A DNA stretch of 57,614 nt, the filler included, from Dirinaria sp. TL-2023a (Eukaryota), in NCBI GenBank assembly GCA_051941275.1. It is 6 parts of 6 records of this genome, joined end to end, with 100 filler letters (N's around TTAATTAATTAA, not from the genome) between each part and the next. Parts side by side here need not be neighbours in the genome. Positions count along the whole stretch, not along the records: positions 19,286 to 28,804 come from JAVEBF010001040.1; 5 more parts are not named here. The stretch is one strand, 5' to 3'. The notes under the pieces were generated by a model that was not told the DNA's origin, made no database searches, and was given only the letters and a program-made list of their open reading frames with translations. Numbering within the stretch: the first letter of the stretch is position 1; every line of letters begins with the position of its first letter. This document shows positions 1 through 57,614 of the stretch, piece after piece. A program made the position numbers and the translations under genes.

Positions 1-41
1 GTAATAAGTCACTAGGCCGTAAGGGTCAAAGTATCATGACA
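1..41. mobile_element. Probable terminal fragment of an LTR (cut by contig start)
   Basis: Ends in ...CATGACA at 41 where the tandem array begins. Its reverse complement (TGTCATGATACTTTGACCCTTACGGCCTAGTGACTTATTAC) resembles 3595-3628 (ATGACATTTTGGCTCTGACCTAGTTAATTTTAC). Confidence 0.35.
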
Positions 42-752
42 CTTCTTCAGAAATCATATTTCTTGACATCGCAAACTCGAAAAAGGGTTTCGATGTTTTC
101 TTCTCAAATAATTGTTTGAGATAGAAATAGCTTGTTGCTTCAGCTCTGAGATTGGAGATAAAGTCCACAGCGTAGAGTCAGACTCGACTTCGAGAAAGTC
201 GCTCTGATCGTTCCTCTCGATATTTATAGTATAGAGTAGCATGAACGAGTGATATATAAGATGCTAACGATGTCTGTCGAGCTGAAGATGACCGAAAAAC
301 AAAATAAATAAGTGATGTCCTTTTCGATCTACTCTTTTGATCAAAGATTGAGTTTATTCTTCTGTTCTCATCGCGTTATCGCGTTTCTCGATTTCTTAGA
401 TCTCGCAGTTGAGCATCGCTTGACGCTGTAAAACTGATCAAGAGAATCGATTTTCTCTTTGATGTCGTTGTTTGAGTCAGCAAAAAATTGTCTTTTGTCT
501 CTGAAATTAGAGATGTAGTGTGTATCGTAAAAACACTTGTCGAACTTCGAGATAAAGTATTTCTGAATCTTGCTTGACAGTATACGTCTGAATTTCAGAA
601 TTCGATTTTGAAACTCTCTCATATCTCTGTCCAGGATACAAATAAGTGCTAACAATATTCTCACGGGCTGAAGATAGTCGTAAGTGAAAATGAATAATGT
701 CTTTCTTAATCTACTCTTTTGATATAGATTAATTTTTTCTTCCTGTTCAGAT

Positions 753-918
753 TGTTACGATCGCCAGGTTGTTGTGATCAGATTTGATAGTTGCCAGCAT
801 AGACGGTTGCCGTCGTCTATGATTATGATTATCATCATGGCAATCGTTTGTATTTAGACAATCATTTGATAGTTAGAAACAAGCAACCTTTTTACCATCA
901 AAAAATTGCACCGTGACA
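753..918. mobile_element. Solo LTR (166 bp) with 5-bp target-site duplication
   Basis: Termini TGTTAC...GTGACA (imperfect inverted TG..CA ends). CAGAT flanks both sides (748-752 and 919-923). It interrupts a unit of the array. Confidence 0.8.
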
Positions 919-3589
919 CAGATTCTTGTATCGTGATTTTAAATTCCTCGATAAAGCATTTCTTGACGCTGTAAAGCTAATAAGTTAGATTCGGTTTTTT
1001 TATATCGTTGAGATTCGACGAAAACTTGTCTTCTTCTACAACTTAGACTTGTAGTGTCTATTGAAGAAATACAGACTCGACTTCGAGAAATTGTTTTAAT
1101 CGTAGTGCAGTCACACAAGTTGAAGATTCAAGATTAAACTTGTTTCCCTGCTCTCGTTTCGTGGCTTTTGGCTTTTAGTGAAGACTTGTTTGACGCTGTA
1201 AATTTGAGAAAGAAATTCGATCTTCTCTTTTCATATCGATGTTCGATTCAACGAGAATCTGTCTTTTTACTTTTTTATCAAAGATTCCAGGTTCAACGTA
1301 AAAACAGTATCGAACTTTGAGAGCTTTGCTCTGATTTTAACCAAGTTACGGCTGTACAGCAGCATGGACGAAGCGCACTTCAAATAGACAAGATGCTAAC
1401 GACGTCTCACGAGCTGAAGATGCACTAAAGCAAAGACTTGGTGATGACTTTCTCAATTTTTTTTCTTGTTATGATGTCGAGTTTTTTTCTTTCTTAGCAT
1501 TATTCTTTTTGAGTTTCTTCGATAGAACATCGTTTGACACTAGAAAGCTGAAGAGAACTGATCTTCTGTTTCATATCGATGTTTGATTTATCGAGAATTT
1601 ATCTTCTCTCTTAAGACGGACATGTAGTGTTCAGAGTAAAAATACATGTTGAACTTCGATAAAGTATAGCTGAGTTTTCTTTGATAGTATTAATCAGAGT
1701 TTCAGAATTCGACTTTCGAGTTTCTTTTTAATATCGCTGTGCGAATCATAGACAAAGTGCTAACAATATTCCTCGAGCTAAAGATAGTCGAAAACCAAAA
1801 TAGATAATGTTTTTCTCAGACCGCTCTTTTGGTATAAGATTAATCTTTTTCTCCGTTCTCGCGTTGCTGTTTTGAGTTCTCGAGTAAAACATTGTTTTCC
1901 GCTGTGATGCTGAAGAGAACTAATCTTCTCTTTGATATCGCTGTCTCAGCTAGCGATATCTTGTCTTTCTTTCTTCAACTGAGAAATGTAGAACGCAAGC
2001 GTGAAGGATTATCTCGATGATTGACAAAAGACATAGTTAAATTTTTCTGCACTTTATTCTTGATGTCGCTGTGCGAGTTTCAGTCAAGTACTATTCATAT
2101 TTTCAAAGATAAAGATAGTCGAGGGCGAGAATAAATAATATTCTTTTCGATCTGTTTCGAAGATGCGGGATTAATTTTGTTTCTCTGTTCGCGCTTTCTT
2201 GTTTTCGATTTTCTCGAAAAAGTATGACTTGATCTCGCAAATTCGAAAAAAGAAAATTTTCCGTGTCTCCTTTTTATATCTTCATTTTAGTTAACGATAT
2301 CTTGTCTTTTCTCTTTTAACTCCGAAGAATACTGCACAAAACATGTCGAATTTCGAGAATATTGCTTCGATCGTAAGATAGACACAGCGACACAGCATCA
2401 TTGACGAGTCAGAAAAGTGCTAATATTATCTCAGGAGCTGAAGATAATCGAAAGCCAAAATGAATAATGTCTTGCTTTATCTTCTCTTTTGATATAGTTT
2501 AAGTTTGTCTTTCTGTCTTTCCATCGTTGTTTTTGAACTTCTCGATGAAGACTCCCTTGACATAGCATATTTCGTCTTTCGATATGATATCAATTTTTTT
2601 TTGATTTTCTCATTGTCAAATCGATTCTTAAATTCTCTTGATAGAGTAATGCTGAATGCTTTGAATTTGATCAGAAAATTCGATTTTTTGATATATATCG
2701 TCGTTCGGGTCAGCGAGAACTTGTCTTTCGTTTCTGAGCTTAGAGCTGAAGTATGAAGTGTAAAAGATAATGTCGATCTGATCGAAAGATAATTACAGCT
2801 ATACAGCAGCATTGACGAGTCAGAACAATGCTAACATTGTCCCACGAGCTGGAGATTGCCGAAAGCGAAAATAGATAATGTCTTGCTTCATCTTCGCTTT
2901 TGATATGGTTTAAGTTTGTCTCTCTGTTCTCGCATCGTTGCTCTTGAGTTCTCTCGATACGTTGTAAAACTGATAATTAATTTCGAGTTTTCTTTCTATG
3001 TCGTTTTCTCAGCTAGCGATATCTTGTCTTGTTTCTTTTGATTGAGAAATTTAACACGCAAGCGTGAAAAAAAAGTCGAACTCCGAGAAAAGATAAATCT
3101 GAGCTTTGTCTAACAGCGTAAACTTGAATCTCAGAATTCGATTGTCGATTTTCTTTTTAATTGTCGCTGTGCGAGTTACAGACAAGAATTAACATTGTCT
3201 CATCAGTTCAAGATTTTCGAAGTCGAAAATAGATGATGTTTTGCTTCATCTTCTCTTTTGATATAGTTTAAGTTTGTTTCTCTGTTCGCGTATTATAATT
3301 TTCGAGTTCTCGCGATAAAGAATCGCTTGACACTGTAAGATAGTAAGTCTGACAAAGCGATTCGAGTTTCTTTTTTATGTGATTGCTCGAGAAAGCGGTG
3401 ATCTGTCTTTTCCTTTCTTTTCCAGAGATGTAGTGCGTAGAGTAAAGAAACGTGTCGAACTTCAAGAAGTTGATGTCGTTATATGTCGCGAAAAGCCAGC
3501 TATACAGCAGCATAAAGAGTCTCAGACGAGATGCTATCAACTTTTATCATTTTTTCTATCTTTATCCCTTTGCTTTTGACACTGAATAG

Positions 3590-3725
3590 GTTCTATGACA
3601 TTTTGGCTCTGACCTAGTTAATTTTACTCTTCTGTGGTTTTGCACCATGCACTTGGCGCGTTTCGCAACAATGTCGTTCTCACATGCTCCGGGTCCTGGT
3701 GGAGTGCTACGGAGCAGGTACAAGG
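3590..3725. mobile_element. Probable LTR relic inserted in the array
   Basis: GC-richer non-array segment whose left end resembles the reverse complement of 1-41. Ends and TSD are not resolved. Confidence 0.35.
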
Positions 3726-4198
3726 TTTGAGATTAAGTTTGTTTCTCTGTTCTCGTTTCCTGACTTTTGAGTTTTAGTGAAGACTTGCTTGACGCTGTGA
3801 AGCTGAAGAGAAGTGATCTTCTCTTTCATATCGATGTTTGAGCCAGCGAGAACTTCTCTTTAACTTTGAGCCTAGAGATGAAGTATGAAGCGTAAAGAAT
3901 AATCTTAATTTATGTGAGAGAAAGAATGTTCGAGTCGTTCTTAATTTTAAATTTTTGAAGCGCGGCTTGAAATCGTCCCTTGTTGTCTCTGTGCGAGTCA
4001 CAGTCAAGTGCTAATGATGTTTCAAAAGCTGGACGTAAATGAAAGAGAGAATACATGATATCTTTGTCAATCTGCTCTTTTGATATAGTTTAAGTTTGTT
4101 TTTCTCTTCTCGTATCGTTATTTTGAAGTTCTCTCGATAGAGCATTGTTAAACTCGATAAAGTTGAAAAAACTTTCTTTGATGTCTCTTTTTCGTATG

Positions 4199-4397
4199 TG
4201 TCAGGGGACGGATTTCAGCCCTCGTGGCTGTGGCAATCCGACCTCTTGACGATATCACCGATGTGGTTTCACATATCTGCTGACGTGGTTTCCTCACCCC
4301 CTGTTCAGGGGTGCGGCACGGCATTTTAGTTCTAGAAAACCCACTAGCAGGAACGCAGATTCTTTTCCTCCTTGTATTTCTGTCTCTTAGGTTGACA
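4199..4397. mobile_element. Solo-LTR-like element, copy A
   Basis: TGTCA...TGACA termini, GC-richer than the array, and alignable by eye with 5294-5490. No TSD seen. Confidence 0.6.
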
Positions 4398-5293
4398 TTC
4401 CTTTCTCATAGATCAGTGTCTCCCATACAGCCTCGACTTTTGACGAGTCTCAGACAAGTGCTAACGATGACTTCAAGCGGAAGATACAAGATTAAGTTTC
4501 TTTCTCTGTTCAGGCTCTCGTTTTGAGTTTTCGCAGTAAAGAATTGCTTGACGCTGTAAAGTTAGAAAATCAGATTCGATTCTTTAAGTCGTTGCGAGTC
4601 AGCGAACACTTGTCTTTTCTCTTTCAGCTTAGAGCTGTAGTGTCTATCGTAAAAGTACAGACTCGACTTTGATAACTTCTTTGATCCATAGACAGACTGT
4701 GTTATACAGCAGCATTGACGAGTCTCAGACAAGTGCTAACGATGGTTCCAAGCTAAAGATACAGGATTAAGTTTGTCTTTCTCTTCACGTTTTCTTGTTT
4801 TCTAGTTTCGATAAAGCATTACTTGACGCTGTAAAGTTGAGAGAAACATTCAATTTCACATTTGATACCGTTGTTTCAGTCAGCGAGAACTCGTCTTTTC
4901 TTTTTTTTTTTAACTCAGAGAAGTATTGCGCAGCATCATGAAGAGTGTCGAATTTAGAGAAAAAGTAAAACTGAGATTTGTTGGAGAGCAGAAATTTAAA
5001 TCTCAAGATTCGACTTTCGATCTCCTCTGTCATGTGGTCATTCGAGCTATAGACAAAAACTAAAGATGTCTTTAAACTGAAGATACAGGATTAAGTTTGT
5101 TATCTGTTCACGTTCTCGTGTCGTAAGATTTTAGTCATTGCAATAAAGCGATGCTTGACACTGCAAATTTTAGAAGATAGTTTTGATTCTTCTTTTCATG
5201 TCGTTGTTCGAGATAGTAATAGCTTGTCTTTTCTCTCCTGAGTCCGAGTTGTAGTGTTCAGAGTGAAGAACAATGTCGAAATTTGAGAGCTTT

Positions 5294-5490
5294 TGTCAGC
5301 GGATGGGTCTCAGTTCTCGTGACTGACAATTCGATCTCTTGACAGTATCGTCGATGTGACTTCATATGTCTGCTGACGCGATTTCTTCGCTCCTAATTCA
5401 TGGACACGACAGTGTATTTTAGTTCTGAATAGCTCTGTAGCAGAGTTACAAGTTCTTTTTCTCCTTGGACTACTGTTCCATAGATCAGGT
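5294..5490. mobile_element. Solo-LTR-like element, copy B (more mutated, right end unclear)
   Basis: Starts TGTCAG and aligns with 4199-4397, mostly with transition differences. Confidence 0.6.
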
Positions 5491-6399
5491 TTGAGAGAAC
5501 AATAGCTTGTCGTTCTAGCTTTGAGCTTAGAGATGAGTTGATTGAGAGAATTGATCTTTCTTTTTGATATCGTCGTTCGAGATAGCGATAGCAGATCTTG
5601 AATCTCCTGACTCGAAAGATGTAATCCGGGATGTAGAAGATGATCTCGATCCTTAGAGAAGGCATAGCCTAAAACTGTCTGGACAAGACACGTCTGAAAT
5701 CTAGGATGTCGCTTTGGCTTTCCTCTTCTGTGTCGCTCTTTAAATTAGCGTCATTGTATCTTTCTCTTTTGACTAATGATGTGGTTCGCATTATAAGAGC
5801 CAATGTCTGTCTTCGAGAAAAGATATAGCGGAAATTTTTTGGGCATCGAACAGGTAAAGTCCAATATACGAGTCTTTGTCTCCTCTTTCATGTTGCTGTC
5901 CGAGCTAGTAGCACTGTCTCTTGTTGTCCAGAAGATCAAATTTAAGAACAATGTCAGTCCTTGAAAGGTGATAGAGCTGAATACTTTTTAGCACCGCAAG
6001 CCTGGACGGCAGAATCCAGCTTTCAATCTTCTCCTTCTTCATGCCACCATTCGAGTAAGCAGCATCATATCCTCATTCTTTCAAGAGATACTAAGGTAGA
6101 CAATGTGAAAGAACTGCCTGTTCTTGGGAAAGGATATAGTGAATCTTTCTTAACATCACACATCTCTAATTCAGAATCCGGCTTTCGATGTCCTCTTTCG
6201 TATCGGTCTTTGAGTCAGTGTCACCATTCTTTTTCTTTAGGGTCGATCTGAGAGTTTTTGTGAGCACCGCACATCTGAAATTTATTATTCGAGAATCTGT
6301 TCTCTCTTTCATGTCGCTGTTCGACCTAGCGACATGATTTCTCGTCGAAGAAGCCTTGTCCAAGAAACTGTCAATTCCTGAAAAAAGATGTGACCAAAT

Positions 6400-9300
6400 T
6401 CTCCTTGGTGACGCGAAATTGGTATGAGACTTTCAGTCTTCTTCTATCCACTCTAGGAATCACCAAGACCTAATTCTGTCGCCATAGTCGTGCGAAAAAG
6501 AAAAAGGGATGCTGTGTTTTGCGATGATGTGTAATGGGTATCGTAGATACTATAGTCGAGTTCAAATTGAAATTTCCTAATTGACTTAAGTAATTTCCGA
6601 AAAAGTTTCTCGGTTTCATAGTATACCAAAAACCAGGGAGCCTTAGAACTCTCTTGGGTCCCGATACGAGAGCTCTGATCGATCTGCCTTCTCTCTCTTC
6701 AACAGAAATCTTGAACAGTTGCGTGTTAAAGCTGTGATGCTGAGACAGTCCTGAGGCTTTTTGAAACGAGCATTACCGCTCATATCATATTTCCTCGAAA
6801 AGTTGTTGCAGCGTCGCATATTTTCCCTTGTAACTATGTCGCTGGTTGAATTAAAATCGACAGTAACGAGCTGGCATTAGAGCATAGTGGACGAATTTGA
6901 TATCTTCATGCTCATCAGACGCTTGTCCATGTATATCGTACACTTCTTGCGACTGCTTCTTGGAAAGCTCGAAGTCTTCCTTTTTTTATCGTAAATACTG
7001 ATCGTTTCTTCTTTTCATGCTCTGGGGGTCGGTTTCGATCTCAATTTATTCAAGATTTAACCTAGAAAGAGGGGGGTCTTATATGAATGTAGAACGAGAG
7101 AGTGATGATTGCTGTTGATCCTTCTTCTTGAGCTGATCTTTCTTTGAAGACTTTGCTCTTTTTTCCTTTCTCTTGCGCTCTGGGTACTTGTCTTTGCAGA
7201 ATTCTTCATCTCCTTTTTACGTTCTCGTATTCATCTTGAGATGTATTTGTGCACTTGGTCCCTAGACAGACTGAAGGCAGTTTAGCGTGGCGATTTCCTT
7301 TGAGAATTTTGCTTTTCTCTCGAAGTATGACCTCGAAATGCTCTCGTGCACTTTGTCTTTAAGCACAATTGCGGCAGCTTAGTCTCAAATTATCATTTGA
7401 TAGTCTTGCTTTCCTCTCGAGGATTTCATTTCAGGAGGCTGGCGCTTTATCGAGACCTCGATCGACGCATGCTAAGGGTTCGAACAGTTGAACTTCGCTC
7501 TACAGATCTCGACATCGTTGCGTCGCTTAAAGCTAATGTCAGTCCCCGAGGGAAAAAAAACCTAGATTCTATTCACGATATGTCCGTCTTGGTCCTCCTA
7601 GCGTCTCAAAGTCATTGTCATTTTGCTCGCATCAAACATAAGATTCAAGTTTCGAAAATAACAACAGCTCGTGACTTTCTATGTTTTTCGAATCAGACTC
7701 AGTTTCTGGAGATATTAGCCCTGTCTGTAGCACTGGCCCCAATTTGCAATGCTGTGTCTTGGAATAGTATTATGTGGGCATCGCAGATGGGTATGCTGAT
7801 GGAAAACTTCTTGTTTAGGCTGAAGAGCTTATAGTCCGAGGGATAACGGTGGACCAGATACTTTCTCATCGAGGTGTTGAATTTTGAGATTGGCACTGGG
7901 CTGGCTTCGGTATGAAATTCCCCCGGGGACTCTTTGTTTTTTCGCTTGTTCTCTCGGCCTGCTTCTCTGGCTAGCTCGTTGAGTCCTAGGGAGGTAGGCA
8001 AGTTCGAATAATATTTCGCTGAGTATATTCTTCGCAGGAAACATTTTCTTTCAGGGAATCCTTCATCCGCCTGTGTCTTTGATGTTGGACAGACGGTTTC
8101 AAGAAGGAGAAGTGAGATGTCTTTCCTCTTGAATCGCCATAAGAGTTCTTCCAAGCGCCTTCCGCTCGCCAGGGCTCAACTGAGATCCTTGAAGAGCGAC
8201 GCTTCTTAGCGTCCTATGCTCTGCAGAATCCTGAGCTGTCTCTTAAGTGAAGTATTGAATTGAAGCCTCTTGTGCAAGTTGCCTCTCTCAATTGTATTCC
8301 ACGATGCTGTCTTTTGAAAATGGTTTGGCATCGTGGATTGATAAGCGAGGACAAACTCCGAGACGATCAAAATCCTCGTAGCGGATTTCTCTTGAAGGCC
8401 CCTTTTCAATCTGTTTTCTTTGCTGTTGAAATATAGTGATCTAGGAAAGATACTGTAAGCTTTCCTGACTATCTGCTTAGCATGCGAGCCTGAAAGCTGT
8501 CATCGCTCTCATATTTGGAACAGTTGAGTGTGTCGGGACCACGGCTTAATTTTTCCAGCTCCTGGACCACATTTTATTTCGCTCGCCTTCTTTCTCTTGA
8601 TAACTCACTCTGAGTCTTGGTATTGATGTTGCCATTGCTATCCAAGTCGGACATTTAGAAAACTTTTGTGTGTCGCGACTGCGGATTCATTTTTCCGGTT
8701 CTGACAACATGTGTTCTTCTGTTTCTTTTTCATTTTTAAGTGTTCTACTCTGAGTTTGGCAACCGAGTTTCGGTACTGCTTTGTGGGCAAGATAGATAGA
8801 TGGTTTGATTTTTTTATTTTGAGAAGAGTATTCCAGAAAGAAGAATTAAGCTCTTAGGACTGATAGATGAATGAAGTATATAGAGGGCTTTCTGTAGTCG
8901 TTTGAACATTGAGCTTTCGATACTCTCTGAATTCATCCCGCCAGCATAGAGACTCGACTACGAAGTCATCGGCTCATCGATCTGTTGAGAGACCTCGATC
9001 TCGGTCGTTGATCGTTTCCAAGAACGTAAACTGAAACTCCAGGTGAGCATAAACTCCTGCATTTTCTCTTGAAACAGAAACATACCATCGAACCTTTCGT
9101 CGAGAGCTTCATCCTCCCTTCAACGGATTAGAGAGATAATTTAGCGTGTTCAGCGCTGACAAAAATCGGTTATGGACGCTTAAGGCTGACTGTACTGGGG
9201 GAAAGTAAGGAGGATTCTTTTGTCATGAATGCGACGGTATAACCAGATGTCGGAATTTTGAAAAAGATTTTTCAATGTCTCTTGAATTCTCTGGTCAGAG

Positions 9301-9543
9301 CATTCATTAAGGAAGAAGTAACACCTCTTTTAACCTCAATTAAGATGCGACTATGGAAGCTGTCATTCAATTCTGTTCAGTTTGATAGAAAACGCTTCTA
9401 TGCGCGCGTTCTCTCGATCTTAAAACAGAGATCTAAAATAAGTGTCTTTCAAAACAGAAGCTTCATCTCTGTCTGTCTCTTGAAGATGCAACGGTCGCAA
9501 AGTGACGCTGCTCGTGCTTTGAATGGCAGGTTTGCAGTTTCGA
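6400..9543 (-). pseudogene. Decayed coding sequence(s) of unknown family
   Basis: ORFs 8206-8409 and 7699-8154 are in the same minus frame and separated by two stops (..SIGR*EASLFKDLS*ALASGRRLEELLWRF..). Further stop-riddled protein-like frames run to the contig end. No family recognised. Confidence 0.45.
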
Positions 9544-9643
9544 NNNNNNNNNNNNNNNNNNNNNNNNNNNNNNNNNNNNNNNNNNNNTTAATTAATTAAN
9601 NNNNNNNNNNNNNNNNNNNNNNNNNNNNNNNNNNNNNNNNNNN
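9544..9643. other. Artificial contig spacer N44-TTAATTAATTAA-N44
   Basis: Exactly 100 bp with a six-frame stop linker; five identical copies in the window. Confidence 0.99.
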
Positions 9644-9743
9644 GTTGATGGGGGTGTGGGAGATGATGAATGAGAAGGAATTGAGATTGCATGTGGATCT
9701 GGAGGAGGTTGTTGAGAAGGTGGAAGGTGGGATGATTGGATAA
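9644..9743 (+). CDS. Possible 3' end of an unidentified gene (partial)
   Basis: Protein-like frame LMGVWEMMNEKELRLHVDLEEVVEKVEGGMIG* from the contig edge, followed by T-rich UTR-like sequence. Confidence 0.35.
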
Positions 9744-10231
9744 AGGTTACGGATTTCTGTGCCAGGTTTTTGTGTTTGTGATGGAGACCTCTTTACTCAA
9801 TGAAATGAATTTCTTAAGAAACGACAGCGACTTGACAGTTTGAAACAGTACATGGCATTCACTCGGCGTTTGAGACCCAAGTCACTCACCATGTGTCCAG
9901 TTTAGCCCCGAGTCGTGGTGATCCGCAAGCGACTGCAGTAAGTCCACTGTCTCTTTTTTGTGGAAGGCCAAAATATGGAATTCTAATTGCTCTCAGACTC
10001 ATCTATGCCATTCACATAATAGCTAATTTCAAATAAACATGCACCACGCTCAAAACGACCAAGATATCTTGATGATCTCTTATATCAGCGATTGGATGCT
10101 ATAGCCGTCAGCAGCGCCACGCTCGACGTTTCCATCGTCATTGCAAATCTTGTGCGGCAGCTCAATCTCCCCAGTTATCGCTCAGAGCAACAATACCTCA
10201 GACCTCGAGGGAAGCTGAGGGCATAGGTACT

Positions 10232-13095
10232 TTATCCGCTCGTCTTGGCGAAAACGAACGAGATGCGATTATCCTCATCCTTCAGCACATGGAGCAAGAC
10301 CTCGTCCTGGACCAGCGCGGCCATATTCTCATCCCGCGCGTCCCTATTATTGAAACCCGAAGTATCGATATGGGTGTACGCCATCAGGTTCTCCATCTTC
10401 GTCTCGCCGCTCTTGTGGCGAGCTTTCTGCTGGGCATCGTCTTTGATCTTCTGTTCTTGGGCTCGCATATCGACTTTGTTGGCTTTGATCAGGCCACGGC
10501 TGAGAGTTGATTTGGGAGGTAGATCGAATTCGGAGTCGGAGTCGGAGTTGGAGTTGGAATTGGAATTCACGGGCTCATCATCGTCAAGTACGGTCCACGA
10601 CCCTCCTTCGTCGGATACAGGAGCTGCATCCGACATACTGCGGCCACCGCAGGTGCAGCCTAGTAGATCGTGGGTCTGGCAGCTCAGGCCTTCGTCGAGC
10701 CTGAAGAGGTCGCGCAGCTCTTCTCGCGTGAAGTTGTTGCCTCCTCCTCCCCCTTTCTGCTCCATGATGTTGCTCGCCAAGCCCAGCTTTGTGACTTGCC
10801 GCTGCCAGATTTTCTCATCGATCCCACCGGCCATGACGAAGCGGTAGATGAAACACGGTTTCTTCTGCCCGTCGCGGTGGATGCGCGCCATGGCTTGCTG
10901 GTCCGTTGCAGGATTCCAGTCCACATCGAATAAAATGAGCCGCGATGCGCCGATCAGGTTCAGGCCCATGCCCCCCGCTTTGGCGGAAAGGAGGAATGCA
11001 AAGCATTTGGAGGCTGGAGTTCGGTTGAAGGTGTCGACTATCTCCTGGCGTTTGGAGGACGGAGTACTCCCGTCTAGACGGACGAAGGAATAGTCGAGAG
11101 AAACAAGAAGAGTCGATAGCAGATCCAAGGTGGAGGTGTAATTGGATACGAGAACTACTTTCTCCAACGTTGTTGTACGTAGGGTATGCAGGAGCTGATC
11201 CAGCGCCCGAAGCTTGGTTGCCCCAGCGTTCGTATTCAGAAGATGAGGCGGAATTTTAGATACAAGCGAAGCCGTCATCGGACTTATAGACGCAGAAGGA
11301 TCCTTGGGGTTCAGCAACGACGGACTGTTGCAGACCTTTTTCAGTATTGTGATTAATTGCAGGGAGGCTTCGGGATTGCCCAAAGCGGTCTGAAACGCAG
11401 GATCGGCTAGAACACGGTGATATACTGCTGTTTGGTTCGCGGTCGGACGACATAAGAGAACATATTCCGTCTTAGGCGGTAGATATTTCGATAAAACCTC
11501 AGCTGTTCGACGCAGAATGAAAGGACTAGTGAGCGATGCCAGTTCTTCACTCCTGGCTTCACCTAGCTCGATTTCTTTCTCTGTCGCTTCAGGTTGCCTA
11601 CTTCTTATTATCGGCACTTCGAATTGCTGTGTAAATTTCTTGAAACTTCCCAATAGATCCGGATTTACGAAATCCACCATCATGAAGAATTCGCTGAGGT
11701 CGTTCTGGATCGGTGTTCCTGAAAGAATAACTCTCCTAGCAGTATTCAATGCTTTAATGGCTTGGGCGCTTTTGTTTTTTGCAGTCTTGAGGCGGTGACC
11801 TTCGTCAGCGATGACTATGTCGATTCCTGCACCCTTCTTGAGCTCTTCCTGCACCGTACGAAGCTTCTCATAGCCAATGACCATCACATTGTAGCTTCTG
11901 CCCATAGTGAAATCCGTTAGCCGCTTTTTGTTGTCATCTGCTACGAAGACACCGATGCGTTCCGCACCGAGCCACTTTCGAAATTCCTTCCGCCAATTGT
12001 TGATCAGCGTCACCGGACAGACGATGAGAGCTTTTTTGATGACCGGTGAGTCTTCATGGACTGGATTTTGTTTCAGAAGGGTCCAAAGCAGGGCAATCGT
12101 CTGCAATGTCTTGCCCAAGCCCATCTCATCTGCCAGTATAGCCCCTTGTCCATCGAAGTCTCGCATGCCCATCACACATTCGTATAAGAATTTTACACCA
12201 TCGCGCTGGTGTTCCCGAAGATGCTGGCTCAGTATAGGATCCACTACCACGTCGACGAGCTGACGGCCTTTTGGAGCCGACCTTGGACGTTTCATCACGA
12301 GAGCATTCGATGCTGTCGGGTCATGACGCGGTGTTGGCTCTTCTTTGCGCTGCACGGGAATACTTGTGCTCTGTAGAACCGGATTTCTGTAGCTAGCCTG
12401 CGTGCCTAAACTCCGCGGAGCTGTGACGTTCTGCGGCCTCTGGACGGTCTCTTCTTCAAGGCCTTTCGTCCTTCTGGAAGAAGGCACAGATGGACGTATT
12501 GGCTTGGGCAGAGTCTGTGGAGGGGCCGGTTCTGCTTTGTGTGGAAGCTTTTTACTCGATGTGTTCAAGAATGGTCGACCAGCCAGATAGTCGCTTTTTG
12601 ACAGCATCGAATCCACTTCAACCTCCTTACCGCCAATTGACAACGAGGACCCCGGAAGCAGAGGAGAGTCACATGGTGCCCTTCCCATATCCTTCCCCGA
12701 TATATCCTGCAAACATGCGTAGCCATTGTTAACGTGCAGCACGCCGTCGCCATCCCAGGTCTTATGCTTCTTTGCGGTGTACTTGCGCCTTCTCCACAGT
12801 CAGCTTTGCATCCAAAACGAGTTGCATATCGTCTTGTTGACCATAGGACGTTATAATGACCCTCTACACACTCAGTAGGTCTTGCGAGACCTTCTACTGC
12901 AGGGTTCTGTACCGCTGAAAAAGGTTTCCGTGGAAGAGAAGAGATCCCAGGCTGTTTGAAGATGAGTTGTGGTCCGAAACTTTCCGGTACTACCTTGTGA
13001 TTACTGCGTCGCCTTTTGGCCGGAGGCTGGGCAACATCTTCATCTTGCAGGTTTACAGGTCTTTGCAAGAGAGGAGAACGAAAAGGTTTGAACAT
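10232..13095 (-). CDS. RDH54: SNF2-family DNA translocase Rdh54/Rad54B
   Basis: Motifs GAILADEMGLGKT, DEGH, SGTPIQNDL and QAMARIHRDGQ. N-terminus MFKPFRSPLL...YNVLW/RKYTAKKHKTWDGDG is typical of Rdh54/Rad54B. One intron at 12789-12841 (GT..GCTGAC..AG) joins the two ORF-track frames. Confidence 0.93.
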
Positions 13096-13158
13096 CGCCA
13101 ATGTCGGAAAGGATGTTCAAGAGACATTGCAAGAAAACCAGCCGGTCATGGTTTGGAC

Positions 13159-13210
13159 CGCGTTTCGCGTATTTAAGATGCGCCAAGGCGCCAAAACGCG
13201 CTATCACGTG
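13159..13210 (-). promoter_or_regulatory. MCB-like ACGCG cluster and CACGTG box upstream of RDH54
   Basis: ACGCGAAACGCG (minus strand, 13159-13170), ACGCG at 13196-13200 and CACGTG at 13205-13210, all 64-115 bp upstream of the ATG. Confidence 0.4.
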
Positions 13211-14364
13211 ATTTGATGAAGAAACACCGAGACAACATGAAGTGATGCAATCTTCGTAAAGATACAACTGATCCAATTGGCAAGAGAATCCCAACGTCTG
13301 ACTCAAGGTTGAAAAATTATCTTCCATGTTGTCAGCACTACTGCAATTGCTGCTTCTAAGATGGCGCCCAGCCCCGGGTCTGCCCGGCAAGCCTACAGAC
13401 CTTTAGGATGCAACACCTGCATTAGCCAATCGCCGTGATAGCTCTCTTATCTCTGATTGCTTGGAAGATGGAAACCAGCTGTAATTCTTCGGGCCAAAAG
13501 GAGCTCTGGGTGAGTACATTCATTCAGACGGCGGTGAGCAAATGGGTCATTCGCATCTCAACGAGCTATCTCCGCTTTCATCATCACCGCGGAGTGATCT
13601 ACGGGCTACTTCAGCGGAGTATACATGGGACGAAAGTGTCCCTGCTATACTGGACGCTGAATCAGCAGTAGGAAGTGAGATCAGGTGTGCATGCTGTTAT
13701 ACTTCCCAAAATTTCCATTAATTCCTGGTGATCACACCTCCGCACGCATGGAAAAAGTCTTTCAAAATCCGAACCGTAGACCCACCTTCACGCAGAGTCT
13801 GATTTGGATATTCGCTGTCTAGAGATCAAGTCCTAACACGGGCTCCTCTCCATATCCTGTGGCTTGACCTACAACATCGAGCGCAACTTTTCGCCTACCA
13901 TTTGAATTAATTTAGAATATCATTATGCCAAACCACATTGAGACTGGACGCAGATTACGTATAAAATTCTACTAAAGGGGCTCTTTGTGTTTGGCGTGTC
14001 GCAGACGAGAGCATTATTCAATGGTGAGCGACGAGCCTTACCTTTCTTTCAGCGATGGTCGCCCGCAAGACTTCTGGAGTAACTTCAAGGTGCATAGATC
14101 TACATCTATTAAATGACTGGACGACTCTACCACTTATAAGAGAGTGACTGCGCTGTTTATAGGGAGTATCAAATCCATTCTACGTTTTAAAATCTATATA
14201 GTTATTTCCCACGACGGCTTGGACGTGTACCTCTGCGCTCTCGAAGACCCAATAGAGCATTTAGTCGTTTTGATCCCTTTATTCATCACCAGTTCCGATC
14301 TGACTCTCAATTGTCCTCATTCTTTATCCATCTCTTCCAACTTCTTCCCTTGGAGGCTTTCGGT

Positions 14365-16443
14365 ATGGCAAAAGATAATATCGAAGAGCCACCGGACGGG
14401 TTGATTAAGACGACAAGACACGCGAACGATAATATTCAGGAAATGAGATACCATAACCCTCAGGACGACGATATCTTAATCACAAGAACCGGAAAACAGC
14501 CGGTTCTCAAGGTTTGTACCCTCTATGGAGCGCTCTTTGAGGAATTAGCCTGGGCGCTGACTATAGTAAAGCGTAATTTTGGTTTCATGTCAATTCTTGG
14601 TTTTGGAACACTCGTGATCAGTACTTGGCTCGGCGCATTTGTGTACGTACGCATATTACGTTGCCTCACTCACGAAACGCAATGTGCTAAGCATTCTAGA
14701 CTCTTAGGTGTTGGTCTCCAGAAGTATCGACTCTCTTTTCCCTGTCCATCGAGTTCGTGGTGCTGATCCATTCACAGCGGTGGACCAGCGGGACTTGTCT
14801 ACGGCTTTATCTTTGTCTGGGCTGGAAATGTTGCGACCTTTGCTAGTCTTGCTGAGTTAGCATCCCTGTAATATGCTCCCTTGATGGCGAAGTATATCAT
14901 TTCGCTAAGAGGATCTTTCAGAGCTCCTACCTCAGGAGGTCAATATCATTGGGTTTCGATTTTGGCCCCCCAGTATTGCCAAAAATTCCTTAGCTACATC
15001 ACAGGTACCAATAAAGGCATCTAATTATTACACCACTAATGGCCATAACAGGTTGGCTTACTGTGGCGGGCTGGCAAGCCAACGTCGCATCATCAGCATA
15101 CGTCTTAGCTTTACTTGTTCAAGGCTTGATTGAGGTCATAAACCCCAACTACACGCCACGCCTTTGGCATGCGACCCTTCTATTGTATGCTACACTGGCG
15201 GTCTCAATTTTTGCAACGACGGTGATCGGCACAGCACTACCAAAGCTTGAGAACATTCTATTAGTATTCTATATTCTAGGATTTATCGGAGTGCTCGTTC
15301 CTCTGGTCTATTTAGGACCCCATGGAAGCGCTCAGGATGTATTTGCGACTTTCATGAACAACGGAGGATGGAGCAGCCAAGGGCTCTCATTCTTTGTTGG
15401 CATTTCTGGCAACGCGTTTGCATTTCTAGGTACACGCAAATACGATCATCTATTTTACCAAGGCTAATCTGGAATTATAGGAGCGGATTCTGTTTACCAT
15501 GTAAGCTGACAGACTCAAACGCTCTACTTTGCTACGATAAGCGCTGAGCTTTTGCCAGATGAGCGAAGAGATCCAAAATGCAGCAATTGTAGTACCTAAA
15601 ACCATCCTCTGGGGAATTACAGTCAACGGCGCCATTGGCCTTGCAATGTATCTTGCGGTGTTATTCTGCCTCGGCGATCCTCAGGTGATCACTCAGACGA
15701 CTTATGTTTATCCATTCATTCAAGTACTTCAGCAAGCTACCCAGTCGTCGGCTGGTACTGCAGTTATGATGGCAGTAATCCTTATCGTCGATTTAGGTCT
15801 GAACATCGGAGTGGTGGCGGCTTCGTCACGAATGATGTGGTCTTTTGCTCGGGATCGGGGTATTCCCGGATGGCGATGGATTAGCAAGGTATTTGAGATG
15901 CTCTTCCGTTTCAGAGAAGCTGACACATTCCAGGTAGACCACAGAAACTCCATTCCTGTCCTCGCTATTGTCACTACAACAGTCATCTCCATCCTGCTTG
16001 GTCTTATCAGTATTGGTTCTCCAGAGGCCTTTAACGATCTCGTGTCGCTGTCAGTAAGCGGGCTCTACGCAAGCTACTTGATAGCTTGTGCTCTTCTCCT
16101 GTGGCGCCGGTCCACGGGCTTTATTCAAGATATCGCAGAAGTCTCATTGCAGAACACACGAATTGTAAACCCAAGTCTGCCTGGCAATGCCGGAAGCCTA
16201 GTTTGGGGCCCGTGGAAGATGCCGGAGTCTTTAGGAAGAGCTGTGAACACTTTTGCTTGCGTTTATTTAACGATAGTATTTGTCTTTACCTTTTGGCCCC
16301 CTGTCACTCCCGTGCACCCGAATACGATGAACTATAGTAGCCTTGTCATGGGGTTTGCCACCATCGTAAGCGGGCTGTATTATACTTTTCGTGCCTATAA
16401 GACTTATAGGGGGCCTGTTGTCGACGTGGATCTTACACGGTAG
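14365..16443 (+). CDS. APC-superfamily amino acid/GABA/choline permease (ACT family), multi-exon
   Basis: Exonic peptides RNFGFMSILGF, GGPAGLVYGF, APTSGGQYHWVS, MSEEIQNAAIVVP, SRMMWSFARDRGIP and FWPPVTPV..TMNYS. Many short GT-AG introns. Confidence 0.9.
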
Positions 16444-16469
16444 TCCCCTTGCCCACTCGGCAGATGTTC

Positions 16470-16519
16470 AAAAAAAAAAAAAAAAAAAAAAAAAAAGAAA
16501 AAAAAAGAAAAAGAAAAAG
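16470..16519 (+). repeat. Poly(A)-rich tract
   Basis: Long A run with interspersed G just after the permease stop codon. Confidence 0.9.
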
Positions 16520-17131
16520 AGGAGCATGGGAAGGACAGCTTCTGCTGAGGTAGTGCCATATAGAGAGAGAAAATAGAAATCCAACAATACCATCCAGATA
16601 AATTCAGACAGCGTCAAACTTTGAGATCAGTAGAAAGTGGCACGCTGTAGTGCAAATGGCTCAATGGGTTCTCAGCTGCAGAATGCCTACCTTAAGGAAA
16701 ACTGTACCTTACCTTAGATTAGGTAGGCCGCTCTACGAATACCTACCTTACGTCTATGCACGAATGACGTCACATGGCAGTATGATCACTCAAACAGTCG
16801 TAGGCAATCGCAAACTCATGCTAATCCATGTCCAGTATATATAATTCATTATGATCACCGATTTGTAGATTCACCCTTGGGTGTCGAAGGCCATTCATCA
16901 TATACATATACTACTAGGATGAGAGAGACAAAATTAGCGGCAAGCACGCAATAATAACCAATGCGAACCGCGATCCTTGCCTGAAACTAGCCACCACAAA
17001 AATGACTCCGAAGCAGATCATCTTTGATTTTCTCGCCGATCTATACATTTCACGACCATTTTCTTCTCCTCAAAGAATCAACTCCGAAAGGCAAAGCTTC
17101 CATTATTTTACCGCGTTCGTATTCCTCAAAA

Positions 17132-19092
17132 ATGAGCTCTTCCGCCAAACATGATGGCGGAAACGACCCCGCAGCAGCGAGTCCTCAGACATCAGACATC
17201 GAGAAAACCCTCTCCACCGAAAATGTATCGAGAGTGCCCCATGAAAATGCCATCGCCGCCGACAAGCTAGCCCGAAAACTGTCCGCGCGACAGGTTCAGA
17301 TGATCGCGATTGGTGGCACGATTGGGACGGGTTTATTTCTCGGGACTGGCAAATCGCTTGCGACCGGCGGTCCCGCGTCGATGTTGCTATGCTATGCCAT
17401 TGTAGGAGCCATTGTATTCATCACGATGCTGTGTTTGGGGGAAATGGCTGCCTTTGTGCCGATCGCGGGGTCGTTTTGCACGTTTGCCGGGTAAGTTAAG
17501 TTTGACAACCGGGCTCAATAATTCTTATAGGGGTATTCTTCTGTGACTGATATCGGAGTAGGCGATTTGTGGATGATGCTTTTGGATTTGCACTGACTTG
17601 GAATTACTGGTTCAATGATGCGGTGTCCACCGCTGCGGATCTGGTGGCGTTGCAGTTGGTTCTGCAGTATTGGACGACGAAGATGCCCGGCTGGGGGTTG
17701 AGTTTGATTTTTTGGGTGTTACTGATCTTGGCCAATATCGTGACTGTTAAGATATATGGTGAAGTCAGTGAAAAACCAGTGTCAGGAAGTACGTTTGACT
17801 AACGAGTCTGATAGCTCGAATACTGGCTTAGCCTGCTGAAGGTCGTTACAATCATAGTGAGTTGTCGGCAATTCTCTTTTCCACTCTTCAATTTTGCTTA
17901 TATGCTTTTCGCCGTCAGATCTTCATCATTCTCGGGATTGCAGTCAACTGTGGGGGGAACACTGACCACCATTATATCGGCGGTCACAATTGGTTCATTG
18001 GGGATGCACCTTTTGTTGGCGGGATTGGCGGCTTTGCATCCGTTTTTGTGACAGCTGCCTTCGCCTGTAAGCCTCCCATTATCGAACTCTGTACCATTCG
18101 TAATTCTTCACAGATGGAGGCACGGAATCGATTGCAATAACGGCTGGGGAAACCAAGGATCCAGCAAGGACCATGCCCAAGGTAGTGCGCAACGTCTTCT
18201 GGCGAATACTTCTCTTCTATGTTCTTTCGATTCTTATCCTAGGTCTTGATGTTCCCTACACCACTCCAGATCTCGACAGCAAAGACACAAGGACTTCTCC
18301 TTTCACGCTGGTATTCCAGATGGCCGGTTCGACAGCGGCGGGCAGCTTCATCAATGCAGTCATTATGACGAGCGTGATTTCAGCAGCAAACCACGCTTTG
18401 TTCGCAGGCACCAGACTGCTATACACCCTTGCAGTCGATAATCATGCACCGCGCTTCTTCTCCTCTTTGAACCGAAACCAGGTACCTTGGATCGCAGTGC
18501 TGGCGACATCTGCCATCAGTATCCTTTGCTTCGGAGCCAGCTTCATTGGAGCCGGTCAATTATGGACTTGGCTACAAAAGTGAGTGGCATGCAGGCCCTA
18601 ACCTCCTTCGCTGCCCCCCAAAAAAAAAAAGAAAAAAATCATTAGAAAAGTTAACTCATCCTACCCAGCATCGTCGGAGTCTCAAACCAACTCTCCTGGA
18701 TCGCCATCGGGATCGCCTCCCTGCGCTTCCGCGCCGCCATCAAAGCCCAAAACAAAGACCATCTCCTCCCCTACAAAAACTGGACCTACCCCTGGGGCCC
18801 ATGGTTCTCGATCATCCTGAACTCGTTCCTCGTCCTCGTGCAAGGGTGGAGCAGCTTTAGCCCGTCGTTCAGCACCGTCACGTTCTTCAGCCTGTACATT
18901 GAGCTGCTTATCATGCTGGTCATGTACGTGGGGTGGAAAGCGCTCAAGCGCACCCGGATCGTGAGGTTGCAGGATATGGATCTGGAGACGGATACGCATT
19001 CGGCAGCCGAGCTCGAGACGCCGCTGGATGCGGGGGGTAGTAGGACGCGGTGGAGGGAGAGAGCGTACACGGTTTGGAGATGGCTTTTGTAG
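17132..19092 (+). CDS. APC-superfamily amino acid permease (YAT family, Can1/Lyp1/Gap1-like), multi-exon
   Basis: RKLSARQVQMIAIGGTIGTGLFLGTG, GFALTWNYW, GGTESIAITAGETKDP, VFWRILLFY; introns with GT..CTRAC..AG. Confidence 0.92.
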
Positions 19093-19185
19093 TTTTGCGC
19101 ACAAGATCCCTTGTCTGGTGTGCTAATAAGATTCGAGCGTGAAGCTTTCACCTACCTTAGACTCACTAGCCTAACCCCCCCCCCC

Positions 19186-19285
19186 NNNNNNNNNNNNNNN
19201 NNNNNNNNNNNNNNNNNNNNNNNNNNNNNTTAATTAATTAANNNNNNNNNNNNNNNNNNNNNNNNNNNNNNNNNNNNNNNNNNNN
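19186..19285. other. Artificial contig spacer
   Basis: N44-TTAATTAATTAA-N44. Confidence 0.99.
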
Positions 19286-22232
19286 GGAGGGGGTGGAGCA
19301 GGTGGTGGATGTATCTGGTTTTTTTGTGGAGGAGAGAGATCTTGGTTAGTTTTTCTTCTTCTTTTTCTGTAGAGTGGTTTTTTCTTTTTTTCTTTTTTTG
19401 GGGTGGGGGCGATATGAGAATTTGGAGAGAGAGAGATGATGCGATGAGGTTAGTTCACCTCGGTCAGGAAGGATGGAAGGATGGAAGGATGGAAGGATGG
19501 ATGGATTGATGGGTAGCAATCCGCGAATAGGAAGTGGAGAGTAACTCCCGTCGTCAAGCTTGCCCCAAGGGCACGGAGGAACATTAACCCCCTTTCCCCG
19601 TACACACCCGCGGGAGCAAGTCCCTACATACCTAACCGTAAGGTAAGGTGAGGTAGAGTAGAGTAAGGTATGGCGACCTAAGACTCCCGGGCTAAAATAG
19701 GCATCGATGATGATGATGATGTCCTTCATGCATCCCGGTCTGATCATTTTGTCCTTTCTGGGCTGCTGCCGCTGCTGCCCAGCTGCATCCCACGCCCAGA
19801 GCTCGGGCCTCAGCCAAAAGCAGCGCACGTCATTGCAGGGCAGCGCAGCGCAGGGCAGCGCAGCGCGGAAATTGGCTCCCTTATCTCCTCCCAACCTTCC
19901 AAGGCGAGCAATTAGGCACGCTGCTCCAACCGTGGGTTTAAACGGGGCTGCAGTGAGGCTTCGTGCCGATCCCTACTACAGCAGTTCTTGACGAAGTGCA
20001 GCAAAGGAATTGGCTTTGACCGCTCAGCCCGTAAAAGGAAAAGGAGCCAAGTGCTGCCCTATAGTGGTAAGTGAGGGAGGGTGGTGGTGGTGTTGGTGGT
20101 GGTGGTGGCCGCCATGGTGCAGCAGGGAGTGGGGTGGGTGGCCTTCGTCTCGGGATAAAATTTGATATGATCAAACATGTAGAGAAAGCGGAAAATTAAT
20201 GCGGCGGTTGACGGTTGGCTCGTGGTTGTGACGTTGCGCCCGTTTGCAAAGCCGGGGTTCGGAAAGTGCATTTACTAGACTTGGGAGGGGAGGTTTTTTG
20301 AGTTTTTGCTAGGGGAAGGGTAGTGAAGGAGGGCCGATCCAGTCGATCATTGGTGAGATGGATCGAAAATGGACCGGCAGGCGCTTAAACTAGGCAAAAG
20401 CAGACTGACCGCTTTTACGCCAAAGGGCGGCAAGGAAATGGGCACTTGGGCTCAATATCCTGGGATACCCTTTCACCACCGTAACTTTAGCTTTACCGTA
20501 TGCTCTGGGAATTTCCCCGATGGGAGGACCAGAGAAAATGAAGGTGTGGAGGGTGAAGTGTAAAAGACGGCCAGGAGCGACAGTCTAGACCCAACCCTAG
20601 TCGAGTGTGGCGCCCTTCCAACGTGGACTCTTGCATACTTGCTAAATCTGCAGGAGTACTCTAGTTGCGGGACGATAACGGGGAAAGGGGGTGCGACAGC
20701 CCATTCAGCGGCCCGAAAGCAGTCAGCCAAGTCTGCTGGCCCAGGCTACATGCATACACTTCACGGTCATATGACTCGATTCTTATGCGAGGAGTGACCC
20801 GCACGGAATATTCTGCAGGGGCAAAGTGACCAACGAGAATGCAGAAGAGAGCTTTGACCGACTTACTGGTCGAGCAGGCCATCCGTCGCTCCGAGCTTGA
20901 ATGGACCCGTGATAAGGTGGTGTTGGCCGAGGGATAACGATCCGAGAGCCCAGGGCATGCGGAGGGGCAGATCCAATATCGTGGAGATGAGAGAGAAGAC
21001 CTTGAATGAGAGCAGTGGGCGAAGTGGTCTGGGCGGCCGCGCGCTTCTGGTATTTGGTGACGGCGCCATCGCCTTCGACAGCGATGCTGATCGCAACGGT
21101 TCAGAATACGCTGCGACGAAGCCCTGTAGGACAAAGCGGACGGCGACAAAAGCTAGGTAAGCGTACTGGAGGAAGCGCCAGAAGACGGCCGAAACCGGAG
21201 ACCGCCCGTTGTCAACCTCTAGTGCTGTGGAGTCTCGCTCTGACAACAAGCCATATTTCTCCAGGCGGCTGCGTGTGTCAACCTCGATCTCTTCGCCCGT
21301 AGCTTTAGGTTCCACTCGCGCTTTGACAACATCGGTGATTTTGGTGATGTTACCCCAGATGAAAGAACCCTCACACATCTTGCCTCCAATCGCATTGCCC
21401 AGGATACTTTCTGCAATCACATCTGCCACAAGCGTGCGGAGACAGGCATTCTCTAAATCTTCCGTTGGCAGAAGAACAGCCAGTGCGCTCTGCACGAGCA
21501 GCTGCCTATATTGAGCTTCGTGTTTGGATTGTTCCAGAGCGGACGAGGGTGTAGAATCATCGGGAACCGGCGAAAGGGCCGGATGAGGATGGATCTTGTG
21601 GTAGATGACCCTCGGGTTGGTGGAGATGGCCGAGCCATGTACAGATGAGTGGCTGATCCGATATACTAAGGCTTCAGTCAGCTGGATGAAGGCCTGTAGG
21701 GTGCTCGGGAGTACTGACAGCGCACATGGTTCTCTATGAGCTCCGGAATTTCGTCGAATAAGAGCGCTTCCAGGTCAACAGACCGAATCCTGCCTTCGAT
21801 CGCCCTTGTACAATGTGCAATGATGCTGACTACCTCCTCGACGAAACCTTGATCCGGCGTGATCTTTCCATACCAGCTGTAGACCAGCTCTTTGACTATA
21901 ATGGCTATGATAGCGTAGAGTTGCAGGTCAATTTCGTTGCTACTGGTCAGCGGCGGTAGAAGTTCATTGACTGAGCGTGGCTCCGTAGCACCCGTGTGGG
22001 TATTCGGGCAGAGAACCCGCCTGATGAGCGCTCGGATCGTCTTGTCCACTCCATCCGTAGACGTTGCTTGAGTAGGAGCTCGAGAGGAGTTTCGGCTCTC
22101 GGATGACGGCCTCGATAGCCTTGGGGGAGTAGTATTTCCGGCTTTTGCTACGGAGGAGGTATCGCTCAAGGTTGCTACAGCCTTGGGACGAGGCTGGAGG
22201 TATGAAGGAGCACGTGGAGGAGCCTGTGTCAT
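19286..22232 (-). CDS. PXA-domain protein, 3' end running off the contig
   Basis: LPPLTSSNEIDLQLYAIIAIIVKELVYSWYGKITPD and LLPTEDLENACLRTLVADVIAE are characteristic of fungal PXA proteins. ATG at 22232, intron 21666-21718, donor GTAAGT at 20866. Proposed acceptor at 19315 (branch ACTAAC 19345-19350) gives in-frame DGLLDQ-YIHHLLHPL. The last exon assignment is inferred. Confidence 0.8.
19467..19498 (+). repeat. Microsatellite (GGAAGGAT)4
   Basis: Four perfect 8-mers. Confidence 0.9.
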
Positions 22233-22805
22233 GATAATTTGGTGGGTTGTTGAAAGAGAACCATGGTAATCGGCTGCACGTGACAGACTGCACCAGGTGC
22301 TCAAATTAAGACCCGTAGGATTTGAAGTTCGTTGATCGATATCATCACAATAATGAAATGTATAAATACCTGACTAGCTACAAGGTAGAGAGCCGTGAGA
22401 GCTTTTTGGTAAAAAATCATCTGAATGTCATTGGGCGAGATTGAGCCTTGTGGTTTGCTTGCTTACCTAAGGACTTGGCGGATCGAAATGCGAGCTCGAA
22501 GCAAGGGGTAGTTTTAGAAGCGATGGAGCCAACAACAACTACTGGAACCTCTATTGTCCTTTCGGACACGCTGAACTGTTCTCCTTCAGAGTCTGGTTTC
22601 GACAAGGGGCTTTCAGCGGCATCACTAACCTTTGCAATTGGGAGATTTCTACTTCCCTTACATAGAGGCGGAGGCAACGCGGAGGCGCCTGTCTGCTCAT
22701 CAATGTCGCTCACAGTACCTTTAGCGCTATAGTGCACTCTCACCTGGAATTTCCGTCCCATCTATCTGGTCTTACGTGACGCTTTCGATACGTTTGGCAA
22801 GTCTC

Positions 22806-24690
22806 ATGACTCGCCGTACGCCATCGACGTCTTATGCATTTTCAACTCCCCGAAGGTTTATGAGGCGTACCCAAGTATTTACTATCCTTGGTGCTGTATT
22901 CTTCATTGGAATCACACTCGCGCTTCTACGGCAATCCGGACATGGCTATCCTGCTCCCATAAAATCGACTCCGATAGAGCCAGAGTTGCTGGATCCGTCA
23001 AGTCCATTACCTCCTACAACCGCAGATACGCACCCCATCCATGAGCTGATACGGAATGCCCATGATGAAGATGAGAAGCTTAGGAACAGTCAGTCTCAAA
23101 CACTGGACGCGGCTGTATCGGAATACAAACGCAGGTATAGGCTACCTCCGCCGCCGCACTTTGATAAATGGTTTGCCTTTGCAAAAGCAAGAGATGTGCA
23201 ATTCATAGACGAGTACGACATAATATATCATTCTTTGCTACCATTCTGGGCTCTGAAGCCCTTCATCATACGTTCGAGGGCTAGGGAAGCACTTGGCTTC
23301 GACAATTCCTTGCTTGGCCTTCTAATCAGAGATGGCAAGGTCGTCAGTGCCGCCGGTGGTAGCGAATGGCAACAGCAATCTACGACACGTATGGTTGAGA
23401 GCTTTGTTCAACATCTTCCAGACATGGATCTACCATTCAACATTCATGACGAGCCTAGAGTAATCATACCTAACGAGGATTTGAGCCGGATGGTGGCAAT
23501 CGCAAAGGGAAAAACTATGCCCGTGGCCTACACAAACCCTTCGCCGAAGAACATATGGTCTCCTAGGCCGGCTGATATGGATGATGGCAGAAAATATAAG
23601 GAAGTCAAGACAACGAGATTCAATAAATTTGCCCACCAACCTACGTGGACCAACTCAAGAGTTTCTTGCTCGGCAGATAGCCCAGCACGATCACTAGATG
23701 AGAGCATGCAAGATGATCCATCTTCCTACTCCTCGTCAGACTTAGGATTCATATCGAACAAAACGGCCTTTTCCGACGTATGCCTTTCTCCATCTTTGCG
23801 TGAGCGCTTCGGGTTTTTCAATCGGCCCAATGCTTACAATATTGTCCACGATCTATTTCCCGTATTCTCCCAAAGTAAGATCAGCAGCTACCAAGACATC
23901 CTATTTCCCTCACCTTGGTACTGGTCAAACAAAGTAGCCTACAAGGAGAGCGATGACTACGATTGGGAAAAGAAAGAAAATTTGATGTATTGGCGAGGAT
24001 CGACCACCGGCGGCTTCTCCCGGGACGGTGGTTGGAGACGTCAGCATCGACAGCTCTTTGTCGCGAAGATTAATGATCTGGGCAAGGCTAAGATCTTGAC
24101 AAATTATTCCTCGTCTCCTGACGCTGCAGATTGGCGTGTGAAGGAGGTCTCTCGACCAGCCTATAAGGCTTTGTTTGATGTCAAGTTCTCCCATGTTGGT
24201 CAGTGCGATCCTGAAGACTGCGATGCTCAGCGGGAATTTTTCGAAGTGGTGGAGCCTGCAAAGCAGCACCATGCCTGGGCTTACAAATATCTGCTTGACA
24301 TTGACGGCAACGCCTTCAGCGGACGTTTCTACGCTTTCTTGAAGAGCAAGAGTCTCGTGTACAAGATGGCCCTTTTCCGAGAATGGCATGAGGAATGGCT
24401 GCGGCCCTGGGTCCATTATATACCACTTAGCTTTCGAGGAGACGAATACGTCGAGAGCGTGCGCTACTTCAGGGAAGAACGGACAGGGCAAATTGAGGCT
24501 CCGCGAATCGCCAATCAGGGACGGGAGTGGGCCAACAAAGTTCTTCGAAACGAAGATCTCGAGGTGTGGCTGTTCCGCTTGCTACTCGAGTACGTCCATG
24601 CCACGGTACAAGTGGAAGCAATACTGACATCCTTCCAGGTACGGACGCTTGGTGGACGACAACCGGGACACCATCGGGTTCAATGCGTAG
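22806..24690 (+). CDS. Glycosyltransferase family 90 (CAP10/Cxt1-like), type II membrane protein
   Basis: N-terminal TM anchor; EYKRRYRLPPPPHFDKWF, LPDMDLPFNIHDEPRV, YWRGSTTGG, YKYLLDIDGNAFSGRF, WLRPWVHYIP. Intron 24590-24638 gives C-terminus LLEYGRLVDDNRDTIGFNA*. Divergent from the PXA gene. Confidence 0.92.
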
Positions 24691-26347
24691 CGTCCTGCGG
24701 TTTCAGTCTGACGACCAGGAATAAATGTGTTGCTGGATTTCGTATTGTTTCTTTGCTCGATTGAAAACAGCGTTCGCGTGCAAAGGCCGTCTTGCATAAC
24801 ATGATACCCATCTATCTCGTAGCGAGTTCACACCTTTAATTGGTTGTATTTAGGAGGAATAGAAACCTTGATTCTCACTCCATCTACCGTAACTCTTCCT
24901 AGCTGCTCAAACTCTCATCCACGCAAAGGATCCGAGAAGGCTTTCTACATCTGTTTCGAACTTACGGTAGGTATGTAGGTAGGTGGCATTGACAATCTTG
25001 AACACAACCCTAGTAGTTCGCTCCCCCGTGTGCACTTCGAGGTAAGGTAGTAGTGAATGGAAGATGCCTTAAGGTACTTCTAAGCGGGGTTCAGCCCCTC
25101 CTGTGGCTCACGTGGCTCGTACCTACTGTATTGCGATCGGTTCCATCATCCGCGAGCGCAATTGCGTTTGAACGGCATAGATTGAGATGAATGATTCGGG
25201 CATACGTCCTGTATGTAGTGGCACATTGAGGCAAAGTGGATTGAGGTATATCATGGCAAAAATGGTTCCCCCCCCCCTAACCCGACCACCACCACTACTA
25301 TCACCACGCCCTACCTTAAGGTACCCCACTCGACTCCAAAAATACTACAAACCGCTTCCATTATTCTAGAAGCCTACCATGAATGGAAAGCTGCCGTGCC
25401 TGCATTTCCCCCATCCAGCCAGACGGCTCCACTGCTACTTTCTTTCATAAGGAAACAGGAGCCGGGACTTGCGGCATAGCGGAATCCTGACCCCTCACAT
25501 CGATGGTGGTGCGCCTTCTCCCCTTCTATCTGCTCTCCTCAGATTGCTGTTTTATTGTGTGTTGATGACTTCAACTGACTTCAACACCTTCATTCGCGAG
25601 CATCATTGACGCGGCATGGCTTTGAAGCGTGATATCGGGAGCCCGAGATTGCCAAGCTGAATAGTGGTGAAGTCACCAAAAGGTGTAGAACAGGTGTAGT
25701 TTGATTATTAATTGGTGTGGTGGTGGTGGGGAGTACGTGATAGCTCAAAGCTCTAGTTCCGAATCGAGTAGTCATGCCCAGACCCTTGCATAATCCTCGC
25801 CCAGCTCAGCTGCTGAGCCTGCTGCATCTTCCCCAATCTGCTCGGTCCCTTTTGACACTCCTCGACTGTGATCCAAAGAGATAGTTCCCTGCTCGACAAA
25901 CTTCGCGGCTGGTTGCAGCAAGCACTTTGTTGGCACGCAAGGCATTCAAGGCATTGTAACCATTTTTGGCTCGTCGATACGAGCGCTCTATCATAGCGTC
26001 TGACAGGGATCACGATAAGAGTCGTGCCCATTAGCACCTTGTCAGCTTCAGCTGGCAGTACGAATACAACCACAACCACAACCTCCTCAAGTCGTTCAGC
26101 GAAGGAGTTGGCGATATCTGTGAGCCACTGGCTCTACCTGATCTTGGGCACAAGGCCTTGTGCTGCCATGTCCGACTGATAGGTATGGATGATCGAGATG
26201 TGCATGTGCTTTCCCACCAACGGCATCAGGCTGACCCCCCTTACCCCGCCAGACTCCTCCACCACCAACACTGTCGCTACCTTCAGCTTTCAAACATTTG
26301 CTTAGGGAATCAATGTGTAAAATATCATACCGATACCCTTAGTCGCC

Positions 26348-26391
26348 TCGACTCCTAGTCCTCTTGCCTTCGACTCCTAGTCCTCTTGCCT
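26348..26391 (+). repeat. Perfect 22-bp tandem duplication
   Basis: TCGACTCCTAGTCCTCTTGCCT x2. Confidence 0.9.
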
Positions 26392-26560
26392 AAAGAACCC
26401 CCATATGCCTCACTAAACCCCGCTATATGTGCGCTGGTCGGTACGCTTGATTCCTTGTTGGCGGCCGTGGCGATTCTTTGGCCGGGTCGGAATAGGCAGT
26501 CGTATGGTTGGCATGGTCCACGAAACAGTGGATCAGATGGATCAAATAACCGCGGGCGGC

Positions 26561-28636
26561 ATGACTGAGTCCCCTGGGTCATTGACGCCCACCAGTCCGC
26601 ATGCCGAGCCTATACCCATGGACCGGCCGCCCAAACTCAAAGGCCGGAAACGCCTCCTGCAAAGTCTGCAAAGGATCTCTTCTTCACCTTCGTTGGTCCG
26701 GATGGGACGAGCCCCGTCGTCAAACTACAGGACTGAAGGGAAGGCGTCAATGTCGTGCGTATCACTCTCATCTACAATGTTCACGCCGGGACATTCCCAT
26801 GACAATTCATACTCCTCCTATTCCTCCGCCGGTTTCTCCACTGCCCCGACCTCCGTGGCAAGCACTCCGAGATTTGAGCAATTGGATTCAGACTCGAAGA
26901 TCCGCATCCGGCCTGCCCAAAGCAATGATTCCGCGAGCTACTTCTCCCAAGGCCCTACTAGCGTTCCGCTACCATCCGACCTGCGCCATACTTTCAAGGA
27001 ACATGATCCAGCAAAGCCAAAGGTAGATGAGATTGCCGAAGACTATTCCCTTCAGCCGACGGTGAAGGTGAAGGAGCCCAAGCGACGGCCGAACTTCGAT
27101 TTTTGGAACGAGATGCCACATGAGGTCAAGGTGCAAATATTCCAATATCTGAAGCCGAAAGAGATTGTAAAATGTTCAATCGTTTCCAAAGCGTGGCATA
27201 GGATGTGCTTCGATGGACAACTTTGGATGAACATCGACACCGAAGATTACTATCAGGATATCTCAAGCGACTCGCTGGTGAAGCTTCTCACAAGTGCCGG
27301 CCCATTCGTGAAAGACCTCAATTTGAGAGGGTGTGTGCAGATGCGCGAAAGATGGAGTGACGATGGCCAAAAAATCTCGGAGGTTTGCCGAAATCTCGAG
27401 AATTTCTCCCTCGAGGGTTGCAGGATCGATCGGAGAACCGTGCATAATTTCGTGACGAGAAACTCTCGATTGGTGCATATCAATCTTTCGGGGCTGTCGG
27501 CGGTACACCTGAAGACTATGGAACTCATTGGTCAAGGATGCCAACAGCTGGAACACCTCAATGTCTCTTGGTGCCCACACATCGACACGAAAGGCCTCCA
27601 GAAGATCGTGCGGTCTTGTCCCAAGCTGCAAGATCTTCGTGCTGGTGAGGTTAAAGGCTTCAATGACCGCGGTTTTCTCCTCGACCTCTTCCGTGCGAAT
27701 AGCCTAGAGAGGCTTGTTGCGTCACACTGCACGGATCTGGACGATGAATCTCTCAAACTTCTTATCCAAGGCATAGATCCGGAAACCGATCCATTGACTG
27801 ATCGGCCCCTGGTCCCTGCTCGCAAATTCCGTCATCTGGACTTTTCTCGGTGCAGCGGCCTCTCGGATACTGGAATTCAGTCTCTCGCGCATAATGTTCC
27901 CGTACTAGCAGGCCTTGAACTCTCGCACATTGAAGCCCTGACCGATTCGGCTCTTACCGAGCTCCTTCCCTCTGTTCCCCTGCTTACACACCTTGACCTT
28001 GAGGAAGTGAGCGACCTTACAAACAGCACCCTCCAAACCCTTGCAAGCTCACCCTGCGCACCTTTCCTTCAGCATCTCAACGTCAGCTATTGCGAGAATT
28101 TAAGCGACACAGGCGTTCTTCCGGTCCTGAAAACCTGCGCTTCCCTCCGCAGTCTTGTCATGGACAACACCCGCGTCTCGGACCTCGCCCTTACCGAAGC
28201 TGCTGCCCAACTTCGGCTCCGTGATCGCACTCTCACGACTCTTCCTCCTCCAACTCAGAGACCCAAAGTAGCCCTCAGCCTAGTCGTGTACGACTGCGCG
28301 AACGTGACTTGGACCGGTATCCGCGAAGTGCTCAACCGCAACGCCGAGATGCATCGTCGCTCCATCATCAGTCTGAAATGCTTCTACGGCTATCAGGATA
28401 CCGTGAACGAGCATACCAAGCGCGTGCTGCGGGGCGACAGCAAGGCAGCTCAGACGCTGGAGAGGAAATGGGCCGAGTACATGGTCGCTACGGAAGAAGC
28501 AGGGGCCGGGGGAGCAGGGGCACGGCGTCGCCGGAGAAGGGCGAGGGAGGCAGCGATGGTGCATGCCGATGAAGAGGAAGGCGGACCGAGAGGTGGCCGG
28601 AGGAGAGCCAGAAGCGGAGGCTGTATTGTCATGTGA
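26561..28636 (+). CDS. F-box/leucine-rich-repeat protein (FBXL2/20-like) with C-terminal CaaX
   Basis: F-box MPHEVKVQIFQYL...VSKAWHRMCFDGQLW, Cys-containing LRRs (LEHLNVSWC, LQHLNVSYC) and C-terminal CIVM*. Start uncertain (other in-frame ATGs lie just upstream). Confidence 0.9.
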   Translation: MTESPGSLTPTSPHAEPIPMDRPPKLKGRKRLLQSLQRISSSPSLVRMGRAPSSNYRTEGKASMSCVSLSSTMFTPGHSHDNSYSSYSSAGFSTAPTSVASTPRFEQLDSDSKIRIRPAQSNDSASYFSQGPTSVPLPSDLRHTFKEHDPAKPKVDEIAEDYSLQPTVKVKEPKRRPNFDFWNEMPHEVKVQIFQYLKPKEIVKCSIVSKAWHRMCFDGQLWMNIDTEDYYQDISSDSLVKLLTSAGPFVKDLNLRGCVQMRERWSDDGQKISEVCRNLENFSLEGCRIDRRTVHNFVTRNSRLVHINLSGLSAVHLKTMELIGQGCQQLEHLNVSWCPHIDTKGLQKIVRSCPKLQDLRAGEVKGFNDRGFLLDLFRANSLERLVASHCTDLDDESLKLLIQGIDPETDPLTDRPLVPARKFRHLDFSRCSGLSDTGIQSLAHNVPVLAGLELSHIEALTDSALTELLPSVPLLTHLDLEEVSDLTNSTLQTLASSPCAPFLQHLNVSYCENLSDTGVLPVLKTCASLRSLVMDNTRVSDLALTEAAAQLRLRDRTLTTLPPPTQRPKVALSLVVYDCANVTWTGIREVLNRNAEMHRRSIISLKCFYGYQDTVNEHTKRVLRGDSKAAQTLERKWAEYMVATEEAGAGGAGARRRRRRAREAAMVHADEEEGGPRGGRRRARSGGCIVM

Positions 28637-28804
28637 GGGGGGAAAGGCAAGCAAAGAGGGATTTACGACTGGCTTATGCGGATGAATGAAGTCCTTTAAC
28701 GCATGCTACGATGAAGCTATGATTAAGGTACCTGGCGCCAATTAGACCTGAAGAGGGTAGGTAAATCTGCATCACAATGTCGGAGCTATAGGTTCGGGGT
28801 GTGG

Positions 28805-28904
28805 NNNNNNNNNNNNNNNNNNNNNNNNNNNNNNNNNNNNNNNNNNNNTTAATTAATTAANNNNNNNNNNNNNNNNNNNNNNNNNNNNNNNNNNNNNNNN
28901 NNNN
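28805..28904. other. Artificial contig spacer
   Basis: N44-TTAATTAATTAA-N44. Confidence 0.99.
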
Positions 28905-29086
28905 CTTACAGCAGTCCAGCTTTGATGCGACGCCGAGGAGCATGCAGGACTTTATTCGTTCCATGTATCATTTACTGTAACAAGTTGAAGAAGCCGTAAC
29001 TCGCTTGTCAGTCAGACGCCGTCGATCTCTATAGCGGCCTGTCCATCGCTTGAGATCGAAGTCCAGGTTCCATCAGTGGAAAGTCT

Positions 29087-29545
29087 ATGTCCGAACAGAA
29101 ACTCACTGGGCCAGCCAATATGTCGCAAGGAGTAATACCTTTCATCGCCTCTTCCATCGTCAGAGATTCTTTCGGAGCTGTAGGCACGCAGCCAATCAGC
29201 CTTGCCATTTGGGCCACTTGGGCTGTTATCGGTATCATGGTTGTCATGGGGTTGATGATCTGCTATCTAGCCAAAGGATACCAGTTTCTTCGCTCCCAAC
29301 TAAGGAAACTAAGGAGAAAACAGATCGATGGTGAAAGGGATGCGGATCAAGGACACGAAGGAATCATATCGCCCTTAACTCTTGAGTCGGGGGAGCTGGG
29401 AAGAGTCGAGACCAGTGAGCCGGCAGAGGATCTGAACGGACAGCAGGTGGGGAGACAACAAGACGCAACGGAAGCGGATACGGAGAGACGGCGCTCATGG
29501 CTGTGGAAACTATGGGTCAATTCGACGACGCTCCGAAAGACCTAG
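29087..29545 (+). CDS. Hypothetical single-pass membrane protein (152 aa)
   Basis: ATG-initiated ORF with one hydrophobic span (LAIWATWAVIGIMVVMGLMICYL), then a basic patch and acidic tail. No family recognised. Confidence 0.45.
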   Translation: MSEQKLTGPANMSQGVIPFIASSIVRDSFGAVGTQPISLAIWATWAVIGIMVVMGLMICYLAKGYQFLRSQLRKLRRKQIDGERDADQGHEGIISPLTLESGELGRVETSEPAEDLNGQQVGRQQDATEADTERRRSWLWKLWVNSTTLRKT

Positions 29546-31078
29546 ACGCAAGATCTGGAGATGGTGATAGACTGGCACGGAAGCCTTGAAAGCCGGAATT
29601 AGGAGCTTTAAGGGTTGGAGCCATGCACTAGCCAGTAGATGACAGCCAGTGCAGTTTCAGAATAATGACGGTACATGTATATATAGAAAGACTAGATCAG
29701 CGTACTTTTTGGCAAACAAAGATTCAGGAAAATATTGCTGCTCGGAACTCTTGATTTCCATGAGGCTTGCGGATACGATTGACGATACTTAGCAATTAGT
29801 TGACGGCCATAAATTGCTAGCACATAGTCTGTGCTGGGGGTTGACGACTGCATGTGCTATACTTGTACCTCACTAAATCTTCTTGTTGATGAGGTTATGA
29901 ACAGTCGGAAAACTTCGAATCTCTTACGAAAAGGATCCACGTGTAAGTAATATATTAATATGTATGTTAGTACGCTACTCATGCGATGCGGTGGTTTACG
30001 AGACCAAGTCCAGCTCTTTTTAAACATTCGACCTTTTGGATGCTTCACTTGTCGAGGGATTGATCAGTGCGTGCCCAGTACAATACTTTCAATACGGACC
30101 GGAGTAAGGGAAAGTATCCCCGAGCAATCCACGGATCTTGCTGTTCGGCTATGATGTAGTAAAATCACACTGGTGTACATGGAAGCCTTTATCATCTTTG
30201 GCACGTTCCTGGCTGCTCTTCTTTGCCCAGGTATTTAAACTTCCCCTAGTCAAGTAGGCAGGACGCTATTGCTAAGTGTTTACTTTAAGACCACAACAAG
30301 CCTTATGCACTTCCAACCTTCGCTTAGGCTGGATGGTGGCTAGAGGGGTTGGCTGAATCCCCGCTGCGAATGAACCATATCGTTCATCGACCCCACACAA
30401 GCTGGATAGTAGTCTCTTGGTTGGTCCGAAATCCCTCCATTCTTCCCAGCTCCATGGCCGCGTAAACTATATCTACTGCGCCTTGCATCGTCGGCAGAAG
30501 TCCAGGGCATATGGATGCTGCCGTCGGAAGCTTTCCTTTTCAGGTTGTTGTGCTATTCAGGCCTGTTTTGTGGGAGAACACACCATCGAACTTGATGATA
30601 CTGATGCATTCTGAGCGAGGAAGAAAACCTGAAAAGAGTTTGAGATCTGCACAGTAACGCAGTCTAACGGTATCACGACATGGACCTTATCCTGCACAGT
30701 CGTACATTTAGATAGATTGTGATTATGGGTCCATGTTTCTTGACTTCGTTGAATAACTTCGTGTGGATGCCAGAGAACCCGGCCGGAGTACCACTCAATG
30801 CTAGCTGGCTGGTTGCGGAGACAGGTTCCAGGCGCTCGGAACTGCCTTGATGGTTCCCATACCCTATTGAATGGCCTAAAGTATCAATTGATAGCTCCCG
30901 ACCGATGTGATGGGAGAACCCGTTACGGAACACCGAGCAGGGAGCCCGAGGACCAAACACCGATGCAATGCGGGGCAAAAGGGGAGAAACATAATATCAA
31001 GGAGACAGTCGACGATGCTGTGTTTCTATCATCGCATTGTCTCGCCCCTCGAGTTTTTGGTAAGAAAAACAAGAAGTC

Positions 31079-34000
31079 ATGGGCTCCTATACTCCCGGCA
31101 CCACACCTCTTGCCGAAGACAGCGGCCTTGATTTCCCTGAACCGACCCAGACCCTTCATCAGATCTTGACCGAATCCGCTCGCCAGCACCCCGAGAGGAT
31201 CGCTCTTGTATCGTGCGATCAGCCATGGGACCTACTACCCTCACCAGGTCATGCGCAAGAAACCGAGAAGGGAGGTTATCTGCGTTGGTCCTATGCGCAG
31301 CTTGAAAGCACATCGGATATTCTCGCCTCCTATTTTACCAAGAACGGAATTAGCAAGGGAAACCCTGTGGTTGTTGTGCTTTATAGCTGTGCTGAATGGG
31401 CCTTGTGTTTCTGGGCCGCTGCAAAACTTGGATGTCCATTCGTTCCTATCAATCCCGCTATTGTGAGTAGAGCTACTGAAATACAGCACATCTTAAGTGC
31501 CTTGGGCAAAGTCGGTGCATTGGTTGTCAACGATGAGTCAATTGCAAAGCTGCTTTCAAAAAACGCTTCACCAGAGCTGTACACCAGCAGCATCAATTTG
31601 ATTCTTGGCGGCAACGCATCGACCGCGTGGACAAGGTTCAATGATGTCTTCGTAACGCCAGATCTTCCAAAACTCTCTGCAGCCGAACAAAAAATGGAGG
31701 ATGTGGTGCTCATCGTTCTCATAAGCGGTACAACTGCCCTTCCGAAAGGATGCCCGCAATCCAACAAAACCGTTGCCTCCATGTGCACGAGACACAGAAT
31801 CATGTATTCGCTTGACGAGAGACGGATATCATGCAATCACATGCCGTTGTTCCACTTTGCTGGTGTCATGGAGTCGCTCTGGGCTTGGGCTCATGGAGGC
31901 ACTGTCGTATATCCCAACAGGTCATTCGATGCTCGCGCAACGCTCGATGCTATTGACAGTGAACACTGCACAGATATGTGCTTGGTTCCGAGTATGCTCC
32001 GTGCAATGGTCGACCATCCCGTTCTACCAGCCAGGAGTACAGACTCGCTAGGTCTCATCAAGCTTGCTGCCAACGATGTGATGGGCTCCGATGCTCGTGC
32101 TTGCTCTGAGACCCTGCGTGCTAAAATCGTAACAAACTGCTTCGGTATGACGGAGACTAGTGGCATGACCGAAATCTTTGCCTGGACAGACGGTGTGTGC
32201 AAAGACTCTGAGCCGTTTCCCGCTGGCCGCATGGCTCCTGGTGCCAAGGCCCGTATCTGTGCTCCGGGCTCACGCGACCCTCTGAGAAGAGGAGAAATAG
32301 GTGAATTGCATCAGGGAGGCAAAACGATCACTGACAGATATATCGGTGGTGACGATGATGTTTCCAGCTTTTACACGGATCAGGCTGGCTCATGGCACGT
32401 TTCCGGCGACCGAGCTGTCATGGCCGTAACGGGAGAAATATCCGTTTTGGGGCGTTACAAAGACATAATCAACCGGGCGGGAGAGAATATCTCACCTTCG
32501 ACGATGGAGAGAGTTTTGGATGGAACCGAAGGTGTCCAGTCTTCCCAGGTTGTTGGGGTGCCTGACGAGGTCGCTGGAGAGGTTCCTGTGGCCGTGATCA
32601 AGATGATCAAAGATAGCTCGGTTTCCAAGGCTTTGCTTTACGATCGCATAGTCAAAGAGCTAGGGGTTGCATTCGCCCTCGAAAGAGTGATAGACTTCAA
32701 AGACCTCGCAATCGATGACTTTCCCACCACGGCCACAGGCAAAGTCCGTAAAAAGGATGTGAGGCAATTAGTACTGGATCATCTGCAATATGAATCAAAA
32801 GCTTCGACTCGGATGTCTGCTCGAGAGCCAACCGAAGCTGCACTGGCTCGCATTTGGGCCCGTTTTTCTGGCGTTGCAGAAAACCAAATATCCCTAACAA
32901 GGTCGTTGGAAGGGATGGTGGACAGTGTTACTGTCATGCGTTTTCGAAGCCAGGTGAAAAAGGAGCTTGGGAAGACACTCAGCCTTGAGGAGCTGAATAG
33001 AAATCCCACAATCGTAAAGCAAGCGGCTTTACTCGACCGCCAGCAAGACACCGCATTGCAGGGAAGCAGCGCGATGTCTGAACGTGTACGCGATGGGCCT
33101 CCCGGATTGAGCGACCTTGTACACGCCCGAGGTAACCAAGCCGCATTCGATCAGGTTCGGAGAGAGGCTGAGAAAAAGTTGCATGCCTTGGGCCTCTCCT
33201 GGGATAAAGATGTCGAAGAGGTCCTGCCGATTTATGACTTCCTCCAGTACTGGGGAGCGACCACGGATTCTATGATTTTCAGGATCGCCTTCGCATGCGC
33301 CAATGCATCCACCAGCCAGTTGCGCTCTGCGATGGAGATTGTGCTCCCTCAACATGGAATGTTACGAACCATACTCGTCGACAGTCCCTTGACCGGCCCT
33401 TCATGGGTGATGATACGCCCCAGCAGTCACTGGTTCAATTTAACAATCAAAGATGGTGGAGCTGTTAATGAACCAGAGGATTTACTGACCACCGATCTCA
33501 CCAACCTAGAGGCGGGGCCCTCCAAGCCGATACCGCTGTTTTATGTAAAGATATAATTCATCGAGGCCACCAAGACTGCTGGTTTCGTTGCGTATGGCAA
33601 TCACTCATCTTACGATGCCCACTCCATTCTTTCCATCTTCATCGACGACCTCGGAAGAGCCTTGAACAATCCGGTTGCAAAGCTTCCATATCGACCGGCG
33701 TACAGTCTCTTTGCAAATTCATATTACAATTATCGTACCTCGGTCCCGGCTCAGCTCAATCTCGATTACTTCACTTCGCGCCTTAGAGGAATCGCGCAGC
33801 GTCGGGGCGGTCTGTGGCCCCCGGAAACATTTCAGTCGGTGAATGGGACCCCAGCACGGACACCTGATCAACTGTTGCTGAAAGGGAACATCACGCCAGG
33901 CCTGGCGGGAATCGCGAAACATATCAAGCTCGACATGGGCAACAATCAGTACCTCAAAGTTCACAAAATCCCCCACTCCGTCGCCATCAAAGCCGCCATC

Positions 34001-34576
34001 GCCATCTTCAACACGCAGCAGACCGACCACCCGTATGCCTTCTTCAGCAATCTTCAAATGTGCCGCTCCTACCCGTTTATTGAGCGCCAAATCGCTGACC
34101 GCCTGCCTGACCCTATGGACATGCCCGGCGCCACCATCGAGGTCTCCTTCGACAACATCCACCTCGGCCCCACCGAGCCGGTTTCGACTCTTCTACATCG
34201 TATGCATGCTGATCAGAAGGAAGACACGGCTCGCGCGCAGTTCCCAATGCTAGGACTGCGCGATCAGCTCGGAGAAGAAGACGGCGCCTTCCTGGCCGAG
34301 GTGTTGCGGCGACAGGCAGTCAACTACAACCCCGTGGTGACGCAGGACCCGAACGCGACGTTGCAGAACCTGCAGTTTGCAGGCAACGCCAACCTATCGT
34401 TCATGTGGTGGTGCGGGATGGTCGATGCGGAGACGGTGCAGATGAGGGTGACATGGAACGATGAGGTTTTCGGGCCCAAGGACGCTGAGATGGCGATGGA
34501 TGGGTTTGAGAGGAATATGAAATGGCTTGTGAATGGGGAGAATTGGGACAAGCCAATTGGGGAGTGCGATCGTTAA
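31079..34576 (+). pseudogene. NRPS-like A-T-C enzyme (acyl-CoA-ligase-type adenylation domain) interrupted by one in-frame TAA at 33554-33556
   Basis: ANL motifs ISGTTALPKG, FGMTETS, SGD, GRYKDIINRAGENISP and PTTATGKVRK; carrier-domain VDSVTVMRF (Ser at 32924-32926); condensation-like NHSSYDA at about 33599-33619. ORFs 31079-33556 and 33662-34576 share one frame with no other stop. Confidence 0.8.
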
Positions 34577-35678
34577 AGCCCTATGGATTTTGTAGATCTC
34601 ATTCTGTCTGTCCTATCCATCCTATCCAGTTATATCTAGGAAACATGGGAAAAGCATTGTAGCGGGTCTGGGAATTGTCGCGCCTACTTGATAACGTTCT
34701 CTTATACACTACGAGAGTTATTTTTAGTACAAGCAAGGACGAAGAAAATGGAATGTTCCGAGGGGAATGGTATCGTATTGATGATGTTGATGCAAAAGTA
34801 TGCAGTACTCGGGTAGTAAGATAGGGAACCTCGGGACATTCTTATTCACGCACTGTACAGAGTACAAGTAGTGCCTTAATTATGAAATCTTTTGTGCACA
34901 GAATGCATAAACTATTCGTTTTGTGCAAAAAGGAGGGGCCGTTGATACGCGTACAGTATCTTCGTAGTGCCTTAACGTAACTCAGCCTTACCTACTACTT
35001 TCTTAGTTCCGTCACTTCCCCTCATCGAAGATCGCATACAGACCAACACACAGAGAGATCACGAGACCAAAAACCGACCAGACCAAACTGCATTCTGATT
35101 CTCTTCACCCAATCCCACCTCACTTGCCCCTCAGACCTCTCAAATCATCCCACCAAGTCTCCAGCCGAGCCAGCCCACACGATGGAGCCGTTTCATACTT
35201 GCTACTCTTGTTCTCTTCACACATCTTCACCCCGTACCCGCTACGGACTATTACCACCGTACTCTGGTCTCGGTTCCTTTGATGGGCCTAACCTTAACGT
35301 GACTGTAGCCAGAGCCTGAACGGTGCGTCGGTCTCCGTACATCGTCTCACAATCCCACCGGCTCGGTCTCGCTCCCATGCACTCCATTGGCTAGATTGCA
35401 TTGAGACGGGCGAGGTGTCGTGGCTGTCTCTACACGCCAGTAAGTGCTCACATATTGTTCCCGATTCTCGACCTCAACACCCTGATCCACGGGACACAAC
35501 CCCAACATCTCAACAAACTCCCCAATGACCTACGCCTCTGCCTCCGCGCTTTTCCGAGTCCAGAAAAGGCCTTCCCCACATATTCCATTGTATGAGCAAC
35601 GGTGCTGAAATGCCCCTCGATAGCCTCTACATCGACCTCTACGACTTTCCCACCGACAATTCCAAGCCCCCAAAATCC

Positions 35679-36769
35679 ATGTCGACCACTACGCAGAAAG
35701 CGGTGGATGCCGCCAAAACTGCTTCGGCCTCCACGAAGAATGCTCTCAAAACTCCGCTGGAAGAGACATCTCAATCCTCAGCCTCCTTCATTCACCACCC
35801 CTATACTCGCGCCGCCCTACCCTTCGTCAACGGCGGTCTAGCAGGCATGACAGCAACAACAGCTATCCAACCCATCGACATGGTGAAAGTCAGGCTGCAA
35901 CTGGCAGGTGAAGGCGCCAAGACCGGACCGCGACCCTCTCCACTGGCCGTGACGCGGGATATCATCGCCAGTGGGAAGTTCACAGACCTATACACCGGTC
36001 TCAGCGCCGGCCTGCTGCGGCAAGCAATCTACACCACCGCCCGCCTCGGCTTCTTCGATACCTTCATGAATACCCTGAAAGCCCGAGCAGAGACCAAAGG
36101 GCAGACAATCGGCTTCAAAGAGCGAGCAGCGGCGGGCTTATCGGCTGGAGGATTGGCGGCCATGGTGGGCAATCCTGCTGACTTGGCACTGATACGAATG
36201 CAAAGCGATGGCCTCAAACCGGTCGCTGCCCGCGCCAACTACACATCCGTTGTCGACGCCCTATCACGGATCGCCCGTGCGGAAGGTGTCGCTGCGCTGT
36301 GGAATGGGGCATCCCCCACCGTCGTGCGCGCCATGGCTCTCAATTTTGGCCAACTTGCTTTCTTTTCGGAAGCGAAGACGCAACTCAAGCAACGTACTCA
36401 GTGGGCGCCGTATACGCAGACTCTGACGGCGAGTGCGATTGCGGGGTTCTTTGCCAGCTTCTTCAGTCTGCCTTTCGATTTCGTGAAGACGCGACTGCAG
36501 AAACAGATCAGAGGTGCGGACGGAAGGCTGCCTTATAGTGGCATGGCGGATTGCTTTAGGAAAGTGGCCAGGGAAGAGGGTGTGCTGAGGTTTTACAGGG
36601 GGTTTGGGACTTACTATGTTCGCATCGCGCCACACGCGTGAGTTATAGCCTTTTCCCCTACCAGCGACTGGAGACTGTCCGTCGTGTAAAGGGCTAGCTG
36701 ACATGAGCGTCTCGGTACAGGATGGTCACACTGATAGTGGCTGACTACCTCGGTTTTATAACTCGATGA
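35679..36769 (+). CDS. Mitochondrial carrier, 2-oxoglutarate/malate (dicarboxylate) type
   Basis: Three PxDxxKxR-type signatures (PIDMVKVR, PADLALIR, PFDFVKTR) and GLSAGLLRQAIYTTARLG. Intron 36638-36720 gives ...RIAPHAMVTLIVADYLGFITR*. An alternative in-frame ATG lies at 35592. Confidence 0.92.
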
Positions 36770-37319
36770 ACCGTTGCTCCTTCCTGGGGGATAGTGACCG
36801 CGGGGGCGCTGACACGACAGTAAATACGATCGGCATGGGACTTTCATGTTTAGACTCAAGAGAGAGCGAATCATGGAATAGAGGGCCAGGTGCGCGCGTT
36901 TCAAGATTAGGCTTCCACCCATCAAGAAATTTTGAACAAAGGAGGAGGGGGTCTTTTTTTCTGAATAGGAAACCCGACATAGGTATGTCTCGCAGTTGGC
37001 TTACTCCAGCTTTTTCCGAACGCTATCGCACAGATGAGACAAACGAGACATGGCGGTGTATTTTGGAGTCAGGATTCAGGGGCTCTTTAACAGGGGCTCT
37101 TTATCAGAGGGACCTTGCTTGTCTGGATTGCGTTTAGAGTCCAGTACTTTTTGCTTGTAGGGAGGTTGTAAAGGGTATCAGGGGTACTCGGTTTCTACTA
37201 CCTAAGGTATTCTGGGAAACCCTACCACCCTGGCATACCTTATGCAAAGCAATCAGCTACATACATTATACATTCACTATACACACTCACACCCACTACC
37301 CTGAATCAAACGAACTTTG

Positions 37320-37344
37320 AAAAAAAAAAAAAAAAAAAAAAAAA
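37320..37344 (+). repeat. Poly(A) tract
   Basis: Uninterrupted A run. Confidence 0.9.
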
Positions 37345-37381
37345 CCCAGCTCCTTCCTTTCCCTTCAGACTCTTAACTCAC

Positions 37382-38395
37382 TTACTCCTCATCCTCCTCA
37401 TCCAAACTCAATACATCCGCCGTTGCTCCACTAGGCTCTTCACCTTCATCACCTTCATCATCTTCCGCCTCGGCAGAAAACTGCGTCTCACCCACCACCT
37501 CCTCACCACCCTCATCTTCCCCCCCTTGTCCCTGGAGCTGAGTACCAGGAACCATACTCACTTCTCTCTCCTCCACCCGTCCTCTCCCACTCATGATCTC
37601 CCGCTTGATCCTCAAATCCACGTTTTGGGCCTGCGAACCCGTGGTCTTCATCCTCTTCTTCCTCCGTTCTTCCAATTGAATCTGGGACTCCTCTTCCTCA
37701 TCTTCAAAATCATCCGCCCGCGCCCGCTGCTGCTGTCGTGCTTGGATCCTCCGGATCTGTCGCACCAGCGCCGCGTCGGGGACTAATGTATCCTCCGTCA
37801 GCAGCACGCGGCATTCGGGGCACGCCATCGCTTTTTTCTGCTCTCCTCTTCCCCTATTACCACGACCCATTTGCGTTTGCGTTTGCATTTGCGACGGTTC
37901 AGAAGAAGAGGATGAAGAGATAAACATCTCGCTATGCGAAAGCATATCCAAAATCGCACTCTTTTCAAACGCGTGCGGACATTTCGTGCTCCGCACCGGT
38001 TCCTGCATGGGGAGTAGGGTAAGCGGACACCGGATCGAGCGGCGTTCGGACGCGATCTGCACGTCTTCATCCGAATCCTCGTCAGCGGCGGCTGATGGTT
38101 TCCGATTCTTGGAATTGGCGTTGGCAGCAAGTTGGGAGGAAGGAGAAGAAGAGGAGGGAAACCACGTCGAAGCATGCGGCATCGGCGGCGCCTCCTCGCC
38201 CGGGTTCTGCGCGTCGTGCACCAGTTTCCGGAACCCGATGTAGTCGTTGTGCGAGGCGTAGCGGTCGCGCAGCGACCTCCCTTCATAGGCCGATGTCAAG
38301 GCGGACAGTTTCCGCTCCAGGAATCGCGTCGGGGATTCTTCGTGCTCTCCTTCTTCGACATCCGGATCCGGATTCAGAGATGCACCCAAAGTACT
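37382..38395 (-). CDS. MMS21: SMC5/6 SUMO E3 ligase Nse2/Mms21, last exon (5' part off-contig)
   Basis: SP-RING CPLTLLPMQEPVRSTKCPHAFEKSAI...CPEC; RYASHNDYIGFRKLVHDA segment typical of fungal Nse2; CAG acceptor at 38396-38398 next to the contig end. Confidence 0.85.
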   Translation of the reverse strand, partial: STLGASLNPDPDVEEGEHEESPTRFLERKLSALTSAYEGRSLRDRYASHNDYIGFRKLVHDAQNPGEEAPPMPHASTWFPSSSSPSSQLAANANSKNRKPSAAADEDSDEDVQIASERRSIRCPLTLLPMQEPVRSTKCPHAFEKSAILDMLSHSEMFISSSSSSEPSQMQTQTQMGRGNRGRGEQKKAMACPECRVLLTEDTLVPDAALVRQIRRIQARQQQRARADDFEDEEEESQIQLEERRKKRMKTTGSQAQNVDLRIKREIMSGRGRVEEREVSMVPGTQLQGQGGEDEGGEEVVGETQFSAEAEDDEGDEGEEPSGATADVLSLDEEDEE

Positions 38396-38410
38396 CTGCG
38401 TAGCATTATG

Positions 38411-38510
38411 NNNNNNNNNNNNNNNNNNNNNNNNNNNNNNNNNNNNNNNNNNNNTTAATTAATTAANNNNNNNNNNNNNNNNNNNNNNNNNNNNNNNNNN
38501 NNNNNNNNNN
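38411..38510. other. Artificial contig spacer
   Basis: N44-TTAATTAATTAA-N44. Confidence 0.99.
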
Positions 38511-40553
38511 GTATATATCTTACTCACTCGACTCTTGGTTTTCAGAAGTTGCTCTCGCTCTCGACTGGCGAATACTTCTTTTCTTTATCCTTTCCTTTCC
38601 TTTCTTTCACAACAATAAAAAAAAAAAAAAAAAAAAAAATCGAAAGGATCAGGGATGTACGAGTTGAATGGTTCCAACGAGAGAAACTAAGGAAAAGATG
38701 TATGTTTGGATACCACATCAGGAGGGGCTCGAAATTATTTGAGTCAGGGGTTTTTGGACCTATTCTTTTTTGAGGAAGGCGGGGAGCCGGCCGGGGGAGG
38801 GGTTTGACGCTTTGAATCTTTGATAAGGTAGATAGGTCCGTAGCGAGGGAAGGATGCGCATCTATGATATCTATTTATGTTTATGTGTCTGGAGCGTTTC
38901 TGATTGGCTTTTTTTTCCCTTTCGTTTTTGATCATTGGATATTAGATCAATAGAGAGATCTGTGTGGTATACACTATGTTCAATTCTCGTAACGAAATCT
39001 TCCAGATCTTCGAGTTTGATTCGTGTGGTTGGTTAATAGGGATGCTAAATATGTTCCGCTCGCCCTGACTTCTGTATCATACCCCATACAACTATAGCAT
39101 ACATGAATACCTTGGTTTTATTATCTAATTTCCCTTTCTGTTTTTTTTTTTTTCCTTTCTTTTTCATTGATTGAAGATGAACATTCGAAACAGAAAACGT
39201 ACTGTCGAAGAAAAAATGACTCGATTTGTCACGCAGACATTAACAATGAAATATTTCGATTTCTATTAAGATTATTGTCTTATGAATCATGGAATGTAGC
39301 TCAATATTAAAGTACAAATTGAATCGCTAGTGTCTGAAGTAAGACAGATAAATTCTAAAGTGTGACTTTGATGTAAAATGACGTATAATAAGCTCGGCTT
39401 TTCGATAAGGGGGTAGAATGGATAGGGTAGTGAGGAGTGTAACCGGCATTAAAAAGGGTTTTTCAGAAGTATTGAAAAAGAGGAGGATTTTTAGATTTGA
39501 TCGCTGTACTCAAGGGTGAGCATGCACGAGGGAGGTTTGGTTCCGGGCTCAAGTTGTGAAGTTTAGGAGAAAATTCTCTAAGGGGAAATCAGAAAATAGT
39601 GAGCGGAACGGGAGGGCTTGGAATTTCTTTGGAGATATTTTGGATCACCAGTGGATTGACTCGGGGAGGAGGGGTTTGACAAGGGACATTTTGGCGACAG
39701 TCTTGATAGTAAAGATTTTCGTGAGTATTTCTCGATATATGTAGGCTGCATATACAATTTTTGACTTTTTCTCTTGGATAGCTCGCGCAATGAGATAACG
39801 ATGATGAGGGAGTATGGATTTTAGCTAATCTTTCTTTGCTGACGGCGACTTTTTGAGTCAGTGGAGGAGGAGTATAGCTGAGGTAGAATTTTGATAGCTC
39901 TTGAGTAGAAGGGAATGGATTAGCTAAATCAAATATTAAGGATAAGAAAGGCGGTGACGAGGAGTAAGGAGCTACATCAGACAGAGAGAGTGCTATGAAG
40001 GGAGATTAATGTTGAATGAAAGAAAAGAGGGGGGAGAAGCTGAGGTTGTAACATTTGACAAAAAAACTGTCTACCTCCCCGCCCTTTTTTCAGAACTTGC
40101 ATCAACATCAATCGAAATCTAGATTTGAAATGTTAGTTCTATAATAAACTTTTCTCTCGTTGTGTACAACCCATATGTCCAAATTTTCCCCCTTCAAAGT
40201 CATATTTGCGCTCGTGTATTACTACCTGCATACTTGAAAGAGAGACCATCGCGATCTTTCTTCAAAAAAAATGTATTAAAAAAATTAATTCTCGTTTCTT
40301 TCTACAAACAGATTTTAGTTGTGCGATCAGGAGGGTTTGATCCAGGTAAGAAATCAGCGTCTTGGCATTGTCATGTACATTATATTATTTTAGTCACAAC
40401 CCCTCAAACCCTCCCAACAGTTCTAACTTCACTGTCATCAAAATTGGTCAATTCCACGAAATGTATACCCAACACATACATTCCACCAGACTATCCTCAA
40501 ACCGCCGCGCACCTCTTGCAGCAGCCTTGCGGGGAAGAGTGAATACCGAAGAA

Positions 40554-41628
40554 ATGTCCGAACCTTTCTATCCGACGCGTCGGCGGAGTGACACCCCGCT
40601 AGGTTTTCTCGACCTACCACTAGAGCTTCGAGTCGAGGTCTACAGTCATCTTCTCGTGGTATCTGATCCAATCATAGTCTACTCAGGCGCGTCAAATACA
40701 AGCCCAAAGGAGGACACCCAAGTACGAGATGGTTACCGAAGCATTGTGCAAACAACTGAAGAACGGACGAAGACCGAATATGCTATTGTTAAGTCTTTCA
40801 CTCTAGGCCTTCTAGCGTGCAGCAGACAAATCTCGGACGAAGCTGGTGCTATCCTGTACGGGCGCAATACTTTCAGTTTCAAAGGGCAAAATACTTGGGA
40901 TGCCCTCTACATTTTCCTCCAGATGCTTTATGTAGAAAACAAGGATCGCTTGCACAGTCTTGAGATCGATGTCTCTATTCCAAAAAGATTATGGCGGTCG
41001 GCTGACGGCATTTGCACCACTTTAGAGGATCGATGGAGTCTTCGAAAGGTTGTCGCCCGACCAACTTACTTGCAGGATTCTCCCAATCTACTCGGGGAAG
41101 GCTTTGTAGAACATTTGGATCCGGCAATAGAAGCGTGCTTTCGTAGCCTCAAGGGCAGAAAGTCGCCCTTGACATTGACATTGAACCTACAAAGGTTCTA
41201 TCTGCCCGGATTGGAAACGACTGACGACGCGTACGACGACGCCTTCCGTTGGGAAGTGAGCTTGCCAGCCAGTAAGTGATTTCGGATCTTCCACATCCAT
41301 TTTCGCTACTCTTACTCATTCGATACACCTGAATAAGAGTTTCCCTTTGCGCAACGCCGATTATCTCACGCCTTGCACTGCAAGAAGTTTACTGATACTG
41401 AAGCATACCACAGTGATTGAGAAATGCAGACGCGAACTCATCACAGATGACATTGCTAAAAACCCAGTGGATATCATATGGCAGGGTCAGTGCGAAAGGG
41501 ACTTATTTTTGGAACAGCAGCAGCAGCTTCAGGATACCGGATGGATTATACTTGACGCCAAAGAGAGCACCACCCTTTGGGCAGGCTTTAACGAAAAGAC
41601 CATGCGTTTCAGCCTACGGTGGAGGTGA
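40554..41628 (+). CDS. Hypothetical protein with N-terminal F-box-like (LPxExRxxIY) motif
   Basis: FLDLPLELRVEVYSHLL...LLACSRQISDEAGAILYGRNTFSF is a common fungal F-box-like module. Intron 41272-41413 (GTAAGT..ACTGA..CAG) joins in frame to the 41347-41628 ORF. Confidence 0.75.
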
Positions 41629-42687
41629 CGGCGGAGAAATTTCGATGGAAGAGCCCTCAAGAAATCGCTGAGCACTTCAACGTGTCTGTAATCCGACCTG
41701 CAATGTACTTGATATGAAAACGACGATTAACGCTGGCTTCATAGGTGCTGTCCAGTAGGACACGCGCAAGATCCTAGGCGGATCTCCTATTCCATGGTCT
41801 GGTGACAAGGTACCACAGGAAGTATATCTATGAGCTTTCACAGAATAATCGATTCAGAACTTCCAAGCTTGTTGTCTAATTCCTTTCATTCAAAATTGGG
41901 GGAAGCTATTGGGCTCAGTAAACCTACACACGGTTAATCGAACCTACAGTATGATGCTTGTCAGGGTAACATACAGCATGATATCCAGTTTGGATTGCAG
42001 TCCAAGAGGCGTTATGACAGGTAGCAAGGTAGGTAATATGGGAAATAGCCTAGTGAGCAGTATGACAAATAATCTGCTACATAGCATGACAGACAGTATA
42101 AGGATCTTCTTAAACAACCGTTTCACTCTGTCTGCTATTATGACCACGACGAGATGATGGACAGATAGAGAGGACATCAGTGATCTCAGACTACATGTAC
42201 CTAGAAGATACTCATGTCCAAAAACAAATATTTTTTTTTTTTGAAGCTCTATATAAAATTACGATGTCCAATTAGGATTTGAAATTTAGATTGTAGTTTT
42301 CCAGCTTTGAAATAAGGCGCAGTCCACCAAAAACATTCCGTCGAGGCAGCAAACAGATAAATTAGACCTCTATCGTGTATCAGGAGACTTCTTTTTTCTC
42401 GTGGCATGACAAATTAGCTAGAAACCCTGTGACGTTGCCGAAATATACACTCGACTCGAGACGAAACAGATTATTGAAATCATCGATATAGCTCTATGCT
42501 AATGTTGAAACAAGTTCATATTCAAGATCATTGATTCCGGGTGGTAGAAACATTGGAGTGGTTGACTTGTATTGGGTGCTGATTTTTCGGGAAGGAGATT
42601 AATCATGTACAGAGATCTGGCCTGAATTCATCGATTGCTCGTCATCCTTCATTATCCTGGCTCTCCTCCGCTAACTCCTTCACTGTC

Positions 42688-43851
42688 TCAATCTGTACCC
42701 CACTTGGTAATAGTATGATAGGTACGATGGAGCTCATCCCTTGTGTGGTGGGTCTGAGGATCTCGCTTATGGACTTTTTTCGTGGCCTCGTTGTACGAGA
42801 AACAGGTCGTGTTTACTGCCTTCGAGCAAAGAGGATAGACTATACGCTCCGTCATGTCGCAGAAGAGCTCCTCGATCATCGAAACGAAATCCGGGCCTCG
42901 AGAGTTGGGATGCTCGCAAAGGTGCGCCGCGCTGTGCTCTTCATGGTTGCTGATCACAAGGTGTCCTTGGTGTGCGTGCCTCGGCGTCGATGTCCCGGTG
43001 GCTGCGGAATAGACCTGACCCGTAGCAGTGCCGTTTGGAGATGCGCCCTCAGTAGTGGCCGTCGGGTACGGCGGTTGCGATTCTGGGTGGTGAATCCGGG
43101 AAACTCGGTCTCTCCTCCCCACGCTATTCGGCGGCGGTCCAGAACCAACTCGCGCACCGTCATCCAAGCCCCCCGGCACTTTGGAGTTGTGGTTGCTGGT
43201 CGTGGATGCCGAGAACGAGAACGCCTGGTCGCAGTACGTGCTCGTGACGTTCGGAGAGGTCGCGTTGGCCAGGATGAATTCCATATCGACCGAGAATTCT
43301 TCCAGCGGATGTTTCTTCCCCTTCCCACCATCTATCCACATGCAGTTGGGTCGGTAGGGCTTGCCATCCGATGTCTTGCCCCAATACGAATTCGAGAAGT
43401 ACCAATCCTGATCGCACATCTCGCCAAAATCGCCGGTCCAGCCGGAAAACAAAGTCTCCATCCAAAAGAGCTCGATCCACTGAACGCAGACCGCGTCCGA
43501 GCCGCCTTGCTGTATCATCAGTTCTGTGGCTTGGATATCGCCGTTGCCACCGCTGTTGTCCAATATGGTGGCGGATATCTCTCCCTCCTTCATATGGCTC
43601 GGCATGTGCCCGGTCCCGATATACCTCCCCGTTACGTCGTAGCCGCTGACGACGAGTCCATCACCGCCGAAACTGTTCTGGTCTCCACCAGCGAATATAC
43701 CTACACCGATCTTGATTAAGCTGTTACCGCCACTACCCGGAGTGCTGCCGAGGCCGGTTTGAGTGTCCCGCGCTAGATCGATTATCTTTGTTACTGCCTC
43801 AGTAGCGGGGCCGACTAGAGCGATCGCACCTTCTACAGCGGCAAGGGCCAT
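42688..43851 (-). CDS. Cys-rich, probably extracellular hypothetical protein (387 aa)
   Basis: Long GC-rich ORF. Beta-type domain (DAVCVQWIEL..WTGDFGEMCDQDWY..RPNCMWIDG), S/T/P linker and C-terminal SAAHLCEHPNSRGPDFVS..LFCDM..PLC module that I recall from uncharacterised fungal secreted proteins. Signal peptide is weak. Confidence 0.75.
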   Translation of the reverse strand: MALAAVEGAIALVGPATEAVTKIIDLARDTQTGLGSTPGSGGNSLIKIGVGIFAGGDQNSFGGDGLVVSGYDVTGRYIGTGHMPSHMKEGEISATILDNSGGNGDIQATELMIQQGGSDAVCVQWIELFWMETLFSGWTGDFGEMCDQDWYFSNSYWGKTSDGKPYRPNCMWIDGGKGKKHPLEEFSVDMEFILANATSPNVTSTYCDQAFSFSASTTSNHNSKVPGGLDDGARVGSGPPPNSVGRRDRVSRIHHPESQPPYPTATTEGASPNGTATGQVYSAATGTSTPRHAHQGHLVISNHEEHSAAHLCEHPNSRGPDFVSMIEELFCDMTERIVYPLCSKAVNTTCFSYNEATKKVHKRDPQTHHTRDELHRTYHTITKWGTD

Positions 43852-45536
43852 GATAGACGGTAGAAGAGTTATCGATTAATGAAGTAAAAGAATTGAAAAT
43901 TGGGCTCGGTTTGATACTTGCGCTTGCGATTACTAGACCGGCTAGCTTTTTAAATTAAAGGATAAGACGCTACGATTAGGGGATCTTCGAGCAGCGTAGG
44001 TTCCTAGACCAGCTAGGTTTGAAAGTAGTATAAATCGGTTTTAGATGGAGATGCAGTCATAATGTCTCAACGAGAGTAGCGTTCATATATACCTCGAAAG
44101 TCTGGGATCTACTGCTGGGATATTACTGAAAAAGGGCATTGTATGACAACTATGTCATATAGCAAGGAGTGTTTCATTCAAAGTGCAGCGTCGCAAATTA
44201 TCGATAATTCTGCCTGCGAGCGAAAGTATTCTATTGGATTTTGTTGCGTTTGTAGCCTTTACTGGTTTCGAACGGACGGTCGATAGAAGGCTTAGAGAAC
44301 ATGAAACTGGGGACGTTGTGAAAAACATAGATACAGAGTCAAAATTCAACATGTGATGCAAAGCTGCTCGATTGATATCAATATCTTGGATTGATAATCC
44401 TCCACACCCGGATAGAGAGGTTTTGAATTTTAGTCGCGCCATTTCTCTGAAGCGTGTTTTAGGAATGGACTTTTGTAACGACGAGAAACGTAAAGCAATT
44501 CTGTGTTTGAAATCCGAGGTTTCGAGGACAGGGTCGCGGCACAGGGGCCAAAAAGAGCTCGTCTCAAACTGTGCCGTGACGGTTGCCTACTGGCGGAGCC
44601 CATCCTCTTCAAAGTTGACTGTGGTCCAAGAGCTACGCCGTCCGAGCCTTTCGAAACATTCTTTCCGCGACGCATCTGTCACAGAGGCGATGCCGCTTGG
44701 GAATCCGTAGGCCATCGGGCAGGATCAAAATTGCCGCCCCCTAACAGCATGTGATATACCATCTATTACCTTCAAGCAGCCACAAACCACCTCCAGACTA
44801 CCCGTATACTCTGTTTGATACAGAGGTATCGAGTTCTGGATCGCGCGTACAGGGGCTTGTATCGCCTCTTGCGCCGATGTTTGTATCATATTCGTTCCGA
44901 CGTCGTCCAGATCATATATGCGCGTATCGACAGTGACGTAGAATCTTCCCCGGTTTCTACTCTATATGGAGAGACCACTCCTAGCAATCTTCAAGCGGGA
45001 ATTTGAGCCTATTGCGATGTCGGATTTTCACATATCCTGTAGTGCACATCCAGGATTTGACCCAATAGGCTCCCAAACATGTCTCCAATCGTGCTGAACA
45101 TAGGAATCGACGCAGGAAAGCTGTTGCAGTCTTTTTTTAGGTCTTCCGTTGGCCAGCCGTAACTCAATTGAATTGCAACATTAGGCGTAAATCTCCATTT
45201 TCTATGAAAAAAACCAGTACGAGGCATTGCGATTGTCATTCCGTATTGTCCAGTCCTTCTCAAAGTGTTGGAGCACATGCAATGAAAATTCTGTTGAACT
45301 AAATAGATGGCGGCTAACGACTAGTCGGTTCTAATTGCACCTAAGGGAAGTGATCATGCAAATCTCTTCTATTTCTAATGTTATGCGTGCAAATTTTCGA
45401 TCTATTATTCAAAACCAGACATCCCACCCAACGAGAATTGAGAGAGTGGTCTTCATTTTCGATTGTTAATCTTGTAACTCAACAGCTTTGCAAGATCGTT
45501 ACCACAATTTAGAGGTAAAAACCTTTTTATCCACCA

Positions 45537-46931
45537 CTAGTTTGTACCGAGTTCAAGCAACTCGGCAGTGCGTCCAGCGCACTGCTGTCTGGGACGATAC
45601 TCTGACAAGCCTGGAGAAAAGTTATGATTAGATATCGCTGTCGCCATCACGGAATTATAGTAGCAAGGGAACTTTCTCACCGTTTTACACAAATCACCGG
45701 CTTTGGACATGTCGATACTAGCTGCCTTGGCTCGCGCAGTGGCTACTGCATTCGGATCTTCTGGATTTATTGGGGCACCCGTAGTAGGTGCTGCAGACTG
45801 ATATGGCGGGTCGATATGGTAGCATCCCCCAACGACGTAGCAATTCATATGATCAACGCTACCGGTACTGCCCAACTCTTCATTGCAGGCCTTAAAACCA
45901 GCAAGGCACACTTGTGTGCAGTTTTTCAGGATGGAGGATGCATCGACCGGGCCTGTTGGTGTTGGCGTCGCGACTTTGGATGGTGACTGAGTCGTGCTTG
46001 TGATCATGGATGATAGAGAGGAAATGGTGGAGTCATCGCCAGGAATAGATGCTGTAGAGAAGCTGGAGAGGCTGGTATCTGACGAAGTCCCACCAGTGGC
46101 CTGGATGGTAGCTGAACCAGTGCCCGTGGATAAAAGAGTTTGAAATGTTGTCAGAGGTCCTGAGTAGTTCAGAGGAACAGCGATATCGTCAATCAATGCT
46201 GGACAAGATTCACCTGCTGCCAATTCGTCGTTGAGACTTCTTTGCTTGTGCGTCGTTCCTGACCCATGTGGTCCGAACCATTTAACCCCCCAAGCAGCTA
46301 AGAATTCTTGGCAGCCCCATTCAGTTTCACGACCAGTGCATGCTTTCTGATGGATTGCTGGCTCTTCGCCATTGCCGAATCCATAAGCTATAATTGCACC
46401 TTTTTCCGGGCTTGGATGTGCATGTCTCTCGGGATTTTTGCTAAAATATCGGATCGCGCAAACAACTTCCGCGCAGGAACCCTTCGTCCGGTGTAAGGAA
46501 CTTGGTGCCCCACTTGCAACAGCTTTCTGGTCCGCTTCCTTCAGTAGCTCACGGACTTGCTTAGGAGTTGTGTCTTGGTAACCAAAGTTGCTGCCTTTGC
46601 CATACCTTGTAGAAGAGGCATAGTACATCATCGCGTCCTGGGGGATCCAGAGAGCGGCCATCATCGATGGCAATCGTGACCTTTTATCTTCGGCTTTGCC
46701 CTGGCTTTCTCGCGTCCAATCATCCACCATTTCGTCCCAGGCTTGCTTCACCAGAGGCAGGATTACGGCCTCCGATATACCCATATCTTTGTATTGCTCC
46801 AAGGATTCTTCGCCAGCGTAGTACACGAAGTTGCTGTCCCTCACTTTGTTGAGAACCTGTCCATACACCAAATTGAATCCACGCGGCCACAATAAGAGTG
46901 TGGCTAAAATTATAGCGGGTATCAGACGCAT
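45537..46931 (-). CDS. Secreted protein with putative deaminase-fold domain, S/T-rich linker and Cys-rich C-terminus
   Basis: Signal peptide MRLIPAIILATLLLWPRGFNLVYG; HRTKGSCAEVVC (CAE at 46467-46475); IIAYG strand; ACTGRETEWGC (46311-46343). The CDS is well supported; the function is inferred. Confidence 0.75.
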   Translation of the reverse strand: MRLIPAIILATLLLWPRGFNLVYGQVLNKVRDSNFVYYAGEESLEQYKDMGISEAVILPLVKQAWDEMVDDWTRESQGKAEDKRSRLPSMMAALWIPQDAMMYYASSTRYGKGSNFGYQDTTPKQVRELLKEADQKAVASGAPSSLHRTKGSCAEVVCAIRYFSKNPERHAHPSPEKGAIIAYGFGNGEEPAIHQKACTGRETEWGCQEFLAAWGVKWFGPHGSGTTHKQRSLNDELAAGESCPALIDDIAVPLNYSGPLTTFQTLLSTGTGSATIQATGGTSSDTSLSSFSTASIPGDDSTISSLSSMITSTTQSPSKVATPTPTGPVDASSILKNCTQVCLAGFKACNEELGSTGSVDHMNCYVVGGCYHIDPPYQSAAPTTGAPINPEDPNAVATARAKAASIDMSKAGDLCKTVRKFPCYYNSVMATAISNHNFSPGLSEYRPRQQCAGRTAELLELGTN

Positions 46932-48013
46932 ATTGGTCACCTAGACAATTGCAAATAAAAACTTTGCCCGCAGAGCAAATAAGCCTTCCAGAGACAGTGA
47001 AGAGTTGTAAAAAGGATAGATCTGACTAGTAAAGAGTTGTTAAAACGATGAAACCCAAGGGTAAGAGACCAGCTCCTCAGTTTCTGAAAATCGAGCTATG
47101 AACAAAAGACAAAACACTAAACCACGTCAAAACCAGCATTTCTGGATTATATATGATTGAGAGAAGTGGAAAAAATGAACTACAGTCCTGACCAGCTCAT
47201 TTTGTCGTCATAAATGCAACAGAGAACTGCATGCGAATGTAAAAGTCAGTCTCCGCAGCCTTGAAACATTACAGCGTAAGCCTTGACCAATGCGATCAGA
47301 ATGGTGTTCCTAAGGTCTGGAACATGGATATAATATTTTTATCGCTGACTTGTCTTGTTCAAAAGATCGTCCGGAGATCCGGTGATGAGTTTCGGCATGA
47401 AACGCATATGCAGTGAGCGTTTTATATCGAGGGAAAGGAACATTGGGCGAAGCTTCAGCGGCGGAGAAGATCTTATGCCTGGGTTAGATTTAGAGTCCCC
47501 ATCTTCGGCGAAAGATTAGGCGTCTAAGTATCATATCTTTTGTTTCCAAATCGAGGTCTATGAAGCTTCAAAGTGCGCAAGCGCAGGTTATTCAGTTACC
47601 CCCGGCCGTATTGACACTACCTTGTCTCTTAAGGATGATAATCGAGTTTCTCCTGAATCCTTTGGATCTCTGCGACAAGCATCCCTATTTGACTTGTTAG
47701 CCTTGACGGTATTCTGAATTAACATCCACGATTGCCTAGGCTGTTGACATAGCTATCCCACACTTGCCAAGGCTCGAAGCATCGTCCATGTTTCGCCTGG
47801 AAACACGGAATCTTCCCCGAGCCGTGTCAAGGCTGAGGCACAACCTAATACATGTTTCCGGATGTCGCAGCTGGCAAGGGTGGCAAGGCTTTCAAAACAA
47901 CATTGGACGGAGCATGAACGCTAGCTTACGACTGTAGCATTAAATTAAGGTATGGGTAATTAGCGTTTCGTTCTTACGATCGGCGTGTTGCTGCTCTGAA
48001 TCAGGCGCGGTGC

Positions 48014-48113
48014 NNNNNNNNNNNNNNNNNNNNNNNNNNNNNNNNNNNNNNNNNNNNTTAATTAATTAANNNNNNNNNNNNNNNNNNNNNNNNNNNNNNN
48101 NNNNNNNNNNNNN
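48014..48113. other. Artificial contig spacer
   Basis: N44-TTAATTAATTAA-N44. Confidence 0.99.
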
Positions 48114-48747
48114 CGCAGCAACGAGCATGACTTCATTCTTCGCAAATAAAGAATACCACTCGCGCATGATCTTCTCGTCAGACAATACTCAATACACGAC
48201 TGCGCGCGATCGTCTTCAGGCCGCAAAGACTGAAGACATCGTCGGCATCATGCAAAATGTCTTAGAGTTCATGCGCTCGGCGGCGCAGCATTTCCAGCAA
48301 GCGACAAAGGATCAGACGGACAAGCATCGCAAGAAAATCGTTTATAAAGTCGGTGATCAGATATTTCTATCGAGTAAAAACATAAACATCGATAGATCAT
48401 CAAAGAAGCTGAAAGACAAAATGTTAGAATCGTTTCTCATAGTTAAACGTCATGACATCGTTTATGAACTAAAGCTCCCTGATACGATGAGAATACATAA
48501 CGTCTTTCATTCAAATCTTCTGCGCAAGGATCTCGGTGACCCCTTATCTGATCAGGTTCAAGAATCTCTCGATAAAATAATAATCGATGAAGACGATGAA
48601 TGAGAGCTTGCAGATGTGATGAACTCACGGTGATATCATGAACGTCTACAATATCAATGTCAATGAGTTGATTGAAAGCATCGCGATAGAACATGATACA
48701 ATACTGATGACGGTGAGTTTGAGCATGCAAAGAATATAACTAATGAC
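48114..48747 (+). mobile_element. Mutated Ty3/Gypsy (chromovirus) pol relic: integrase C-terminus (GPY/F) and chromodomain
   Basis: TSFFANKEYHSRM (cf. TPFFANxGYHPR), YKVGDQIFLSSKNI..RSSKKL.DKMLESF (cf. RPSKKL..GPF), YELKLPDTMRIHNVFHSNLLR, then E*ELADVMNSR*..RLQY...*VD*..D..*Y with Trp codons turned into TGA. Confidence 0.92.
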
Positions 48748-49058
48748 TGTTACGAGCCTGGCTCTCACTGTTGTTACTCGGGTCATTTTCTACAAGGTTT
48801 TTGTGTGTGGTGTTGAGTTTTGACCTGATCGGGGTTAGCGCATCCGGAGTGGTGGTCGGTCCGACCGATCAGGGTCCAACGCCCACAAATCCATATTATG
48901 CCTGGTTCCAGTTCATAGATTTCTTTTCTTCTTCATGCTTTGTGTATTTAGTTGATAGCACCTGCATAGATCATACCTTCTGCACCGGTCCTGACACTAA
49001 GTACTACTTGATGACTAATAAGATCGTTAAGCTAACCCCAGGGTCTAGAACCCTAACA
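48748..49058. mobile_element. LTR-like segment (311 bp)
   Basis: TGTTA...TAACA inverted termini with sharp composition changes at both ends. No TSD (ATGAC vs AGATA). Confidence 0.65.
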
Positions 49059-49252
49059 AGATAAATAAATTATTAATATAAAAATATTAAAACAACAAAT
49101 AAATTCACTGTTTATTTGATGTATTTGTTTATGAAAAGCAGATAAATTACTCGTTTTTCGAGCTCATAATTTGGCAAAATTAGATGATAAAACGCATAAT
49201 TATTATTTAAAAACTGAGAAAACCACTCATTTATAATATATAAAAAGTCGAT

Positions 49253-49338
49253 CACGTGTCGAATAATGTTACTCGACACGTGACTTCGAGTAATCTTGTC
49301 CAACACGTGACTCCGGGTAATTTTACCCGGCACGTGAC
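49253..49338. repeat. Tandem ~27-bp palindromic units with CACGTG, inside an AT-rich probable transposon relic
   Basis: CACGTG at 49253, 49277, 49304 and 49331; best unit CACGTGACTCCGGGTAATTTTACCCGG. Confidence 0.8.
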
Positions 49339-50348
49339 ATGGAGATCAGCATATAGAATTTTTAACAATGAAATTGAAAAATCTTTCAAATTTATGCGCA
49401 AATTGTAGAGCGTGACTTTTTTTATGATCTTAATGTGAACATTTATTTGCTTGCAGTCGAATTGCACTATGTACAACGCTGCGAAGTTTATAAAATCGAT
49501 TTTTTTCGTGGTCCGACAAAATCGACGTTTTGCCGATTCGGACAAGAATTTTGCAACCAATGATAACCCTGCAGCAGCCCTGAGAGCTTCTTAGGGTTGG
49601 CAGCTTGGCGGGTACGATTAGCCAAACACGGGTACGATTAGAGGTCCCTCTAAGATATCCTGCTATCATGTTGAGCACGACGTGAATAACAGTCAAAAGT
49701 TATTTGAGCAGAGATAATTACTGTAATTTTTGATCCAAGCCAGCTTTTAAAATTGATGATTTTTGGTTGTACAAAATGGCGCGTGTGGTGAGATGAAAAA
49801 ATTTTAGATGCCAAGCTTTCGCAACACATGTGCTCATTAGTTTTAAGAAATTTAGTCTCGGACTTGACTCCTGACAGCGATCGAGGAGGGAACGCCAGCT
49901 CATACTAATCAACCTATATTAGTGCATCAGGTATTCCTATTACAGATTGACGTACTTCTCGAAAGATCGCAATCCTAGCTCACCTTTAATACGACAATTA
50001 ATAAGAGAAAATCATGTTCGTCGAACGAAGCTAAAAGTCTCATACTTCGCAGATATTGATTGGATGGCGATGAAGATTCTGAATATAAGGAGTGTTTTCC
50101 GACGACGATATCATAACGGGATTACGATACTGCTTAAGAAGGCATTACTTAACCTAGCTTGTCATGCCATCTCCGAGGGTCGCGAAGACCCAGTAAGCTA
50201 TAAACCTAGGCATCTTCCTTAGGTCTTACTCTTTAACAGATAGTGTCAATGAAAATACAAAAACTTCTATTTTCTTTCAATGCGAGCTTGAACGGGAGTA
50301 CACATGGTTTGATGATATCGTACTGACCGTTCATCTGCAGCTGGTAAA

Positions 50349-52394
50349 TTACCGCTCTAGCTCCTCATCCAACGCATTTACCTCATCGTCCAGAACCCGC
50401 TGCTCCTCAAAAAGCATAAAGCACTCCTCATCTTCGCCCTGAATCCTATCCCACACCACTCTAACAGTGCGAAGCACTACGTCATCGACCACCAGGCCAG
50501 GCGGTACAGAGGGGAGAGTTATGACGTGCGAGGTTTTAGTGAGTTTTTGGTCTTTTAGGGGTGGAACCTGGTGATGGAGACGGGTATAGTGCAACGTCCA
50601 GAGGATGGAGGATTTGCGCTGGTTGATTTCTCGTTCTGTTTCCAGTTCTGGGCAGAATAAACTGGATGTACGTGATAGCAAGGTGTGTATAGCGAAGCTT
50701 AATAGAGTGGAGGCGGCCGGCTGAGGGTGGGTAGTTTGGCCGTAAATAATAACTGTTTTGGTGGTGGATGGTGCGGTATGGTTAGCAGTTCGGTTCTTTT
50801 TTTTGTCTTTTGAAGTGTGAGGGTATGGGGGATGAGTGTAGGGTGTGGGGAAGGGGGGTAGTTTCGATGGAAGAGGTCAGACTGTCAGATATAATGGTAT
50901 CTTCAATGTTATGTTTTTTGCAGATAATGTAGATAAGTATTCATTTGTAGTCATCATGAGAATGGAATTCTTGGGATGAGGATCTGATCAAAGGATGAAG
51001 AAGGTACTCACATTGTCCAGCAGGACATTCGCCCGTATCGCTCGAGTGTATGGTTAGATAGACGGGGGGCATCTCTGCTGCAGACACGGAGCCATCGGTG
51101 GCTAAAGATCCAGAAGGGAAAACCACTACCGTGGCTGCTGGGGTTGGTGCGCCCTCGGCTGCTAGATGGAAGAGTGGGGAAAGCGGTGAGGAGACAATCG
51201 TGATGCTGTGCGATATTTGCACTTCCTCACATTCACGTACTGCTACAGATTGAGGGAGGTCTTCGACAGAACCGACCAGCCAGTGCGCTTTCAATTCCTC
51301 GCCGCCTTGAAGTCTAATGGTCAGAGGTGGAACTGCTTCCACCACGGCTTTGGGATCATTGCCTGCTTCGGATATCGGATAAGCAGTCTCCCGGAGGGTT
51401 TCCACGCCATTCTTAAGCACATACACTCCACCACCGACGGCGCTAGCTCGACACCCAACCTGCGCAATCTCGGAAAGACAGCCCCATTTCGGTAATACTA
51501 AGCCAAATCCGGGCCCGAACAAGCCGATGGAGGTCAGATAACGATGTATGCGTGGAAGTGCGTATGACGTCAGGGTGTCTGAAGGCGGAGTCTGCGAGGA
51601 TGTCAACGCCAGCAAAGGAGCGTGTAGTACCAGGGGCATATTGAAATGGAACTTTAGGCATTCTGAAAACGGTTTCGAGGCCCAGTCTTCGAGGATGGAA
51701 TGGTGTGCTTCGGCATCGGCAGCAAGCTTCAGGAACTTCATCAGAGGCCTAATTGCTCGAAGATCGAGACTCTTGTCGCTGAAGACGTCTTCGCGGCCTC
51801 CTGGTATTCTTCGGAACTCGCCACTAGGTGTAGCTCCAAGTGGAGTCTTGGTCTCCCCGCTACCACTTGGCTCATGGTTGAAGACCCACCAACTACCAAC
51901 AGCCAGGAACTCGAGCTGCGCATGAACCCTGGATGATACGAGCGCTGGGAGGAGGTTTGAGCGCGTAAATATCAGCTGCGGGCTCAGTGAGATACTGTAA
52001 GCTCTCGAGGAGCCTAAGCTCGCCTGTCCATCCTCTTCATCCGATTTGGTCAGTATCGCATTCCTAAAAGTCGACACTTGCGATGCTATAGACCCTTAGT
52101 TTCGTGCACAAGCAAATGTTAGTGAGATCCGTACCATCGTTGACCTTTTCAACCCACGCTTCCGCCTCTTGTAAGCTCAGTGCAGCCTCTGGGCCGCCAT
52201 AGTAATCGTTCTTGTCGACATGGAGAATCTTCTTGCCGGAGCGGGATAGAGCTCTTACTCAGGCTATGTCAGTCAGAAAGGTCCGCTTTCACTGGATACA
52301 AATTTCACAGGTCCACTTACAATGCTAGCAGAGATTGCTGGAGACCGGTACCCGAGAGTACTACGTCCCATTCTGGTCCCTCGAGCGACTCCAT
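50349..52394 (-). CDS. MRS6: Rab escort protein / Rab geranylgeranyltransferase component A (GDI/REP family)
   Basis: MESLEGPEWDVVLSGTGLQQSLLALALSRSGKKILHVDKNDYYGG (intron 52254-52320), IPGGREDVF, SIGLFGPGFG..PKWG.LSEIAQVGCRASAVGGGVYVL, HSSDTGECPAGQ; four exons. Confidence 0.9.
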
Positions 52395-52886
52395 GATGGC
52401 GAAAGCGAAGTAGGTGGTGTGACAGACAAAAGGATAGGATAAACCCTTCTGCGAAACCCTGCTGACTAAGCACTGGACCCTTTGTCAAAACCATTGACCG
52501 CAGGGCATACTCAATTCTCTTTACAGCCACATTACTAAGAAAGTAGCATTCAGTTTGCACCGGACGAGTGCTGCTTTCGGCTGAGTCTTCACTGACTTTC
52601 AGCGTCTTTGTGGAAGATGAATTCTTCTCAAAAAAAAGCCCTCCTGTATCTGCTGCTCTGGACTCTCATTTGAAGGAAGCGGTTCGTTTGTGATGGCACA
52701 TGTTCCATGAATGAGCTCTGACCGAGCTTCCAGGTAATCTGGCCATCAATTTCAATTTCATTCTTCTACCCACAATAGTCTCCTATTTTGCTTGCAACGC
52801 TACGTCTTCGCCAGAGTCTATCAACACTCCTCCAATTTCCCATCCACTTCCAGACTCCATCCACCTCCCAAAGCTATCACTCCAGC

Positions 52887-54023
52887 ATGACAATCCACCC
52901 CGCTGGCTCCTCCTCATCTACCTCCCACACTCTCTCCTTCCCGGCCCAAACCTTCGCCAAGCTCTCCCCATATCCGTTTCTATACGCACATCTCACTTCC
53001 CCAGGCGGGCCACGACGTCCGTCTGGCCGCAAAATTTCTGAGTGCCGCACTCCCAGAATCCATCCCGGCTCCATAAACCATGCTTCTGGCAGCGCAGTCG
53101 TTCGTGTAGGTGACAGTGCAGCGGTATGTGGCATTAGGGGGGAGGTACTATTGACAAAGGACGTCGCAGACTGGAAACATCCAGAGTCAAGCTCTCTGAA
53201 TTCATCCACCCAGCCCCAAGAAAAAACATGGGAGACCCGTAGATTAGAAGCGGACGAGATTTCTTCCCTCAGCCTCCTTGTTCCAAATGTCGAGCTCTCC
53301 ACTGGCTGCTCCCCTTCACACTTGCTCGGCTCTCCACCTACGGACTTAGCCCAGACCTTGTCCTGTCGCGTTCTCACGCTTTTACACACTTCTCAACTGA
53401 TATCAGTCGATGATCTTCGGATATGGCATTACCCGGCCTCATTATCAGCTGCTGCGGCACCGGATCCAAACGATCCCGACTCAGTGACTGTCAAAGCCGC
53501 CAATCAAGCAGAGGAAGATGAGGAAGCCGAGAAGCCAGGAATCAAAGCTTACTGGTGCCTGCAAATCACGATACTATTCATCAGCCTGGACGGGAATCCG
53601 TTTGATGCAGCCTGGGGAGCATTAATGGCTGCATTGAAGGATACAAAGCTTCCACGCACATGGTGGGATGCGGATAGAGAGCTTGTCCTCTGCTCGCCCG
53701 AGCCCGCCGAAGCTCGCAAATTGAATCTAAGCAATTTTCCAATTGCACTTACGTTCGGCATTTTTACTGCAAAGCCTGATGGGCTCCTCAATGCAGCGAG
53801 GCGTAAGGACGTGGAGCAGAACTGGATATTAGCGGATATGGATGCTTTTGAGGAGGGGTGTGTTAGGGAAGAGGTTACTGTGGTTGTCGATGAGCAGCAG
53901 ATAGTAAGAATTGAGAAGGGCGGCGGCGGAGTGGTTGGCATGGTTGAGATGAGGGAATTGGTGGCAAGGGCGGTGGAGAGGTGGAGGGAGTGGAAAGAGG
54001 TCCTTCATAGGATAGGTGGCTAA
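52887..54023 (+). CDS. RRP43: Exosome complex RNase PH-like subunit Rrp43
   Basis: LSFPAQTFAKLSPYPFLYAHL, GSAVVRVGDSAAVCGIRGE, LVPNVELSTGCSP, ISLDGNPFDAAW, DMDAFEE; intronless, divergent from MRS6. Confidence 0.88.
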   Translation: MTIHPAGSSSSTSHTLSFPAQTFAKLSPYPFLYAHLTSPGGPRRPSGRKISECRTPRIHPGSINHASGSAVVRVGDSAAVCGIRGEVLLTKDVADWKHPESSSLNSSTQPQEKTWETRRLEADEISSLSLLVPNVELSTGCSPSHLLGSPPTDLAQTLSCRVLTLLHTSQLISVDDLRIWHYPASLSAAAAPDPNDPDSVTVKAANQAEEDEEAEKPGIKAYWCLQITILFISLDGNPFDAAWGALMAALKDTKLPRTWWDADRELVLCSPEPAEARKLNLSNFPIALTFGIFTAKPDGLLNAARRKDVEQNWILADMDAFEEGCVREEVTVVVDEQQIVRIEKGGGGVVGMVEMRELVARAVERWREWKEVLHRIGG

Positions 54024-56045
54024 GGTGATAGGGATGCCTGTAAACATCTGCTTCAAGGCGCATGTGCATTTGAGATGATCCTTTGACCGAGCAAGAGACC
54101 TCAAAAGTCAAAAATATCCCGAAACAGAAGACCCAAAATGAAGCCATTTCTCCAACCTTAGCTTCGTGAATTGCCACCAAACTCCACTCCTTACCTTTCG
54201 TAGCTGCAACAAATCAACCGCAATCCACCTCCAACCCTCCCCACCGCGCTCTTCCACCTGTCACTCTACTTGTTCAAACGTTCAAGTCTAAATCCCCTAA
54301 AGCCACGTGCCGCTCTCTTCATACGGCTTCAACCCTCCAGGTTTTTTATCATCACTTCATGCTGCCTCTTCTCGCCAAACGATATCCATCTACCAGCATA
54401 TCGACATCTATCTATCGGCTGCTCCAAGTCGATAGAGCTCCCATCTCACTTTCTTTACTACCCCAGAGTGCAAGAGAGTATGAGCGTTGATAGCCCAGGT
54501 TTCGCACTCTGGAAAAGATACAATTAAGCAAGGCTTTCGTGGAAGTGAAGGGGCGGTGTCTAAGTGTGAAGCGTAAGTGCCGGTGATAGGTGTATTCTTG
54601 ACAGGGTTGAAAAGGGAGTGGGAGCTGTTCCTTTGCTTCTTGGGTATAATCGAGATGAGAGATGCACGAATTCGTGAATGCCAAAAAGCTAGGTACGGCC
54701 TGGATTCTTGACTAGAACAAGTTCAGAACATGTGACAGTCCCGTCTTGGACGAAGATGACACAGCGGAAGTAAGTAGCTTCAATGAAGAACAAGGGGCGA
54801 GCAGAAAGATCTTGGGACAGCTTCTCAGACGGAAAAGGTTTTGGTAGGATAGGAGAAACATGGAAATAGTTTTACTCCATATGCAAGAATACTTAAGGTA
54901 GGTTTTAGTTCAGGTTAGAATTTTGATTTTTAGGCACTGCCTGACCGGAAAATCATATTCCGAAAACGGTCGCGGCATAGGGATAATTTTTTGTACGCGA
55001 TTATGCCTAACGTACGGCTTTATTATTCCTTTGCTGTAATTCAGCATAGAAATAGCATGTAGAGTATGTATTTGGGGTTTTGCGCCGAGGTCTTTGGTAC
55101 GATGTATCGAGAGCGTGAATACTAAGGTATCTAGGATACCTTGCGTTGATAACTCATTTTAAGCCGTTACTACAAGTACTTATTGTTGACCAAACGGCCA
55201 GCAAGCTCGGCTTCAAGTACTGTATCGATTGCCAATTTGGGATCTCACGTTGTGGTTGAAACTCGTTGGTCCACTGGCAAATAGTCCCAATAGTCTTTAC
55301 CGTCGATTTGCATACCGCTTGTACACTCCCTATCTGACAGCTGGAGTAAACAAAGCTTTGAGTGGTGTGGGCATCTGGCACAATTTCCATTGAAGTTTAA
55401 GCCTCGAGACAGGGATGACCTGATGCAGGGGAGCTTTCCCGAGTCGTCCTTGAGAATTGGAGCAAACAGGAAACGGCCGCGGGTAGTACGAGTGCGTCAC
55501 GAACAGAATCGAAACCGTATTCGCTTGTTCTTCGTATAGCTCTTATTCCTGGTTACAGACACAATGTAGCATGATGGCTAGTGGTCGTCACATGAACTTT
55601 TCGTTAATTGAATATTGACGCCAGTAAGTGGCTTATCCTTGACAACTGAGATGTCCAGGACGCCCTGACAGAGATTTCAGCCACGATGGCACGATCTCCG
55701 TCAAACGATCAGAAGACCAACTGCGACGGACCTAGATACTGTTCAGATTCTTTGATCTCCCTATTTCCACACAGTCAGCCATCGCTGCTGACTCTAGCCC
55801 TCCAGATCCTCATTTTTGTCGCTCGATAAAACCTTCCGCTCGTTCTGTACTTTCCGAGCTGTGCCCTTCCCGCGGCCGGAGTCGCACGAAAATGGCTTTC
55901 CCCGACGCCAAACCAACGCCAAAGCATGCATAGAGGGGTATAGAATTGCAAACTCATTCTTGAAACTGCGCGGCCAGTAATATAACTTTCATAGGCCGTT
56001 GCGCACGCTATGTGTCTGCGCAAGCCTAAAACTGGGATGAAAATA

Positions 56046-57038
56046 CTACTGAGCTTCCGGGCTTCCACTGGCTCCACCACCACCGTGGCACCCTCGCTCA
56101 TGTCTCTTCATGTTGCTTCTTACGCTGAAGGCCTTTCCACAACCAGGGTGTGGGCATTTGAAAGGCTTCTCTCCAGTATGAGAATGGCTGTGGATCTTGA
56201 GACTAGAAGGCCTTGAGAAAGCTTTGTTGCAGGTCTGACATACGTAACGATCTTGCGACTGCCCAGGAAAATCTGTAGACGAAGTAGGAGAAATATAATG
56301 ATGGTGCTGCCAGGGATTGCTTTGGTCTACTGGAGATCCATCATGCGGGGTTGAAATCGAAGGTGCAAGGGTTGTAGGGATAGTGGGGGGCGGAAATGAG
56401 TTAGGCAGTGGTCGCTGATAATACAGACCTTGCGCCTGTGGCGGCTGATGAGCCGGCAAAGGATAGGAGTAGGATGTCACCCCCGATGGTGAAGGTGGGT
56501 ATGGAGACGCTTGGTACGGTGATTGCGACGTAGGTGCAGCTCCAGGGTGTCCAGGGTGAGATGACGGAGGTGGTTGTCGTTGCAGAGCAGGATCCATATG
56601 GACCACAGGAGCGCCGAAATATGGAGGTACAGACGTAGACGAATGAGAGGATGTTGCAGAGGGCGATTGAGCTAGACGGTCACTGAATTCGGATTTCGCA
56701 GGAGGTGTTGGTGTCGATGTGCTAGCAATACTCAGGGCAGGTTGACTGATGCTTTGGGAGCGAGAATCTGGATGCTGTGAGTCCTGACCCAGCTCCTGCG
56801 GCTGCTTTTCAACCTCTGTATGGAGGATCAGTGGAATTTCGAACTCTGTTATGACTACGCCTGATTTACCGGACTGCTCGTTCTCTGGTACTTCAGACTC
56901 CGACATCCCGATCAAGCTTTTGATTGAAGGTAGGCGCTTGTTGGGTGCTAAGGCTGGTGGCGACAATGGGGATGGAGACGTATGCGTGTGAAGATGCGGC
57001 TGACTGGTGTAAGAGTTTGGGGTCAGAATAGCTGCCAT
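56046..57038 (-). CDS. mtfA: C2H2 zinc-finger transcription factor, MtfA-like
   Basis: DRYVCQTCNKAFSRPSSLKIHSHSHTGEKPFKCPHPGCGKAFSVRSNMKRHERGCH, preceded by WQHHHY and LPSI motifs. Probable 54-nt intron at 56816-56869. Confidence 0.82.
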   Translation of the reverse strand: MAAILTPNSYTSQPHLHTHTSPSPLSPPALAPNKRLPSIKSLIGMSESEVPENEQSGKSGVVITEFEIPLILHTEVEKQPQELGQDSQHPDSRSQSISQPALSIASTSTPTPPAKSEFSDRLAQSPSATSSHSSTSVPPYFGAPVVHMDPALQRQPPPSSHPGHPGAAPTSQSPYQASPYPPSPSGVTSYSYPLPAHQPPQAQGLYYQRPLPNSFPPPTIPTTLAPSISTPHDGSPVDQSNPWQHHHYISPTSSTDFPGQSQDRYVCQTCNKAFSRPSSLKIHSHSHTGEKPFKCPHPGCGKAFSVRSNMKRHERGCHGGGGASGSPEAQ

Positions 57039-57614
57039 ATTCCCTTCATAAATGGGAGTCGTTCGATTTCGTGTTGTGCGGGGTTGTTTGGAGTGATGTA
57101 AAATTGATTGGTGTGAATAAGAGTTATGATGCTCATGTACAATACTCGACAAATTCATATCTTCGGCCAGAACTTCATTAGTCAAGTGCGTAGGAAATTT
57201 GAAAACAGTAGTCGCGAATGACTCGACACCTGCCCAAAATCATGATGCCCCGACCAACAGATGATATAACAGGGAGTCAACGAGATGACGATGCCAGACA
57301 GAACAGCAGCAGCGCGATCCATGCGTGAGAAAATGATCAGGGCTTACAAGATCCACAGCATCAATATCAGATATGGGGGAAGCTCCAATTACTGCGAAGC
57401 GAGCCGTAGTTGTCCCTGGTCTTTTCCTCTTCAATCGAGGATGTCCAGATCGAGGCTCGAAGGAGTCAGCCGGCACATTACTTTAAACAGTGCCTTGCTC
57501 CGATCTCCACGGTGGCAGTTGGAAGATGAAAGGCGGGCTGGAGATCATCAAACATATGCCGGAGCCTAAAAGGGTCGCCCCACTTGTCCGTTAGGGGTGC
57601 CGGCGTTTGATGGG

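Follow-up and report, generated by a model that had tools for sequence, protein, structure and literature searches.

A long, positionally conserved intron between the PXA-coding and PXC-like exons of a Dirinaria gene, with a short element near its donor that may regulate splicing

As a rule, introns in fungi are short, and as far as we know conservation of their sequence seldom extends past close relatives. Yeast DBP2 and YRA1 contain conserved, unusually long regulatory introns through which the genes autoregulate. These introns are far longer than the norm of the organism, stay at one position and control expression by being spliced or retained, the regulator being the RNA-binding product of the gene itself. 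Conserved non-coding sequence in a fungal intron is also found where a TPP riboswitch directs alternative splicing in NMT1-type genes and where the intron hosts a snoRNA. Elsewhere, OGT intron 4 is detained or retained under the control of a conserved intronic silencer (PMC5588854), and decay-promoting introns of fission yeast recruit Mmi1 (PMC4695336). In both, what becomes of the transcript depends on a short conserved element within a poorly spliced intron, and the unspliced RNA yields no functional protein.

The gene described here lies on the minus strand of the window, the whole stretch of 57 614 nt of Dirinaria sp. TL-2023a DNA that was analysed, which consists of six pieces of 9543–9501 nt in descending size order joined by five identical linkers. 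The piece that carries the gene begins at 19286, directly after an artificial contig linker (19186–19285, 44 N + TTAATTAATTAA + 44 N), and the DNA below 19186 is unrelated. Exon 1 (21719–22232) opens the coding sequence with an ATG at 22232, is covered by RNA contigs and aligns in tblastn with residues 1–165 of homologue P0002 (22232–21723). It is followed by an intron of 53 nt (21666–21718, read from the sequence as GTCAGT...TAG) that is absent from the RNA contigs of runs X1, X2 and X3, where the joint is given as 21666/21721 with one letter between. Exon 2 (20867–21665) in translation ends in ...DGLLD plus the CA of a Gln codon and has 325 homologues at E ≤ 0.001. The Pfam PXA profile (PF02194) is matched at positions 1–73 by exon 1 (E = 9.6e-23) and at positions 91–180 by exon 2 (E = 2e-19).

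The second intron (19315–20866, minus strand) is 1552 nt long and in phase 2. Its donor GTAAGT (20861–20866) follows exon 2 as ...GAC CA|GTAAGT, with the first G of the intron at 20866, and contains an in-frame TAA stop codon at 20863–20865. A branch-site consensus ACTAAC (19345–19350) precedes the acceptor CAG at 19317–19315, after which the frame resumes as (Q)YIHHLLHPL. The original prediction had placed both splice sites exactly here, and reading the sequence anew confirms them. The window holds only the first 29 nt of exon 3 (19286–19314) because the contig ends at 19286, a point overlooked in the original prediction. Full-length orthologues align in tblastn as QYLHHLL/RYIHHLL at 19316–19296, with no second tail exon in the window, and in blastn 19318–19286 matches the acceptor and exon start of the metagenome locus L044 at 85%. 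The continuation is no coincidence, the resumed frame corresponding to the beginning of the C-terminal exon in Lecanoromycete orthologues; orthologue P0004 reads ...DGLLDQ|YLHHLLITHLL... across the junction and has 129 amino acids past it. Judged from its canonical sites, its correct phase and an exon-3 start matching that of the orthologues, 19315–20866 is a genuine U2-type GT–AG spliceosomal intron.

Its position, phase and unusual length (about 0.8–1.9 kb) are conserved across at least four classes of Pezizomycotina. The exon 2/intron junction is present in 70 of 80 metagenome loci, 53 of which also contain the beginning of the tail exon. Going by the best named protein, there are Lecanoromycete-, Helotiales-, Pleosporales/Venturia- and Eurotiomycete-like fungi among the sources, and loci that carry element E1 (see below) resemble Alternaria, Pyrenophora, Cladophialophora and Aspergillus/Paecilomyces. 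The gap between the two exons is 773–1877 nt in 48 of the 53 two-exon loci, 528 nt in one and 50 nt in another (L034), while the remaining three, with a gap of at most 1 nt, are cDNA-like contigs. The long length is therefore kept in 48 of the 50 genomic loci (median gap 1009.5 nt), at the same position and in the same phase; the other intron of the gene in these fungi measures about 40–60 nt. Donors at the same codon in the 70 loci are GTAAGT (36), GTGAGT (13), GTATGT (7), GTAAGC (6) or others (8), and a CTRAC or CTRAY sequence lies upstream of the acceptor in the orthologous introns. A relative splices the orthologous intron: locus L004 is 100%/99.8% identical to the genomic loci L011/L012, with introns of 57 nt and about 923 nt removed exactly. 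An exceptionally long intron in a PXA gene, as first proposed, is thus real and conserved in position, and short introns as the norm agree with intron 1, the only other intron examined. The interval is also not AT-rich (G+C 53%, against 47% for the window) and contains no ORF that is conserved across the orthologous introns, both as first described. In its length relative to the norm, its single position and the splicing or retention proposed for it, the intron resembles those of DBP2 and YRA1. It differs from them in that the PXA gene encodes a lipid-transfer-type protein, its conserved motifs are unrelated to theirs and its regulation is putative.

The gene appears to be an Nvj3-like (PXA–PXC only) gene of the lipid-transfer type, and the long intron parts its PXA-coding exons from a C-terminal PXC-like exon. 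The PXA domain is common to this gene and to the Nvj3 and Schizosaccharomyces pombe Pxa1-type PXA–PXC proteins, and the orthologues add a PXC/Nexin_C-like tail; neither PXA nor PXC is predicted to fold without the other (PMC8864675). The likeness is one of domain content. No PX or RGS domain is found by Pfam. The Nexin_C match (PF08628) of orthologue P0004 has E = 4.8e-4 and 20.9 bits, under the cut-off of 22.3 bits, and an HMM built from 12 tails matches 30 of 40 long homologue tails, 12 of those 30 being its own training rows. The window itself contributes just nine codons of the tail. The predicted structure of P0004 has a mean pLDDT of 59.8, with no PDB match by sequence or Foldseek. There is no start codon for the tail exon, neither as an in-frame ATG upstream of it in the window nor early in the orthologue tails. 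Among 150 representative homologues, 88 stop at the exon 2/intron junction, so that about six in ten database homologues end at the donor. This could reflect a real short form or, equally, ORF callers halting at the stop codon of the donor, and many of these entries may consequently be truncated gene models.

Conservation does not stop at the donor. A single blastn alignment with L044 (22232–20601, 69%) extends 265 nt into the intron, and the intron part by itself is 73% identical over 273 nt. The conserved 5′ block (20601–20866, minus strand) is 73% identical to loci L044, L047 and L050, the same level as the exons. The remainder of the intron is unalignable between lineages. The reading frames of the block are all conserved to a similar degree and contain stops, as well as indels whose length is not divisible by three. 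A coding role was rejected: by eye, there are stops in the frame of element E1 (see below) in L005 and L072 and a 1 nt indel between the window and L044 within the region of element E2. A nested gene was rejected as well, as tblastx between intron groups matched only inside groups that align as nucleotides and the longest ORFs are inconsistent across groups.

Two elements stand out within the first ∼230 nt of the intron. Both are gene-specific and conserved across the same classes as the intron. E1 is a short, sharply defined element of 24 nt beside the donor (20766–20789, minus strand), with the sequence CGCATAAGAATCGA-GTCATATGAC in the window and the family consensus CCGCATGAGATTTCA-GTCAnnTGAC. 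The pattern CGCATGAGATTTCA-GTCAnnTGAC occurs in 59 of 62 informative loci in addition to the window, 65–177 nt past the junction (65–95 nt in 51 of the 59) and always on the sense strand; the loci without it are L032, L070 and L077. CGCAT, TCA and TGAC, 12 positions in all, are unchanged in every one of the 20 sequences aligned, and this invariance spans four fungal classes. E1 is gene-specific: just two further matches were found in 744 656 bases, counting both strands. E2 (CCCGTTATCG, 20673–20682, minus strand) belongs to the family GTTATCG-N3-TGCA; CCCCGTTATC is invariant in eight Lecanoromycete sequences, and a GTTATC-like site follows E1 in 46 of the 62 loci. Pairing of E1 with the TGCA element after E2 was considered and dropped, since its three variable pairs show no covariation by eye in 16 lineages. 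GCAT-type motifs are 1.4–3.4-fold enriched in the first 300 nt, but the enrichment is found on both strands and is therefore uninformative. A literature search of limited scope found no paper on the intron or the element.

Such conservation leaves little room for an ordinary intron that is long by chance and whose conserved blocks are merely slow-evolving neutral sequence. This explanation, with which the chance-level behaviour of most of the stems first noted in the intron (see below) would agree, is hardly credible given the invariance of 12 positions of E1 in an otherwise unalignable intron, the gene specificity of E1 and the retention of length in nearly all genomic loci.

The main rival to a regulated intron is a DNA function, in which E1 and E2, bound by transcription factors, act as an enhancer within the intron or as an internal promoter (perhaps an antisense one), the intron is long because it houses them and splicing is constitutive. 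The E1 core GTCAnnTGAC is a palindrome with a 2 nt spacer, the central dinucleotide of which varies. A palindromic core with a variable centre is typical of dimeric DNA-binding proteins, and E1 is thus more naturally a site for such a protein than an RNA site. Motifs that we take to be CCAAT, GATA-like (TTATCG) and CGG/CCG-like (CGGnCCG) sites lie near E1 and E2 in several lineages. Unlike the intron, the region 5′ of the gene is not conserved between the window and L044. A conserved RNA structure was not found, and the RNA contigs that cover exon 3, which have the higher depth, begin within the intron. Nevertheless, an enhancer needs neither a fixed distance nor a fixed orientation or order, whereas E1 is tightly spaced from the 5′ splice site, occurs in one orientation and precedes E2, even between fungal classes. 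The E1/E2 region is moreover present in RNA that is contiguous with the spliced upstream exons, and because the tail exon has no ATG of its own an internal promoter would not give a PXC protein. On balance, we consider a DNA function rather unlikely.

The RNA data are Logan contigs from four RNA-library runs (X1–X4) of one sample of one study, from a strain 90–99% alike; assembled contigs show presence and not absence, and the ends of RNAs are not visible in them. Contigs from which intron 1 has been spliced out cross 20866 unspliced, reaching 20200 in X1 and 20471 in X3. Those of X2 (to 20637) and X4 (to 20775) also cross it, without spanning intron 1. The related strain therefore contains unspliced RNA, the translation of which would end at the TAA within the donor and give a truncated protein. 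Contigs run unspliced across the acceptor as well, and those of X2 cover the whole interval. The spliced junction 20867^19314, proposed as a check on the intron, was not seen in these four runs, with only 29 nt of exon 3 searchable, nor was any joint or loose end at 20867. No loose ends with A/T runs are reported within the intron among these contigs, which cannot show RNA ends. The contig depth is about 20 up to roughly 20640 and then about 5, and it is 32–42 over exon 3, where contigs have about twice the depth figure of those of exons 1–2. A second transcript may overlap exon 3, in view of the higher depth there and of the contigs that are unspliced across the acceptor. As contig depth is a single figure per contig, we did not count these steps as evidence, either for 3′ ends within the intron, some 220 nt from its start, or for the second transcript.

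These contigs also bear on a reading in which the gene is split here, with a PXA-only gene ending at the TAA, its 3′ UTR covering 20866–20200, the C-terminal exon forming a separate transcript and the 'intron' being intergenic. Contigs cross the donor and, separately, the acceptor, none joins the two and the depth figure over exon 3 differs; among the many homologues that end at DQ is the best-scoring one, P0002 (63% identity). We nonetheless hold a split gene to be highly improbable. The donor, branch site, acceptor, phase and exon-3 start are intact and conserved, a relative splices the same intron (L004 versus L011/L012), the tail lacks its own start codon and minor isoforms are dropped from assembled contigs. 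PXA alone should also not fold (PMC8864675).

We favour, tentatively and with a probability of about 45%, a model in which splicing of the long intron is regulated and the intron is often retained ('detained'), so that it controls whether the full PXA–PXC protein is made. In unspliced RNA, translation would stop at the built-in TAA or TGA of the donor, giving a fragment with PXA alone, which is not expected to fold in the absence of PXC, while splicing would lead to the functional PXA–PXC protein. E1 and E2 would be protein-binding cis-elements beside the 5′ splice site and not folded RNA, and they would tip the transcript towards splicing or towards read-through or early 3′-end formation. The conserved intron together with E1 points to gene-specific control, placed between two halves that form their fold only jointly. 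An intron of this kind would resemble OGT intron 4 and the Mmi1-recruiting introns both in its short deciding element and in its unproductive unspliced RNA (PMC5588854, PMC4695336); the organisms and motifs are different, and protein binding by E1 and E2 is putative. More speculative, and in our view doubtful, is the extension in which E1/E2 are central to a fungal splicing switch that spans classes and is new to description: a nutrient- or lipid-sensing trans-factor would bind the nascent RNA beside the 5′ splice site of this one gene and decide on removal of the 1 kb intron, so that the making of an Nvj3-like lipid-transfer protein would be gated after transcription. Were a splicing switch indeed at work, the element would have persisted for hundreds of millions of years. 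The original prediction is thus partly supported: the long intron is real, it carries conserved non-coding sequence and unspliced RNA exists in a related strain; control by a structured RNA is not supported.

The original prediction had put forward such control, or an embedded structured RNA, on the strength of several stems seen within the intron. Rfam, which covers described families only, gives no match at E ≤ 1 on 19100–21100 and none at the gathering score in 16 orthologous loci (117 996 bases). RNAalifold finds no pairs in the 20-sequence alignment of the conserved core and 27 pairs, only two of them compensatory, in eight Lecanoromycete sequences; a conserved structure with covariation was not found in these alignments. 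In 15 lineages the E1–E2 region folds no better than shuffled sequences (z from +1.7 to −2.3; +1.7 in the window). Only one of the stems, the hairpin at 20333–20378 (minus strand), surpasses shuffles (−20.9 kcal mol−1, z = −5.0, 0 of 200 shuffles), the others having z-scores of −0.3 to −1.7. Its 3′ arm and loop fall within a 47 nt block (20314–20359) that is 89% identical to L044, which can by eye form a hairpin with a differently built 5′ arm; the hairpin is shared with this single related lineage. The stems lie outside the deeply conserved part of the intron, and with no conserved structure or Rfam match an embedded structured RNA is not supported. In this the PXA intron differs from the hosts of TPP riboswitches and snoRNAs, with which it shares conserved non-coding sequence.

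An independent noncoding RNA (snoRNA-like, another small RNA or a lncRNA) with E1 and E2 as its conserved parts would account by its size for the ∼1 kb. In many lineages the intron is close to 1 kb long although its sequence cannot be aligned, the conservation of E1 and E2 resembles that of an RNA gene and the X2 contigs span the entire interval. We find this improbable, given the empty Rfam searches of the interval and the 16 loci (within described families), folding energies at the level of shuffles and the lack of a consensus structure or, by eye, of any consistent arrangement of C/D or H/ACA boxes. Two smaller features had also been noted. The proximal CAG near 20813, proposed to give a truncated isoform, is shared only with the lineage that has the hairpin, and no RNA contig has a joint there. 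The 10-mer said to occur twice does so (two matches against 0.09 expected for that particular word), while simple arithmetic gives about one pair of repeated 10-mers of any kind by chance in 1.6 kb.

The two ends of the intron could also be brought together by pairing. In zipper-stem introns of yeast ribosomal-protein genes such as RPL7B, long-range pairing joins the two ends of a long intron (PMC12311795). The window has a comparable feature: a repeat search finds a perfect inverted repeat of 15 nt, with its 5′ arm at 20678–20692, overlapping E2, and its 3′ arm at 19587–19601 (both minus strand), that loops out 1076 nt. None of 300 shuffles reaches 15 nt (maximum 14), although inverted repeats of 9–10 nt are routine in shuffled sequences. 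In contrast to a zipper stem, the 3′ arm is 273 nt upstream of the acceptor and not beside the branch site, and the repeat is not conserved in the relatives. Among 24 lineages, exact and ungapped searches for long-range pairing exceed all shuffles only in the window and L008. In the retained-intron model this lineage-specific 15 bp pairing may help to loop out 1.1 kb. A 5′-proximal TGGTTGG opposite the branch site CTAACCA is the recurrent best duplex in six of the 24 lineages; it is individually significant only in L027, and an own-versus-cross permutation gave p = 0.10. One RNA contig from the related strain has an extra C behind 19595, within the 3′ arm of the inverted repeat.

The window consists of small contigs joined end to end and is not one stretch of genome: its 57.6 kb comprise six pieces in descending order of length (9543 to 9501 nt), separated by five identical linkers of 100 nt each (44 N, TTAATTAATTAA and 44 N) at 9544–9643, 19186–19285, 28805–28904, 38411–38510 and 48014–48113. 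Features near the linker coordinates and 'synteny' across linkers are artificial. The PXA gene is situated in the piece 19286–28804, and the DNA below 19186 belongs to another, unrelated contig, whose plus strand carries an ORF resembling amino-acid permeases. A long ORF at 22725–24764 (plus strand, 679 amino acids stop to stop) is oriented divergently to the PXA gene. L044, the closest genomic relative, has no counterpart of it up to 7 kb from its PXA gene, and local gene order is thus not conserved.

On the minus strand, tblastn and translation place exon 1 at 22232 (ATG) to 21719, followed by intron 1 (21718–21666, 53 nt) and exon 2 (21665–20867), which ends in ...DGLLD-CA and then GTAAGT. 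Exons 1 and 2 match Pfam PXA with E = 9.6e-23 and 2e-19, respectively, and the codon following the Q of exon 2 is the TAA within the GTAAGT donor. Among named organisms, the nearest relatives (∼56–62% identity) belong to the Lecanoromycetes, such as Letrouitia, Gyalolechia, Stereocaulon and Xanthoria. In the full-length orthologue P0004 (569 amino acids), ...DGLLDQ is followed by YLHHLLITHLL... and about 130 conserved residues, of which 428–512 give a sub-threshold match to Nexin_C. The original prediction placed the resumption of the frame after a 1552 nt intron (19315–20866), in what turns out to be the terminal 29 nt of the contig piece. This segment (19314–19286) translates in the correct phase as YIHHLLHPL, is preceded by ACTAAC-N27-CAG and is the sole tail-like piece that tblastn with full-length orthologues finds across the whole window. 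Moreover, blastn aligns 19318–19286 with the acceptor and exon start of L044 at 85%. The agreement of phase, acceptor, tblastn and L044 match shows that the proposed exon–intron structure is right, as far as the only nine visible codons of exon 3 allow.

Twelve full-length orthologues were aligned and used to scan metagenome contigs. Matches fell on 315 stretches; 191 of them code for a relative, and the 80 best loci were retained. Many are one organism repeated in several assemblies, and ∼22–24 distinct sequences served as later representatives. The junction codon is present in 70 of the 80 loci and the start of the tail exon also in 53. The distance between them is 773–1877 nt in 48 loci, 528 nt in one and 50 nt in one (median of the 50 genomic cases 1009.5 nt), the other three being short cDNA-like contigs with a distance of 0–1 nt. 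The donor falls at the same codon and in phase 2 in all 70 loci (GTAAGT in 36, GTGAGT in 13, GTATGT in seven and GTAAGC in six), and the 3′ end of the orthologous introns reads CTRAC...YAG. By best named protein, the loci have affinities to Lecanoromycetes, Helotiales (Phlyctema), Pleosporales (resembling Alternaria at 81%, Pyrenophora and Pyrenochaeta), Venturia, Cladophialophora and Paecilomyces/Aspergillus. Judged from these alignments, the long PXA intron is conserved in position and length, and in most non-Lecanoromycete loci it is the sole intron or one of two.

That the orthologous intron is genuinely spliced is clear from L004, which is 100% and 99.8% identical to genomic loci L011 and L012, minus exactly a 57 nt and a ∼923 nt intron. 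L021 and L029 have the same exon–exon junction when compared with genomic relatives that are more distant. RNA from a strain 90–99% alike was available as Logan contigs of four runs (X1–X4; one sample of one study, labelled lichen metagenome). A 2056 nt contig of X1 (20200–21666 joined to 21721–22308) and an 1873 nt contig of X3 (20471–21666 joined to 21721–22395) lack intron 1 and are unspliced across the 20866 donor, which is also crossed by contigs of X2 (20637–21157) and X4 (20775–21509). Processed RNA that keeps at least 230–660 nt of the start of the intron therefore exists; this does not imply a failure of splicing. Neither a joint nor a loose end at 20867^19314 occurs in the RNA contigs of the four runs, which are evidence of presence and not of absence since rare forms are dropped. 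Two microsatellite regions inside the intron, 19374–19519 with a (GGAAGGAT)n of four copies (19467–19512) and the (CAC)n-like run at 20071–20119, were skipped as repeats in this matching.

Between lineages the introns are mostly unalignable except at the 5′ end, and neither strand of the intron holds a conserved ORF. A single blastn segment links the window and L044 from the ATG to 20601 (69% identity); it extends 265 nt into the intron, with 73% identity there. Two elements within this block are conserved far more deeply than the block itself. E1 (20789–20766, minus strand) has the consensus CCGCATGAGATTTCA-GTCAnnTGAC-TT, in which CGCAT, TCA and TGAC are invariant in all 20 aligned sequences (about nine divergent groups). 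Searched over both strands of 744,656 bases, a loose E1 pattern gives 62 matches, of which 59 fall in the loci, one in the window and two elsewhere. All 60 copies in loci and window lie on the sense strand shortly past the junction, at 65–177 nt (65–95 nt in 51 of 59). Of the 62 genomic loci that extend 220 nt or more beyond the junction, 59 contain E1; it is missing in L077 and in L032 and L033, which have a variant copy. E2 (20682–20673, minus strand) reads (CCC)GTTATCG-N3-TGCA and mostly follows E1 by 90–115 nt (76–152 nt across 16 loci). It is invariant as CCCCGTTATC in eight Lecanoromycete sequences, and a GTTATC-like site is found in 46 of the 62 loci. Against this conservation, an intron without function is hardly credible. 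L070 likewise lacks a recognizable E1. The short-intron or E1-less lineages (L034, 50 nt; L070, 528 nt; L077, L032 and L033) are natural loss cases for testing E1.

We favour, with a probability of about 0.45, an RNA-level switch in which a regulated, often-retained intron would gate the functional protein through its removal, E1 and E2 being putative protein-binding cis-elements adjoining the 5′ splice site. Such an intron is the simplest reading. On the read-through RNA, translation would halt at the donor TAA to give a PXA-only product. According to AlphaFold-based work on the PXA–PXC family (PMC8864675), PXA and PXC, the domain putatively encoded by exon 3, interweave and neither is likely to fold alone; a functional split of the PXA gene is quite improbable. 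The predicted structure of P0004 (pLDDT 59.8) is too poor to inform here, and no solved structure comparable with it was found. The main rival, that E1 and E2 act in DNA, is less probable. In its favour, the palindromic E1 core, whose central 2 nt vary, fits a dimeric DNA-binding protein, and motifs of promoter type occur nearby; the consistent sense orientation past the junction speaks against it.

The original prediction also proposed a structured RNA embedded in the intron, which did not hold up in Rfam, RNAalifold or shuffle tests, and a new embedded ncRNA is improbable. Neither the interval (at E ≤ 1) nor any of 16 orthologous loci (at the gathering score) matched an Rfam family. RNAalifold found zero pairs in the 20-sequence core alignment. 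With the eight Lecanoromycete sequences it proposed 27 pairs, including hairpins across the 5′ splice site (GACCAGU/UUGGUC) and upstream of E2 (G-rich/CCCC), with compensatory change in only two. The E1–E2 region folds no better than dinucleotide shuffles in 15 lineages (z from +1.70 in the window to −2.31; none beats all 200). Among the stems picked by eye, 20333–20378 is significant against shuffles (z = −5.0) and the others are not (z −0.3 to −1.7). It overlaps a 47 nt block (20359–20314, 89% identity) common to the L044 group only, and in L044 a hairpin is possible with, by eye, a differently built 5′ arm; at most, the stem is thus a recent feature limited to this lineage.

A 15 nt perfect inverted repeat pairs 20692–20678, overlapping E2, with 19601–19587, looping out 1076 nt. 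This was reached in none of 300 shuffles; comparable long-range pairing above shuffles occurs in one other lineage of 24, L008. A conserved 5′-proximal TGGTTGG pairs with the branch site (CTAACCA) in six of 24 lineages, a recurrence that fails an own-versus-cross test (p = 0.10). In seven Helotiales-, Venturia- and Pleosporales-like lineages (L013, L038, L039, L027, L080, L022 and L008) the first 70 nt of the intron pair better with the branch-site region of their own lineage than with that of nearly every other (rank 1–4 of 21), and in L027 the duplex over GUGCUAACCA comprises 14 of 16 pairs. No such preference is seen in the window or the other Lecanoromycetes.

Long introns with a regulatory role and conserved elements within introns form a known kind, as in yeast DBP2 and YRA1. 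Further examples are OGT (PMC5588854), Mmi1-dependent introns (PMC4695336) and RPL7B (PMC12311795). The literature searched and Rfam yielded no prior description of the PXA intron or of E1/E2, and its deep conservation and ease of testing make it worth attention. GT[AG]AGT in phase 2 is an immediate stop, so that ORF callers and gene predictors that overlook the 1 kb intron will cut the protein short at the junction. Among 150 representative homologues, 88 end within two residues of it, 14 extend 3–59 residues, eight are fragments and 40 extend at least 60 residues, 30 of these with a PXC-like tail (12 being training rows of the tail HMM).

Two minor observations concern the RNA contigs. Separate contigs of 630, 558, 435 and 837 nt are unspliced over the acceptor, running from the last 70–500 nt of the intron through exon 3 and past the contig end (19286–19400 and beyond), with a depth figure about twice that of the PXA exons; an overlapping second transcript, from an internal start or a convergent neighbour, is possible. 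In a single contig, from X2 (depth 9.9, 27 letters on its shorter side), 108 nt of exon 2 (21155–21262) are skipped, a multiple of three with GT..AG ends on the plus strand. An exitron, antisense splicing or an artefact of assembly could explain the gap.

What the first reader, a model, noticed from the sequence alone, without database searches (positions are those of the whole stretch)
45537..46931. Secreted protein with a toxin-type nucleic-acid deaminase signature
Seen: signal peptide; ~200-aa domain with helix, two strands (MMAALW, MYYASS), H-x4-SCAEVVC helix, strand (AIIAYG) and AC-x8-C helix; then an S/T-rich linker and a Cys-rich tail. Established: CDA-fold deaminases use (H/C)xE plus PCxxC to bind zinc with a catalytic Glu, and the CAE variant occurs in YwqJ-like deaminases of bacterial polymorphic toxins. 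Inference: an exported RNA/DNA or nucleotide deaminase effector aimed at competitors, a host or a symbiont, tethered through a mucin-like linker to a binding domain. The Cys spacing is longer than canonical and Pro is replaced by Ala, so the fold call needs confirmation.
Basis: partly seen in the sequence, partly recalled or inferred. Interest (0 to 1): 0.75.

Follow-up and report, generated by a model that had tools for sequence, protein, structure and literature searches.

The report
Secreted fungal zinc deaminase with partner
A fungus, probably a lichen-former, encodes an exported enzyme of the base-deaminase fold that belongs to an unnamed family spread across filamentous ascomycetes and that stays next to the same unknown partner gene, which suggests an undescribed fungal weapon against neighbouring microbes.

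Summary
The motifs are as described and are not chance. H147, C153, E155 and C198 are invariant in 53 of 53 aligned homologues and C207 in 52. AlphaFold (pLDDT 91.6) gives a cytidine-deaminase fold, best match blasticidin S deaminase (Z 9.5). The family profile matches bacterial YwqJ toxin deaminases (hhalign 92%) better than tetrameric CDA (21%). None of 68 relatives has a significant Pfam hit; named ones are hypothetical ascomycete proteins, the closest from lichen fungi. Correction: the ORF end is probably wrong, because a 70-nt intron (45611-45680) leads to a short last exon. New finding: the gene sits beside an unknown Cys-rich gene X at 3 of 3 loci with usable context, with matching divergence. 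A third, non-secreted DUF7730-like gene follows X, but is clearly related at only 2 of 3 loci. Best reading: an exported zinc deaminase effector against neighbouring microbes, with X as a delivery partner. Activity, substrate, target and binding are untested; an extracellular small-molecule deaminase is the main rival.

The parts
45681..46931 (-). Exon 1 of the secreted deaminase gene D (codons 1-417)
46857..46931 (-). Predicted signal peptide (residues 1 to about 25)
   Evidence: hydropathy only; 46 of 68 homologues have a similarly hydrophobic N-terminus
46266..46856 (-). Deaminase-fold domain (residues 26 to about 222): N-terminal hairpin, long helix 1, strands 1-2, inserted helix, helix 2, strand 3, helix 3, strand 4
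   Evidence: AF2 pLDDT 91.6, pTM 0.90; VIA Z 9.5, rmsd 2.9, 108 aligned, to blasticidin S deaminase 3oj6
46467..46493 (-). H147-x5-C153-x-E155: invariant His, first predicted zinc ligand, predicted catalytic Glu
   Evidence: 53 of 53; aligns with the His and CAE of blasticidin S deaminase and with GxCxE of YwqJ
46311..46340 (-). C198-x8-C207: second and third predicted zinc ligands, with a loop inserted in place of CxxC
   Evidence: 53 of 53 and 52 of 53; aligned to the PCxxC of YwqJ and CDA
46239..46247 (-). K229-Q-R231, at the position where most tailed relatives have a KR/RR (Kex2-type) site; not dibasic in this protein
45927..46145 (-). Ser/Thr-rich linker (residues 263-335)
   Evidence: S 26%, T 21%
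45681..45926 (-). Cys-rich tail domain, exon 1 part (six Cys, NP[EQ]DP motif); unnamed, no Pfam hit, single copy in the genome
   Evidence: motif in 8 of 68 hits
45611..45680 (-). Predicted 70-nt phase-0 intron
   Evidence: splice signals and homologue tails; not confirmed by RNA
45527..45610 (-). Predicted last exon (27 codons with two Cys, then stop)
42688..43851 (-). Partner gene X (387 aa): hydrophobic/amphipathic N-terminal helix, beta-rich Cys domain, dibasic sites, C-terminal Cys domain; no significant Pfam hit, no classical signal peptide
   Evidence: homologue next to the deaminase at 3 of 3 loci with context; features; Pfam
40554..41279 (+). Third gene Y' (DUF7730/2EXR-like, no signal peptide), possibly with a further exon to 41628; its membership in the cassette at this locus is uncertain
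   Evidence: Pfam DUF7730 E 3e-7; only E 8e-4 to the Y gene of the paralogous locus, while the Y genes of L021 and L050 are 41% identical

Best explanation
D is an exported zinc-dependent cytosine-type deaminase of the C-terminal-hairpin (CDA/BSD/YwqJ) division, used as an antagonistic effector against neighbouring cells. Shown here: the fold, the invariant H/C/E/C/C site, a hydrophobic N-terminus, the modular tail, and linkage to gene X. Inferred steps: (1) the protein enters the secretory pathway and loads zinc on C153, C198 and C207, with E155 as proton shuttle and H147 helping to bind substrate; (2) in the tailed lichen subfamily the chain is nicked after the catalytic domain; (3) the Cys-rich tail and/or X bind a target surface, and the N-terminal amphipathic helix of X helps entry; (4) the catalytic domain deaminates cytosine, most likely in single-stranded DNA as Bacillus YwqJ does, or in RNA, of bacteria, fungi or algae in the thallus. 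Y, which is not secreted, is a weaker candidate for self-protection. My odds: CDA fold with zinc site about 0.9, active enzyme about 0.75, nucleic-acid-directed antagonistic effector about 0.5.
For: Fold: 20 of the 23 listed chains with Z of 5.0 or more name a deaminase or deaminase base editor. Site invariance at 18-47% identity. Profile match to nine actinobacterial YwqJ domains: 92%, E 6.6e-7, 112 columns covering strands 1-2, the inserted helix, GxCxE, strand 3 and both Cys. Controls: tetrameric CDA 21%, 51 columns; the X alignment against YwqJ 0.1%. The three best named Atlas clusters carry YwqJ (0.83-0.85, a lead only). [quoted passage not shown] D-X linkage holds at the window locus, G000:C1629 and metagenome contig L050. 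Divergence is congruent: D 41% and X 57% between the two divergently arranged loci, D 29-30% and X 43-44% from either to the window. Dibasic site after the domain in 14 of 18 long-tailed versus 7 of 35 short-tailed members, background 22 of 103 windows. Precedent for secreted deaminases, and for a slime-mould locus with secreted deaminases beside MAC-perforin genes (PMC5889660).
Against: No activity, substrate, expression or target data. Blasticidin S deaminase, which acts on a small molecule, is the top structural, Foldseek and PDB-sequence match. A BSD-like bacterial protein scores 11.7 bits on the family profile against 10.8 for the best YwqJ. PF14431 hits neither D nor any of 68 relatives. 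The His near the start of the YwqJ inserted helix is present in only 14 of 53 members and not in D. The same preprint notes that earlier screens of other YwqJ-family enzymes found no DNA activity. The catalytic domain has no net positive charge (26 K+R, 26 D+E). The query lacks the dibasic site. Linkage rests on three loci, two of them in one genome, all in the close subfamily. Two more distant X copies show no deaminase nearby, though one lies on a 1.2-kb contig. X lacks a classical signal peptide. The window's Y' is only a distant relative of the other Y genes, in a family with at least 28 copies in this genome. Cys residues in the secretory pathway could oxidise.
Confidence: 0.5

Rival explanations
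1. Extracellular small-molecule deaminase of the BSD type: it inactivates cytosine-containing nucleoside antibiotics made by neighbouring bacteria, or releases ammonia from nucleosides outside the cell. The tail anchors it to the wall or matrix, and X is a co-regulated wall protein.
For: Blasticidin S deaminase is the best match by VIA (Z 9.5), Foldseek (E 0.07) and profile against PDB sequences (E 2.4), with the same H-x5-CxE spacing. A BSD-like protein tops the single-sequence scores. This reading needs no cell-entry step.
Against: The BSD likeness in sequence covers only the His-to-Cys core, whereas the YwqJ match also covers the strands and inserted helix. No YwqJ structure appeared among the listed chains, so the structural ranking could not favour it. 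The model ends after strand 4 and lacks the C-terminal part of CDA/BSD. Rapid divergence and variable loops next to the site are more typical of conflict enzymes (inference; PMC5889660 passages).
Confidence: 0.25
2. Active nucleic-acid deaminase that works outside cells or in the secretory pathway, on extracellular DNA/RNA or viral nucleic acid, with no entry into another cell. The link to X reflects co-regulation or an old duplicated block.
For: Most family members are stand-alone secreted domains with short tails (35 of 53 motif-complete proteins) and have no visible delivery module. The same roles were proposed for animal SNADs (PMC5889660).
Against: D-X linkage survives an orientation flip and 30-45% divergence, which is more than expected of a passive duplicated block (inference).
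Confidence: 0.15
3. Non-catalytic secreted protein that keeps the deaminase fold; its conserved Cys form disulfides and it acts by binding.
For: Oxidising compartment; long, variable Cys spacing; extra Cys in many members.
Against: The invariant set is an odd number of Cys plus the Glu and a His, at the positions of the zinc site. Inserts between the two zinc Cys occur in other deaminase clades (PMC5889660). A test for paired extra Cys was not significant (p 0.34), so it does not help either side.
Confidence: 0.1

Closest known systems
YwqJ-like deaminases (Pfam PF14431; Iyer et al. 2011, PMC3239186; B. subtilis YwqJ, preprint 10.64898/2026.09.29.755374)
   Same: [quoted passage not shown]
   Different: Eukaryotic signal peptide instead of LXG/RHS carriers; C-x(7-16)-C instead of CxxC or CxC; the invariant His lies six residues before the first Cys, not at the YwqJ HP position; no PF14431 hit; ascomycetes, whereas Iyer et al. 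list only basidiomycetes among eukaryotes; no Imm6/SUKH-type neighbour seen.
Blasticidin S deaminase and tetrameric cytidine deaminase (PDB 3oj6, 2z3g; CDD/CDA clade)
   Same: Core fold (Z 9.5, rmsd 2.9, 108 residues); three-Cys site with CxE; H-x5-CxE spacing shared with BSD.
   Different: Secreted; added N-terminal hairpin and inserted helix; no PCxxCR; no strand 5; linker and Cys-rich tail; weak profile match to CDA (21%).
SNADs, secreted AID/APOBEC-like deaminases of animals and slime moulds (Krishnan et al. 2018, PMC5889660)
   Same: Signal peptide on a zinc deaminase; inserts between zinc Cys in some clades; a slime-mould locus clusters them with secreted pore-forming proteins.
   Different: SNADs belong to the AID/APOBEC group (helix-4 division in Iyer et al.); this family has CxE and matches the hairpin division. 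No direct comparison with SNAD sequences was run.
Fungal OTT_1508-like and ascomycete DYW-like deaminases (Iyer et al. 2011)
   Same: Fast-evolving fungal deaminases of bacterial toxin origin, proposed for conflict.
   Different: Described with N-terminal alpha+beta or ankyrin domains and GxxK or HxEK motifs, which are absent here; the passages read do not describe them as secreted.
Yeast killer toxins processed by Kex2 (K1, K28; recalled, from no call)
   Same: Secreted precursor, dibasic processing site, Cys flanking the site in several relatives (WC before and Cys after in 6 of 16 long-tailed members).
   Different: No sequence or fold relation was tested or found; those are encoded by viruses, these by chromosomal genes.

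Membership tests
Deaminase (CDA) fold superfamily | Helix-strand-strand-helix-strand-helix core | tested here: met
   AF2 element order; VIA Z 9.5 to BSD, 7.8 to three CDAs
Deaminase (CDA) fold superfamily | [HC]xE at the start of helix 2 | tested here: met
   C153-x-E155 in 53 of 53
Deaminase (CDA) fold superfamily | Two Cys at the start of helix 3 (PCxxC) | tested here: inconclusive
   Both Cys conserved and aligned to PCxxC, but spaced by 7-16 residues; distances not measured, as the model coordinates were not returned
Deaminase (CDA) fold superfamily | Zinc binding and deaminase activity | not testable with these tools
   needs biochemistry
YwqJ clade | Gx[CH]xE in helix 2 (Iyer 2011, Table 1) | tested here: met
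   GSCAE in D; Gly at that column in 36 of 53, Ala in 17
YwqJ clade | [quoted passage not shown] | tested here: inconclusive
   Insert present with an invariant His (H147), but the invariant His of the YwqJ alignment lies earlier, before the inserted helix; a His occurs there in 14 of 53 members and not in D
YwqJ clade | Insert between strand 3 and the Cys pair; truncation after helix 3 or strand 4 | tested here: met
   13 residues between strand 3 and C198; last modelled core strand at 217-219
YwqJ clade | CxxC (or CxC) spacing | tested here: not met
   spacer 7-16 in 52 of 53; CxxC in all nine bacterial YwqJ domains
YwqJ clade | Score above the PF14431 cut-off | tested here: not met
   no hit in D, in 68 relatives or in the own genome; the profile-profile match is nonetheless 92%
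YwqJ clade | ssDNA cytidine deaminase toxin activity | not testable with these tools
   shown for B. subtilis YwqJ only
CDD/CDA and blasticidin S deaminase clade | CAE in helix 2 | tested here: met
   CAE in D; Ala 21, Gly 30, Ser 2 of 53
CDD/CDA and blasticidin S deaminase clade | PCxxCR in helix 3 | tested here: not met
CDD/CDA and blasticidin S deaminase clade | Strand 5 with terminal Glu | tested here: not met
   no fifth core strand in the model of residues 26-228
CDD/CDA and blasticidin S deaminase clade | Homotetramer | not tested
SNAD (secreted AID/APOBEC-like) | Signal peptide | tested here: met
   by hydropathy only
SNAD (secreted AID/APOBEC-like) | HxE and helix-4 topology of the AID/APOBEC group | tested here: not met
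   CxE in 53 of 53; no helix 4 after strand 4 in the model
Two-component toxin with immunity gene | Conserved linkage of effector and partner | tested here: met
   D-X at 3 of 3 loci with context; small sample
Two-component toxin with immunity gene | Conserved adjacent immunity gene | tested here: inconclusive
   Y is 41% identical between L021 and L050; the window's Y' is only distantly related
Two-component toxin with immunity gene | Physical binding and partner-dependent entry | not tested

The most novel reading that the evidence does not exclude
D-X(-Y) is a chromosomal, polymorphic A/B-type deaminase toxin system of lichen fungi. A protease-nicked zinc deaminase is carried into neighbouring bacterial, fungal or algal cells by a membrane-active partner X, mutates their DNA or RNA, and is held in check at home by the cytoplasmic DUF7730-like protein Y. 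This would be a eukaryotic counterpart of bacterial deaminase toxin-immunity loci and a first function for two unnamed fungal protein families.
Probability: 0.22. Interest if true: 0.92.

Novelty: new variant of a known kind. Interest (0 to 1): 0.72.

Why it matters
Deaminase toxins are established in bacteria, and secreted deaminases are predicted in animals and slime moulds. I found no account of a secreted deaminase family in ascomycetes. This one is widespread (named members in lichen fungi, Leotiomycetes, Dothideomycetes, Aspergillus and Peziza), is annotated only as hypothetical and has no Pfam model. If active on nucleic acids, it adds a mutagenic enzyme class to the fungal secretome and gives a direct test of how lichen fungi manage their microbiome or photobiont. 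It would also offer at least 69 diverse compact deaminases with an unusual zinc loop for base-editing screens. The conserved partner X gives a handle on the long-standing question of how fungal secreted enzymes enter other cells. If the BSD-like rival is right, it is still a new extracellular antibiotic-inactivating or nitrogen-scavenging enzyme.

Tried and rejected
Pfam scans of D, its domain and 68 relatives gave nothing significant; NCBIfam on 53 members gave only scattered single hits with E above 0.04. Word-index homologue searches found only the protein itself or two already known relatives. phmmer against PDB sequences gave one chance hit. Foldseek found nothing at E 0.001 or better in PDB or BFVD. 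The weak own-genome hit L003 is not a family member. Bacterial members: a motif pattern over GTDB gave 14 matches, 0 of 14 in frame; the family profile matched 0 of 401 genomes sampled from the phylum of G001 (no positive control; the tally includes G006 and G023, flagged unpublished, from which no sequence was used); no plasmid match. This is 'not found in those searched', not absence. Metagenome locus L051 is a chance opposite-frame match in a bacterial gene, so it was dropped from the linkage count. No RNA holder was listed, so expression and the intron are unchecked. AlphaFold of X with three sequences failed (pLDDT 37.7) and its fold search was uninformative (best Z 4.0); four PLAT-domain-containing chains (my recalled label) at Z 2.6-2.9 are noise-level. 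Complex prediction of D with X was not available. Pairing of the extra Cys residues was not significant (p 0.34). The Cys-rich tail does not map to one clade (4 changes). Literature: no paper held 'secreted deaminase' + fungal + effector or 'cytidine deaminase-like' + secreted + 'fungal effector'. The word 'deaminase' does not occur in the main text of PMC9816061, PMC9447291, PMC13127573, 10.1101/2024.08.16.608140, 10.64898/2026.09.03.749242 or 10.64898/2026.06.16.732702 (term searches only). Their supplements were not seen, and the supplement of PMC3239186 could not be read. It may show whether the basidiomycete YwqJ members are secreted or related to this family.

Full report
Setting. The window is six contigs of a 27.7-Mb fungal assembly joined by N tags. 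The gene lies on G000:C1042, window 38511-48013. Earlier scan notes call this genome a lichen fungus (unchecked notes). That agrees with my own result that the named members of the gene's closest clade are Heterodermia aff. obscurata and Lecanora helva.

Observation. The minus-strand ORF 46931-45537 reads as described: hydrophobic N-terminus, H147-x5-C153-x-E155, C198-x8-C207, a linker with 47% Ser+Thr, and a Cys-rich tail. One correction concerns the end. A 70-nt phase-0 intron with canonical signals at 45611-45680 leads to a 27-codon exon ending at 45527, giving 444 aa. That exon resembles two of three homologue tails tested (5, 18 and 203 of 1000 shuffles as good), while the read-through resembles none (796, 473, 938). 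No RNA run was listed, so the splice is a prediction.

Family. The own genome holds one paralogue (G000:C1629; 30% identity; hydrophobic N-terminus; cut by the contig end). A two-sequence profile found 69 proteins at E 0.001 or better among 1.84 billion representatives. None of the 68 others has a significant Pfam hit. I aligned 51 of them with the two own-genome domains, leaving out 17 that were fragments, a mis-predicted copy of the paralogue or had long inserts. H147, C153, E155, C198 and P88 are invariant in 53 of 53 and C207 in 52 of 53; the residue before C198 is Pro in 46 and Ala in 6; the Cys spacer is 7-16 residues in 52. The homologues were selected by a profile containing these residues, so some of this is built in, but pairwise identity to the query is only 18-47%. 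A crude hydropathy test finds a signal-like N-terminus in 46 of 68; several of the rest are truncated gene calls (P0007 has one upstream on its contig). Of 20 clusters looked up, 9 carry names, all hypothetical or uncharacterised proteins of ascomycetes where an organism is given: Toensbergia (two), Heterodermia, Lecanora, Bisporella, Rhexocercosporidium, Botryosphaeria, Aspergillus candidus and Peziza; a tenth is unnamed as to organism. The Atlas shows 21 unnamed clusters scoring 0.9 or more, the two best listed being Ascomycota. The query falls in an 11-member clade (98/92 support).

Fold. AlphaFold2 on residues 26-228 gave pLDDT 91.6 and pTM 0.90, with the element order of the deaminase core plus an N-terminal hairpin, a 23-residue first helix and an inserted helix at 124-139. 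Against 48,161 chains the best match is blasticidin S deaminase (Z 9.5, rmsd 2.9, 108 residues), then three cytidine deaminases (Z 7.8). Of the 23 listed rows with Z of 5.0 or more, 20 name a deaminase or deaminase base editor. Foldseek also ranks BSD first, though not significantly (E 0.07). I could not measure the Cys geometry. The zinc site is inferred from conservation and from alignment of all four residues to the known site.

Nearest clade. Iyer et al. [quoted passage not shown] The family profile matches nine actinobacterial YwqJ domains at 92% (E 6.6e-7, 112 columns), 14 tetrameric CDAs at 21%; an unrelated alignment matches YwqJ at 0.1%. In reverse, the YwqJ profile scores 7 of 53 fungal domains above 5 bits, the CDA profile none. 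Against membership: no PF14431 hit, no CxxC, and the YwqJ His position is filled in only 14 of 53. BSD is a serious alternative. It has the same H-x5-CxE spacing, and one BSD-like bacterial protein scores 11.7 bits against 10.8 for the best YwqJ. I therefore file this as a separate, YwqJ-like family of the hairpin division, not as a YwqJ member. B. subtilis YwqJ is an ssDNA cytidine deaminase toxin that needs its Glu; other family members were inactive in earlier screens (preprint 10.64898/2026.09.29.755374; abstract, passages and section 7 read).

Neighbourhood. The next gene, X (42688-43851, minus), has a 44%-identical paralogue (E 1e-103) beside the second deaminase on C1629. A metagenome scan confirmed 2 of 49 pattern matches; one was a chance match, and the other, L050 (JAABUP010008569.1), again has a deaminase and an X gene side by side. 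D and X are divergent on C1629 and L050 and in tandem in the window. Identities are congruent: D 41% and X 57% between C1629 and L050; D 29-30% and X 43-44% from either to the window. Of four X matches in the genome, the two close ones flank the two deaminases; the two distant ones show no deaminase in the DNA held. X has eight or nine Cys, N-glycosylation sequons, two or three dibasic sites and a hydrophobic, amphipathic N-terminal helix, but no classical signal peptide. Its fold could not be predicted. Beyond X, all three loci carry a non-secreted gene with an F-box-like start. The copies on C1629 and L050 are 41% identical (E 6e-16), but the window's copy matches only at E 8e-4 and belongs to a family with at least 28 copies here. 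So D-X is well supported on a small sample and Y is tentative.

Processing. A KR or RR site follows the domain in 14 of 18 long-tailed and 7 of 35 short-tailed members, against 22 of 103 background windows. Six of 16 long-tailed members have a Cys on each side of that region, the layout of nicked two-chain toxins (recalled). The query has KQR and lacks the first of these Cys, so its own processing is uncertain.

Mechanism. Most likely (0.5), D is exported, binds zinc through C153, C198 and C207, and uses E155 to deaminate cytosine in nucleic acid of a neighbouring cell, with the tail and X providing binding and entry. Fold, site, export signal and linkage are shown; zinc, activity, substrate, entry, D-X binding and target are inferred. 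Rivals: a BSD-like extracellular small-molecule deaminase (0.25), a deaminase acting on extracellular or luminal nucleic acid without entry (0.15), and a non-catalytic scaffold (0.1).

Novelty. Secreted deaminases have a precedent in SNADs, including inserts between the zinc Cys and a slime-mould locus with MAC-perforin genes (PMC5889660, passages). Polymorphic-toxin domains are known to have moved into fungi (PMC3482391, passages). I found no description of this ascomycete family or of the D-X pair in nine searches or by term search in six fungal and lichen secretome papers. Subscription journals and all supplements were outside what I saw. The scan's own notes hold no related finding. Verdict: new variant of a known kind, interest 0.72.

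Noticed in passing
window 9544-9643, 19186-19285, 28805-28904, 38411-38510, 48014-48113: The window is six separate contigs joined by N-tag-N spacers, so neighbours across these points (such as the Tf2-like retroelement fragment at 48127-48603) are not necessarily adjacent to the gene.
   Followed up: yes
window 41256-41628: The DUF7730-like gene probably has an intron (donor-like GTGAGC at 41256 or GTAAGT at 41272) and a further exon within ORF 41347-41628. This corrects my notebook entry 6.
   Followed up: partly
L050 5001-12984: An AT-rich stretch with TpA/ApT of 1.2-2.1, like RIP-mutated DNA, begins right after the deaminase gene, a setting common for fungal effector genes (recalled).
   Followed up: no
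L032 147-1115, L048 8612-9999, L021 1983-3149: All X-family proteins inspected start with a short Ala/Val-rich amphipathic helix and lack a classical signal peptide, yet carry glycosylation sequons and dibasic sites; the family has no significant Pfam hit.
   Followed up: partly
L021 1003-1327: A tandemly repeated stretch (about 16-codon period in the listed ORFs) lies between the divergent D and X genes on C1629.
   Followed up: no
L054 1221-3011 (G000:C2081): The closest own-genome paralogue of the C1629 Y gene is a 597-codon ORF that matches it in two stretches; no D or X on this 3.3-kb contig.
   Followed up: partly
G000 (whole genome): No match to tetrameric cytidine deaminase TIGR01354 was found in the own genome; introns or an incomplete assembly may explain it.
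   Followed up: no
A secreted enzyme is an unlikely cause, but its sequence preference would be worth comparing once assayed.
   Followed up: no
window 31079-34576: AMP-binding plus phosphopantetheine-site gene (NRPS-like) on another contig of the window.
   Followed up: no
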